DNA of 64,000 nucleotides from Eledone cirrhosa (taxonomy: Eukaryota). The position numbers and the translations under genes are program-made. The notes below the pieces were generated by a model. It was given only the letters and a program-made list of their open reading frames with translations, did no database searches and was not told the DNA's origin. Of this stretch, positions 1-64,000 are shown piece by piece. The stretch spans positions 397,358,001-397,422,000 of the forward strand of contig OZ024740.1 in assembly GCA_964016885.1 (NCBI GenBank). The letters run 5' to 3'. How positions within the stretch are numbered: position 1 is the first letter of the stretch; the number at the start of each line of letters is the position of its first letter.

Positions 1-1985
1 AATTCAGTATGGCTTCATAGTGCACACTGTGACAATAACCACTATGCACAAGACAACTTGTGTCTCTCAGCAATTTGATTTGAAGTTTTTGTGATTATTT
101 ATGTATCAGCCTATATTTTGCATCACATCTTTGAATAAGGGTAATAATCTAAAGAAGTATGTGACTGTATCTGTGAATCAGAAACTAGAACTTATAATAA
201 GGTAGTTAGAGACTGGTACTTCAGTGGTGAGAGTTTGGGAAGTATGTGATGCTAAAAAGAAATAATTTTAGAAATACATAAAGCTGCATTTTCATTAAAA
301 TATAAAGTGATGCAAATTCTAAAACCATAATCTGTTGTTGCAAGGAAGTGCATGGAAGTCGCAAATGGCACAAATCATAAGAAAGTAGTTTATCCATCAA
401 TAATCCTGTGGCAACAAAGTCCAGGGGGTAAAAATTCTAAGTGCTTCTTCCAAACTAGTTAGGTAGATGGTCATCAAGGATTTTGAAGCCTGTGATGCAT
501 GACTATGGCAATTAAAAAATTGCCATGGAATGAATAATGAAACGATCCATGGTGTAACAGGTAGTGCACAAACTGATGAAGTTGAACTATTTAGGAAGGG
601 GTTCAAGGATTTTATGTGTGAAGGACCTCTAATTTCACAAGTATATAATGGGAATGAAACTAGATTGTATTAGTGGTTACTACACCAGAATACTGAAGCT
701 GTTAAGAATGAAGTTTCCATACCTGGTCATAAATGAAGTAAAGAACAATTTTAGCATTGTTTTGAGTGAATGCAGATAGCATGCACATTTTGAAGTTAGT
801 TTTGGTGTAGAAACCAACATATTCATAAATTTTGAAAGACAGGGCATCATTTACAAATTCATTATTACCATTCCAACAAATCATACTTTGATATGGACAT
901 TTTTAATTATTGATTTTTCGTATATTTCATTCCTGCAGTATATAAATTTGGGGAAGATTTCCCTAAGCTTTCTGCTAAAGAGTTGAAAACACTACTAATT
1001 TTGGATATCACACTTGTCAGTAATGATAGTAAAAATTATGCATGTTGTGCCACCGCGTGTTACCTCCATGATCCAAAATAGACTAAGATGTAATTGTAGC
1101 CAGCAATGAAGATATTTGGATGAAGTTCTTATGATACCAGAAGAGGCCAATATAAAGGAAGTCAATCAATTGACAAAGAACTCTCAATAATATCAATAAC
1201 TACAACCCCAAGACAGTGATATTCAATTCAATAGCACTTTAGTTAATGCTGTGAAAAAAAACTCTGTACAATGCAGAGGTAGGCTATTATTTTGAAAGAT
1301 TTTCATTCACAGATGTCACAGAAAACAACATCAGAACCTAACTAGAACACACTGAGGTGATCTTGAATTAGAGATAGTGAGGATGGCAAAAATGTTATAC
1401 AAGCATCTCTGATAATACTGTTTTGTACATCGAATTATCAGCAGAAATTGATATTCGACAATATTACCAACATATTTGAGCCTTAATGAAACTCATTATC
1501 TGAAAACAACATCAGCAAAGCAAAAACCGAAACTTGACGTTTTCTTCAAGCCAATTTGTTACAATCCTGCTGCAGCTGTTAAACCTGCTGATGATATTTA
1601 TGACCCACCTGCTCTGGGCTCAGTCCCTCCTCAATCACCTCAGACTTTTATGAGTAGGAGGAAAATTTAAACCCTCCTCCTCAACATCAAGCTCATCTGT
1701 CATCTACCTCTGGTAAATGAAATTATGGTACAAACTTTTTAATTTGTGCACACTGTAATGTTGAATAATTTTATGATGTATATATTTATATTTTAAATAG
1801 CTCTATGAATGTTTACAGTATTTTATATAATTTTATTACTGTTTATCATGTGAGTATAACATGTAACTATTTCCAATATCATGTATGTATACAATATTAA
1901 CTGGTAACATTAGCTAATTTGGACAATCAACTAAAATGGATTCCTTTCCATCCCCATAAGCATATTTTAATGGGAGTTTACTGTA
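1..1985 (+). mobile_element. Highly decayed pogo/Tigger-like (CENP-B HTH + DDE_1) DNA transposon, right part
   Basis: Broken frames resemble the 'F.ASDGWL..FK.RHG...IHG' region (about 480-555) and the 'QVYN.DETGL' region (CAAGTATATAATGGGAATGAAACTAGATTG, about 638-667). The right end GGGAGTTTACTG|TA (1972-1985) is the reverse complement of a Tigger-like CAGTAAACTCCC terminus, followed by TA. Confidence 0.6.
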
Positions 1986-2769
1986 CATACATATATATTG
2001 TTTTCCTATTTTTATATTTCAGAATATCTATATAATCCAAGTCTATTAAGAGAACATTGTATCCTCAGGTTGCTTTAACAATTTATGGATCAATGCAAAG
2101 GTCCCTTGCATGTCTTCTTGAAAAATATATCTAATGAATTTTGAAATATAAAATATGTTATATTATAATGGACATATTAGCTGAAATAAATATTTTAGTG
2201 CTTTCAGCTGCTTCAATTTGGAATCAAAATATCAAATTCTTCATGGCTAACTGAACTTCCCGTTCTCCATAATAACTTTTCAAATTACTAGAGATAAGTT
2301 TATGTCCTTTCAATAATAACATTTAACAATGTTGTAGAAAAAAAAAACACTAACTACTCAACTTTATTCCAGCTCTCTTCTCCTTCACTTCCACACACCC
2401 CAAATGATACAGATAATGGCAGATTTAACTATAACTCCCTATTACTAATCCTAAATACTGTATACAAGCTATTTGTAGAGTCGTTAAATAGTTGTATAGT
2501 CTGCTAGAAATAGCAGAAATTTTTTTTTAAATTACGATCAGCTTGAAAAGAGAGAAATAGTCACAACCAGAATAAATTTAATCATACATCTACTTGACTA
2601 GGCCTGGACTAGGAGTAAACAATAATATATGTACATGAGAAATATCAAAACAACTCATTTAGCATCTATTTTTTTTTTTTTTTTTTTTCATTAATGATGT
2701 TCTTCTCTGCTTCCTGAAAGTGATGATGCATTGGTATTCAACAATAACTCAGTATAAAGGTTACTCTTC

Positions 2770-3100
2770 TCCAGAATAAAAATTGGAGCCCCTTCCACAG
2801 CTTCACGGGCCTAGTTGTATGTGTTGTGTTGAACATCTGTCAATTCTAACGATGAGGGTTCCAGTTATTTGATCACAGAACAGCCTCCTCATCAAATTAA
2901 GTGGTTGAGAATCTCATAGACATGTGTAATGTAATTCTCAAAGAGATTCAGCATGGCACAGTGTATCACAAAGCTAACCTTTTGAATTACATGTACAACT
3001 CATTTTTTCGAGATGAGTAAAATGGAATAAGGTGTTTTGCTCAAGGACACAATGTACCAGAAGGAACCAAACTCATGATCATGAACCAAACACTGTAACC
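2770..3100 (-). mobile_element. Decayed tRNA-derived SINE
   Basis: GTGTTTTGCTCAAGGACACAATG core and the A/B-box region are reverse complements of motifs in other SINE copies here (5505-5735, 18430-18560, 36990-37150). Confidence 0.55.
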
Positions 3101-3186
3101 AGTGTTTGGTTACAGTGTTTGGTTACAGTGTTTGGTTACATGTGTTTGGTTACAGTGTTTGGTTACAGTGTTTGGTTACATGTGTT
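3084..3186. repeat. 13-15 bp minisatellite (CAGTGTTTGGTTA)n preceded by one inverted unit
   Basis: About 6 direct units from 3100. AACCAAACACTGTAACC at 3084-3100 is the inverted unit. Confidence 0.9.
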
Positions 3187-4349
3187 TTCTCATAGATTTG
3201 GTTATTTACTTCAAGAACAGCAGTTTTTTTATTTTTTTACCGTGGTTCAGTCTCAAATGTTATTTGTATTTATTTGATTCACTGACATTATTAATGTTCT
3301 TTGGAAAAGCACGAAGTCATAAATATCTTTTTCCTTGAAATCAATTATACAAAACATCTATTGATGGATAACACTGATTAAAAATAATTGAATACAAAGA
3401 AAACATTTGCTTTTTTACTGGATCTTTTAGTCTGAGAGAAATAAGCTCTTTATCAGCTTTTTGTTTTATATATATAGCAGTAAAGTCTTTATTTATTATT
3501 TATTTAGTTTTAAACTCTTTTACATTTTCCCAATGAAAACTTATATTAGAACTGTCCTTCTCCATATTGCAGATCTATTTCCATCTATTGGTCAAATTTT
3601 ACTACTATATAATATTTTGATTCAAATGTATGCAATATTTGCAATATGGCTATGATATGGTCTCATATATATAGAACAGCAAGTTGAAAAATCTTGATCA
3701 ACAGAGATTCTCAAAACAATTTGTCTATAAAAACTCCCTCAAATCAGTGTTCACAGTCTAAAAACAACAAGCAAGAAGAATAACTCTAACATAATGTCTA
3801 GAAATTTTGACCAACTGATATTATTGGAATTATTTCTATTGCTTGTTTTTTATATTTGAAACACTTCTAGAGGGTATTTTTGTCTAAGTGCTTGGGTACT
3901 TTCAGCTTATTGAAGATTTTTAACTCGCTATATTACATAAGTGTATCCCTACAGGGTATGTAATTATTAGTCTTCTCTTTGCACAAACAAAGTCATTGTC
4001 AGTATGCACTATTTTTTTGACCAACAGAATTACATATTATTTGAATTACATACAAACTTAAGCTAAATACTATTTCATTTTTCATACATTATAGGCTGAA
4101 GGCGATATATTTTTCCAATGATTAATACATTAAGTGCCAGAACCATTCAAAACAGCTTCAGAGGCAAGTTGTAATGTTGATTAATTATCAAGGTATCTGA
4201 ATTTCTGTCTATTTCCCATTTTCTGCACTGTTTATAAACAAAGTATATCATTTAAACATATATTTTAAAATGTGATATGTATGCTTGCTTTATTATGCTT
4301 AACACAACTTGTTTCAGTGATAACTGAATACCACAATCTTATAGATAAT

Positions 4350-4534
4350 TGTTTCTACTTTTGGCACAAGGCCAGTAATTACCCAGTGCATTACTGGTAC
4401 TTTATTTTATCGACCCCGTAAGGATGAAAGGCAAAGTTAACCTCGGCGGGATTTGAACTCAGACCATAGAGGGACGTAACTATGCTGGAAAGCATGGCGT
4501 CTGACTCTCTACCGATACTGCCAATCCACCGCCC
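4350..4534 (-). mobile_element. Full-length young tRNA-derived SINE with 13-bp TSD
   Basis: The minus strand starts GGGCGGTGGATTGGCAGTATCGGTAGAG, has B-box GAGTTCAAATCCC and central CTTTCATCCTTACGGGGTCGATAAAATAAAGTACCAG. TSD TCTTATAGATAAT at 4337-4349 and 4537-4549. Confidence 0.85.
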
Positions 4535-4682
4535 TTTCTTATAGATAATGACTGGTAATAGTCTTTAGAAAAAAGAAAAGCCACAAAATCTCATCTTTTC
4601 TCTCAAAGTCAATTAAATTAAAAACACATTGATATATACCTATTAGTTAAAGAACCACAATAAATAAAATTTCTCTATATAT

Positions 4683-4860
4683 TATCATCATCATCATCAT
4701 CACTGTTTTACATCCATTCTTTCATGCTAGCATGGGTTAGACAGATTGTCCTGTTGTGGGCAATGCCAAGTCAGGTGACCATGTCTTGCTCATACAGAAC
4801 TGATTTTGGCTTTATTTCTACAGCTGGATGCCCTTCCTAACACCAACTTCATTTACAGTG
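4683..4860 (-). mobile_element. 3' end of an RTE-tailed retroposon ((GAT)n tail)
   Basis: (CAT)n followed by CATGCTAGCATGGGTTAGAC and GGATGCCCTTCCTAACACC, shared with the RTE 3'UTRs and with 18233-18410, 51617-51915 and 57003-57230. Confidence 0.65.
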
Positions 4861-5504
4861 AATATTTATCTAATAATGTTGGACTGTGAAAATGTAATTA
4901 TTACATCACAGCATTCTCAAATATTTTTACTCTCAACTTCTTGGTTTTTTTCCACCCATCAAATGTTTTCAACAATTCTATTGTCATTCACTTTTGATAT
5001 CCATTGAAGGATCTCTAGAATTACAAGCAGATCTAGTGTATAAAACCTTAACTAAAGCAGGCCTACTAAATATATATAAATCCTATACTGGCACTAAATC
5101 TAACACCAACTATGTTCTCAGTAAAGTTTAAATATCTGTGTATTGCAATTTATGCAATTTTTGTCTTACTTATATGCATCATTGGTCAGTGATCAACTAC
5201 ATATTATTTATTTTGACAGATGTATTAAGTGTATGCTAGAATTTTGTGCTATGGCATGTATTCATAATGAAAGTCATGTGATTTATTATTTTGATGCAAA
5301 TTACAGACCATATAATTCCTATTATGTGACTTGGAGCTAGTCAAGTTGGTTAGATGCTGGCTATATTCCAACACCAATACTATACTGTCTCCCTAGAAAA
5401 GATACATAATTCTCAATTATTTTGATACATATTACAAACTATATAATTCTTATAGTGTGACTTAGAACTGGTCAAGTTATTTAGATGTTGGCTATATTCC
5501 ATAG

Positions 5505-5735
5505 TGGAGGCATGTGGCCTAGTAGTAAGGTTGCTCGACTTATGATCATAATGTGTGGGTTCAATTCTTGGCCTAGATTGCATGTTATGTTCTTGAGCCA
5601 AACACTTCATTTCATATTGTTCTAGTATACTCAGCTGAAAATGAGTATCAACCCTATGATGTGCTCTCAGTTGCTTCACACCACAGAAACTAGGATAACA
5701 CCAGCCTGATGAGCCTCCAGCCTAGAGGCAAACTT
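5505..5735 (+). mobile_element. tRNA-derived SINE
   Basis: GGAGGCATGTGGCCTAGTAGTAAG A-box, GGGTTCAATTCTTGG B-box, TTCTTGAGCCAAACACTTCATTTC core. Confidence 0.65.
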
Positions 5736-6146
5736 TAGAAATATATTCCATAGTTACCCCCTTAAATATATATGTAATTCTCAAAAACCTTATACTAAAC
5801 AATTAAAGTATCAGTTTATCTAGCCAATTAACAAGTATCACAAGGACAACGCCCTAATTTAAATGATTAGAATATAATTGAGTATTGTTTCATTAGTTTG
5901 TCATATTGAATTCAACTATCATTGTGAAAAAAGTTTGATATTCCTAGCCAAAAGGAACGATATCAGGCTGCAACAAAATATTTTAACTTTATTTTTAGTT
6001 AGCCATTTTGTTACCATATTTCTAACAAAATATACTGCCATTGTTTCATTTAATTTTGAAAATATGGAAGAATTTGGAGTACTTTAGTAAAATAACTTTC
6101 TCATTAAGTTGGTGTTTGAAACGTTACTTATCAAAGATTATTATCA

Positions 6147-6245
6147 AGGTTAACTTTACCTTTCATCCTTACGGGGTCGATAAAATAAAGTACCAGTAAT
6201 ACACTGGGTAATTGCTGGCCTTGTGCCAAAAGTAGAAACAATTAT
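6147..6245 (+). mobile_element. 5'-truncated copy of the 4350-4534 SINE family
   Basis: Near-identical to the 3' half of that SINE, ending GTAGAAACAATTAT. Confidence 0.8.
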
Positions 6246-6384
6246 ATAAAATTATGATGAAAGGTTTTAATATAAGTATGAACACTTTAAAACAGGTGAT
6301 TTAATGTGGTTTGGTATCGAAAAGGTCAAAGACAAAATTTTCCAGTTACCCCTATTAATTCTCAAGTAGTTAAAATCAAGATTA

Positions 6385-6775
6385 TTAAAGTGTTATGTAT
6401 GATCCACTGTACTACACGGAGCTGAAACATGGACATTGACTAAAGTATTATCAAATAGATTTGAGATGTAGGCCTATATACAAGATTTTTGAGAATATCA
6501 TAGACAGAACACAAAAACAATAATGAAGTTCTAAAAATTACAAAAAACAAAAAACAATTTAGTACACTCTATCAAAAAGAGAAAATTAGAAAAAAAATGG
6601 TTTACAGAGAGTGTTAGTAGAGAAAGCAAAATCAATAGAGAGAGGGGAGAGGAAAAGAATTATGGATCGAGTGGACAGACTTAAAATATTACAAATATAT
6701 AAAAACCACCAAAGAAAGATTGAGATGGCATTCCATGGTGTTTAGCCTGCTGAGAGAAGATTATACCTGATGATG
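6385..6775 (+). mobile_element. Decayed RTE LINE 3' fragment
   Basis: 'LLHGAETWTLTK...FEM...LRIS.TEH' type C-terminal RT motifs and a TGATGATGA end. Confidence 0.55.
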
Positions 6776-6879
6776 ACACGATGAAAGTGAATGACCAGAA
6801 AATTCAGCGGCATAAATTCAACAATCCTTCATCGGTTAAGACACTTAGCTCATTTGCAATCATTATCTAATGAAATACA

Positions 6880-6977
6880 ACCGAGGTTGACTTTTCCTTT
6901 CATCCTTGCGAGGTCGATAAAATAAAGTACCAGTAATGCACTGGGTGATTGCTGGCCTTGTGCCTAAAGTAGAAACA
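6880..6977 (+). mobile_element. 5'-truncated SINE with 18-bp TSD
   Basis: Same family as 4350-4534. TSD ATTATCTAATGAAATACA at 6862-6879 and 6978-6995. Confidence 0.85.
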
Positions 6978-7889
6978 ATTATCTAATGAAATACACTCTT
7001 ATTTCAATTAATAAATTAGGAACTTTGAGTGATTTACTAAAATTATTAATTACTTTATTATTCAATAAGTGGTTCATATATGAAATTATGTTGGATGATT
7101 ATAATTTAAATACTTTAAAATTGGTGGTTTTGTTTCATAGAACTAGAGATGGTTTTGGCTGGGTTATATCAAAATGGTTAATTCTATTCACCTTTATTGA
7201 ATAAAACACTTAATTCTACTTACCCAAAGTAAAATAGCTATAGAAGATATCATTTTACATTTTTATGTATATCATTCATACTATCATTAGTTGAAGTTAA
7301 GGTTTGCAAATATATATATATTTGTATAAAGTTTTTTGTGTCATTGTTATTGAGTAGCCTTTATCAGCTCTGAATGAGCTGACCAATGGTACATAAATAA
7401 CTGATTAAACAAAGTATTCAATCATCATTTCTATCCAATATATTTTGTTTATATTGTAGGTGAATGGCACAGGCATGACTATGATTAAAAGAAGTTCAAT
7501 GTGAAGCCACATAGTTCCAGGTTTGATTCCACTATATGGTACTTAAAACAAGTAGGCAAGTGTCTTCTACCATAGCCTTGGGTTAACCCAATGATTTGTG
7601 AGCAAAACTTGATACATGAAATCAATGCAAAATATTTTCATATTTGTGTATCAGGGAAAGTTATACACATCAATAACAAAAAATTTCCAACAAACTGGTG
7701 CATCAAACAAAAATATGTAGTGATATTTATTCTGGCTAGGCTGGTCAGACAATTCCTTGTCACTCTTTCCATCAGGTATGTTGTAAACCAGTAAATGGCT
7801 CTTAGGAAACATAACAATACTATTGTTTGAAAATTGCATAATGAATGCTGACTGAGCATTTAAGATATTGGACATTCATTAAGGTCTGG

Positions 7890-9095
7890 CAAAAAGATAC
7901 AGAGAGATTGTCGAGTCCAAGCTACAGTGCAGTTTTTTCCTGGATGCAGCACAGCTCACCAAATATTCACAATGTGGCAGGTCTTCAAGAAAGCGTGGGA
8001 GTATTGCCAAGAGGTACATTTTTGTTTTGTAGACCTCGCAAAGGCATATGACCACATTCCTTGGGACCTGCTGTGGAATGTTCTGCAGGAGTATAGGATT
8101 GATGGTCAGCTTCTTGCTACCCAGATGTCTCTATGCGAATGCCTGGGTATTTCTGTTCGGATAAATGGTGCTAAATCAAAACCATTCAATGCGGAAGTTG
8201 GACTCCGCCAACGGCATGTACTGTCACCTCTCCTGTTCATTATTTACATGAACAGGATTGACATGCGCTGCTGGATTGGAAGCGGTATCATGACTGGCAG
8301 ATGTAAAATCAGGTGGCTGGAATTTGCAGATGACATGGTATTACTTCAATTGACAGAAGGTGATCTCTCACTTGCACTCAATCGGTTTGATGCTGAGCAC
8401 TACATGGCTGGAATGAAAATAAGTGCTGCAAAACTGAGATGCTCTTCCTCTAAAAGAAGCCTGTGCAATAAAATTCTACATGTGAATGGAGTTCCACTGA
8501 AGCAGTATCTCGGGGTCATGTTCATGAGTGATGGAATGAAGGAGGCTGAATTAAGTGCAAGAATTGCAGGAGCTGGTGCAGTAATGTGCCAGCTTCAGCA
8601 TTCAGTAATCAGAAGTAAGGTAGGTATAAAAGCCAAACTCACTATCTTAAATTTGGTATTTGTGCCAACCCTTATCTATGGTCATGAATCTTGGGTAATA
8701 ACCGACAGCATTTGATTGTGAATACAAGTGGCTGAAATGAGTTTCTTCTGAAGGGTCTTTGGAATAACGTTACTCGGTAGAGAGCATAGCTCAGAGATCA
8801 GAGAGTTACTCCAGGTAGAGCCGCTACTTCTCTGAATTGAGAGATCACAGCTTTGGTACTATGGGCATGTGGTTAGAATGTCTCAGAAAATAATTGCTGG
8901 AGAGATTTTATGAGCAAAACCAACTGGCAGGAGACCCAGGGGTAGACCCAGAGAAAGATGGTTGGATAACATCCATGAGCTTAGTCTTGGAGATCCAGCC
9001 GGATCAGTTGGAGACTGTTACTTCTGACAGAACCTGCAGGAAGGAGTGTTTGAGGACTCTGCCCCTACGACCCTCTCAAGAGGAAGAAGAAGAGA
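7890..9095 (+). mobile_element. 5'-truncated RTE-clade LINE (RT pseudogene)
   Basis: ORF 7927-8715 has FVDLAKAYD, GLRQ..VLSPLLF, FADD and TLIYGHESW. Downstream W.GHV.RM and GRPR..W motifs; (GAA)n tail at about 9083-9093. Confidence 0.85.
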
Positions 9096-9309
9096 CCTTC
9101 GTTAAGGCATTTGTTTTCAGTGTTTTTGGCTACTACATTAAGCAGAGCAAGTGACTACATAGAAGTCCTATTACTGATTTTGTTGTTGCTACTTCTGAGG
9201 TATAATCAGTTCTCTTGGAGCAGATCTATGGTATGATGCCAAGTGATGAAATACTCAGAACATTAAAATTGATATATCAGGTACAGTCTACATTAAACAT
9301 TGTGGACAT

Positions 9310-9690
9310 AGGCACGGCTGTGTGATAAAAAAAGTCTGCTTTATAATGTTGATGTCCCATGTTCAATTCCATTGTGTGGCATCTTGAGCAAGTGTCTTTT
9401 ATCATAGCCTTAGATTGATGTAAGCCTTGTGAGTAGAATTACATAGGTGGAAACTGTATGCAAACCCATCAGATGGCCATATGCAAACCCATCAGATGGC
9501 CATATGCAAATCCATCAGATGAACATATGCAAAGCCATCAGATGATCTGTACTTGTAATTCAAAGGTCTAAATTTGTTCCATACAATGTTACATTGATTC
9601 TGCCAGAGAATTATGTTAAAGCTAAAACATATTTGTGGAATACTTAACCACTTAGACATTAATGTAATAAGTATGATGCAGTTGGGCAGT
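9310..9690 (+). mobile_element. Decayed SINE containing a 23-bp tandem repeat (x4, 9457-9545)
   Basis: GGCACGGCTGTGTG...GTTCAATTCC...ATCTTGAGCAAGTGTCTT head; TATGCAAACCCATCAGATGGCCA repeats. Confidence 0.6.
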
Positions 9691-9739
9691 TTTCAACAAG
9701 AACAAGAAAGTACTAACATTAAAACGAGTTTCCTATCAT

Positions 9740-10200
9740 TTGAAGGCTAAGATCTTTGATACTTACATCCTATCAGTTGTGTTATATGGTCTTGACTGTG
9801 TTAATTGGAAGACAAGGTCACTTCAGAAGCTCTTTACATTCCAGAACCACATCATGAGACTTATGACTGTCAATCGGCTCAGTGACCGTATCAGTGAGCT
9901 ACTCAACATTACCAAACTTAGACCAATTACATCAATTGTCAAGTCAAGAGTACTCAAACTATATGGTCATATAAAAAAAACAACTCGTGGTGTGAGTAGG
10001 TTATGCCTGGAAGGAAAGTTGGCTGGTGAGAGAAGCAGAGGCTGACAGCCAAAATGATGGCTTGATAATGTCAACTTATGAACTGGACTTGATCTTTGCT
10101 CTTTAAATTCTGCTCCTGGTGATCGAACTTTGTGGAGAAAAATATGTCGTGTTGATGCACAGTCTGCAACTGGCAGAGTTTAGCATCTCAAGAGATGATG
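9740..10200 (+). mobile_element. RTE LINE 3' fragment
   Basis: ORF 9740-10045: 'SVVLYGLDC..W...LKLYGHI...LEGKLAG.RSRG'; ends GATGATG. Confidence 0.7.
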
Positions 10201-11485
10201 CTCAGCTCATTGAATAACTGAATTGTCATCATTGAAACTGCCAGAGGATTCATCACATTTAACACTTTACTCAAGGAATGATGATTATAATGAAGAGGAA
10301 ACAAAGAGGAGTGAAGATGACATGTTTTACTTTCAGACAGTTATCAGCTCCCAAATCACAAAATATTATCTCAACAAAATGGTAGATTTCTTTTCACAGA
10401 TCATTTGATGAAATGTGCGTGTTTGCATTTATAGGCAAGAATTTCAAGCAGTTGAGTATTATTTTCTGTTATTTTGTGCATTCATAAGAATTTTATGATC
10501 AGTGTGCATTGGTGCATTACTAATTTGTAAGATATTTTACATAGGTTTCTGAAAATATAAGGTTATCGATATTTTAAATCAATATTAGTCAACTGTGTTA
10601 AATTATTTCAAAAACATTTCTCTGAACTTTTGATCACAGACATAATAATGAGAACAAATTTTAAATCATATAAGACTAATAAAAATCAATCAATAAAAAT
10701 ATATCACCAATTATAATCCATTAACCAATATACAAATTTAATTTCATAATTATAATAATTTGGTTGTTTGAATTTATGTAAATTTTCATTTTCATACAAT
10801 GTTCAGTGTATTTTAATGTTATGTTTATATTTAAGCTGGAAACAAATTGTATTTTAAGTCGTCATGCATGAATGGTTAGTTAAGCAAATAATTTAGTGGT
10901 ATTCATAGGACTCCAACTTAGTCTATCTATTAGCAATTATGTCTAGTTGTTTTATGTGAAATTATATTTGATATTTACTTGTGTTCACCTGGGGCTGTCT
11001 ATTAGACATTATGGCTATCTCTGAATGCTAAATTATATTTGATATCCATAGGTATGCACTTGAAACCATTTATCAAAATATTTCTCATTATCAACATTGT
11101 ATCTAATGGGAAATAAGCAGAAACAGTAGCACACTTTGCTAAATGTTTTATGGTGCCATCAGTATTGTTCTTGAGTTCAGATTACACTTAATGTGGCTAA
11201 TTAAATTATTCTTAGGATCTTGAGAACTTGTGAGGATAATCTGAACCTGCAAAGAGTTCTCCCTTTGTCATAAAGGACTGCATCGGTGGAATCAACTTAT
11301 CCAAAGATATGGATATAGTACCTGTAGAATTTTGTTCAACCCTTGCTAGCAAGAAAAATTGACATAATAATGATGATGATGATGATGATGATATATATCA
11401 TCATCATCATCACGGTTTTACGTCCGTTCTTCCACGCTAGCATGGAAAATGAAGAATCAGTGTTGCATCGAAACACAATTTGTTA

Positions 11486-11578
11486 ACGTATTACAATTGC
11501 TTCTCCAGCGAACAGCTCGAGATCCGATCTATTTGTGGATCGAACCTGACTCTAGATTAATAAGTTCCTCAGATATGT
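11486..11578 (-). ncRNA. Degenerate type-I hammerhead, family J
   Basis: Minus strand: ACATAT-CTGAGGA-[long stem II]-GAAG-CAATTG-TA-ATACGT. Confidence 0.45.
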
Positions 11579-12150
11579 CTAGCGACTTTGAAGCAAATCC
11601 TCTGTCTGTTGGACTCCGACCGTTAGAATTTCTTTCATCTGCCATCATCCTGTTTGCGCAGCCTATCAATTGGTCAAGAGTTCAAGACGTCATCTGTATG
11701 TTTGACCATTCAAAACCGCCCACTGACCATTTCCATTCAGGTGTGAGCTGTCACTCACCTTAATTCTGTCGCCAGAATTACTGCTACATGGGCATAGGGG
11801 TCTGATTTGCCTTGCCTGTCTCTAGCTTGCCCATAGCCCGACAAACACACACCCACATGCACGTGTGCTCACACATAGACAGACATTATGAGCTCCTGAT
11901 CATACACTTACCTGTGTGGACATGCACACACACACACCCGCGCATACGCTCACACATGTGCACACGCACGTACACATGCATATATTTACACCCTCATATA
12001 TAGGTACATACATACACAGATATACGCACACACGTACACATACACGGACCCACAGATATACATATATATATATCTATATATACACACATATGTTGATTTA
12101 AAACTGCACTATCCACAAGTGTTTTTTAGCCTTCATATCATGTTCTCCTG

Positions 12151-12217
12151 TTTTATCTGATGAAAACACAAATATTATTGCATGATGATGTTTGTTTTTG
12201 AAATGCGCATAATAAAA
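12151..12217 (+). ncRNA. Type-I hammerhead ribozyme, family C
   Basis: TTTTAT-CTGATGA-AAACACAAATATTATTGCATGATGATGTTTGTTTTT-GAAA-TGCGCA-TA-ATAAAA. 6-bp stem I, long stem II, palindromic stem III, AUA site. Confidence 0.85.
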
Positions 12218-12365
12218 TACATGGAACTCCTTTAACCATCTTTTGATCTTATATTATACACACATATATACACATATATACACACCTATATATATACATA
12301 CACACATACATACACATACATATACCCACGCGTACATAGGCACACAACTAAGCCTACTCATATAT

Positions 12366-12461
<96 letters not shown>

Positions 12462-12690
12462 TTATATGCACCCATATGTATGCATGTACAGACACACGGA
12501 CATAGGCACATGCACATACACATATATAATTACAGACACTCACAAGTGGGCAGTTTTGAATAGTCAAACATACAGATGACGTCTCAAACTCTTGACCAAT
12601 CGATGGGCCGTGCAAACAGAATGATGGCAGATGAAAGAAATTCTAAGGGTCAGAGTTCAACAGACAGAGGATTTGCTTTGAAGTCGCTAG

Positions 12691-12770
12691 ACATATCCAA
12701 GGAATTTGCGAATCCAGAGTCAGGTAGATCGCACCTCGAGCTGTTCACCGGAGAAACAATTGTAATACAT
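12691..12770 (+). ncRNA. Degenerate type-I hammerhead, family J
   Basis: ACATAT-CCAAGGA-...-GAAA-CAATTG-TA-ATACAT. Its mutations are complementary to those of the 11486 copy. Confidence 0.4.
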
Positions 12771-12946
12771 TAATAAATTGTTTCGATGCATCACTGATTC
12801 TTTGTTTTCCATATTATTATACTCTGCTCCGAAAGAGCATAAAGTGCTCAACCGGCATACCACCTAGGGAAGCATCTAAGCAACCTTACCACAAATATAT
12901 ATATACATGAATGTGAGTATACATATATATATATATATATATATAT

Positions 12947-13975
12947 ATTGAAACAAAATGAAAACGAAATTTCATTTCTCACTCTTAGTATGGCACTTAC
13001 TTAAATGTAAGTATGCATGTATACGTACATACATATATGTATACAGACGTACAGTAGCATGCACATATATATATATATATACATATATATATACATATGC
13101 ATACAGGTACACATACATATATGCACGTATCAGTTTAGCGGCGCTAACGTCGCTTTGTTCGTTTGTAAACAAACTGAACAGCCTGAATTTATGCCATACG
13201 GTGTTAAGGCAACCACGTCACCTTTTTGTTCAACACTGATAGCTAACAAGCTTGAAACTAGTACATCGTTCCTGTGTCAGTGTTGAACAAAAAGGTGACG
13301 TGGTTGCCTTAACACCGTATGGCATAAATTCAGGCTGTTCAGTTTGTTTACAAACGAACAAAGCGACGTTAGCGCCGCTAAACTGATACGTGCATATATG
13401 TATGTGTACCTGTATGCATATGTATATATATATGTATATATATATATATATGTGCATGCTACTGTACGTCTGTATACATATATGTATGTACGTATACATG
13501 CATACTTACATTTAAGTAAGTGCCATACTAAGAGTGAGAAATGAAATTTCGTTTTCATTTTGTTTCAATTTATCGTTTTCGGTATGCCTGACCGATTTAA
13601 CTCACTCAATATGCAAATTAGGCTGCTCAGCCGTTAATTTTCATAAGGAAAGTATATACTTTCGAACATTCAACTATCTGGCAGATGGGTAAACGGTGCT
13701 GATGATAGCTAACAAGCTTGAAACTAGTACATCGTTCCTGTGTCAGTGTTGAACAAAAAGGTGACGTGGTTGCCTTAACACCGTATGGCATAAATTCAGG
13801 CTGTTCAGTTTGTTTACAAACGAACAAAGCGACGTTAGCGCCGCTAAACTGATACGTGCATATATGTATGTGTACCTGTATGCATATGTATATATATATG
13901 TATATATATATATATATGTGCATGCTACTGTACGTCTGTATACATATATGTATGTACGTATACATGCATACTTAT
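12947..13975 (+). mobile_element. Family B HHR mini-element: 293-bp inverted repeat plus 466-bp head-to-tail repeat, inside (TA)n
   Basis: Arms 12947-13239 and 13277-13569 (mirror ORFs in the track are identical), with a 37-nt spacer. 13240-13506 repeats at offset 466. Confidence 0.9.
13692..13736 (+). ncRNA. Type-I hammerhead ribozyme, family B
   Basis: AACGGTG-CTGATGA-TAGCTAACAAGCTT-GAAA-CTAG-TA-CATCGTT. 7-bp stem I, palindromic ACTAGT, GUA site after 13729. Confidence 0.85.
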
Positions 13976-14439
13976 ATATATATATATATATATATACATA
14001 CTCACACACAGAGAAAGAGGGAGAGAAAGAGAGAAAGCAAGAGATTGATGCATAGATATTGGTAAAGATGTAAATATTTATTATACTGACTATGGTATTA
14101 TTTAAGTACAATTGTTTCATGAGGCATCTCTTTCAGATTTTCACTGATACAAACTCCATTCAACCCTTCAGACTATATTGATGCAATTTTGTAATGGTTC
14201 TGTTCTTTTGCTTCAAATGTGAAAGAATTCCAAAAGAAAAGTGTTTTAGATATAGTGAGTGTTAAAAGAAAAGCAATAGAGGCAATTTTGTAGTTGATAA
14301 GACAGATAGATGAAGATACTCTACAAAAATTAAAAAGAGCTAACTTTTGGAAGATCCATGTATAGGGTAAAAGAATAAAAAAAAATTGTAATTCTAGAGT
14401 GTCCATGTGAAAGTTGTTAGATATCAGTTGACTTAAAAA

Positions 14440-14850
14440 ATTACAACACCAACCTCACTAATGTTCATTTCCTAGATATCACATTCAACTTAAATTCACT
14501 TACTCATAAGCCTTACCACAAACCTAATGAGCAGCTTATATAAACCAACAGAAACTCATGTTATCCACCCACAGTCTTCAGGAATCTAATAGCCAAAATA
14601 TGAAAGAGAATTTCTCTTCAAATAAGGATATATTTGACAGAGTAACCTTCTACTGCAATAATGCCCTAGTCAACACCCTAGTAATAAAAATAATGGAAAT
14701 AGAGACACGCCCTCTAAACCAATGATGTGTCTTAAAAATTGCTTCCTAAACCACAAGATAACCTTCAGATATCTAGACAAAAGATCCAACACTAACCTCA
14801 CAAGTTATGTTTGGAATCTTAAAGACAGAAGTACAAAACACTAAGGCTGA
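14440..14850 (+). mobile_element. Old Penelope-like element fragment (RT thumb / GIY-YIG)
   Basis: 'FLDITFNLNSLTHKPYHKPNEQL...SCYPP' aligns by eye with 'FLDINLDLLTASFKPYHKPNENL...SCHPP' of the 26-kb PLE. 'LTSYVWNLKD' follows. Confidence 0.7.
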
Positions 14851-15389
14851 TTTCTTCAATTGCTACCGTCACACACACAAATTTATACCCAAGGACTGGA
14901 AAGTCCTACCCACACCAAATTAGAAAAAAAATGAATATCAAGAATTCTGCCCACTGATTTCTGATATTTCCTAATTACTTCCACATGGACCCTCTTTATA
15001 AACCCAATCTCTTTCTTATTTTTTCTCCTCTATCTTTCTATGTGGGCTCTCCAACAGTTATAGACTTTTGTAGAGTGCAATGGAGGAATTCCACTGAGTT
15101 GTTAACACTAGAGTGATTATTACATCTCAGCTAGGCAATGATGACCAGAAGTGACATTGTAGGAGCAGTGGCAGTTACATATTGCTTACAGGGAAGAAAG
15201 AAGAGAGGGAGAGAGAGAATGGGAGTAGTGCTATATAGTAGAAACAGTCTTCAAAGGACAGAAGGGTTTGTAGCTCAGGGTGGGGTGGGTAAGTCTATAG
15301 AATTGGTGGGTATTATGTGTGTGTGTTTATGTACCCAGAGTTTATATTTTGTACACAATATGTAATTCCTACCATATTACACACAGTTA

Positions 15390-15620
15390 TTTTCATGATG
15401 GAATTTGTCCTGTCTTCTTTATTATTCATTAGGACTTCAGTCTTTGTTAAGTTGACTTTGAAGTCTTTCAATTCCAAGTTTTGCTTCCAATCTAGAATTT
15501 CTTCTCTTGTTCTGATACAGATTCTACTAAGTCATCAGTATATATGAATATATATGAGTTCCCACTGGCAATCAGTCTTAAACTCCACTGTTATAGCTTT
15601 CTTAATGCACAGAATTTGAG
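15390..15620 (-). mobile_element. Old RTE RT fragment
   Basis: 'LELKDFKVNLTKTEVLMNNKE' resembles 'LESKGLKINLAKTKVLVCRKE' in the young RTE copies. Confidence 0.5.
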
Positions 15621-15835
15621 CGAAATATGCAGACTCAAATTAAAGTCTCAAGGGATAAACATGTATAAAAACGTATACAAAGGAAAAGATAAAATATTGA
15701 AATAAATTTGATAACACTTGGTAACTTTTTTTTTCAATTGGAACTTAGTCAAAAATATGTTTCGAGAAATGAAAAACATTTTTTAATGAAATTATTTAAA
15801 ATATCTTCATAACAAATAAAATAACATTTACTTAC

Positions 15836-16191
15836 TTAGAAAATGATGTGGTTGTTCAAGACTATTCCATCTACCTGAAGCAGAAGCACATCTTATATTA
15901 ATAGCACCAGCATCATTTTTACGGTGATGAATGCCAACACTGTTACCAGTCTCTTCATCTTTCACTAGACAATTATCCTTCTGATCATCATTAACATTGT
16001 AAAGTTCAATTACAAAAATTGGATTATCTAAGCCTTTTTTCTTGTCCGATGCACCTGTTTCTGTCTTGTTTTTTTCGTTTAATAAAGGAGTTTTGATGTT
16101 CTCAGAAAGTATTTCATTGACAACCACTTTTCCTTCACTTGAATCACTTGACTGTTTCACATGCATCTTGTTTCACATGCATGTGAAATTG
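15836..16191 (-). CDS. Candidate first coding exon of an unidentified host gene (hydrophilic N-terminal tail, possibly of a membrane protein)
   Basis: Acceptor TTTATTTTTTTTAGTTTCAG ends at 16192, ATG at 16166, 110 non-repetitive codons, donor GTAAGT at 15835 (phase 1). The peptide has TPLL and NPIF sorting-like motifs. Confidence 0.55.
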
Positions 16192-17658
16192 CTGAAACTA
16201 AAAAAAATAAACAGTTTTTAAAATCTAAAATGTTTAGGAAATATATGTTGCATATTATATAGATTAATATTATAGAGTAGAGAGTTAAACGAATCAGTAG
16301 ATGTCGAATTTAGTTTTATCTGTAAATTCTGAATTCAGATCCTCATAGAGTCAATTTCCTTTTCATCCACTTAGCAGTGATAAAACAAGTAGAAATAACA
16401 TACATCTACCAATTCAGTGAACTACACTTTTCTCTTTGCTTTTGTTTTTACTGTAAAGTCAGGGAGAGATGAGAAGCACCCATGGCCCTTTATTTTCAGT
16501 ATCTCTAGAATTTCTGCAAATCCAAGATAATCAAAATATTTATGTGGTGCAGATGAAACAATGCAAGAGGTCAGATCATGATAAACTATGCGTCTTAAAA
16601 GATGTCTTAATTCCTTAGTTGATAAAAATACTCTGTACATTATTTATGCAGTGCTGTTGACTCACTATATTTTGTAAATAGATTATTGTTGTTTAACTCC
16701 AAGTTAGTCATGATCTAGCAAACCTATTATCAAAGACATTCTAGCCTTGACCACCCTGCCATTTTTGTATATTATGGATTACTTTATTTAATTCTCAGCT
16801 GAAGTGTTCTGCTTGAGAATGGGTCACAGGTGGGATACAGTCTTACAATCAACAGATATGATGGTTAGTTATGATATAAGTGTGCTCCTGATGGACAAAT
16901 AAGCAACACTGGATAAAATAGCAGTAAGCTACTAGGGAAGATGGTGACACTGTTAGTTCTCAAGAAAACTTTCATAATCCAGTGAGGTAGTTACAAGTAG
17001 TGACCACCTCTAAAAAGGCCTAGTCTTTATAAGTCTAAGAAAATTACCAAATTGATGACTGGCATGAATAATACCATCAAAAACTGCAGTACGGTCAGAT
17101 TCAATAAAGACAATTGTAACTCATCATCCTTTGTGCAGGGTAACATGAGGCACATTCAGGCCTTAAGTTGTGAGACCCATTTGAAAAATATATTGCAGTC
17201 TCCATCTAAGGCTGAAAAGACTGGCAATGGACCAGTGTCCTGTCTTGGGAAGTGTCAGATAGCTATGCAGAAAGCCTACACAGTGAGTTCTGCATGTGAG
17301 TCAAGTTTCACTGAAACATTGTTCAACTTAAATGTCATACATATAATTATATGTGCATTAGACTGTAATTTCACTAATATCATGCTATTACTTCTCATTC
17401 TAATAGAATAGTAAAATATTCCTAATTTCTGCTATAAAATGGTTGATAATAGGTCGGGCATTCAACCATTAAAAGAATCATAGAAAAAAAAACATGACAA
17501 ACATGACAACAAAGATTGGTGGTTTTCTCTGTTTTATGTATATCAGCTACTGAATAGCTGTAGTGAGACACTGGTGCACACTCATTCAACCCATACCTCC
17601 ATGGATAAAGAAACACAATAGAAATATACAAAATTATATATATATATATATATATATA

Positions 17659-17851
17659 GGAAAAAGTTTAATCCCAACGGCAGAGCTCAAGCTGTTTTGA
17701 AGGCTATTTCTGGACTCCAGAAATATCCGTCGAAGCAGCTTGAGCTCTGCCGTCGGGGTTAAACTTTTCCCTATTACCCACTCTACTACCCTAAGTATTG
17801 AGTACTCTGATGCGTTATGGTCCATCTGGTTCCTTACCACACCTCCTTTGT
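17659..17851 (+). mobile_element. Fold-back mini-element in (TA)n sharing a motif with the PLE pLTR
   Basis: Imperfect palindrome 17659-17770 plus an 80-nt tail. GCTTGAGCTCTGCCGT is also present at 22852-22867 and 27675-27690. Confidence 0.7.
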
Positions 17852-17877
17852 TATATATATATATATATATATATATA

Positions 17878-18020
17878 TTTCGTTTCTGAATTTGTTTAGC
17901 AAGATTCTTTATCTGAAATCGTGTGTTGAAACCGATATTGTTATACTTTGGGAGGGTCATGTTGCCAATAAGAAACTGGTGCGTGTGTTTCTTATTGGCA
18001 ACATGACCCTCCCAAAGTAT

Positions 18021-18028
<8 letters not shown>
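17878..18028 (-). mobile_element. Minimal family A fold-back insertion
   Basis: Perfect 42-bp arms 17935-17976 / 17987-18028, tail 17878-17934, (TA)n on both sides. Confidence 0.85.
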
Positions 18029-18053
<25 letters not shown>

Positions 18054-18598
18054 ACCCATGCTAGCATGGAAGATAGACGTTAAATGATGATGATGATGAT
18101 GATACATATATATATATAGGGTGTTCCCCAAAAATGTATACATACATCAACAGCATTCTAATGAATATTGCCTGTACAGGTAATCAAAGTATGTATACAT
18201 TTTTGGGGGATACTATTTTGGGGGGATATATATCATCATCATCATCATCATTTTACGTCCGCTTTTCCCTGCTTGCAAGGGTGGGATGGGAACTGATTCT
18301 GGCTTGATTTCTACAGCTGGATGCCCTTCCTAACACCAACCCCATTTACAGTGAGTGCTGGGTGCTTTTTTTGCCGTGGCACCTCCACGACCACTTTGCA
18401 GTGGAATGATAGGGACTCCAGTCCTATCATCTCATTTGTACAGCTGAGTAAACTGGAGCAATATGAAATAAAGTGTCTTGCTCAAGGACACAACACATTA
18501 CCCGGTCTGAGAATTGAACTCACAACCTTTTGATTGCAAGGCCAATGCTCTAACCACTAAACCATATATATATATATACACACACAGACATATATGTA

Positions 18599-18678
<80 letters not shown>

Positions 18679-18689
18679 AATAGTAATAA

Positions 18690-18905
18690 TAATAAAATTG
18701 AAGACTAAAATCCAAAGAGGGCTGGATAAGGAAAATATATATCAAATATATAAGAACCGTAGAGCAAATATTTATTAAAATAACAGATTTTTTGAAATAT
18801 CCAGTTCTGCGTTTACAGATTGACTTTGTTAGTTTCAGAAGATCCCGTTAAGGGTGAAAGCAGCGATTCTTTGCTTAAACTTTAATCTGTTATTTTAATA
18901 AATAT
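18690..18905. mobile_element. Family F fold-back mini-element
   Basis: Homologous to 37232-37550; inverted junction near 18789; flanked by TA/TAA repeats. Confidence 0.75.
18831..18881 (+). ncRNA. Variant type-I hammerhead, family F (CAGAAGA core)
   Basis: AGTTT-CAGAAGA-TCCCGTTAAGGGT-GAAA-GCAGCGATTCTTTGC-TT-AAACT. All three stems form; the core has U4A. Confidence 0.6.
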
Positions 18906-18930
18906 ATATATATATAATATATATATATAT

Positions 18931-19480
18931 ATATTGTTATGCTTTGGGAGGGTCATGTTGCCAATAAGAAACACACGCACCAGTTCCTTTCACTCCAATT
19001 TATTATAAGTTAAATTTATAAATTTCCGGTTGATTGGTTGGTTCCACAACCGGACGGTTGTTCATATATTGTCAAAGTTCTTTCGTCACACATTCTGTGA
19101 CCTCTTCAGTGACTGGGGATTTTTTTCTTTTCACCCGGATGTAACACATGCGCAAACTAAGCACACAACACACACAAAAAAAATAAGATGGCGTAGGACA
19201 GAACAAAGGAGAGGCACAAAAACAAAGAAAAGAATCCCCAGTCACTGAAGAGGTCACAGAATGTGTGACGAAAGAACTTTGACAATATATGAACAACCGT
19301 CCGGTTGTGGAACCAACCAACCAACCGGAAATTTATAAATTTAACTTATAATAAATTGGACTGAAGGCAACTGGTGCATGTGTTTCTTATTGGCAACATG
19401 ACCCTCCTAAAGCATAACAATATCGGTTTCAACACACGTTTTCAGATAAAGAATCTTGCTAAACAAATTCAGAAACGAAA
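18931..19480 (+). mobile_element. Family A fold-back element with an HHR on each strand
   Basis: About 200-bp arms 18931-19130 / 19224-19423, 57-nt tail 19424-19480, (TA)n flanks. HHRs at 19071-19113 (-) and 19241-19283 (+). Confidence 0.9.
19241..19283 (+). ncRNA. Minimal type-I hammerhead, family A
   Basis: GTCA-CTGAAGA-GGTCACAGAATGTGTGAC-GAAA-GAAC-TT-TGAC. Other copies at 19071-19113 (-), 19701-19743 (-), 32136-32178 (+) and 37882-37924 (+). Confidence 0.7.
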
Positions 19481-19488
19481 TATATATA

Positions 19489-19548
<60 letters not shown>

Positions 19549-19554
<6 letters not shown>

Positions 19555-19897
19555 ACGCTTTGGGAGGGTCATGTTGCCAATAAGAAACACACGCACCAGT
19601 TGCTTTCACTTCAATTTATTATAATAAATTTATAAATTTAAGAATTTATAAATTTCCGGTTGGTTGGTTGGTTCCACAACCAGATGGTTGTTTATATATT
19701 GTCAAATTTCTTTCGTCACACATTCTGTGACCTCTTCAGTGACTGGGGATTCTTTTCTTTGTTTTTGTGCCTCTCCTTTGTTCTGTCCTACGCCATTCTG
19801 TCCTACGCCATTTTGTTTCTGTGTGTCACACAGAAACAAAATGGCGTAGGACAGAACAAAGGTGCGTGTGTTTCTTATTGGCAACATGACCCTCCCA
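19549..19897. mobile_element. Rearranged family A copy
   Basis: The inverted arm starts at the same fixed site. Internal hairpin and duplication at 19778-19860; joined directly to a family B copy. Confidence 0.8.
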
Positions 19898-20373
19898 TAC
19901 TACTGTACGTCTGTATGCATATATGTATGTACGTATACATACTTATATTTAACTAACAGCTGAACTAAGAGTGAGAAATGAAATTTCGTTTCATTTTTTT
20001 TTGTTTATCGTTTTCGGTGCGCCCGGCCGATTAACTCACTCGATATCAAATTAGGCTGCTCAGCTGTTAATATGCATAAGGAAAGTATATACTTTCAGAC
20101 GTTCAATCATCTGGCAGGAAGGTATACGGTGCTGACGATAGCTAATAAGCTTGAAACTAGTACATCGTTCCTTTGTCAGTGTTGAATAAAAGGGCAACGA
20201 TGGTTGGTAAATACTCTACGGCTTAATTCGGGATGTTTGTTTACAAACACCCCGAGCATTATAATAAATGTTCGGTGAATCCATATGTACATATATATAT
20301 ATATGTGTGCATGTATGTATATATATACATACTACTGTACGTCTGTATACATATATGTATGTACGTATACATA

Positions 20374-20380
<7 letters not shown>
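19898..20380 (+). mobile_element. Diverged family B copy (about 1.1 units) with HHR at 20126-20168
   Basis: ACGGTG-CTGACGA-TAGCTAATAAGCTT-GAAA-CTAG-TA-CATCGT. The terminal segment CATACTACTGTACGTCTGTAT occurs at both ends. Confidence 0.8.
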
Positions 20381-20454
<74 letters not shown>

Positions 20455-22510
20455 CATCATCTTCGTTTAACGTCCATTTTCCACGCTAGCATGGATTAGA
20501 CGGGAGTTGTCCCACTTGAGGAAAAGCTGGTCCGGTGACCGTGTCTCGCTCATATAGAACTATCTGGCAGGTTTTCTACGGCTGGATGCCCTTCCTAACA
20601 CCAACCACATTTACAGTGTGGAACTGGGAACTTTTACCGTGTTAACTACACGGCCACATTACAGCATGGACTGTGTGTGTTTTTGTTGTGACACCTACAC
20701 GCTCTCGATCTCATTTTCTCGTGCTGTTGGTGGGAGTGGGAGGATAGGATAGGGGTAGTGGATTGGGGTGTATATTTGGTTAAGAGGTGCCTACTGACTG
20801 TAGGTTTCGCTTTGTACATAGGCAAGGCGGGTCTTCTGTATTACTGCGTAGCGCCAAAGATCTCGGTTCAGAGACATTGTCTTAGAGAGATGTAAGTGTG
20901 TGAGGTCGGAATTTATCAGATCATCCCAGGTTTTTCTGGGTCTACCTACTCCGTAACTACCATCAATTTTGATCGCCCTGCACTTTTTTATGCAGCTGTC
21001 GTCTTTCATGCGTATCACGTGACCATACCAACGTAGTCTTCTCTCAAGTAAACAGCATCTGATCCCTCTTATTCCTAATTTCTCACTTAGTTCATTTATG
21101 CTTTGCTATTCACGTATATTACTATTACACATCCAACGGAGCATGCATGCTTCGTTCCTTTCCAGTCTACGCAGGTCCTCTGCACGTAATGCCCATGTCT
21201 CACTGCCATGTAGCATTGCTGTTCGTATACAGGCATCATACAATCTGCCTTTCATTTTTAGAGAGAAACCTTTTGTGGAAAACAGCGGTATAAGCTCTCT
21301 GAACTTTTTCCATCTCGTTCTGACTCTGGCTACTGTACTTTCAGAACACCCTCCACCACTACTGATTTCGTCACCCAGGTAACGGAAAGTGTCTACTATT
21401 TCTATAGAACTATCTGGGCAATAGAAGGAGCTAGCATCCTTTGGTCACTTGCTACTTATTGCACCTGAGCATTGGCCACATATAAAGTCTACGTTCTTAG
21501 ATAGTTTACCTGTGATCCCACTACATCTTTTATGTACCCATACTTTGTATTTGCAACATAAAATGGAATTTCTGCCTACTCCTTTCCTACACATTGAGCA
21601 TGGTCATTTCCCTGAGGGCACCTGTGCCCTATTTTCCTTTCTACAAACTAGAACTTTAGTCTTAGACGACTTAACTTTAAGGCCTTTTGATTCTAGGCCA
21701 TGCTTCCTTGTTTCGAATTTCTTCTCTAGTTCAGTCATTGATTCAGCTATGAGCATTAGATCATCTGCGTATAGGAGTTCCCATGGGCAGCCGGTCTTGA
21801 ACTCCTCTGTTATAGCCTGAAGGGCAATAATAAATAAGAGGGGCTAAGGACAGAGCCTTGATGAACGCCAACTTTTACACTAAATTCTTCACAATATTCA
21901 TTGTTAATTCTAACCTTACTGACTGTTTCATTATACATAGCTTGCATAGCTCTCACAAGCCATTCATCTATACCTAGTTTTCTAAGAGCCCACCAGATAA
22001 TGGAGCGGGGGACTCTGTCAAAAGCTTTCTCCAGGTCTACAAAAGCTAAGTAGAGGGGTTTACTTTTAGCTAGGTACTTCTCTTGTAGTTGTCGTACAAG
22101 GAAAAGAGCGTCTGTGGTACTTTTACCTGACACAAACCCAAACTGCATTTCATCTAGATCAATTCGCTCTCTGATTAGTTGCGCTATAACTCTTTCTGTG
22201 ACCTTCATGACCTGGTCAACTAACTTAATGCCTCTATAGTTTCCCCTATCTAGAGCATCCCCTTAACCCTTGTAGCAGTTAATGATGATGCTGCTACGCC
22301 AGTCTTTCGGTATGACCCCATTCTGTATTACTTGGTTAACTATACGGGTGACCATAGTGTGTCCCACCATACCAGATGCCTTCAACATCTCAGCAACTAC
22401 CTCCGAAGGCCCAGCTGCCTTGCCAGTCTTCATATCGTTGATTGCCTTACTTATTATACTACCTTTAACTTGCACCGCTGGTCCTTCTATTGGATCGATT
22501 TGGGGCAGAC

Positions 22511-22518
<8 letters not shown>
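20455..22518 (-). mobile_element. 5'-truncated RTE LINE with Cys-rich (PHD-like) insert in RT, copy 1
   Basis: ORFs 22263-22559, 21810-22208 (FVDLEKAFDRV, GVHQGSVLSP) and 20791-21018. (GAT)n tail; both ends in (TA)n. Confidence 0.9.
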
Positions 22519-22545
<27 letters not shown>

Positions 22546-22886
22546 ATCTGAAATCTCATCTGATTTGTAACTGGATTGACATTGATAACTCAACCGCCTT
22601 GAACTCCTTCTCTGCTCTTTACTTCTACTACGGTTTTTTTTACCTGCTGAATCCACGTTCTGTACTCTTGTATTCTCTTTCTCCCTTATCTCCCTTTATA
22701 TTTAACCTTTTCCTATGTCATTTCCCCCCCCCCCTCCTTTTCTCCCCTATTTGTTTGCCTTACTCTTCACATACCAAAATTTTTTTTATTTTTAGATATT
22801 AATTTTTTATATAATGGTTTTGTGTGTTTTTATATAATAGCCTCAGAAAAGGCTTGAGCTCTGCCGTAGGGTCAGGCTTTTTCCTA

Positions 22887-22922
<36 letters not shown>

Positions 22923-23231
22923 CGTTTTTGTATGTGTGTTTGTATTTCTGTGGTTGTGGGTTTTTTTGTGTGTGTGTGTATGTATATATATTTATGCGTG
23001 TGTGTGTGTGTGTGTATATGTATATATGTATAAGGGTGTATGTATGTGTATCATTATATATAGTGATTTGATGATTATTTTCATTGATATTTTGCTCCAT
23101 GAACTTGTTGAGTGCTCTAGGTCTGCTATGGGCATTTATACCCTTTTCAAAACATATATATATTTTTATTATTTGTCGTATTCCATTTTTTTATATATAA
23201 AAAATATTTATTTTATAATATTCATGTTCTT

Positions 23232-23293
<62 letters not shown>

Positions 23294-23313
23294 AGTTATA
23301 TATGTATATGTAT

Positions 23314-23356
<43 letters not shown>

Positions 23357-23423
23357 TATTTGGTTGTGCGTGTTTGTGATATGTACGTATTTGTATGTGT
23401 ATAATTGTATGGCTATGTATGTA

Positions 23424-23474
<51 letters not shown>

Positions 23475-23779
23475 ATGTATATGTGTGTGTATATATGTAT
23501 ATGTGTGTGTGTGTGTGTGTGTGTTTGTATTTGTGTATGCGTATGTATGTGTTTATGTATTTGTATATGTATATTTATGTGTGAGAGTGTGTGTGTGTAT
23601 ATTTTTCTAATTTTGTGCATGCATATGTATGCATGTATATGTGTGTGTATGTATGTGTATGTATGTACGTGTGTATATACGTATGATTGTGTGTATGTAT
23701 GTATGTATGTATGTATGTATGTATGTATGTATGTATGTATGTATATGTAGGGGTGTATGGCTATGTATGTGTATGTGTA

Positions 23780-24718
<939 letters not shown>

Positions 24719-24869
24719 ATGTGTATATATGTGTGTGTGGTTGTGTATATGTATGTGTATGTATGGATATGTTGATATTTATGTGTGTATGCATGTATGT
24801 GTATATGTATGTGTATGTATATATATACACATATATATATGTGTATATGTGTGTGTGTATGTATGAGTG

Positions 24870-24912
<43 letters not shown>

Positions 24913-25048
24913 ATAATTGTGTGTGTGTGTGTGTTTGCATGTGTGTTTTTATTTTATTTTTCCTTTCCATCTTCCTTCTCCAGCCTCACTTTCATATAGA
25001 TTGCATTTTTGTTTTTAGAATCCAATATCAATAAATACACCAGGATTT

Positions 25049-25107
25049 TTTCATTCTGATGATTGAAAGCAAATTTTTTGCTTTTAAGAAACCACTGGTA
25101 AATGGAA
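25049..25107 (+). ncRNA. Type-I hammerhead ribozyme in the PLE 5' pLTR, family E
   Basis: TTTCATT-CTGATGA-TTGAAAGCAAATTTTTTGCTTTTAA-GAAA-CCACTGG-TA-AATGGAA. 7-bp stem I, 11-bp stem II, GUA site about 220 nt upstream of the ORF ATG. Confidence 0.85.
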
Positions 25108-25320
25108 TAATTGCCTTATGTTATTTATTACATAACTATTAAGCTATGTTACCTACATAGAGCCCTCTTTTTTCCTGGACTTTTCCGACGGAATTACTTC
25201 ATTTATACAGCTCCAACCGGGATTGATTGAAGCATATTCTATATTACATATACGATTGGCACTTTCCAGCCCGATTAGTTGAGCACTCTACAGTTTTCAG
25301 GAATTTAACCAACATACACA

Positions 25321-27412
25321 ATGGACCTTTATGAATTGGATTATTCAATCAAAAATATACCTACTCCTTCCAACACAACTTATACCAAAATGCTTATAGA
25401 TAAAATCGAACAAGTCGTTAAAAGAATGAGATGAAGGCAATGGTTTACGATGGACTATTCAGTGCTGATACTAATGATTGTTTTGACATAAAATCCCGTA
25501 AATATCCACCTATAATTAAAGACATGGCCAACTTCGAATTAGACTTTGTTAATTTAATTAGTGATATCAAATTTCGTAAGTACAATAATAACTTTCAAAC
25601 TAAACTGTCTAACGATATTTCTAATTTTAGAAATTCTACAAACACCTTTGTTCTTTCTGATAAAACTAAAAATCTCTTTGAAGTTAATAGTACTTTGTAT
25701 AACCAACTTTTAACTAATAGTATCACCAACAAATATCAATTAACTAATAATAATACAATACTATTAATAAAGAAGCTAAAGAACTAGCTAGTTCTTTAAA
25801 AATAGACAACCGGATTGAAAGCCTAGCTAAGCGTAAAGCATATATTACCCTTAAAGACCATAAATTAGACTTTACTAATCGACCTAGTTGTAGACTGATT
25901 AACCCGGCTAAATCCTAAGTTGGCCTTGCAAGTAAAAAAATCTTAAGAAAAATAATTCCCCAAATTAGAACTAACACTGACCTATCACAGTGGCTAAATA
26001 CTTCCTCTGTTATTTCTTGGTTTAATAATATACAAGGTAAAAATAAGTGTAGATTTGCCCAATTTGATATTGTTGATTTTTACCCCTCTATTATTGTTTC
26101 CTTATTAACTAATGCCTTAGATTTTGCAAGACCCTTCATTAATATTTCTAAATTAGAAGAAGACATTATCTTTCATGTTAGAAAAACTTTACTCTTTACT
26201 AATGAAAATATTTGGGTTAAAAAGTCAAACCCTGAAAACTCTTTTGATGTTGCAATGGGTTCATATGACAGTGCGGATGTGTGTGACTTAGTAGGATTAT
26301 TCCTTCTCCACACCCTCAAAGAGAAGTTTCCTTCCCATAATATCGGTTTATACCGTGATGACGGATTGGCAGTTTCTCATACCACCAACGGCCTTGATAA
26401 ATTCCGTAAAGATTTAATCAATACTTTTGCTAATCTTAACCTTAAAATCACTATAGATACGAACCTTACCAATGCTAACTTTCTTGATATTAATCTTGAT
26501 CTACTTACCGCCTCTTTTAAACCTTATCATAAACCTAATGAAAATCTTAGGTATATACACAAAGAGTCTTGCCATCCTCCTATATTTTTTAATAATCTTA
26601 TTCCCAACATTAGCCGTAGGATTTTTACCTTATCTTCGTCTATAGACATTTTTAATAAAGCCGCCCCTTATTATAATAAAGCCCTTAAGAATTTACAGAA
26701 AAAACTCCCCCCCCCCCCCAAAAAAAAACTAACCACAATAACAGGAAAAGGAATATTATTTGGTTCACACACCCCTTCTCTCTAACTGTCAAAACTAATG
26801 TAGGAAGGAAATTCCTTGAACTCTTAGATAAACATTTTCCTCCTAATCATAGATATTATAAGATATTTAATAGGAACATAGTTAAGATCAGTTACTCTTG
26901 TTGCCCATCTATGAAGTCCACGATCACTAATTCAAATCATACGAGAACAAATCCAGGATGCAGTTGCAGGAAGCCGGATGAATGCCCATTGCAGGGCAAA
27001 TGTAACACCAAATCTGTTGTTTATGAGGCTAAAATAACACCTTTAATCAACAACCAGCCAGCCAGGAGTGAGCGATATGTCGGCATGACCCAGGACAGGT
27101 TTAAAACCAGGTTTTATCACATGTCGCTTCTTTTAAGCCCTCCGATAAACGAACAACAACGGCCCTCGCAAGTAAGGTGTAGGAATTCAAGGATAATAAC
27201 ATACCGTACTCTATCTATTGGTCTATTTTAGACCATTCGAGGGAGTACCAAAGGGGCACAAAGAATTGTTCTTTGTGTACCACAGAAAAATATAGGATTT
27301 TGCTAAACTTGAAAGCCACTTCTGCTTGCCTGAACTCAAAGACCGAGATCTTCAGATATTGTCCTCATCTGAAATCTCATCTGATCTGTAACTGGATTGA
27401 CATTCCTATGAT
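25321..27412 (+). pseudogene. PLE polyprotein (RT + Cys linker + GIY-YIG), frameshifted
   Basis: MDLYELDYSIKNIP...KRMR, LKDHK, FDIVDFYPSI, MGSYDSADVCDLVG, GLYRDDGL, CSCRKPDECPLQGKC, VVYEAKI...YVGMT, CSLCTTEK. Several stops and frameshifts. Confidence 0.9.
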
Positions 27413-27709
27413 AACTCAACCGCCTTGAACTCCTTCTCTGCTCTTTACTTCTACTACGGTTTTTTTACCTGCTGAATCCACGTTCTGTACTCTTGTGTTC
27501 TCTTTCTCCCTTATCTCCCCTTATATTTAACCTTTTCCTATGTCATTTTCTCCCCCCTCCTTTTCCCCCCTGTTTTTTTGCCTTACCCTTCACATACCAA
27601 AATTTTATTTATTTTTAGATATTAATTTTATATATAATGGTTTTGTGTGTTTTTATATAATAGCCTCAGATAAGGCTTGAGCTCTGCCGTAGGGTCAGGC
27701 TTTTTCCTA

Positions 27710-27812
<103 letters not shown>

Positions 27813-27895
27813 ATGGATATATACGTTTCTGTATGTGTGTTTGTATTTCTGTGGTTGGGGTTTTGTGTGTGTGTGTGTGTATGTATATATATTTA

Positions 27896-27941
<46 letters not shown>

Positions 27942-28182
27942 TGTGTGTGTGTGTGTATATATGTATAAGTGTGTATGTATGTGTATCATTATATATAGTG
28001 ATTTGATGATTATTTTCTTTGATCTTTTGCTCCATGAACTTGTTGAGTGCTCTAGGTCTGCTATGGGCATTTATACCCTTTTCTAAATATATATATATTT
28101 TTATTTATTATTTGTCGTATTCCAAATTTTTTTTTTATATATAAAATATTTATTTTATAATATTCATGTTCTTTCTCATATA

Positions 28183-28263
<81 letters not shown>

Positions 28264-28359
28264 AATTGTATATGTATGTGTGTGTGTACGTATGCATACG
28301 TATGTGTATGTATATATGTGTGTGTAGGTATATATGTGTATGTTAGTAAGTATGTATGT

Positions 28360-28438
<79 letters not shown>

Positions 28439-28656
28439 ACAGTTAAATGAGGTTCATATGAATTATCTAAGAATGAGTTTTACACACACATATATATATG
28501 TGTATGTTTGTATTTGGTTGTGCGTGTTTGTGATATGTACGTATTTGTATGTGTATAATTGCATGGCTATGTATGTATGTGTGTGTATATATATATACGC
28601 AGATGATATGTATATATATATACGTGTATATATATATACGTGTGTATATATATATA

Positions 28657-30150
28657 CGCAGATGATCTATACGCAGATGATCTAACGCTCATAGCTGAAT
28701 CAATGACCGAACTAGAGAAGAAATTCCAAACATGGAAGCACGGCCTAGAATCAAAAGGCCTTAAAATTAACCTGGCTAAGACTAAAGTTCTAGTTTGTAG
28801 GAAAGAAAATAAGGCGGCGGTCCCAGCTGGGAAATGGCCATGCTCAGTGTGTAGGAAAGGCGTAGGTAGAAACTCCATTTTATGTCCCAAATGCAAAGTA
28901 TGGGTGCATAAAAGATGTAGTGGGATCACAGGTAAGCTAACTAAGAACATAGATTTTACATGTGGCTGGTGCTCTGGTGCAATAAGTAGCAGCAAGTGCC
29001 CACAAAATACTAGCTCCTTCAACTGCGCAGAGGGTTCTATAGAAATAGTGGACAGCTTCCGTTATCTGGGTGACAAAATCAGCAGTGGGGGAGGGTGCAC
29101 TGAAAGTACAGTAGCTAGAGTCAGAACTGGATGGAAAAAGTTCAGAGAGCTTATACCACTATTAGCCGCTAGAGGGTTCTCCTTAAAGATGAAAGGCAGG
29201 TTATACGATGCCTGCATACGAACAGCAATGCTGCATGGCAGTGAGACCTGGGCATTGTGTGCAGAGGATATACGCAGACTAGAGAGGAACGAAGCTTGCA
29301 TGCTCCGCTGGATGTGCAATAGTAATATACGTGAACGGCAAAGCATAAACGAACTAAGGAAAAAATTAGAAATAAGAGGGATCAGATGTTGTTTACTCGA
29401 GAGAAGGCTACGTTGGTACGGTCACGTGATGCGCATGAAAGACGACAGCTGTATAACAAAGTGCAGGGCAATAAAGATAGACGGTAGCCACGGAGTAGGC
29501 AGACCCAGAAAAACCTGGGACGAGCTGATAAATTCCGACCTCACACGCTTACACCTCTCCAAGACAATGTCACTGGACCGAGACCTTTGGCGGTACTCAG
29601 TAATAGAGAAGACCCGCCTTACCTAAATACAAAGTAAAAACCTACTACAGTCAGTAGGCATATCTATCAAAACACACCCCCCGTCCCACCACCTCCACCC
29701 CACCCACACCGCCCCTTTCAATGTAAAGTTATGTTGGTACCACAACATCCAGGCCGAAACAAATGAGATCGTGTAGGTGTCACGACAAAAACACACAGTC
29801 CACGCTGTAAATGTGGCCGTGTAGGCAACACGGTAAAAACCTCCCAGCCCCACACTGTAAATGTGGTTGGTGTTAGGAAGGGCATCCAGCTGTAGAAAAC
29901 CCGCCAGACAGTCCACGCTGTAATGTGGCCGTGTAGGCAACACGGTAAAAACCTCCCAGCTCCACACTGTAAATGTGGTTGGTGTTAGGAAGGGCATCCA
30001 ACTGTAGAAAACCCGCCAGACAGTCCTGTGCGAGCAAGACAACCACTCTTGCCTCAAGTGGGAAAACCCCCGTCCAAACCCATGCAAGCGTGGAACACGG
30101 ACGCTAAACCTGATGTGTATGTATGTACATGTGTATATACATGATGATGA
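28657..30150 (+). mobile_element. 5'-truncated RTE LINE, copy 2, nested in the PLE 3' pLTR
   Basis: ORF 28640-29626 runs from YADD through CSVC...CPKC..WVH..C...CGWC to GRPRKTW. About 113-bp tandem duplication in the 3'UTR (29796-30020). Confidence 0.9.
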
Positions 30151-30229
<79 letters not shown>

Positions 30230-30837
30230 TGTGTATGTATATGTGTGTGTATATATGTATATTTGTGTGTGTGTATGTATTTGTGTATGCGTATGTATGT
30301 GTTTATGTATTTGTGTATATATATTTATGTGTGAGAGTGTGTGTATGTATTTATTTTTACGTATGTATGTGTACGTGCATTTGTGTGTATTGCTTACCAC
30401 GTGTGTTTGTTCATTTATTTGTTGCCTGTATCGCTGTCAACTTTATAATAGTCTTTATTTTTATTTATTATTTTATATATATTTTTTCTTATATTTATTT
30501 GCGTGTGTGAACATATAGAGGTGTGTGTATATTTTTCTAATTTTGTGCATGCATATGTATGCATGTATATATGTGTGTATGTATGTGTATGTATGTACAT
30601 GTGTATATACGTATGATTGTGTGTATGTATGTATGTATGTATGTATGTATGTATATGTATGTGTGTATGGCTATGTGTATGCATATATATATATATATAT
30701 TTATATTTCTATATATATATGTGTATATATGTGTGTGTGGTTGTATATATGTATGTGTATGTATGGATATGTTGATATTTATGTGTGTATGCATGTATGT
30801 GTATATGTATGTGTATGTATATATATATATATACGCA

Positions 30838-31397
30838 TATGTAGGAGGTGAGTTTTATTGTAGTACAATAAAGCAATGCAGATATCGGATAAGAAGCACT
30901 CTACAGTTTGTAGGACTGATACAAACCTTAACTTTACATTATTTTTCTCTTCGTTAATTTTCAAATTCTTTTAATTTATACATTATCTTCCAACGGTTTT
31001 CAACCTCTCTATGTAAAACAATATCTTTCTCAGTTATAAAAGCTATCTCTCTCTCTCTCTCTCTCTATCACCCATCTCTCCTCCTATCTCACCCTTCCTC
31101 ATTATACTCCTCCCTCTCCACTTTTTACTCTCATCTCCTCCTCTTTTTCATCCTTTCCAACCCCCCCCCCCTTCAAAATAAAATATTTTTCCCAATATCA
31201 CACATCAATCTAAAACTACTTTTCATATGTTGATTTAAAACTTCACTATCCACAAGTGTTTTTTAACCTTCATATCATGTCTTCCTGTTTTATCTGATGA
31301 AAACACAAATATTATTGCATGATGATATTTGTTTTTGAAATGCGCATAATAAAATACATGGAACTCTTTTAACCATCTTTTGTTCTTATATATTATA
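30838..31397 (+). mobile_element. Family C element with HHR at 31288-31354
   Basis: Same HHR as 12151, with a pairing-preserving G/A change in stem II; inserted in a TA tract of the pLTR. Confidence 0.85.
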
Positions 31398-31479
31398 TAC
31401 GCATATATATGTGTATATGTGTGTGTGTATGTACGAGTGTATGTATATATATATATATATATGTGTGTGTATGTATATA

Positions 31480-31568
<89 letters not shown>

Positions 31569-31704
31569 ATGTGTGTTTTTATTTTATTTTTCCTTTCCTT
31601 CTTCCTTCTCCAGCCTCACTTTCATATAGATTGCATTTTTGTTTTTAGAATCCAATATCAATAAATACACCAGGATTTTTTCATTCTGATGAGTGAAAGC
31701 AAAA

Positions 31705-32328
31705 ATTTTAGCATGTTGGTAGAGTACAGAAAAAAAAGATAAAAAGAATCATATGTACTCTACCAACATGCTAAAATAGAACATAAGGGTAAATTAGAGA
31801 ACATAGAAATAAAAATAGAATCTACACACAGAAAAGACGCAATGTTTAGACAAATCACAGAGGCAATAAACATAAATGAACTCCAACCAAAATTAAATAG
31901 AAAACATGAATGGAACAGCAACAACTTACAATTAAGGACAAAATGAAAACACACACGCACATAGAACAAACAACCAACCAGTAACATGTAAATAAACAAA
32001 TAAATAAACAAATATAAACACACACAGACACCCGGACGTAACACATGCGCAAACTAAGCACACAACACACACAAAAACAAGATGGCGTAGGACAGAACAA
32101 AGGAGAGGTACAAAAAACAAAGAAAAGAATCCCCAGTCACTGAAGAGGTCACAAAATGTGTGACGAAAGAACTTTGACAATATATAAACAATCATCTGGT
32201 TGTGGAACCAACTAACCAATCGGAAATTTATAAATTCCTAAATTTATAAATTTATTATAATAAATTGAAGTGAAAGCAACTGGTGCGTGTGTTTCTTATT
32301 AGCAACATGACCCTCCCAAAGTATAACA

Positions 32329-32330
<2 letters not shown>
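31705..32330 (+). mobile_element. 3' end of the family A parent PLE (GIY-YIG C-terminus, 3'UTR, HHR) with a 24-bp 5' inversion
   Basis: 'VLYQHAKIEHKGKLENIEIKIESTHRKDAMFRQITEAININELQPKLNRKHEWN' is homologous to ORF 55778-56077. 31705-31728 is the inverse of 31754-31777. Confidence 0.85.
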
Positions 32331-32410
<80 letters not shown>

Positions 32411-32453
32411 ATATATATATATATGTATATATATATATGTATATATATATATG

Positions 32454-32568
<115 letters not shown>

Positions 32569-32610
32569 GTGTGTATATGTATATATATATATGTATATAT
32601 GTATATATAT

Positions 32611-32860
32611 ATTGTTATACTTTGGGAGGGTCATGTTGCCAATAAGAAACACACGCACCAGTTGCTTTCACTTCAATTTATTATAATAAATTTATAAATT
32701 TATAAATTTAGGAATTTATAAATTTCTGGTTGGTTGGTTGGTTGGTTCCACAACCAGATAGTTGTTTTATTGGCAACATGACCCTCCCAAAGTATAACAA
32801 TATCGGTTACAACACACGATTTCAGATAAAGAATCTTGCTAAACAAATTCAGAAACGAAA
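32611..32860 (+). mobile_element. Family A fold-back insertion
   Basis: Inverted arm from the fixed site, short sense arm, full 57-nt tail, long TA tracts on both sides. Confidence 0.85.
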
Positions 32861-32892
32861 TATATATATATATATATATATGTGTATATATG

Positions 32893-32927
<35 letters not shown>

Positions 32928-32928
32928 G

Positions 32929-32983
<55 letters not shown>

Positions 32984-32984
32984 G

Positions 32985-33015
<31 letters not shown>

Positions 33016-33016
33016 G

Positions 33017-33510
<494 letters not shown>

Positions 33511-33559
33511 ATATCAGATTGAGTGAACTTGGATGCTCCCAACAACATAATTTTCCATA

Positions 33560-34445
33560 GCAGCAGGCAGATTTTCTAATTATATACCAGTGTTCAGTAC
33601 CAGTTAGTCAATGTACATAAATGGAGGTATCTGGAACTTTTGCCATGAATAGGTTTCCATACCAATAACTGATGCACTACTTCATCCTTGCTTCTCCATA
33701 CCTTGACCAATAAACCTTAGTCTTATTGATGTTAGACTGTCATGAGGTTCAGTATTAGTTTTATGTTCTCCCCATAACATGTTGAGTGCTTTTCATAACA
33801 ATCTCTTGTAGGCACTATCCAACTGGCTTTAGAGGACCTTTGTAAATGTCCATATTTTGACACCATACATCAGCACACTCTCTGTTAGTGCTCTAAAGAA
33901 TGTAAGCTTCAGGTCTTGGTTTAGCCCAGTAGCATTTACACCACTCTATATTTACTATTGTATTTTTGCGATAAAGTTTTTATCTCACATAATATGAAAT
34001 ATATGAGAGTTTGATATTATTTATTTTCAGAACAATACCTTAACATCAGTATGAGTGGCCAGTTATGGCTGGTTTGAACAGAAAGAGGTGAGAGAATTCT
34101 GGCCAGATACAGCCAGTTTAAATGCTAAAGGATTAAATTTTATTCCAAATTGTTGCCAATTTGTTGGATGCTGACTAAGTTTGAGCTACATTGGCATTAA
34201 TATCCTTCACCAAGTCTTTTATTGAGGTTCCAAGATATCTGAAATATTTCTCTTCTTTTAGCTTGTGCTCATTTAAAGTAATGATGTTCACTGGAAGCCG
34301 ATTAAGAGAGATTAACTCAGCTTTTGTCTGGTTAAGGTGTAGGCACATTTGTATAGTTGCAATTTCTCCTCATAAAGAAAGAATTTGCACTGTAGTTGAA
34401 TGATTTTATCCTTTTTGCCTGTTTCTGGGGATTACTTCCAAGTGA

Positions 34446-34480
<35 letters not shown>

Positions 34481-36100
34481 GCAGTAGCATCTTGTAAATT
34501 TTTGCAGAGGTTACTAATAAACTCTATAATTTCCAGCCATGTCTAGGCAACCCTTTTTCAGGATTGGAACAATACCACTTTTTGCTCCTATATTTGGTCT
34601 GACCCCATTTATTATCTTATTGCAGATATCCAACAAGGATTCTGTGAGGGGACCTGTTTTCAAAATTCAATTGGAATATTGTCTAATCCAATAGCTTTGT
34701 TATTTACAAAAGTGAAATTCCTGTGAAATTGGTTGTATTCATTGAGAATTTGTTGGGTTAATGCTTTGGTGATGTCTGATGGATGACCAAGAAAGACCAA
34801 GCAGGGATCTTCCCATTTGGCAATACTCTTCTTGGCAGTATTTGCTTTTATCTTCCTATTTCCTCATTGTGATTTCATTAATGTTCCAAATGATTTTGTG
34901 TTTTTATTGTTTAGAGGTTTTATTTATCATCATCGTTTAACGTCTATCTTCCATGCTAGCATGGGTTTTCTATTTTCTCCATATTTTCTTCATATAAATA
35001 TCTTGCCCTTGCTCATAAGTATTCCTTTAAGGCTTTCTTAGCATTGTATAGGTCTCTGTTTGTTGAACAAGGATAAATGTTCTTGTTTGCATAGAATACT
35101 GTTCTTAGTTTATCCCTCCTTCTCTTAATTTCCTCATTTTTTTCTATGGTATCCTTCCATTTCACCTTTTTGGAGACATATTTTCCGACTGTTTCTGTAT
35201 GATCCTTTATCATGTTGTTGTAAATAGAATCAACAGTTTTGTCTCTGGTCTCAGATCTCAAACTTTGAAATATGTTCTTGACTTCTACTGAGTATGTGAT
35301 ATTTACTCGTTCATCATTAATCAATTTGTTCCACCTATAAAGAAACCCTTTTCTTTTGCAGTTTTTGTTTGTAAACAAGCTTAATTGTATTCTTGCTGCC
35401 CCCATGTGATGATCAGATTCAACTGAATAGAAGAAGCCCTATGCTTCACAGTTGGGAGCACTGTTTCTCCATTTTTATTTTATTTTTTGACAAAAATGTT
35501 TTTGGGGAACAAAGAAAAGTTGATTAATTCACATTCAAATATAAACTCAAGAAGGTACTGATACTGACAATTTAAATTTGTCCATTCACGATATAATGGC
35601 CCTTTGGAATCTAATTGTCCAATTTGTGCATTCCTGTCTCCTCCAATGAAGATGAGGATAAATTTTGGAATGGATTTTGTCAATTCTGCTGGATTGCAGT
35701 AAAATTATTTCATCTCATCTTCTTCTGTACTATCTATTGGAATCTATGTAGACATAACTGTTGTCAAGGGAATACCATTGAAAGCTACAGTCATTATTTT
35801 TGATTTGATAAATTCAATATTCTTGGGAATCTATAGAAAATCTAAACGACTGTTGAGTTGTTTTCAGCTTTCTCAGAAGAACCTGTTGTCAGAATCCAGC
35901 CATTTTTTTCATTTGGTGGTACTGATAATTTACTTCTATATGGTTTATTCTATGTTCTTGTATACATACCACATCTAAACCAAACTGTACAGAGAGTGCT
36001 GTGATTTCCCTCATTTTAGAAGCTGAGTTTAGTGTTTGAGTATTACATGATTTTGCAACTGTTAACACTGTTTTTGCCCCCAACCCAGCTTTTTATCAGA
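33560..36100 (-). mobile_element. Decayed RTE-like LINE (endonuclease + RT remnants)
   Basis: 'LDVVCIQEHR', 'IGGD.NAQIG', 'SDHH', 'KAIGLDNIP', 'IVPI.KKG' and 'YLGT' remnants. Confidence 0.7.
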
Positions 36101-36249
36101 GGAGGTGCTCCATATTTACTCATGCAGTAAGCAATGCAGTATGAACTTAGATTTTGTATACCTCATATCATTTTCAATGTCCCTATTATATTAATGGTAG
36201 TCAGTATTAGTGATATCGGTGTCCTTCTAGTTAGAAAGACACACAGTAG

Positions 36250-36790
36250 TTACTTCAGTGTTTCATTTATAGAAACTAATTGACCTGCGCTGTTCTACAT
36301 CACTCATGAACATGGCCCGAGATACTTGAACCTCTCTACCTACTTCAGTGGAACTCCATTCACATGTAGAGGGCACTGTGCAAGCTTCTTTGAGAGGACC
36401 AGTGTCTCAGTTTTCGCAACACTGGTTTTTGTTCCAGCCTTGCAGCACTTAGTATCAAACCTATCGAATGCAAGTCAGAGATCACCTTCTGTCGAGTTAA
36501 GTAACACCATGTCATCTGTAAATTCTAGCTAACTGATTTTACACCTGCCAGTCATGATATCACTTCCAACCCGGTTGTGCATGTCAATCCTGTTCATGAA
36601 AATAATGAACAAGAAAATCCGACTCCCACGTTGAATGGTTTTGATTTAGCACCATTTATCCAAACACAAATACTTAGGCATTCATATAGAGACATCAAGA
36701 CAGCAAGAAGATGACCATTGATCCCATACTCTTCCACAGCAGGTCCTGTGGGATGTAGTCATATGCCTTTTCGAGGTCTACAAAACAAGA
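36250..36790 (-). mobile_element. RTE RT fragment related to 7890-9095
   Basis: Reverse complement of 8030-8530-like sequence (e.g. CATGTCAATCCTGTTCAT, GATTTAGCACCATTTATCC). Confidence 0.75.
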
Positions 36791-36875
36791 AAGTATGTCT
36801 TCTAAAAAGAAAGTGCTTTTACTAAAAAAGAAATTTTCCGTTCCTTCCAGTTTTCATTCTCTATCTTTTTATTTT

Positions 36876-36913
36876 ATCTTCTGATGAAGGACTAGTGTCC
36901 AGAACATAAAGAT
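36876..36913 (+). ncRNA. Degenerate minimal hammerhead, family K
   Basis: ATCTT-CTGATGA-AGGACTAGTGTCC-AGAA-CA-TA-AAGAT. Stems I and II intact, GAAA box altered. Confidence 0.5.
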
Positions 36914-37231
36914 TGTTTTCCTACTATAACAAGTGTTAAACTATAGACAGTCAAATCGAACTGAGAAAACAATGTTTCCGTTGGTGTTTCCAATTGATAA
37001 TACTAGCTATCGGTCGCAACTCCAGATGGAAAGAGAAACGTGAAGTAAAGTGCCTTGCTCAAGGACATAACGCATCGCCCAGTACAGGAATTGAACTCAC
37101 AACCTCACCAAATGTGAATCCAATTCTCTTAGCACTCATCCATGTGCCTTCCAATTATATATTTCTTAATTGCACTGTGTTGTTTGCTTTGTTGTTTCCA
37201 TTAACTTTTCGCGTATATATATATATATATA

Positions 37232-37550
37232 TATTTATTAAAATAACAGATTAAAGTTTAAGCAAAGAATCGCTGCTTTCACCCTTAACGGGATCTTCTG
37301 AAACTAACAAAGTCAATCTGTAAACGCAGAAGTGGATATTTCAAAAAACGTTGCAACCGGAGGAAGACAGGAAGACGATACTTTGGTTCGTGGAAACGTT
37401 CCCTGTCAAAGAACAGCAGCGATTCTTTGCTTAAACTTTAATCTGTTATTTTAATAAATATTTGCTCTACGGTTCTGATATATTTGATATATATTTATCC
37501 TTATCGAGCCCTCTTTGGATTTTAGTTTTCTAATTTATTATTATTACTAT
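37232..37550. mobile_element. Family F fold-back copy with HHR at 37255-37305 (-)
   Basis: 37232-37276 is inverted relative to 37416-37461; same CAGAAGA core as 18831. Confidence 0.75.
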
Positions 37551-37565
37551 ATATATATATATATA

Positions 37566-38398
37566 TTTCGTTACTGAATTTGTTTAGCAAGATTCTTTAT
37601 CTGAAAACGTGTGTTGAAACCGATATTGTTATGCTTTGGGAGGGTCATGTTGCCAATAAGAAACACACGCACCAGTTGCTTTCACTCCAATTTATTATAA
37701 ATTAAATTTATAAATTTAAGAATTTATAAATTTCCGGTTGGTTGGTTGGTTGGTTCCATAACCGGATTGTTGTTCATATATTGTCAAAGTTCTTTCGTCA
37801 CACATTTGTTCTGTCCTACGCCATCTTGTATGGCGTAGGACAGAACAAAGGAGAGGCACAAAACAAAGAAAAGAATCCCCAGTCACTGAAGAGGTCACAG
37901 AATGTGTGATGAAAGAACTTTGACAATATATGAACAACCATCCGGTTATGGAACCAACCAACCAACCGGAAATTTATAAATTCTTAAATTTATAAATTTA
38001 ATTTATAATAAATTGGAGTGAAAGCAACATGACCCTCCCAAAGCATAACAATATATCCCACCACCCCACCCCATCCACACCACCCCTTTCGATGTAAAGT
38101 TATGTTGGTACCACAACATCCAGTCCGAAATAAATGAGGTCGTGTAGGTGTCACAACAAAAAAACGCACAGTCCACGCTGTAATGTGTGACGAAAGAACT
38201 TTGACAATATATGAACAACCATCCTGTTGTGGAACCAGCCAACCAACCGGAAATTTATAAAATTTATAATAAATTGAAGTGAAAGCAACTGGTGCATGTG
38301 TTTCTCATTGGCAACATGACCCTCCCAAAGTATAACAATATCGGTTTCAACCCACATTTTCAGATAAAGAATCTTGCTAAACAAATTCAGAAACGAAA
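37566..38398. mobile_element. Two family A insertions plus a captured RTE 3'UTR piece
   Basis: 37566-38054 is a fold-back with the tail on the left. 38056-38187 is an RTE 3'UTR fragment fused at AATGTG to a family A 3' end running to 38398. Confidence 0.8.
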
Positions 38399-38455
38399 TA
38401 TATATGTATATATATATACATATATATACATATATATATATACATATATATATAC

Positions 38456-38529
<74 letters not shown>

Positions 38530-38554
38530 ATATATACATATATATATATATATA

Positions 38555-40620
38555 TCATCATCATCATCGTTTAACGTCTAATCTTCCACGCTAGCATGGG
38601 TTTAGACGGGAATTGTCCCACTTGAGGCAAGATTGGTTGTCTCGCTCGTATGGGACTGTCTGACGGCTAGATGCCCTTCCTAACACCAACCACATTTACA
38701 GTGTGGACTGGGAGGTTTTTACCGTGTTACCTACACGGCCACATTACAGCGTGGACTGTGTGTCTTTTTGTCGTGACACCTACACGACCTCATTTGTTTC
38801 GAGCTAGATGTTGTGGTACCAACATAACTTTACAGAGAAAGGGGTGGTGTGGGTGGGGTGGAGGTGGTGGGACGGGGGGTGTGTTTTGATAGATATGCCT
38901 ACTGACTGTAGTAGGTTTTTACTTTGTATTTAGGTAAGGTGGGGGGGGGGGGGTTGAGGTAGTGGGATGGGGTGTACATTTGGTTAAGAGGTGCCTACTG
39001 ACTGTAGGTTACGCTTTGTACATAGGCAAGACGGGTCTTCTGTATTACTGCATAGCGCCAAAGATCTCGGTCCAGTGACATTGTCTTAGAGAGGGGTAAG
39101 TGTGAAAGGTTGGAATTTATCAAATCGTCCCAGGTTTTTATGGGTCTGCCTACTCTATAACTTCCATCAATTTTGATCGCTCTGCACTTTTTTATACAGC
39201 TGTTGTCTTTCATGCGCATCACGTGACCATACCAACATAGTCTTCTCTCGAGTAAACAGCATCTGATTCCTCTTATTCCTAATTTCTCACTTAGTTCATT
39301 TATGCTTTGCTGTTCACGTATATTACTATTACACATCCAACGGAGCATGCAAGCTTCATTCCTCTCCAGTCTGCGTATATCCTCTGTACACAATGCCCAG
39401 GTCTCACTGTCATGTAACATTGCTGTTCGTATGCAGGCATTATACAGTCTGCCTTTCATTTTTAGAGAGAAACCTTTAGTGGCCAATATTGGTATAAGCT
39501 CTCTGAACTTTTTCCATCCCGTTCTGACTCTGGCTACTGTACTTTCAGAGCACCCTCCACCACTGCTGATTTTGTCACCCAGGTAACGGAAGGTATCCAC
39601 TATTTCTATAGAACCATCTGGGCAATAGAAGGAGCTAGTATCCTGTGGTCACTTGCTACCTATTGCACCTGAGCACCGGCGACATATAAAATCTACGTTC
39701 TTGGATAGCTTACCTGTGATCCCACTATATCTTTTATGCACCCATACTTAGCATTTGGGACATAAAATGGAATTTCTGCCTACTCCTTTCCTACACATTG
39801 AGCATGGCCATTTCCCAGAGACACCTGTGCCCTATTTTCCTTCCTACATACTAGAACTTTAGTCTTAGACAAGTTAACTTTAAGGCCTTTTGATTCTAGG
39901 CCATACTTCCATGTTTGGAATTTCTTCTCTAGTTCAGCCATCGATTCAACTATGAGCGTTAGATCATCTGCATATAGAAGTTCCCATGGGCAGCCGGTCT
40001 TGAACTCCTCTGTTATAGCCTGAAGGGCAATAATAAATAGGAGGGGGCTAAGTACGGAGCCCTGATGAACACCAACTTATACGCTAAATTCTTCACTATA
40101 TTCGTTGTTGATTCTAACCTTGCTGACTGTTTTTTATACATGGCTTGTATAGCTCTCACAAGCCATTCATCGACACCTAGTGTTATAAGAGCCCACCAGA
40201 TAATGGTGCGGGGAACTCTGTCAAAAGCTTTCTCCAAATCAACAAAAGCTAAGTATACTTTTAGCTAGGTACTTCTCCTGTAGTTGTCGTACAAGGAAAA
40301 GTGTGTCTGTGGTACTTTTACCTGACACAAACCCAAATTGCATTTCATCTAGATCAATTCGCTCTCTGATTAGTTGCGCTATAACTTTTTCTTGGACCTT
40401 CATGATCTGGTCAATTAATTTAATGCCTTTATAGTTTCCCCTATCTAGGGCATCTCCTTTACCCTTGAGGCAGTTAATGATGATGCTGCTACGCCAGTCA
40501 TTTCGTATGACGCCATTCTGTATGACTTGGTTTACTATCTGGGTGACCATAGTGTGTCCCACCATTCCTGATTGTTTCAGCATTTCAGCAACTATCTCCG
40601 AAGGCCCAGCTGCCTTGTCT
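38555..40620 (-). mobile_element. 5'-truncated RTE LINE, copy 3 (composite 3'UTR)
   Basis: ORFs 40239-40583, 40013-40237 and 38995-39600. The stop-proximal segment is duplicated (38895-38943 vs 38990-39035); TA flanks. Confidence 0.9.
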
Positions 40621-40634
40621 ATATATATATATAT

Positions 40635-41265
40635 AAATTAGGATTGGTGCTCTGAAATAGCGATGTATACATGAATGTATGTATAGTATATTTGATAATA
40701 TACTGTATGTTTAATTAAAAACATTTTGAAGACCTCACACTATTATTTCAAATTAGTGACTATGTCACTTACTTCTTTTTTCAGCAAAGGAAGGGAGAGA
40801 AACTGACAGATCTGTTTCACACTGATGGTGGAGCAACGTACTCGCCGACCTCTGCTGAAAATTATAGAGGCTGGATTCTTATAGAATCAGGAATTGATTA
40901 TACAGAGCGAGTGCCGGTCCAGCAAAAATTAAAAATTAGGATTGGTGCTCTGAAATAGCGATGTATACATGAATGTATGTATAGTAAGTTTTGCTGGACC
41001 GGCAATCGCTCTGTATAATCAGTTCCTGATTATTACTGGAATTCTATAAGAATCCAGCCTCTATAATTTTCGGCAGAGTTCAGCGAGTACGTTGCTCTAA
41101 AGAACACCAACAGTGTGAAACAGATCTGTCAGCTTCTCTCCCTTCCTTTGCTGAAAAAAGAAGTAAGTGGCATAGTCACTACTTTAAAATAATAGCGCTA
41201 GGTCTTCAATATGTTTTTAATTAAACATACAGTATATTACCAAATATACTATACATACATTCATA
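40635..41265. mobile_element. Family G fold-back mini-element with 298-bp tandem unit
   Basis: 40635-40686 repeats at 40933-40985. 40989-41265 is the reverse complement of 40670-40927; (TA)n flanks. Confidence 0.85.
41094..41133 (+). ncRNA. Mutated type-I hammerhead, family G
   Basis: GCT-CTAAAGA-ACACCAACAGTGT-GAAA-CAGATCTG-TC-AGC. G5A in the core; the opposite arm has the core deleted. Confidence 0.6.
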
Positions 41266-41424
41266 TATATATATATATATATATATATTGTCTTGGTTAA
41301 TTCAGATAATTGATATTGGTCTTATGCTTTGAAACTGCAGTAAGGGAATTGTGATGTGAGTATTTATTCTTCTCTCAATTTATTTTATAAACATCTCTCA
41401 TTTTATGAATATATATATATATAT

Positions 41425-41476
<52 letters not shown>

Positions 41477-41530
41477 TTGGTGTGGGATGCTTAAATCGTC
41501 TGTTTGTGGTAGGCCGTTTGAGCAGTCCTT

Positions 41531-41588
<58 letters not shown>

Positions 41589-42171
41589 CGTACGTGTGTG
41601 TGTGTGTGTGCATGTGTGCATGTGTGCATGTGTGTTTAATAAATTGATATTGCCTAGCTATATACAATGTATAGATCATATTTTAATGGATATTTAGTTG
41701 AGTAGAATGATGATGGTAATTAGCTGAAATATTTATAGTGAACAGATTGCTTGGTTTGGTGTATGAGTGTGTATATAATACAGAATTCTGACATTCAGTT
41801 GTGAGTAAATAAGTTTCCTTCTAACTAAATCTGCAAGATGCTATCTTCTCTTATATTTCCCACTAAAGCTCTGAAGGAAAGCATAAATATCACAATCTCA
41901 TTTTCCCTGTTGTAAAAATCATACACCTCGTACAGATGTAGGAAGCAATTTTATAGAATGCATTCAAAAATAAGTGCAGTCAAATATATATAAAAGTATA
42001 AAGAAGGATAATTAATCTAATATATGCAGCAGTAAAGCATAAATCATGACTGACTGAAATAAATGAGTATATACATATATATTAAACATATACGTATATA
42101 TATATTTACACATATATACATATATATATATGCATACACACACACACATATATATAAATATATATATATAT

Positions 42172-42259
<88 letters not shown>

Positions 42260-42952
42260 GGGGGGGGGGGGGTGTATATATATATATATATATATATATA
42301 CATAAAATAACAGAATTGCCTGCTTGATAGTTAATTAAAGATGCAGTATGAGCATAATGAAATTTCTCGGACATATAATTAACTGCATTTTGAGGAAGTA
42401 TATAATTAAAAGACACAAACGAAATGTGTATATGTATGTGTGTGTATGTGAGAGAGGGGGGAGAAAGAGAGAGAGTGAGAGAGGAGACAGAGAGAGGAGG
42501 GAGTTCAATATTCACAGAAAATCAGTACCAGGAGAATTCTAAAACTGTCAAAATAAATAAATAATGGTTCCACACATGAAATTTTGTCGAGCAATAGACT
42601 TATGTATGTTTACATATACACATGCATACACACACACAAACACACAAATATGCACATATACATATGTGTGCACATATAGAGATAAACATACATGTGTGCA
42701 TGAACTTATGCTATAGGAATATAGAGTATATAGCATACAATCTATCTATATATATATATGTATATTAGACAGTATATAATAGTATATATGTATAATATAT
42801 TACAAAATAATATACATAAATAATAGACCCGGATATGTACATTCAAATATATATATGCATACATATATACATACATATATACACACACATACACACAAAC
42901 GCACACACACACAAACACACAAACACACATACACACATACACACATGCATAC

Positions 42953-44900
42953 ATCATCATCATCATCGTTTAACGTCCATATTCCACGCTTGCATGGGTT
43001 TGGACGGGAGTTTTCCCACTTGAGGCAAGAGTGGTTGTCTTGCTAGCATAGGACTGTCTGGCGGGTTTTCTACGGCTGGATGCCCTTCCTAACACCAACC
43101 ACATTTACAGTGTGGAACTGGGAGGTTTTTACCGTGTTACCTATACGGCCACATTACAGCGTGGACTGTGTGTTTTTTGTTGTGACACCTACACGACCTC
43201 ATTTGTTTCGGGCTGGATGTTGTGGTACCAACATAACTTTACATTGAAAGGGGTGGTGTGGATGGGGTGGGGTAGTGGGACAGGGGTGTATTTTGTTAGA
43301 GGTGCCTACTGACTGTAGTTGGTTTCACTTTGTACTTAGGTAAGGCGGGTCTTCTCTATTACTGTGTAGCGCCAAAGATCTCGGTCCAGTGACATTGTCT
43401 TGGTGAGGTGTAAGTGTGTGAGGTCGGAATTTATCAAGTCGTCCCAGGTTTTTCTGGGTCTGCCTACTCCGTGGCTACCGTCTATTTTTATTGCCCTGCA
43501 CTTTTTTATACAGCTGTCGTTTTTCATGCGCATCACGTGACCATACCAACGTAGTCTTCTCTCGAGTAAACAACATCTGATCCCTCTTATTTCTAATTTT
43601 TCCCTTAGTTCGTTTATGCTTTGCCGTTCACGTATATTACTATTACGCATCCAGCGGAGCATTCAAGCTTCATTCCTCTCCAGTCTGCATATATCCTCTG
43701 CACACAATGCCCAGGTCCCACTGCCATGTAACATTGCTGTTCGTATGCAGGCATTATACAGTCTGCCTTTCATTTTTAGAGAGAAACCTTTAGCGGCTAA
43801 TAGTGGTATAAGTTCTCTGAACTTTTTCCATCCAGTTCTGACTCTAGCTACTGTACTTTCAGAGCCCCCTCACCCACTGCTGATTCTGTCACCCAGGTAA
43901 CGGAAGCTGTCCACTATTTCTATAGAACCATCTGTGCAATGGAATGAGCTAGTATTCTGCAGGCACTTGCTGCTACTTATTGCACCAGAGCACCGGCCAC
44001 ATATAAAATCTATGTTCTTAGTTAGCTTACCTGTGATCCCACTACATCTTTTATGCACCCATACTTTGCATTTGGGACATAAAATGGAGTTTCTACCAAC
44101 TCCTTTCCTACACATTGAGCATGGCCATTTGCCGGATGGGACCGGTGCCCTATTTTCCTTCCTACAAACTAGAACTTTAGTCTTAGACAGGTTAATTTTA
44201 AGGCCTTTTGATTCTAGGCCATGCTTCCATGTTTGGAATTTCTTCTCTAGTTCGGCCATTGATCCAGCTATGAGTGTTAGATCATCTGCGTATAGGAGTT
44301 CCCATGGGCAGCCGGTCTTGAACTCCTCTGTTATAGCCTGAAGGGCAATAATAAATAAGAGGGGCTAAGGACAGAGCCTTGATGAACGCCAACTTTTACA
44401 CTAAATTCTTCACAATATTCATTGTTAATTCTAACCTTACTGACTGTTTCATTATACATAGCTTGTATAGCTCTCATAAGCCATTCATCAACACCTAGTT
44501 TTCTAAGAGCCCACCAGATAATGGAATGGGGGACTCTGTCGAAGGCTTTCTCCAAGTCGACAAAAGCTAAGTATAGGGGTTTACTTTTAGCTAGGTACTT
44601 CTGTAGTTGTCGTACAATGAAAAGAGCGTCTGTGGTACTTTTACCTGACACAAACCCGAACTGCATTTCATCTAGATCAATTCTCTCTCTGATTAGTTGG
44701 GCTATTACTTTTTCTGTGACCTTCATGACCTGGTCGATTAATTTAATGCCTCTATAGTTACCCCTATCTAGGGCATCTCCTTTACCCTTGTAGCAGTTAA
44801 TGATGATGCTGCTACGCCAGTCCTTCGGAACAACCCCATTCTGTATGATTTGGTTTACTATCCGGGTGACCATGGTGTGCCCCACCGCTCCAGAAGCTTT
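42953..44900 (-). mobile_element. 5'-truncated RTE LINE, copy 4
   Basis: ORFs 44331-44885, 43870-44259 and 43336-43662. (GAT)n tail; 5' end in (TA)n. Confidence 0.9.
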
Positions 44901-46797
44901 ATATATATATATATAGTCATTTATGTAAATAAATTACGGTGATTGCTATTTAAAAAGTAACACAAAGAAATTTATCTCACTTACATTTCACAGATAATTA
45001 CATATAAAGGTTTGAAGGTTTGAAGCTAACACACTGTTTATAAAAACTTATTTAAATTTTAACATATAAGAACAATGAAGTGGCAAAAGTAAATGCCTTG
45101 CAATATTCAGTTACATTCCTTTTCTAATTTGAGTTCTTATCTTGCTGAAATCAACTTGATCTTTCATGTCTTCAATTGCTAAAATAAGGACCAGTGAAGT
45201 AATGGAATCAATTCTATTAACTACATATACTTCTCACTGAAAATTTATTGATTTCTGCATATATTAGTGGTCAATCTGAGTTTAAATATTGCTAAGGTCA
45301 ACTTTGTCTTTTATCCTTCCAGCATTGGATAAGTACCAGTAAAGTATTAGCAGAGAAGGGCAATATAATTGACTCCCTATATACTGAGGCATTATGCCTA
45401 TGTTTGAAGGCTGTGGGTTTCAGAAATTGTATAAAGAAACATGATTATGAGTTGTTTGGTTAAAACACTTGACACCTCTCTCTTGTAATCTGTTCATATT
45501 TCATCAGGGGAAAAAACAGCTCCAATGTAAAGGAGTTTAACTTATTTTCAAAGAAAATATAAAGAGTTATATTAACAGTAATATATCAGAAACAAACACA
45601 GTATCATAGTTTTGGACAATACGACAATACTAATATTTAACGTTAGATTAAATACACAGATTTGTTTAAAAGAAAAAAATATGTAGTCAACTAAATCAAC
45701 TCAGTAAATTATATTACTGGTACCTGGGGAGATGAAAGGCAAACTCAACTTTAGCAGAACATAAAGGACTGTAACTACATCACAAAAGGTATTTCCTTAG
45801 GTACTGCTATTTCTGTTGTTCCCCAATCCATTTCTATAATTGTAGTGCAGCAATTTATTTTAGTGAATGGAGGCAAGAGTCAATATAACTGCCACAATTA
45901 CAAGTACTTATTTTATTGACACATGGAGAATGAAAAGTAAAGTTGACTACAGTAGAATTTGAACTGAGAATCTATATGGATGTGACAAAATATCATAAAA
46001 CTGTCTGCCAATTCTACCATCGAATGTCTGATAATACATTGATTAAATACAGCTGGAATTTTATATTATCTTTCATTTTTTGTGAAATTGCTAAAATATA
46101 TATCAGTAAATGTTATGGGATCAATTTCGAGGGGGTCTCATGAAGTAGAATAGCTAATACAGTGAGTATCACTGACTGTCCTTTGCAGCAATGCTTTCAC
46201 CATCTTGTCTGTGCGGCACAGTTGAGATATACTGTTTAGCCAGGGGTGTAATGTCTGTCTCTCCTTTTCCCTTCCCCTTTTTACATTATTTTTTCTCTCT
46301 TCCTGTTTGTTACCACATATTACTAATAAATTTATTAGACTATAACATTTCTTTTAAAATATTGGTTTTGTGAAAAAACATTAGTCTTATAATATTTTTA
46401 ATGTAAATAAGTTGATAAAAATCCATTTGGTTTGTTTATTTTACATTCTACAATGTATCTCTATCTTTACTTTACAGTTGATCCCTTTAGAGTTGATAAA
46501 ATAAGTGCTAGTAATACTTTGGATCAATTTCATTGAGCATAACCTGCTCCATAAAACTTTGATTTCTTGTATTATTAAAAGAAATATATTCAATTGTGTA
46601 TGATAATTATTAAAGAATTCTTCTTATAGGTCATTGTAGATGATGTTGATTTTCTTTTGCTATTCTACATTCAATTTTTCATTCTTTCATAAATGAAGCA
46701 ACTGTTTTACAGCTTTATTCCTATCTTATTGCTAACTACTCAACTAAAAGGTATGTGTGATACCCACAACTCCCCTCTCAGCTGTGCAGGGGGCAGT

Positions 46798-46843
46798 TGC
46801 CCATGGATTGTATTTTACTTAAGTAAAATACAATCCATGGGCA
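46798..46843. repeat. Perfect spacerless 46-bp palindrome
   Basis: TGCCCATGGATTGTATTTTACTT|AAGTAAAATACAATCCATGGGCA. Confidence 0.95.
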
Positions 46844-47039
46844 TATTATGTCTATTGTATTTAACCTTATAGAAAACAACTGATCAAGTCACTGCTGTGC
46901 TGGAGAACCAACCAAAAGGCTGTTGGTTTGTATCTTGTAACTATCATAACCTTACATTATGTCCATGACCAAGACACTTAACATTTAAATGATTCAGTCA
47001 TCTGAGCTGCAAATAAGTATGCCATTATGAACTTTGACA

Positions 47040-47660
47040 CGGGCATGACTGAGTGGTTAAAATGTTAACTTTGCAATCATGAGGTTCTGGGTTACAATCC
47101 CATCACATGGCATCTTGGGCAAGTGTTTTTGTTTTAACATAAACTTGTGTCAGCTCAAGTCTGTGAGTGAAAACTGATTAGATGAATATTGTGTGGAAGC
47201 TTGTTGGGTGAACTGTATTTATAATTTAAATGTCCAACTTTATGCTGATTTTATGCTTGAGAATTATGTTAAGGGTCATCATCATCATCATCATCATCGT
47301 TTAACGTCCATATTCCACGCTTGCATGGGTTTGGAAGGGAGTTTTCCCACTTGAGGCAAGAGTGGTTGTCTTGCTCGCATAGGACTGTCTGGCGGGTTTT
47401 CTACGGCTGGATGCCCTTCCTAACACCAACCATATTTACAGTGTGGAACTGGGAGGTGTTTACCGTGTTACCTACACGGCCACATTACAGCGTGGACTGT
47501 GTGTTTTTTTGTCGTGACACCTACACGACCTCATTTGTTTCGGGATGGATGTTGTGCTACCAAGGGTAAACATATCTATAGAATGTTAAGCCACCTGTAT
47601 GTTAACTTAACAATTAGCAAGTGCATTTGATTGGACAATTGAATGCGCATTACCAAAGCT
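47040..47660 (+). mobile_element. Decayed SINE interrupted by an RTE 3' end (47277-47560, minus strand)
   Basis: SINE head GGCATGACTGAGTGGTTAA...GGCATCTTGGGCAAGTG. AAGGGT appears on both sides of the RTE piece. Confidence 0.7.
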
Positions 47661-49790
47661 GATGGAGTATCTATCAGGTACCATATAAAAGAACAATTGA
47701 ATATTTAAGTAGCAACAGCACTATAAAACTGACAAGTAATTTGTCAGTTTGCTGTGTTGAGTCTGATTCATCATGTAACACTAAAGAAAGCAATGGGAAA
47801 GAAAAACTATTCAAGTAATTGGCTTCAAATCCCAGGCCCCTAATTGCTTTGTGACTGGATCCAGACAGCGGTTATGATAATGGACTGTATTTCTAGGCTG
47901 TGGTGTGAACAGTGAATTCTGCATTAATGTTATTGCACACATACATTCACTACCAGGTTAATATCTAAGTTATGAGTAATTTCTAAGTTGAAATCATGAT
48001 CCTTAAGTCATTAATTAACCTGCATATTGTCTGTAGGTGTCATGATTTATAATTATGTCATGATTCTCTTTCAGCAAAGCTAGCTATCCTTATATAAAGT
48101 AAATTAATTCATACACTCTGTGAAAGCAGTGAATAGATACGATTGTTAGAGCACCATATAGAATACATTGCAGTAATTGTATGGTTCCCTGTGCTCCACA
48201 TATAAATCCCACAAGGGTCAACTTCAGCTTTTATTCTTTCACAGTAGATAGATGAAATATAGGGTGATGAATTAGTGGGATTGTTAAAGTGTTGCACTGT
48301 GGCATCTGTTCCAGCTTTTCTGTTCTGAATTCAAACTCTCCCTGCAATCACCAGCCTCCACATAACAGGAAACGAGTCCTATAGAACATAACTAATAGTG
48401 ATAGGCCTTCAATGTCACCTGGTATGATACATCAATTGGAGCAACAATTTGGGCACATCAATAAAAACAAGTAGATCCTGTATAAAGTGTGGTAAATGCT
48501 AGGACAGGAAAAATGAAATTAAAAATTCATATGCCCTGTAGCAGCAATATCATTTTCTTTCCATAACAATTGCCAAATTATTCATTCTAGCTATTGACTG
48601 GTTTATTAGCAATATTATTGAGATAACATGTGTGATTCTAACTTCACTGAAGCTGAATGAGTTCAAAATTACAATTGTTCAGATAACACAAACTTGCTTT
48701 AGAGCATGGCTAGAAATATATCTGTATATCAAATTTAGTAGGCAAGGCTGTGAGGTTAAGAAGTTTACTTTACAATTACGCACTTTGGAGTTTGATCCTA
48801 CCGTGTAGTACCTTAGACAAGTAACTACTACTATATCTTTGGGTGAGTAAAAAAATTTGTGAGAGAAATTTAGTTGACAGAAATTGTGTGCAAGTCCATT
48901 GGAGGAGCCATTCCTGGTTTTGTGTGGTAGATTTAATTTATCACACAGTTTAACCCCAACACCAAGCCCTTTAATACATTTAATGGAGTTTGCTCTGATG
49001 TAAGATTCAGACCAGGTCTCTGGTCATAGGATAACTTCCTCACTTTGTCCCACTAGTCTCAGTGGGCATGGAATGAGTCATGAGAACTGCCTTTTCTCCT
49101 GTGAATAAGCCATTAAAGAAATGAATATGCTTAATTTTGTGTTATATAATCTTCCTTTTATATATGACATTATTCACTGACTTAGACAATTTATATGAAC
49201 AGAAGACAAAGAAAGAGAAATCCATATATTTTCTTCTTACTATTTTTTCTGTATTCATGGAGATATATCAAATTTTTAGCAGTTAAATAAGTAAAGAGTA
49301 ACACAATGATATTAATGGCAGATATATGAATATTTAGTTCATTTATTAAATTATTCCATTATATAATTGTTTTTATAGATATAGTTTGCTTAACAACATT
49401 ATGTAAATTTTATAATTGTCTGCATAATATTGTGACTCAAAGACAGACCCATCTCATTGTGTAATAATCATGTATTGCAACATCTGTTTATAGAAGTTTT
49501 AAAAATATATATAGTCTGACTGTCTATAACCTAAGCCAAATTACTTGAATTCATTGTAATGTCAAAATTATTTTCTTTATCCTTTCTAGTCCAATAGCTA
49601 CTATTGAACTCTTCAATACTACACCTAACTACAATTATACCTATTTCATTTTTATTAAGAGCAGTCATTTTCCCAGTTAATATCAGTGCCCTGTTCAATA
49701 AAATTGTATAAATAGAAGAATAGTAATTGTTTATATCTAGTTGCAGGAATTTGATATGTTCCTTATTATCTAATCTAACAAACCATTTAA

Positions 49791-50140
49791 TTATTCATCT
49801 GTATTACTCCATAAGTTTAGTTTAAGTTTACTCTTTTTCCAGCCTGTGGCATTTGAGACGTTTGGTGGAGTTAGATCACTGACAGTAAAGTTCTTGTCAT
49901 CACTGGTGGTTTGCCTTACTGAGTTGTCAGGTGATGCCATGAGGGTGCCTGGCTGTTTCAGCACCTTAACTTCACCATCACCTGGGGTAATGCTGCGAGC
50001 ATATTGGCTTGCCTCAAAATATTCCATTGACCTTGGTGATGTGCGATCAATTGTTGCACATGGTGGTGAATTGTTGGTCGTTTTTGTTTTTGTTTCCCTT
50101 TTTCTCTTGCTCTGGTCATATATTTTGATACAATATATTT
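49791..50140 (-). other. Possible coding remnant or terminal exon (S/T/P-rich)
   Basis: GC-richer, non-repetitive open frame of about 115 codons ending at 49791. The nearest good acceptor (about 50151) is not in this frame without a stop. Confidence 0.25.
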
Positions 50141-50419
50141 ATGAGGTTCCTAGCAATAATTAATTGTATTTGTTATATGTGTTTATATTTGTATTTATAT
50201 TTTCATTCTAAAAGAATTGTGAGCAATTTGTAATGTTATTTATATATTTATTTAAAACTTCTCCAACTGCTTCAGTGAAATGCCACTCATATGCAGAGTG
50301 CCCTGCACAGGCTTTTTTGATAGGATGAGTGTCTGTCTTCACAACTCTGACTGGCACCAAACCTATCCAGTGCAAATTAGAGATCACTTTCTGATGAGTT
50401 AAGAAGTATGTCATTTGTG

Positions 50420-50920
50420 AATTCCAGTCAACTTGAAACTACACCCACTGGTTTTGATATCCTTTCTAACTTGGTTACACTTATCAATCCTTTCCATGAT
50501 GATTATGAACAGGAGAGGTGACAATACACATGCCAAGTGGAGTCTGACAGCCAGATTGAATGGTTTCAACAGCACCATTTATACAAGCACAATTACTATA
50601 TATTTGGACTCCAAGGCAACAAGAAGCTGACCACTGATCTCATACTCCTGTAGAACCTTCCGAAATAAGTCCTGTGAAACATGCCCATATGCCTTTTCAA
50701 GATCCATGAAACAAGCATATACCTCAAGGCAATAGTCCCAGGATTTCTCAAAGACCTGCTGCAGTGTGAATATTTGGTCAGCTGTGCTACATCTGGGGTG
50801 AAAACCACAATGATTGTCAATTACCTTGAACTCAACAATATCCCTACATCTCTTGGCCAGACATTTAGCACAGACTTTACCAGGGAGGCTTAGCAAGGAG
50901 ATTCCATTATAATTAGAACA
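50420..50920 (-). mobile_element. RTE RT fragment
   Basis: ORF 50579-50896 'LLSLPGKV...STADQIFTLQQVFEKSW...FMDLEKAY'; same family as 7890-9095. Confidence 0.8.
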
Positions 50921-51927
50921 ATCTCCTGGAGTTTTCCTCTAATAATGTTTGAGACAAGCAAACACAATTGCAACATTGCTGTAGTGAAAGCAAGGCTATG
51001 ACTCTATAACCAAGCACCTTTATAGGTGTCACCTGATACATTGGTAAGACAAGCCACCAACAATGACAAGAACATCGTTGTCAACAGCCCAGCAACCATA
51101 AAATGTCATGATCACCACAAGTTGAAAATATAGTTTATTGACAATTACTGATATTGCAATGTTATGTAAGCATTTGTAAAATTTACATAATGTTGGTGAT
51201 CAAAACGACTGTGGAATGGAATAATTTAATAAATGAACTAAAATTTCATATATTTGTCATTGTTACACATATAGATAGATAGGTAAACAGTTAGATAGAT
51301 ATACTTAGATACATTCATACACATGCACACACTCACACATGTGAACATACACATTTACACTTACATAAAAACATACATACATACACACATACATACATAG
51401 GTGTTCAAATAAAAGATATATGTAGGAAGTTTTCAATCTGTTATAACATACAACATGAAAGATATCCAAGTACAGTTATGATATAGCAATTATATATGGC
51501 TGCTTGAAACATGTAAAATTAATTTGATGATTGGAGAATAAAGACAACATAGCAATAACATGAAATAACACAGGCACATACAAGCACACCTACATTTATT
51601 TATATATATATATATATCATCATCATCATCATCATCATCACCATTTTACGTCCGTTCTTCCATGCTAGCATGGGTTAGACGGGTTGTCCTGTTGTGGGCA
51701 GTGTCTGGTCGGCTGACCATGCCTTGCTCATATAGGAACTGATTTTAGCTTGATTTCTACAGCTAGATGCCCTTCCTAACACCAACCTCATTTACAGTGA
51801 GTGCTGGGTGCTTTTTCCGTGGCGCCTACACGTCCACTTTACAGTGTGGGCTGGGTGCTTTTTTGCCTTGGCACCTCCACGACCACCTTGCAGTGGGAGG
51901 GTGTGGGGGCATGGGGGCATATATATA

Positions 51928-51956
<29 letters not shown>

Positions 51957-51959
<3 letters not shown>

Positions 51960-53100
51960 AGAGACGTAAGATAAGAAAATTATAAAATTAACTTACTTAC
52001 TAAAATATCACTTCCAACTAATTAGTTTCTGGAATGGAGTAGATACATCTTCCGAAGAAGGTGTTGAGAAACATCCCGTCATCAGGAAAGTCAATTCTCA
52101 TATAAGTTCCAGGCAAAGCGAGGACACTGGAAGCTTATTAAAAATAAATCAGTGAATAGGAAATAGCAAAGCGTGGACTTACTTCCTAGCCATTGAGAAA
52201 ATCACTGCCTCTGTGTCTGTGGCAAATTCAAAAAGAATCGAACACATGACAATGAGGTCAATCGGTGGAAAGTGGGTTGTTAATAAGACAGCGGCTAGCC
52301 TGCTACCGTAGCAGCAGTCATGGCCAGTATTGCTCAACAAATATTTTGGAGATAATAATAAAGAATTTATATCTAGTAACATATATATATACATACAAAT
52401 GCATATCGATACTAGCAAATATATAGGTTTTGTCTTAGTAACATTGTGGTTCAATGCATGGGGTTGCAGAACAATAATATAAGAGACGTAAGATAAGAAA
52501 ATTATAAAATTAACTTACTTACTAAAATATCACTTCCAACTAATTAGTTTCTGGAATGGAGTAGATACATCTTCCGAAGAAGGTGTAGAGAAACATCCCG
52601 TCATCAGGAAAGTCAATTCTCATATAAGTTCCAGGCAAAGCCGCTGTCTTATTAACAACCCACTTTCCACCGATTGACCTCGTTGTCACGTGTTCGATTC
52701 TTTTTGAATTTGCCACAGACACAGAGGCAGTGATTTTCTCAATGGCTAGGAAGTAAGTCCACGCTTTGCTATTTCCTATTCACTGATTTATTTTTAATAA
52801 GCTTCCAGTGTCCTCGCTTTGCCTGGAACTTATATGAGAATTGACTTTCCTGATGATGGGATGTTTCTCAACACCTTCTTCGGAAGATGTATCTACTCCA
52901 TTCCAGAAACTAATTAGTTGGAAGTGATATTTTAGTAAGTAAGTTAATTTTATAATTTTCTTATCTTACGTCTCTTATATTATTGTTCTGCAATCCCATG
53001 CATTGAACCACAATGTTATTAAGACAAAACCTATATATTTGCTAGCATCGATATGCATTTGTATGTATATATATGTTACTAGATATAAATTCTTTATTAT
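51957..53100 (-). mobile_element. Family H mini-element: 522-bp tandem unit plus inverted arm, three HHRs
   Basis: 51957-52119 repeats at offset 522. 52640-53100 is inverted. HHRs at 52010-52091 (-), 52532-52613 (-) and 52844-52925 (+). Confidence 0.9.
52844..52925 (+). ncRNA. Type-I hammerhead ribozyme, family H, extended stem II capped by a cUUCGg loop
   Basis: ACTTTC-CTGATGA-TGGGATG...CTTC(TTCG)GAAG...CATTCCA-GAAA-CTAATTAG-TT-GGAAGT. Confidence 0.85.
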
Positions 53101-53190
53101 TTATTATATATATATATATATATATATATCCCAAGGCTCTGATACCATCAACACTATAAACACAGAGCTGGCATATCTAAGAACTGACTA

Positions 53191-53246
53191 ACTGCCTGAT
53201 GAGGTCATTGTCATTCAATGGCTATCATTGAAATATATATAGCAGT
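53191..53246 (+). ncRNA. Type-I hammerhead ribozyme, family I (in a TA-flanked insert at 53129-53292)
   Basis: ACTGC-CTGATGA-GGTCATTGTCATTCAATGGCTATCATT-GAAA-TATATA-TA-GCAGT. Confidence 0.75.
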
Positions 53247-54029
53247 AAATAAAGGATTATGAGTTCATACAATTGACTTATGTTTCGTCACTATATATAT
53301 ATATATATATATAGTTATACTTGGGGAGGGTCATATTTGTGTAATATTGCCAGAATTAATAACAGAACACACTCACTGTTTGGTTGGTTTTCGCTTTTCG
53401 CTTTTCGCTTCTGTGTCTTTTATATCGGTAATCTAATTTATTCGGTCCTCAATGTTGCCATTGACTGACCAACGGTCAAAAATAATACAGATATAATATA
53501 GACACAAACACATATATATAGTTTATCAAAGTTCTTTCGTTGCACATCTGCAACATCGTCAGTGGTGCTATTGTTTCCTCCCGTTACATTGTATGTCTAC
53601 GCCATCTTTATTTAGTCTGTTTATATATTCTTTGTGCATGCGTTTGCGTGTGTGTATAGTGTTTTGTTTGATGTGTGTTCGTGATTGGGTGACTGTGTAT
53701 TGGTTAATGTATTCTATCTTTACTAGTGTGTGTTTATATGTGTTTGTTGTTATTGTGCTTGTGTATGTATTTATTTATTTATTTATCTATTTATTTATTT
53801 ATTTATATTTCTCTTAGGTCAGTGTTGTTTGTTTGGGTGTTGTTGTTATTCCATTCATTCTTTCTGTTTAGTCTTGGCCTTCTAAGTTCTATTTCACTGG
53901 CCTCTCTGATTTGCCTATCTGCTGGGTCATTTCTATGTTTAGATATTATTCTAATTTCTATGTTGTCTATGTTACCATCGTGTTGTTGTCTGGCATGTTC
54001 GTATAGTACTGACCCATTTTTTCGTCCTT

Positions 54030-55550
54030 TTAGTTCCCCCAGTGTTGGTCTATCCTTTCACCTATGCTACAAGCTGTCTCGCCTATGTATGTTGTTGTCA
54101 TGTTTCTGCAAGTACCCTCTGTACATCTTATGCTATAGACTACGTTTCTAGTTTTACAGTTTATCCGGGGGTTTACCTTACATATGATACATTTCCTATT
54201 AGTACAGTGGGTTTTCTTAAAAGGGTAGGTTTTGCTGATCAGGGATTTTATGGTGGTTCCTGGCTTTTCTACCACCTTAATCTTTAAATGGGTCTTTCTC
54301 AGGGCCTTTCTACACTGGTTAGCTAATTTCCCTCCAGGGGTAGCGTCCACAAACATGACACTCTGGTATCTCTGATTGTCGTACCATGAGGTGGCTTTCC
54401 CTATCTTATGTCTAGCCCTATCTAAGCTATTCCATGATTTGCTCCTGTATAATGGGCAAATTCCTTTCATGTCCAGTTCTATGAGGGTCTTATACTTCTC
54501 CATGGCTCCTTCGTATACTCTGACTCTGTCTCTTTGGTTGTAGCCAGAGAACTGCATGCGGTTGATGAAGTGTTGGATGTGTCTTTCCATTTCTGTTGGG
54601 TCGTACATGCAGGACACATTCTTCATCACTCGTACCAAATCTGCGATCAGAATATTAAACTTAGCACTACTGGACATTGCTGAGTTTTTGAGTATCAGGT
54701 ATTTGGAGGCCATGGGTTTAGCATAGTGTGAGTGGAGAATTTGGGCTCTCTCGTCTATAGTGTTAATCCAGAGTTCCGTGTCTAATACAGGTAGTCTATT
54801 GTTAGGGTGTTTGGAAGGGTAGTCGATAGTTACAGTTATACTCTGGTGTATGGAATTAGCTATCTGCTGGATGCTTTCCATTGTGCTATGTTCTAAATAA
54901 AACTTGTTAGTGCTCTCTAGTGGGGATGTTCTTATAACTATATTGATATCGTCTACATAACGAGAGTACATGATGAGGTCTATGGAGCTCTCATTAAGGA
55001 GATCTTTAAATCTCCTTTCCCACCATACCATAAAAAGGTTGGCAACATCACCAGCTATGCTGACGCCAATGGCTGCTCCCTCATTTTGGGTGTAGGTCTT
55101 CTCGTTGAACTTGAATATGTGGCTCTTTAGGGTAGTTTTGATACTAGCCCCTATTGCATGTGCGACCATTTTTCTTACCTGATCATTGTTTTGGGGGGTC
55201 CGTATAGCTTTCGTCCACCCAATCCACCTTCCCATGGGAGTCTTTTTTGCCATTGAGGTTATGGTGGGGGGTCTACCTGTTATGGGTCTACTAGGGCAGA
55301 AACGTCTAAGGTCATGGCTGTCTAGGTAGTTAGTGTCGTAGGTAAGTCTAAGTAGGAGGCCCAGTTCATCTGTGTCGACGTCGCAGAACTCCACCTCACT
55401 CTCAATGATCATCTCCACACATTTTTCCACAGCAAAATCAATGTTAATGGATGGGTACAGTGATACCACATCCATGCTGCCTATTATGCAGTTGGATAGG
55501 TTCCTGTTTTTGTTGCACTCACTGATTCTGCTGAGGAGGTCCTCTGTACT
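54030..55550 (-). pseudogene. 5'-truncated PLE RT + GIY-YIG endonuclease
   Basis: STEDLL...SMDVVSLYPSI, GAAIG..IAGDVANLFM, YSRYVDD, LPVLD, Cys linker, NVVYSIRC...YIGET. A 1-bp G-run deletion near 54035 truncates it; the intact C-terminus is seen at 55778-56077. Confidence 0.9.
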
Positions 55551-56314
55551 GTGTAGAAAACCAGTGTAGAAAGGCCCTGAGAAAGACCCACTTAAAGATT
55601 AAGGTGGTAGAAAAGCCAGGAACCACCATAAAATCCCTGATCAGCAAAACCTACCCTTTTAAGAAAACCCACTGTACTAATAGGAAATGTATCATATGTA
55701 AGGTAAACCCCCGGATAAACTGAAAAACTAGAAACGTAGTCTATAGCATAAGATGTACAGAGGGTACTTGCAGAAACATGACAACAACATACATAGGCGA
55801 GACAGCTCGTAGCATAGGTGAAAGGATAGACCAACACTGGGGGGAGCTAAAAGGACGAAAAAACGGGTCAGTACTATACGAACATGCCAGACAACAACAC
55901 GACGGTAACATAGACAACATAGAAATTAGAATAATATCTAAACATAGAAATGACCCAGCAGATAAGCAAATCAGAGAGGCCAGTGAAATAGAACTTAGAA
56001 GGCCAAGACTAAACAGAAAGAATGAATGGAATAACAACAACACCCAAACAAATAACACTGACCTAAGAGAAGTATAAATAAATAAATAAATAGATAAATA
56101 AATAAATAAATACATACACAAGCACAATAACAACAAACACATATAAACACACACTAGTAAAGATAGAATACATTAACCAATACACAGTCACCCAATCACG
56201 AACACACACGCAAACGCATGCGCAAAGAAGACAAAATAAAATAAATAAATAAATATATAAACAGACTAAATAAAGATGGCGTAGACATACAATATAACAG
56301 GAGGAAACAATAGC

Positions 56315-56356
56315 ACCACTGACGATGTTGCAGATGTGCAACGAAAGAACTTTGAT
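56315..56356 (+). ncRNA. Minimal hammerhead, family A-related subfamily
   Basis: ACCA-CTGACGA-TGTTGCAGATGTGCAAC-GAAA-GAAC-TT-TGAT. Weak stem I; stem II covaries with family A. Confidence 0.65.
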
Positions 56357-57749
56357 AAACTATATATATGTGTTTGTGTCTATATTGTATCTGTATTATT
56401 TTTGACCATTGGTCAGTCAATGGCAACATTGAGGACCGAATAAATTAGATTACCGATATAAAAGACACAGAAGCGAAAAGCGAAAAGCGAAAACCAACCA
56501 AACAGTGAGTGTGTTCTGTTATTAATTCTGGCAATATTACACAAATATGACCCTCCCCAAGTATAACAATATTTGTTTCGACACACAATTTCATATAAAA
56601 AACCTTGCAAAACTATATATATATATATATATATATATACAGATAGATATAGATATAGAAATATGTACCTTAGTAGCTGGAAAAGTGGATGTTAAAATGT
56701 TAATGATGACAATGATGATGATGTATATATATATAGAAACGTATTGTATAGAATGGTGAACTCAAAACAAAAACAGAATGTCTTGAACATAACACAAGAA
56801 AAATACTGAATCCATATGAGCATGATGTGGTCTCCACACCTGACTTGTCACATAATGTGACAACTCATATGACCCATGCAAGCATGGAAAAATAAGCATT
56901 ACATGATGATGATGATGATGATGATACATATAAATATATATACTTACATATATGTTTATTGCATATAAACATATAGTACATGCTTTCATATACACCCCTA
57001 ATATCATCATCATCATTATCACTGTTTTACGTCAATGTCTCCACGCTAGCATGGGTTAGATTGGTTGTCCTGTTGTGGGCAATGCCAGGTCAGGTGACCA
57101 TGTCTTGCTCATACAGGAACTGATTTGGGCTTGATTTCTACAGCTGGATGCCCTTCCTAACACCATCCTCATTTACAGTGAGTACTGGGTGCTTTTTTGT
57201 TGCGAGACCTCCACGACCTCTTTGTACTGGGAGCATATTGTCTATATGCTTCAGCTTCGGCTTGTACCCATGGGGGGGGGGGTCTTCTGTATTACTGCAT
57301 GACATGTATGGAAATCGACTAGAGTCTATGTAGATGAGGAAGGAACGTAGTGAGTGAAGAGAAGCTGTGCTGAGAAGAACCCATCCACTCATGGAAGTTG
57401 AAGTATAATTTATAATTTTAAAACTGATGATAGGAAACAAAATATATATTCATATTTTTGTGTTTCTTTATGCCTTTTATTAAAATGACGTTTTACTGAA
57501 TGACATGTCATTCATTACTTTTAAAAACAAATAAGAAATAAACATCTATTAAGAACATTTGTTAAATGATGTTTTCACAGAAATAATAATCATAGACTCT
57601 TTTGATGAATATGATGGTGTATTTGCTTTTTAATTAACAAAGATAGAATATCATATCATGGAATTGAGATATAATAGAAATGGCATTTAATCAATACCGC
57701 AAAAATGGAGAAGAGTTCAACAAGCCTGAGACATTATGTTGCTATGAGT

Positions 57750-58230
57750 TGTAGATGATGATGACAATAATTATGTTGATGATGTCCATGGAGATGATGA
57801 TGATTGCATTGATAATGACACCAATGGTGATGTTGCCAAGTATAATAATGGTTGTGGTAGTGGTGATGGTGGTGGTGGTGGTGGTGGTGGTATTGACAGC
57901 AGCGGTAGCAAAGTGTTAATTATAATCATGATGATATTAAGGGTAATGATGTTGGTGGTGGTGGTGGTGGTGGTTGCTGAAGCAGTGGTGGTGGTAATAA
58001 TGGCAACAAGCGCATAAGGGGTTAATTATAATGATGATTATATTAATGGCAATGATGATGATGGTGATGATGATGAAGACTACGCCAACAATGAAGATGA
58101 TAATGGCAATGGGGAGGATGACGTTGCTGATGATGATGAGTGGGTAATAATTGTGATAACAATGACAAGGATTATGATAATCATAATGTTGATGATGATG
58201 ATTATCCTGATAATGATGATGATGTGTAAT
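57750..58230. repeat. Degenerate (GAT/GGT/AAT)n low-complexity tract
   Basis: Mixed trinucleotide runs; a similar tract lies at 63445-63590. Confidence 0.85.
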
Positions 58231-58344
58231 TTATCTTCTTTTTTTTTTTGTTTCAGACACAGTGTATCTAGGACATCTTTATCCAATGTATCCTTCACTT
58301 TTGTAACTTAGTTAAGGAAGATTTTTCTGCTATTTCTAGTACGT

Positions 58345-60420
58345 CATGAGAGCACGTAGAAACTTCCCATTATGTGAGAGCTCCAGAAGTTCCAAAGTGT
58401 TTCTCCAAAGTGTTTCCAAAGTGTTTCTCTCACACAGGATTCCATCAGTTTGGCAATGCAGCTAGTAAGACTGACTGGACAATAGTTGACAGGTGACGTG
58501 CGGTCGCCCTTTTTGAACGGAGGAATGACACTGGCAGTTTTCCACTGCTCCGGAGTAGCACCATTGTTGAAACAGTATTGAAAGAAGAAAGAAAGCTGGT
58601 GCAAAAGGAAGTACCCGCCACATTTGAGAAGCAGGTATGTAACACCATCAAGACCAGGGAGGCATAGTTGCGTTTATTCTTAAGGTGACGTTGCAACAGT
58701 GCAGGTGTAAATTCCATAGTTGTTATAGAATTTGAAGTTAGAGATGGTGGAGATGGTACATTCAGGTTTTCAACAGTAAAAAGGCTTGCATAGCACTCAG
58801 CAATGAGTTCTGCGCATTCTTTGGGATCGTCAGTGACCTGGCTTGTGTGGGGATTGCGAAGAGGACCAACTTGAGAGTGAGGTCTCTGCTTTGAATGGAT
58901 ATATTTCCAGAACACCTTACTGTCAAGATTGGTTGCTATGCACTGTTCAAATTCAAGCACTACCTTTTTTGTCACTTGCTTCAGATGGTTGGAAGATTTA
59001 TTCCGCTTTTTTCTGTTGGCATCTGATTTATGCAGTTTATATTCTCGTTCAGCGTTGCGACATTCTTTCCTGGCAAGTTGGACCGCTGAAGTTTCCCAAA
59101 TTGCACTTTTGGGGTGGGTTTTTTTCTGCTTACATGGCACCGATGCTGCACACACTATCCATATTGAGTCCAGGATGCTCTGGAATATAGTGTTCACATC
59201 TCCAGAGTTATAGAACTCATGCCAGTTTGGGCGCTGTAGCTCAGTGCAGTACAAGTTCCAATCTGCTTTCTTCCAATCAAAGTAAGCAGATTGGAGATGG
59301 TTCTGGTTTTTGTTGCTACCCGCAAGAGCCAGATTGGCAATGATCATAGCATGATCAGAGTCGCCTAGAGGTTCCTCAGTAGTACAACTGATAACCACTT
59401 CAGGAATAGTGGTGAAGATCAGGTCCAAAGTGTTGTCACCTCTTGTTGGAGAGGTGACTACTTGTGACCAGTTTGAGTCCAGCACTAGCTCAAGGAAATC
59501 GTTTACACTTTGTTGCCAACGAAAGGTTTCCCAATCGATCTCAGGATTATTGAAGTCACCTGCAATAAACACATAAGTGGCTGTTTTCCTGGCAGCAGCT
59601 CTGAGGATATCGCAAAGCTGTGTGTCCTGATGGTAGTTTGGGGGGCAATAAACAACACCAAGCAGAAGTGTCAACATGGTCATACGTATGTCACAAAAAA
59701 AAACTTCTTCTTGTGATTCGTGCAAATCAACGCAAGGAATTACCGAAAAGTTTGAACGAACGTAGACCATCACACCACCACCACGGCAATTAATGCGGTC
59801 CTTGCAGAAAAGGTTATACCCAGTAATGCTGAAAACCCCATCACAGAGTAAGGAATGTGCCCATGTTTCCGTGACTGTGATGAAGTCAGGGTCGATGCTT
59901 CTGACATAGGAGTTAAACAGATGTATCTTGTTGCATAAACTGTGAGCATTTAAGGACAACGATTTGTACCCTGCTCGCAGTTTATGATGGTGTGTAGAGG
60001 GTGGCAGGTTGTTCTGGTTTAGTTTCCCAGAGTTATTGCAGTTTTTTCATTGCCAGTTATTGTGGGTAGAGCACACTCAGACCAGCTGGTATCTCTCTTC
60101 CACGTTTCACCAGCCTTAACAAACCTCCAGATCTGCCCATCATCACACAGACTAAAACTTTCATGTTGTACTGAGTTCCGATTCAAGGAAGCTGCAGCAC
60201 GTAGCTTTGGACGTACATTGGGTGGTAGGCCTGGCCGTGTTTGGAAGGTAACCCGATTTTCCCGCCCAGCTTTAACAGAGGCCAGATGATATGAAATTGC
60301 CTCAGCAGGGTCCGAAAAAAACAGCCCATTGAGTCTGGGTTTTGGACCAGGTCGACCAAGGCGGAGAGCACCCTTTGGGGGAACACAGCCTAGGTCTTTG
60401 GCTGAGCTAGCAGCAAATGC
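58345..60420 (-). mobile_element. CR1/L2-like LINE: ORF1 remnant plus ORF2 AP-endonuclease and start of RT, 3'-truncated
   Basis: ORF 58445-59959: SLNAHSL, ITVTETW, RGGGV, AGDFN, PTRGDNTLDLIF, GDSDH, KVFWKYI. Shifted frame: WKTASVIP.FKKGDR...NY.PVSLTS..AKLME. Confidence 0.85.
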
Positions 60421-62394
60421 CTGAAGATCAGCCTTTTCTATGCTAGAGTGGATGTAACTCTTTTAGAAGTAGTATTCTACAGCCAGATACTTTTTTCTGA
60501 TGTTTGTTTATGCAGGGCTCAAAGATCACCAGTAGTGGTATAAAATGGGAAAACACAGAGACAAACACACACACACACATGCACGCACGCACGCAGACAC
60601 ACACACACACACACATTGCATAAAACAGATTTCCTGCTGTTTCCATTTACCAAATTCCCTCACAAAGCATTGATCAGCTCTTGGGATAGAGCCCCACATC
60701 ATATAGCTGCCAAGCAATCTTAACCAGACAGCCATGCCTGTTAAATTAATGTTTTTGATTTGAAAAGTATTAAGTTAATGGGAGGGGGGGGGGGGGTGAC
60801 AGAAATGAAGGAGGAATTATCTAATCAACTATTTAATGCAAGGTCTGGGTATAGGCAATACACATCTATCTCAGCTGCATACGTTATATAAATAGTTAAA
60901 ATGTTGACCATATCTGGTATTTTGAATTCTTGGGTGATCACCAAGTGTTTTTATGGGCTACTTTTTATTAATATAGGGCATCTTGAATGCTGAGGTAGAA
61001 AAACAAAGATATGAACAAACAAATTTACCTTTTATTTTAACCTAGCAAGAGTATTTTACATTATACAATATTCTATAGATTGAGATCTTTCTTTGGCATT
61101 TATGAGAGAATCAGGATACAGTTGACATTACATGTTTTTATGCAGATTTTAAGATTGAGATAAATATTTAATAACACTCTACTATAAAGCTCCACTTCAC
61201 AATTATTTTCAGTCTTTAGAAATTTAAGATCTGATATTCCTTAAATTTCATATGTTCAAACAAAATACATTCAGTTCAACAGTTGTGTAATAAATCTGAA
61301 GATCAGAAGATAAGTGAAACCAAACATTCTGAATATGAACAAATTTAAGGCAAAGTTTTTCTATCAACTGAAGTCTATTCTGAAATATGTCATCAAGGGA
61401 TCAAGGCAACTACCATCTTCTGTAGGAAGAGCTGGCAGAAAATCAATATTATATTGATAGCCCAACCATTGTGCACGATATATTGTATTGTTATTTCAGA
61501 AAATCCTACCAGAATTCAACTGTCAAGCTTCATTTACTAGTGTTGCTAATAGCATGAACAGCTAAAGTTTGCTAGGTATTATATTGTTAGTTACATAATC
61601 TAATTTGTATTGGGTGTTAGGATGGAACCAATGCCAGCATTGTGTGTAGAGAAAATTATGAAACTATTGTATCTGTTGGGTGATAAAGAATTGTTTTAGT
61701 TTACAAAAGGCAAATGATGCAAATATTGGAAATGTAATGCTACATTGCCAGAAAACCTAGGAAGTAAAGTGAGAAGAGCTGCGTATACTGAAGAGTAAGA
61801 AAGTATTTTCTACTGGGTGTGTAGAGTTGAAATTAGTGGAAGTATATTAAGATACTAGTGAACACTAGAAGATGACTGATAAATGATAGAACATGACAAA
61901 GACTTAAATGTCTATATTTAAATTATATTGTAATTGGTGTTTGTACATAGAAGGTGATGCATGTAAACAAAATATTGAAAATATGGTGTGGACTTTGCTC
62001 TCCTAAAATGTGATAACATTTTACGGTGTAACAGACAAAATTTTGTAATAGACTAACATTGACTTTTATAGCAAAATAACACTGAGTCTTCTGTACAGCA
62101 AATAATAAATAGATAGATAATATGGGGGATTGGCAGAATTAGTGGAGCATTGGATAAAATGCTATTGTGGTAATAGTTCTGGCTCTTTACAATCTGAGTT
62201 CAAATCCCACCGAGATCAACTTTGCTGATCTTCGAAGGTTGATAAAATAAGTACCAGTCAAGTACCAAAATTGATTTAATCCACCTTGCCCTTCACCCAA
62301 TTTTGCTGGTTTTATGCCTAAAGTAATAATCGATCAGTAATAACATATAATGCCAATAATAATGATTTGGGGTGGAAACATTATCTAAGATAAT

Positions 62395-62574
62395 TGTTTC
62401 TACTATTGGCACAAGGCCAGCAATTATCCCAGTACATTACTGGTACTTTATTTTATCTACCCCGTAAGGATGAAAGGCAAAGTTAACCTCGGTGGGATTT
62501 GAACTCAGAATGGCAAGGGCCGTAACTCTATGCATCAAAGCATGGCGTCCGACCCTCTGCCAAGTCACCGCCCT
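62395..62574 (-). mobile_element. Full-length SINE with 16-bp TSD
   Basis: Same family as 4350-4534. TSD CATTATCTAAGATAAT at 62379-62394 and 62575-62590. Confidence 0.85.
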
Positions 62575-63013
62575 CATTATCTAAGATAATATTCCCATAT
62601 TGGTAAGGTTTATTTACATTGATTGAAAAAAAACAACTTGGGGTGATGAATGCTCAATGTTAACTAACAAGAAATGACAAGTACAAAGGAGATGAGAAAA
62701 TAACTGCACATCAAAGGAATTAGTTTGATGAATACAGGTGAGAAAGCTATATTGATTTGGACAGTCAATGGCTGAAGCATGCTGGGTAAAAAAAGAAGCC
62801 ATGAGTTAATAAAGGAAGGTATCCATGGAGAAGAGTAGCCAGTTTGAGATAAAGTTTTTAGAACAGACCTGAGAACATTGTGCTTTATAGAAGAGGTGAC
62901 TGGGACTAGATCAATGTTTCTCCAAAAGGGGCTGCAGCAACCTCTTAGAGGAAATATAGATTTCAAAAAAGTTGAAGGATTGTGATGGTGGTGGTGGTGG
63001 TGGAAATAATAAT

Positions 63014-63200
63014 TGTTTCTACTTTTGGCACAAAGCCAGCAATTACCCAGTATATTACTGGTACTTTATTTTATCGACCCCCGTAAGGATGAAAGGCAAA
63101 GTTAACCTCAGCGGGATTTGAACTCAGACTGTAAAGGGACATAACTATGCTAGAAAGCATGGCATCCAACCCTCTACCGATACTGCCAATTCACCGCCCT
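63014..63200 (-). mobile_element. Full-length SINE with 14-bp TSD
   Basis: Same family. TSD GTGGAAATAATAAT at 63000-63013 and 63201-63214. Confidence 0.85.
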
Positions 63201-64000
63201 GTGGAAATAATAATGAAAATTATTATTTCCACCGGTGGTGGAAATAATAATGAAAAAGTATTACACTTTTGTAATGAAAAGTTTAATAAATATAATATGG
63301 TGGTGATGTGGTACTAATGATTTTGCAAGATCAAAAAAGGCTATTTGAGCAAAAACAGCCGAGAACAACAGAACTAGATGAAGGGAGTGATGCTGTATTG
63401 TGGACTTTCAAAACCATTGTAAAATTGATATAGAAGTAATAAAAAATAATATTGATGATGGTAATGATAACTATGATGATGACACTGATAATAACAGCAA
63501 TGATGATGATGACAGGCACAATGTTGATGATAATGACAATAACAATAATTCCGATGATGATGAGGAGGATGATGATGGTGATAATGATATTGTTTAATGT
63601 TATGGTCTAACAGAAAATATTTCCATTCAAAGTGGTGGAAGCATACACATAAAACAGCTTTGAAGGAAGCTATAAAAACATCAAATGATAAATCTGGTTG
63701 ATAAAATATTCTACAACAATAAAGAAAACTTATAAGAAAGCAATTTTTTTTTTAATATTCAAAATTCAACAAGAAACAATTTAAAAATACCAGATATGAA
63801 ATTTGAAAACCTGCATTTACCTGTTTTCAAAAGGTTCCTTTAAACATAAAGTTAATATTTCATCACATTTTAGAATATTAGATGCCCAGACAGTGTTCAA
63901 TTATATTATTATATTACTTTCAAAAACGTAATTATTTTTTTTTTAAATTTCAATTTTTTTTTTAGGATGAATATATATATATATGTGTGTGTGTGTATGT

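Follow-up and report, generated by a model that had tools for sequence, protein, structure and literature searches.

A non-coding hammerhead repeat of Eledone cirrhosa with PLE-type insertion anatomy and two fixed 3' ends, one per arm

An ORF-less circular monomer as the mobile unit, here a predicted one of 466 nt, is the published retrozyme model (PMC7229834), and circular templates have been proposed for PLEs as well as for retrozymes (PMC4209133, PMC7229834). That PLEs mobilise retrozymes has so far rested on co-occurrence and phylogeny (10.64898/2026.07.22.740005). Among PLEs themselves, a tail at one end of inverted copies is known qualitatively (PMC8557442, PMC3846280), and the origin of tandem and inverted copies with such a one-sided tail has been named an open problem (PMC8557442). 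Work in vitro with a PLE protein, predicted to form a dimer, showed cutting and extension of both strands, with synthesis beginning at two internal sites that bound the tail (PMC11167929); insertion by this element, PAc, does not need ribozyme cleavage, and uncut RNA is its main substrate (PMC11167929). What we say of these papers refers to the parts of their text that were searched. The young, short and abundant family described here turns both questions into counts: the start site of each arm, independent arm lengths and one haplotype per insertion.

Layout of the focal element and its predicted ribozyme

The window, that is, the whole 64,000-nt stretch of DNA that was analysed, lies in a region of 33% GC within an AT-rich, 3.0-Gb host genome. 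The focal element (12947-13974) and its relative in the window are laid out as follows, with the basis of each assignment in brackets.

12923-12946, no strand: left (TA)n target tract, target duplication unreadable (sequence)
12947-13239, minus: inverted arm, 293 nt; its 3' end, 12947, is start site S2; contains the 61-nt tail, 12947-13007 (self-comparison and end classes)
13237-13239, no strand: arm junction, 3-nt microhomology, TGA (self-comparison)
13237-13974, plus: forward arm, 738 nt or 1.58 units; its 3' end, 13974, is start site S1 (self-comparison)
13237-13270, plus: 5'-truncated hammerhead with stem II, GAAA, CUAG palindrome, GUA and the 3' strand of stem I; predicted cut after 13263 (sequence, fold)
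13264-13729, plus: 466-nt cut-to-cut monomer, the predicted RNA unit (sequence; arrays of 466-nt units elsewhere)
13386-13460, plus: internal TA/TG microsatellite block, the haplotype marker (haplotype counts)
13509-13569, plus: 61-nt tail, bounded by an internal S1 copy (13508) and an S2 copy (13569) (end calling)
13692-13736, plus: complete type I hammerhead with palindromic CUAG and GUA; predicted cut after 13729 (sequence, fold, covariation)
Parts of the complete hammerhead, plus: stem I 13692-13698/13730-13736, CUGAUGA 13699-13705, stem II 13706-13719, GAAA 13720-13723 (sequence)
13975-13996, no strand: right (TA)n target tract (sequence)
19896-20377, plus: single-armed relative of an older 432-nt subfamily; ribozyme core at 20132; S1 3' end as in the focal element (sequence)

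Self-comparison of the sequence bore out the identical palindrome arms reported in an earlier note on this DNA: two inverted copies of 293 nt each (12947-13239 and 13277-13569) match exactly across a 37-nt spacer. The GUA triplets end at 13263 and 13729, as the earlier note had also said, and the direct-repeat offset is exactly 466; what it had called a 466-nt head-to-tail repeat, however, consists of 272 nt doubled exactly (13237-13508 = 13703-13974), the forward arm holding 1.58 units rather than two. Similarly, the spacer had been described as the hammerhead minus its 5' stem. The 5' strand of stem I is indeed missing, but the CUGAUGA core has gone as well, leaving a TGA that is common to the inverted arm. 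We agree that there is no meaningful ORF: the single stop-to-stop frame of at least 120 aa over the element is microsatellite-derived and lies on the minus strand (13743-14132). (TA)n tracts adjoin the element at both ends, and the flanks (12912-12945 and 13973-14006) form a 34-nt inverted match (94%), the target TA tract having sat within a small palindrome. About 470 nt beyond the right TA tract lies a degraded PLE reverse transcriptase fragment (14445-14612, plus strand; 54% identity to a family with 714-aa frames).

The relative at 19896-20377 has a period of 432. It has kept its ribozyme, with changes at N7 and in loop II as had been claimed, but they are not confined to those places, one outer base of stem I being changed too. 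The claim that it is redundant in a different register did not hold: its 3' end is the focal 3' site (CATACTTA followed by TA repeat), and the 5' truncation point alone differs.

The complete ribozyme combines the CUGANGA, GAAA and UH core of a type I hammerhead with stems I and II. Among seven aligned variants from the focal family and a homologous sister family, the core is invariant save for N7 and H17. Stems I and II covary, with 93.1% of cells paired against 39-49% in slid controls and with double changes in 6 of 15 pairs; these seven rows were chosen and fall into essentially two clades, so the count rests on few events. The pair closing stem II (G10.1-C11.1) is G-C in the sister family and U-U in the focal one, which departs from the consensus at this point, and stem III has 2 bp and sits on the palindromic CUAG. 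A 2-bp stem III on a palindromic loop is a design that needs a dimer (PMC4209133). This closure and this stem III may make for weak cleavage; of nine Xenopus retrozymes, eight showed none in vitro (10.64898/2026.07.22.740005). No Rfam family matched the window at its gathering score, and the weak match to Hammerhead_HH9 at 13685-13747 (18.5 bits, E 0.057) stays below the cut-off of 52. Free folding of the ribozyme alone gave a z of -1.55, which is not significant, and did not return the catalytic fold; a two-strand cofold did not contain the double hammerhead. Because only the second ribozyme of the focal copy has the catalytic half, arrays of at least two whole units would be likelier sources of RNA. 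In the family, 279 of 285 predicted cut sites, located by exact flanks, are unscarred.

The family and its relatives

A 31-place ribozyme pattern matched 24,749 times genome-wide and the reversed control pattern 0 times, an abundance far beyond chance. A pattern for related ribozymes gave 10,938 matches (control 0), and ribozyme repeats of the focal lineage total about 35,000 in the genome. The copies are dispersed and take the form of monomers, partial tandems or arrays with units of 420-570 nt; they are non-coding, and their target tracts are (TA)n. One insertion, into another repeat (L080), has a 6-9 bp target duplication. The homologous sister family (L190:5500-7500; L306-L320) has units of 466-470 nt, fully compensated stems I and II, a GUU or GUC triplet, a longer tail of about 70 nt and arrays of at least 30 units. 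Its unit gave no match in a DNA search of a kind that passes over very common words.

Short tandem units that each carry a type I hammerhead, dispersed high copy number and low GC are the marks of a retrozyme. At the level of ORFs and terminal redundancy, neither coding capacity nor an LTR/PBS/PPT design is seen: there is no ORF, and the redundancy varies with 5' truncation. The copies also show the anatomy of PLE insertions: partial tandems, an inverted 5' copy, a tail at one end, 5' truncation and a microsatellite target. Judged by its sequence, the element belongs among the non-LTR retrozymes, a known kind, and has the insertion anatomy of a PLE. Solitary ribozyme variants with 'CAGCT' were considered as autonomous parents and discarded, 5 of 5 being ordinary family copies.

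Several neighbouring repeats were seen along the way. Arrays of more than 35 kb (L179, L068-L071, C4:305.62-305.66 Mb) and more than 7 kb (L186) vary in unit length and look like satellite expansion, and in the young array L263 the unit lengths cycle through 458, 466 and 466, a higher-order repeat. A second, unrelated non-coding family (L074:6303-8500; L053, L171, L243) forms near-identical arrays of a 310-nt unit; its hammerhead has a U-U closure of stem II and a palindromic CGCG loop, and its two 3' ends lie ~35 nt apart. A further short repeat with a CTGATGA-GAAA motif (L157, L099, L178, L203, L249) forms palindromes ending in TA tracts. Within the window, inverted repeats are nested at 51955-53074; they contain CTGATGA motifs (52085, 52607 and 52850) and probably belong to another PLE-type family.

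3' ends, junctions and haplotypes of the arms

Family copies end in 3' at S1 (unit positions 272-278; 13508 and 13974 in the window) or at S2 (unit 333-337; 13569 in the window), about 61 nt apart. We called 188 ends in the fetched loci; 120 of them form 60 back-to-back pairs, a count that takes in two local duplicates and three doubtful calls, and 59 of the 60 pairs join one S1 to one S2. In the sole other pair (L135), an arm is cut past S1 by other sequence. Genome-wide, the exact end patterns of the young subfamily matched 869 ends at S2 and 919 at S1. Among the matches listed, 196 ends fell in the range common to both patterns and yielded 59 neighbour pairs within 10 kb, all 59 of them back-to-back S1+S2; one of these is also among the 60 pairs from fetched loci. 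We read 22 unpaired ends by eye (20 of 78, plus 2) and found eight S1+S2 pairs that had been overlooked since the exact end pattern missed them, eight single-armed copies and six ambiguous cases. In the sister family, all 10 callable two-armed insertions were S1+S2, and an eleventh extended beyond the sequence fetched. The one two-armed case seen in the 310-nt family (L074) had S1+S2-like pairing.

The 5' ends of the arms follow no such rule. Junctions were mapped in 51 pairs, left from the 60 after doubtful, same-site, over-long and duplicate cases had been dropped, and in 54 young pairs (4 of 58 were skipped as too long). None of the 210 arm 5' ends lies within 2 nt of the predicted cut and four lie within 5 nt, where 5.0 are expected. 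Since 5' ends do not pile up at the cut, the ribozyme in the focal spacer is there by chance, and linear cut monomers are unlikely as templates. The meaning that the earlier note had seen in a ribozyme used as spacer is thereby lost; the focal spacer is a one-off junction position. Of the young junctions (n=54), 36 have 1-6 nt of microhomology, 2 are blunt and 16 contain inserted bases. The S1 arm is the longer one in 57 of 105 pairs, only 2 of 105 are mirror-symmetric, and the two arm lengths are uncorrelated (rho -0.14, p 0.15); about half of the arms are longer than one unit, and a quarter are longer than two. S2 arms ended at S1 in 12 of 105 pairs versus 4 of 105 (p = 0.066), which is no more than suggestive of stalling by two enzymes that collide on one RNA.

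We next compared the units within and between insertions. In 54 young insertions, 12 variants are fixed in all copies of their insertion, and 7 of these span both arms (up to 9/9 copies); rare substitutions are fixed through both arms in 7 of the 54. Variants present in several but not all copies occur in 2 of 54. Single-copy variants number 183, many of them from a few divergent or chimeric insertions, and a unit of another subfamily lies inside 3 of the 54. The microsatellite haplotype is identical in 663 of 940 pairs of units within insertions and in 230 of 331 cross-arm pairs, against 2460 of 35645 between insertions. Modal haplotypes come in 22 distinct forms in 39 young insertions, and two arrays are wholly uniform (L207, 10/10; L313, 16/16). 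The commonest microsatellite haplotype differs between the arms in 12 of 32 insertions, and variant units are repeated in L263, L248 and the heterogeneous long arrays L314-L316. Among older copies, the arms diverge from each other by 2.9% versus 5.4% from the median locus (p 1.3e-5), and in only 9 of 28 does the similarity between the arms equal that to the nearest other locus. The uniformity within insertions may also stem from gene conversion or from uniform source arrays outside the sample.

Template, enzyme and comparison with known systems

Taken as a whole, the element is almost certainly a non-autonomous element of PLE type, and twin target priming is very likely. We consider it probable, from the genomic sequence, that each insertion was made by a Penelope-type reverse transcriptase/endonuclease acting in trans, which would nick both target strands and prime two cDNAs on one monomeric, probably circular, RNA. 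That the template was a single circular monomer is the reading we are inclined to favour for this step. Tandem transcripts would be cut by the ribozyme, probably as a dimer, and closed into circles by host ligation; one enzyme subunit would start at S1 and the other at S2, and each would copy round the circle independently for a random distance, with a median of about one unit and a range of up to many. Joining of the two cDNA ends by microhomology would leave a back-to-back palindrome in which a single arm has the tail. The fullest form of this account, which could equally prove right or wrong, has one enzyme dimer hold a single RNA circle, produced by the ribozyme, at two fixed sites; the subunits of the dimer would each prime one target strand and roll round the same circle, yielding cDNAs that join head to head. 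If true, such a dimer-on-circle mechanism explains the tandems, inverted copies and one-sided tail of PLEs; the insertions become a genome-scale record of Penelope-type transposition, and animal retrozymes are shown to ride PLE machinery.

Twin priming by a PLE could also have used an uncut linear multimeric transcript, with the arrays lengthened and homogenised at the DNA level and the ribozyme a mere passenger. The lack of an end pile-up at the cut is equally compatible with uncut RNA and with a circle, unprocessed RNA is what PAc uses (PMC11167929), and unequal crossover has been proposed for local amplification (10.64898/2026.07.22.740005). Higher-order repeats and very long arrays exist in the family, and DNA-level expansion does also occur, as the higher-order units of L263, the heterogeneous arrays L314-L316 and an array of more than 35 kb indicate. 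However, 22 modal haplotypes in 39 young insertions, together with private variants fixed in up to 9/9 copies, would on this reading need repeated bottlenecks of one unit followed by re-expansion, and variants in several but not all units are limited to 2 of 54 insertions. A common unit order in L001 and L003, considered as a sign of a multimeric template, was rejected, the variants being recurrent CpG changes. We regard the uncut multimer as rather unlikely.

Alternatively, the palindrome might have arisen when a single cDNA or RNA folded back and primed itself, the ribozyme remnant serving as hairpin loop, a link that the earlier note implied; self-priming has been proposed for PLEs (PMC3846280). 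The focal spacer is a ribozyme remnant, and a few junctions (L007 and L075, for example) are near-symmetric. Yet a fold-back copy cannot outrun its template arm, so most copies contradict this origin, the S1 arm being longer in 57/105 and symmetry limited to 2/105; arm junctions are moreover spread over the whole unit, and we hold fold-back to be very improbable. It is hardly credible that the copies came about by breakage of an autonomous PLE's terminal repeats, or that they reflect misassembly of a satellite. Some copies do have a PLE ORF fragment within 1.5 kb (23 of 199 tblastn rows), and one (L058) directly adjoins a fragment of a PLE reverse transcriptase. But units succeed one another at 420-570 nt with no ORF between them, 9 of 10 PLE-neighbouring cases are separate insertions at base level, and hundreds of dispersed loci with junctions that are all different exclude an artefact.

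As for the enzyme, the genome holds active PLEs, including the family with 714-aa open frames. The PLE ORF at 25422-27231 (plus strand) in the window is frameshifted; it belongs to a very abundant family (41,951 first-look candidates) with intact 714-aa frames elsewhere and has its own hammerheads at 25056 and 31686. It was dismissed as the parent, its ribozyme and tail being unrelated in sequence. Four PLE protein queries (tblastn against 320 loci and the window) gave 199 matches, 23 of which had a family ribozyme on their strand no more than 1.5 kb away, and revealed no ORF-bearing partner linked by terminal-repeat sequence; the arrangement of an autonomous PLE, with a reverse transcriptase plus GIY-YIG ORF between the repeats, is absent. 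Ten cases of a neighbouring PLE ORF were read at base level; in nine, the two are insertions of their own, kept apart by (TA)n or unrelated sequence or marked by a target duplication. In the tenth (L058:936-1926; n=1), the 5' end of an arm is joined directly, inside one TA tract, to 369 nt of reverse transcriptase sequence from the 714-aa family, possibly a template switch pointing to the partner. L080 had been considered a chimera with a PLE ORF, a reading that was rejected because its 6-9 bp duplication marks it as an insertion. Another PLE reverse transcriptase ORF in the window (54030-55598, minus strand; repeats 53309-56572) lies in a large inverted structure, and hammerhead-like motifs at 53562 and 56319 are related to short repeats at 19109-19739, 32140 and 37886.

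The earlier note had proposed that the mobile unit is a 466-nt, ORF-less, possibly circular monomer. This is the published retrozyme model and finds genomic support here, but the evidence then offered does not carry it, because the spacer ribozyme is a one-off, the relative does not differ in register at its 3' end and a PLE inverted 5' copy with its tail accounts for the palindrome. Constant attachment to a PLE ORF, which the earlier note had named as an outcome that would speak against its proposal, is not what the loci inspected show. The back-splice-like reads that it suggested searching for cannot distinguish a ligated circle from a genomic tandem array, the two being identical across the cut. 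What the counts give is a strong, testable mechanistic signal beyond what that first reading saw. For the PLE system already established in vitro, the family offers a substrate of 466 nt together with sharp predictions.

Strict S1+S2 pairing, haplotype evidence from both arms and two-armed retrozymes were not found in the searched text of the PLE and retrozyme literature (PMC11167929 and PMC7761336 included); the rule may already stand elsewhere, for instance in older work on PLE structure. The family agrees with the metazoan non-LTR retrozymes (PMC7229834; 10.64898/2026.07.22.740005) in several respects: the tandem units are non-coding and low in GC, each has a single type I hammerhead, copies number in the thousands and range from monomers to long arrays, the genome also contains PLEs, and rolling-circle reverse transcription is the proposed route. 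Its unit of 466 nt compares with 170-400 nt in the 2020 account (PMC7229834) and 51-972 in that of 2026 (10.64898/2026.07.22.740005). Inverted arms, tail and fixed ends, as seen here, are not described in the text searched of either paper, and circular RNA, which both show for published retrozymes, is predicted here from genomic DNA.

Endonuclease-positive PLEs (PMC8557442, PMC3846280, PMC4209133) resemble the family in 5' truncation, partial tandems, an inverted 5' copy and a tail at one end, as well as in microsatellite targets, microhomology joins, a 6-9 bp target duplication (one readable site here) and a hammerhead with a palindromic loop 3. Their tail is 30-40 nt, whereas the focal family has no ORF and a tail of about 61 nt. 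For the tail at one end, the PLE papers say 'often' or 'optionally' and invoke endonuclease resolution or self-priming; here one site per arm is a counted rule. PAc, a Poseidon element of Anolis (Frangieh et al. 2024, PMC11167929), is like the family in that two internal start sites bound its tail, its target is AT-rich, both strands are cut and extended, a dimer is predicted and no ribozyme cut is seen at the ends. PAc is autonomous and the focal family is not, and the authors of that study favour unprocessed linear RNA. By contrast with PAc, for which the searched text reports no start-site difference between strands and no pairing of sites per event (PMC11167929), the two sites here are paired in each insertion.

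Follow-up and report, generated by a model that had tools for sequence, protein, structure and literature searches.

The locus

The window, by which we mean the whole 64,000-nt stretch of DNA analysed here, lies on contig C1 of a 3.0-Gb animal genome, presumably of a cephalopod judging by the repeats, in which TA microsatellites and retroelements are abundant. Within it, two arms of a 522-nt repeat meet head to head between two (TA)n tracts. In unit numbering, position 1 is the base that directly follows the predicted hammerhead cut.

51919..51959: (TA)n target tract, short-end side
51955..52641, minus strand: arm 1, 687 nt or 1.3 units, from unit position 419 through one full unit to about 61
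52016..52537, minus strand: full monomer of 522 nt, from predicted cut to predicted cut
52639..52641: head-to-head (5' to 5') junction of the arms, a 3-nt overlap
52639..53101, plus strand: arm 2, inverted, 463 nt, from unit position 242 over the cut site to about 183
52981..53101, plus strand: tail of about 122 nt, from one 3' end to the other
53105..53129: (TA)n target tract, long-end side

The minus arm is composed of unit positions 419-522, 1-522 and 1-61 and finishes at the short 3' end; the plus arm, composed of positions 242-522 and 1-183, finishes at the long 3' end. These two ends are presumably the sites at which reverse transcription started. A preliminary description of this DNA had reported a 522-nt unit, present as 1.3 units on the minus strand and in an inverted arm that crosses the unit junction without a break, and all of this is borne out. 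What it missed is the main point, namely that an inverted arm, two fixed 3' ends and (TA)n together form the signature of a Penelope-like element (PLE). Because overlapping stretches of the arms differ at so few bases (3/342, 1/165 and 3/146), the insertion is young.

No conserved coding frame was recognised in the monomer at 52016..52537. Of its plus-strand frames, one is interrupted by just 4 stops in 174 codons; in the sense direction, one frame stays open over about 110 codons. Two short motifs recur across the 61 distinct monomers of the family described below:

52685..52692, plus strand: box GTCACGTG, kept in 55 of 61 monomers
52513..52523, minus strand: splice-donor-like AGTAAGT(AAGT), directly after the predicted cut, kept in 58 of 61 monomers

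The box, which we take to be an E-box, is altered to GTCATGTG in arm 1 (52250-52243) and has a putative promoter role. An acceptor-like stretch with CACTGA, a T-rich tract and one of two AG lies at about unit positions 385-411 (window ~52153-52127, minus strand), and subfamilies lacking one AG mostly retain the other. A search with one pattern for genomic copies spliced between that donor and the acceptor (near 404-411) gave 0 matches.

A large gene-less family

An exact search of the genome for the core plus palindrome (CTGAYGA-N41-70-GAAACTAATTAGTT) found 10,647 matches, more than chance would give, since the reversed control pattern found 0; the pattern of the window's own subfamily has 218. 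Clustering of the 61 distinct cut-to-cut monomers from the fetched loci (478-571 nt), in which a few pairs lacked a long alignment, gave 20 clusters that are 67-92% alike over their full length. Among the roughly 190 family loci examined, a PLE frame leading into the ribozyme was found in none, one nested case aside. The family is also present in contigs from three runs of one sample, with TA loose ends at the short end; these contigs are uninformative on ends or cleavage and are not independent support. Our search of the literature, with Repbase, Dfam and some supplements outside its scope, returned no description of the 522-nt family or of any cephalopod retrozyme.

A duplicated block at G000:C1:349.32-349.39 Mb has a period of about 12.4 kb and carries a 522-nt element in each repeat. 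Another locus (L032 1281-2096, at G000:C2:141.48 Mb) consists of tandem 215-nt subunits, made of positions 404-522 and 1-96 with a hammerhead in each, which could derive either from a deletion followed by duplication or from a smaller circle. A GT-AG splice was rejected as the origin of the subunit junction, which is not GT-AG.

The hammerhead motif and its conservation

52010..52091, minus strand: hammerhead copy A, predicted cut between 52016 and 52015
52091-52086 with 52015-52010, minus strand: stem I of copy A
52085-52079, minus strand: CUGAUGA of copy A, followed by an extra C at 52078
52077-52072 with 52036-52031, minus strand: stem II of copy A, followed by an extra A at 52030
52049..52060, minus strand: inner CUUC(UUCG)GAAG hairpin of copy A, carried by the extended stem II
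52066..52099, minus strand: predicted pairing of GAGAA (52099-52095) with UUCUC (52070-52066)
52532..52613, minus strand: hammerhead copy B, predicted cut between 52538 and 52537
52844..52925, plus strand: hammerhead copy C, with a T variant that gives a 7-bp stem II, predicted cut between 52919 and 52920

In copy A the extra A is followed by GAAA, the palindromic stem III and GUU. As first described, all three copies have a 6-bp stem I (ACUUUC/GGAAGU, with one G-U), the palindrome ACUAAUUAGU, the GUU site and the CUUC(UUCG)GAAG hairpin. The "three ribozymes" of that description are three hammerhead copies at the locus, but there is one per 522-nt unit and not three; likewise, its 7-bp stem II is found in the plus arm only (C to T), whereas both minus copies have 6 bp.

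The motif has the features of a type I hammerhead, with CUGANGA and GAAA boxes, an NUH site, stems I-III and G10.1-C11.1. It departs from the consensus in the extra C and extra A around stem II and in the GUU site; Rfam models gave no hammerhead match at gathering and E-value thresholds, and for the 96-nt motif alone the ribozyme fold is not the minimum-energy fold (z -0.4 to -0.9). Self-cleavage at GUU is predicted. GAGAA, upstream of stem I, and UUCUC, in the internal loop of stem II, may form a pseudoknot or an alternative, competing fold, and one subfamily has GAAAA with UUUUC in their place. The departures are widely shared: of 190 distinct sequences from the family, 183 have a C opposite A next to the 6-bp stem II and 187 the GUU site, counts in which the search pattern had fixed these letters at some of the loci.

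Across 190 distinct full-length motifs the six pairs of stem II are 96-99% paired, the second pair varying between G-C, A-U, U-A and C-G, and the G-C base pair of that stem is present in 182. Eighteen chosen representatives are paired in 98.7% of 396 cells, with 30 compensatory cells, against 40-57% in slid controls; their stem II is 100% paired, with 21 compensatory cells. The shuffle control for covariation is inflated by the relatedness of the sequences. Compensatory changes among subfamilies also occur in the inner hairpin, and changes in stem I are one-sided only. The tetraloop is cUUCGg in 126 and UNCG in 171 of the 190 motifs, a sample enriched for two subfamilies used as search queries, and several subfamilies replace cUUCGg. 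Conservation of the UUCG hairpin and stems among copies had been put forward as a check: the stems are kept, stem II with covariation, but the tetraloop sequence varies as stated. Agreement of near copies says little because they are 96-99% identical. Selection on RNA structure, which the preliminary description had read from the tetraloop, is supported by covariation between subfamilies, the tetraloop alone being insufficient.

The structure extends beyond the hammerhead. Folded as a circle, as had been suggested, 7/7 monomers do better than shuffles (z -3.0 to -8.6), and in 7/7 the sense strand folds more stably than the reverse. An alignment fold of 15 monomers has helices with compensatory pairs spread over the unit and leaves both 3'-end sites unpaired. 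One predicted long-range helix (52279..52442, minus strand, pairing 52442-52431 with 52290-52279, unit positions 96-107/248-259) brackets the long start site and shows 2 compensatory pairs.

Two 3' ends in TA repeats

The 127 loci analysed here follow genome order in the lists of core-pattern and subfamily-pattern matches; of the duplicated region at C1:349 Mb, three loci were kept. Of their 234 arms, 91 end at unit positions 54-68, 111 at 174-196 and 32 elsewhere, so that arm ends have two fixed points in (TA)n, about 60 and about 183 nt after the cut site; TA or CT repeats adjoin 190 of the 202 canonical ends. The 89 head-to-head pairs comprise 65 with a short and a long end, 2 with two long ends, 0 with two short ends and 22 with a non-standard end. 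Where both ends are canonical, the short+long combination accounts for 65/67 pairs (p=1.5e-17). At most head-to-head junctions the two arms share 0-6 nt. Probably both strands of the break served as primers, each at one of the two sites.

Partial tandems, an inverted 5'-truncated copy, a one-ended tail and (TA)n targets are given as hallmarks of PLEs in the available part of PMC8557442. In vitro, a PLE cuts both strands, and reverse transcription begins at two internal sites, with the tail lying between them (PMC11167929). The 522-nt family shows partial tandems, 5' truncation and an inverted 5' copy, a tail at one end only (65/67 pairs), and an AT-rich or (TA)n target with no discernible target duplication. 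From this signature of pseudo-LTRs and tail it follows that the 522-nt repeat is likely a non-autonomous Penelope-like element, or non-LTR retrozyme.

Candidate partner and related repeats

A young, active Hydra-type PLE with open frames of 927-928 aa is present in the genome in many near-identical copies (intact frames at L294 3980-6763 and L295 4049-6835, both on the minus strand). Its assignment to this type rests on the motifs RWK, DKT and CxCX5C, which the available part of PMC8557442 gives for the Hydra clade. This PLE has a hammerhead-like core with U3-A8 and a tail of about 160 nt, and its ends lie 60 and about 220 nt beyond the cut site of that hammerhead-like motif; in 5/5 distinct loci where both inverted ends were scored the combination is short+long. 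Compared with it, the tail of the 522-nt family (14 subfamily representatives) gives local z scores of -1.7 to 3.1 and global z scores of 1.5-2.2, with no profile match. Since tail similarity is not significant, the Hydra-type PLE is a candidate partner by geometry only. An 11-mer after the cut and a 10-mer in the tail that both have in common were discarded as not significant against shuffles.

Comparison with the Hydra-type family, with the PLE next to the locus and with two other families of the window gave no 3'-end homology to an autonomous PLE, nor was an autonomous PLE found that bears the hammerhead of the 522-nt family. One locus (L066), in which a family copy is joined to an ORF, was considered as the autonomous parent and rejected: the joined copy is a nested insertion with that PLE's own 3' end at the junction, and 0 of 29 other copies of that PLE match the 522-nt family.

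A sister family of 483 nt (1,462 matches) has a long stem II with a canonical core and a GUA site, and forms arrays of up to 9 units (L078, L079, L143, L166, L168; G000:C1:82116722-82120611). It is distantly homologous, with profile E values of 2e-4 to 8e-3 for 2/3 loci. A third cut site is reached by 7/18 of its two-site arms (first 100 matches) compared with 3/50 in the 522-nt family (p=0.002). The more canonical ribozyme may thus go with longer arrays, which is a lead to pursue, and local duplication could also account for the difference. Further hammerhead repeats with a long stem II occur at four loci (L086, L173, L286, L234). Flank-to-loop complementarity of their own, 5-7 bp long, is present in 3/4 other long-stem motifs, motifs J and K173 having only 4.

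The window holds other repeats of related kind. A PLE fragment, presumably Neptune, adjoins the locus at 53309-56572. It has a 522-aa frame (54030-55598, minus strand) with a weak RT match, inverted terminal repeats and hammerhead motifs of its own (53562, 56319); its 3' ends in (TA)n are of a short and a long kind. Other short repeats that contain hammerhead motifs lie in TA tracts at 13002-14000, 19896-20400, 17852-19800, 32029-33015 and 37231-38555; the repeat type at 17.8-19.8 kb has its stem III and 3'-end sequence in common with the PLE fragment. At 25919-27745 there is a frameshifted PLE of Hydra-like type, whose 3' part is repeated inverted at 22546-22922.

Linear or circular template

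At least two cut sites are present in 50/185 arms, which makes these arms non-coding tandems with a hammerhead in at least two consecutive units. The multimeric or circular template first proposed holds in so far as the template was longer than a unit, but a circle as the main route is disfavoured by the rates at which arms stop. These were measured on 196 canonical-end arms, with subfamilies pooled and search-selected arms entering only after the core. Over the first full unit (455-61) the stop rate is about 0.09 per 50 nt (range 0.07-0.13). Within 60 nt of the upstream cut (1-60), 23/72 arms stop where 11% would be expected (p=2e-6), 16 of the 23 within positions 1-32; the rate is 0.27 per 50 nt at 1-60 and then 0.25-0.33 past the upstream cut. 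Positions 381-455 stop 22/160 arms in round one versus 16/32 in round two (p=2e-5), and among 105 unselected arms stops at 1-60 number 9/93 on the first approach versus 12/27 on the second. Arms stop about 3-4 times more often near the second cut site, the first being crossed freely.

If a circle had a barrier after one round, long-end arms should stop more often at 183, and no such rise was seen there (11/44, or 0.12 per 50 nt at 62-183, compared with 0.128 per 50 nt in short-end arms). With a fitted change point, the linear model is only about 5 log-likelihood units better than a barrier after one round of a circle, and its advantage is about 10 units without the 3 longest arms. Successive units diverge by 1.98% and the two arms by 1.92%, an equality that fits a circle and a young array alike and does not separate them. 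Three arms span 2.8-4 units. The helix 96-107/248-259 requires sequence past 183 and is therefore out of reach of a last unit with the long end, a point in favour of a circle or of a longer array. Weighing the stop-rate tests against divergence, long arms and helix, we favour a linear RNA of 1.5-2 units as the template of most copies and give circles about one chance in four. DNA alone does not tell cleavage from a transcription start as the source of the 5' ends.

Origin of the locus and alternative explanations

In our preferred reading, to which we assign a probability of about 0.65, the locus is a recent copy of a gene-less 522-nt repeat, likely a non-autonomous PLE, pasted by a borrowed PLE enzyme from a mainly linear template. 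Partial-tandem copies would give a transcript of about 1.5-2 units, and the PLE endonuclease would cut both strands in (TA)n. Each 3' end could then pair with one unpaired UA-rich site of the RNA, about 60 or 183 nt after the last cut site, and so prime cDNA. The two cDNAs would halt randomly or near the RNA 5' end and be joined by 0-6 nt of microhomology. The RNA 5' end itself would lie near the upstream hammerhead, either through partial self-cleavage or through a local start site, and the rare arms of 3-4 units may derive from circles or long arrays. Against this reading count the missing autonomous PLE with a shared hammerhead, the non-consensus core and a motif whose energy fold is not a hammerhead. 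Moreover, published PLE hammerheads often cleave poorly (PMC11167929 and the available parts of bioRxiv 10.64898/2026.07.22.740005 and PMC4209133).

The same element could instead have been copied, over more than one round, mainly from a 522-nt circle or from a cleaved monomer whose ends stem I keeps together. Circles have been shown for coral, mussel and axolotl retrozymes (PMC7229834, available part), and a circle would suit the seamless unit junction, a unit-to-unit divergence not above that between arms, the 3 arms of 2.8-4 units and the 9-unit arrays of the sister family, as well as a monomer that is structured throughout, with its ends closed by stem I and a covarying helix that needs positions 96-259 together. 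We nonetheless find this rather doubtful, given that only 3/50 arms with two cut sites reach a third, that the stop rate at equal positions differs by round, and that long-end arms meet no barrier after one full round. A satellite or a DNA-level mobile repeat (unequal crossing-over, MITE, Helitron-like) with a ribozyme-like motif by chance is very improbable: the dispersal of the loci, the combination of fixed 3' and random 5' ends, the short+long rule, folding that is specific to one strand, and the compensatory changes all speak against it, and this reading is largely refuted even though some copies do lie in local duplications (the C1:349.3-349.4 Mb array).

A different possibility, somewhat unlikely in our judgement, concerns the role of the ribozyme. 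The hammerhead might be weak or protein-dependent, its structure being kept mainly so that the PLE enzyme can recognise it as a scaffold, and 5' ends might pile up at transcription starts and not through self-cleavage. Indeed, the non-consensus core is retained (C/A in 183/190 and GUU in 187/190, the letters being pattern-fixed at some loci), at least one site is left uncut in most templates, a PLE hammerhead of Anolis cuts only with protein and is dispensable for insertion (PMC11167929), and 8/9 Xenopus dimers gave no cleavage in the available part of bioRxiv 10.64898/2026.07.22.740005. On the other hand, positions 1-32 account for 16 of the 23 stops in the 1-60 range, and the core, G10.1-C11.1, stem I, the palindromic stem III and a covarying stem II are kept in subfamilies up to 33% apart. 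Such a scaffold can also be compatible with the non-autonomous PLE that we prefer. That preferred reading has a more far-reaching form, which we offer as speculation: a long-lived, gene-less RNA lineage of more than 10,000 copies might live on Hydra-clade PLEs, with strict two-site priming on both strands, an in vivo footprint of hammerhead cleavage and ribozyme speed deciding whether the template is linear or circular. Equally speculative parts of it are a pseudoknotted hammerhead with a tuned-down core and a canonical-core sister that forms rolling-circle arrays.

Comparison with known systems

Metazoan non-LTR retrozymes, as described in the available parts of PMC7229834 and bioRxiv 10.64898/2026.07.22.740005, are likewise non-coding tandem repeats of low GC content, in which each unit carries one type I hammerhead, and have thousands of copies; their dependence on PLEs has been proposed, and our unit length lies inside their reported 51-972 bp. 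Unlike them, the 522-nt family mostly has 0.3-1.9 units per arm in head-to-head pairs and not long arrays, two fixed 3' ends in (TA)n and a long branched stem II; a circle is disfavoured as its main template. A plant LTR retrozyme was rejected on account of the type I topology and the lack of LTR structure: LTR retrozymes have a type III hammerhead in their LTRs, a primer site, a polypurine tract and a 4-bp duplication (bioRxiv 10.64898/2026.07.22.740005, available part).

With PLE pseudo-LTRs and non-autonomous PLEs such as Chlamydomonas MRC1, as presented in the available part of PMC8557442, the family has in common the partial tandems, 5' truncation, inverted 5' copy, one-ended tail and microsatellite target. 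Its tail is about 122 nt, whereas theirs are 30-40 nt, and it differs from the non-autonomous PLEs described there in that no ORF-bearing parent or 3'-end homology was found and in that, while being a gene-less unit, its lineage has diverged to identities as low as 67%. Poseidon of Anolis carolinensis (PMC11167929) also has a tail bounded by two internal start sites with a hammerhead upstream of them, and AT-rich DNA cut on both strands. Poseidon, however, is autonomous and primes without target homology, while here both start sites are UA-rich and able to pair with (TA)n.

The ribozyme resembles the PLE hammerhead variants in the available part of PMC4209133, which are type I with a long stem II, an unpaired base between A9 and G10.1, a G10.1-C11.1 pair and a palindromic stem III suited to dimers. 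It departs from them in a second unpaired A before GAAA, the GUU site and a 49-nt stem II insert with an internal loop and a hairpin that ends in UNCG; a further difference is that Watson-Crick pairing with its 5' flank is predicted. Pseudoknots between stem I and stem II are given for about 40% of hammerheads in the available part of PMC3088659.

The literature searched showed no precedent for the size of the lineage, its long tail, its ribozyme variant or the strict rule by which ends are paired; the class (non-autonomous PLE or non-LTR retrozyme) is known and the variant is unusual. How PLEs make tandem and inverted insertions, what role their hammerheads play and whether circular RNA is the vehicle of animal retrozymes are stated as open in four papers, in the parts available (PMC8557442, PMC11167929, PMC4209133, PMC7229834). 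The family provides thousands of dated natural products of the PLE insertion reaction, and the short+long rule (65/67) together with the round-dependent stops turns those open questions into countable tests. Finally, the 522-nt family and its sister form a natural pair, one with a divergent and one with a canonical ribozyme, for assay.
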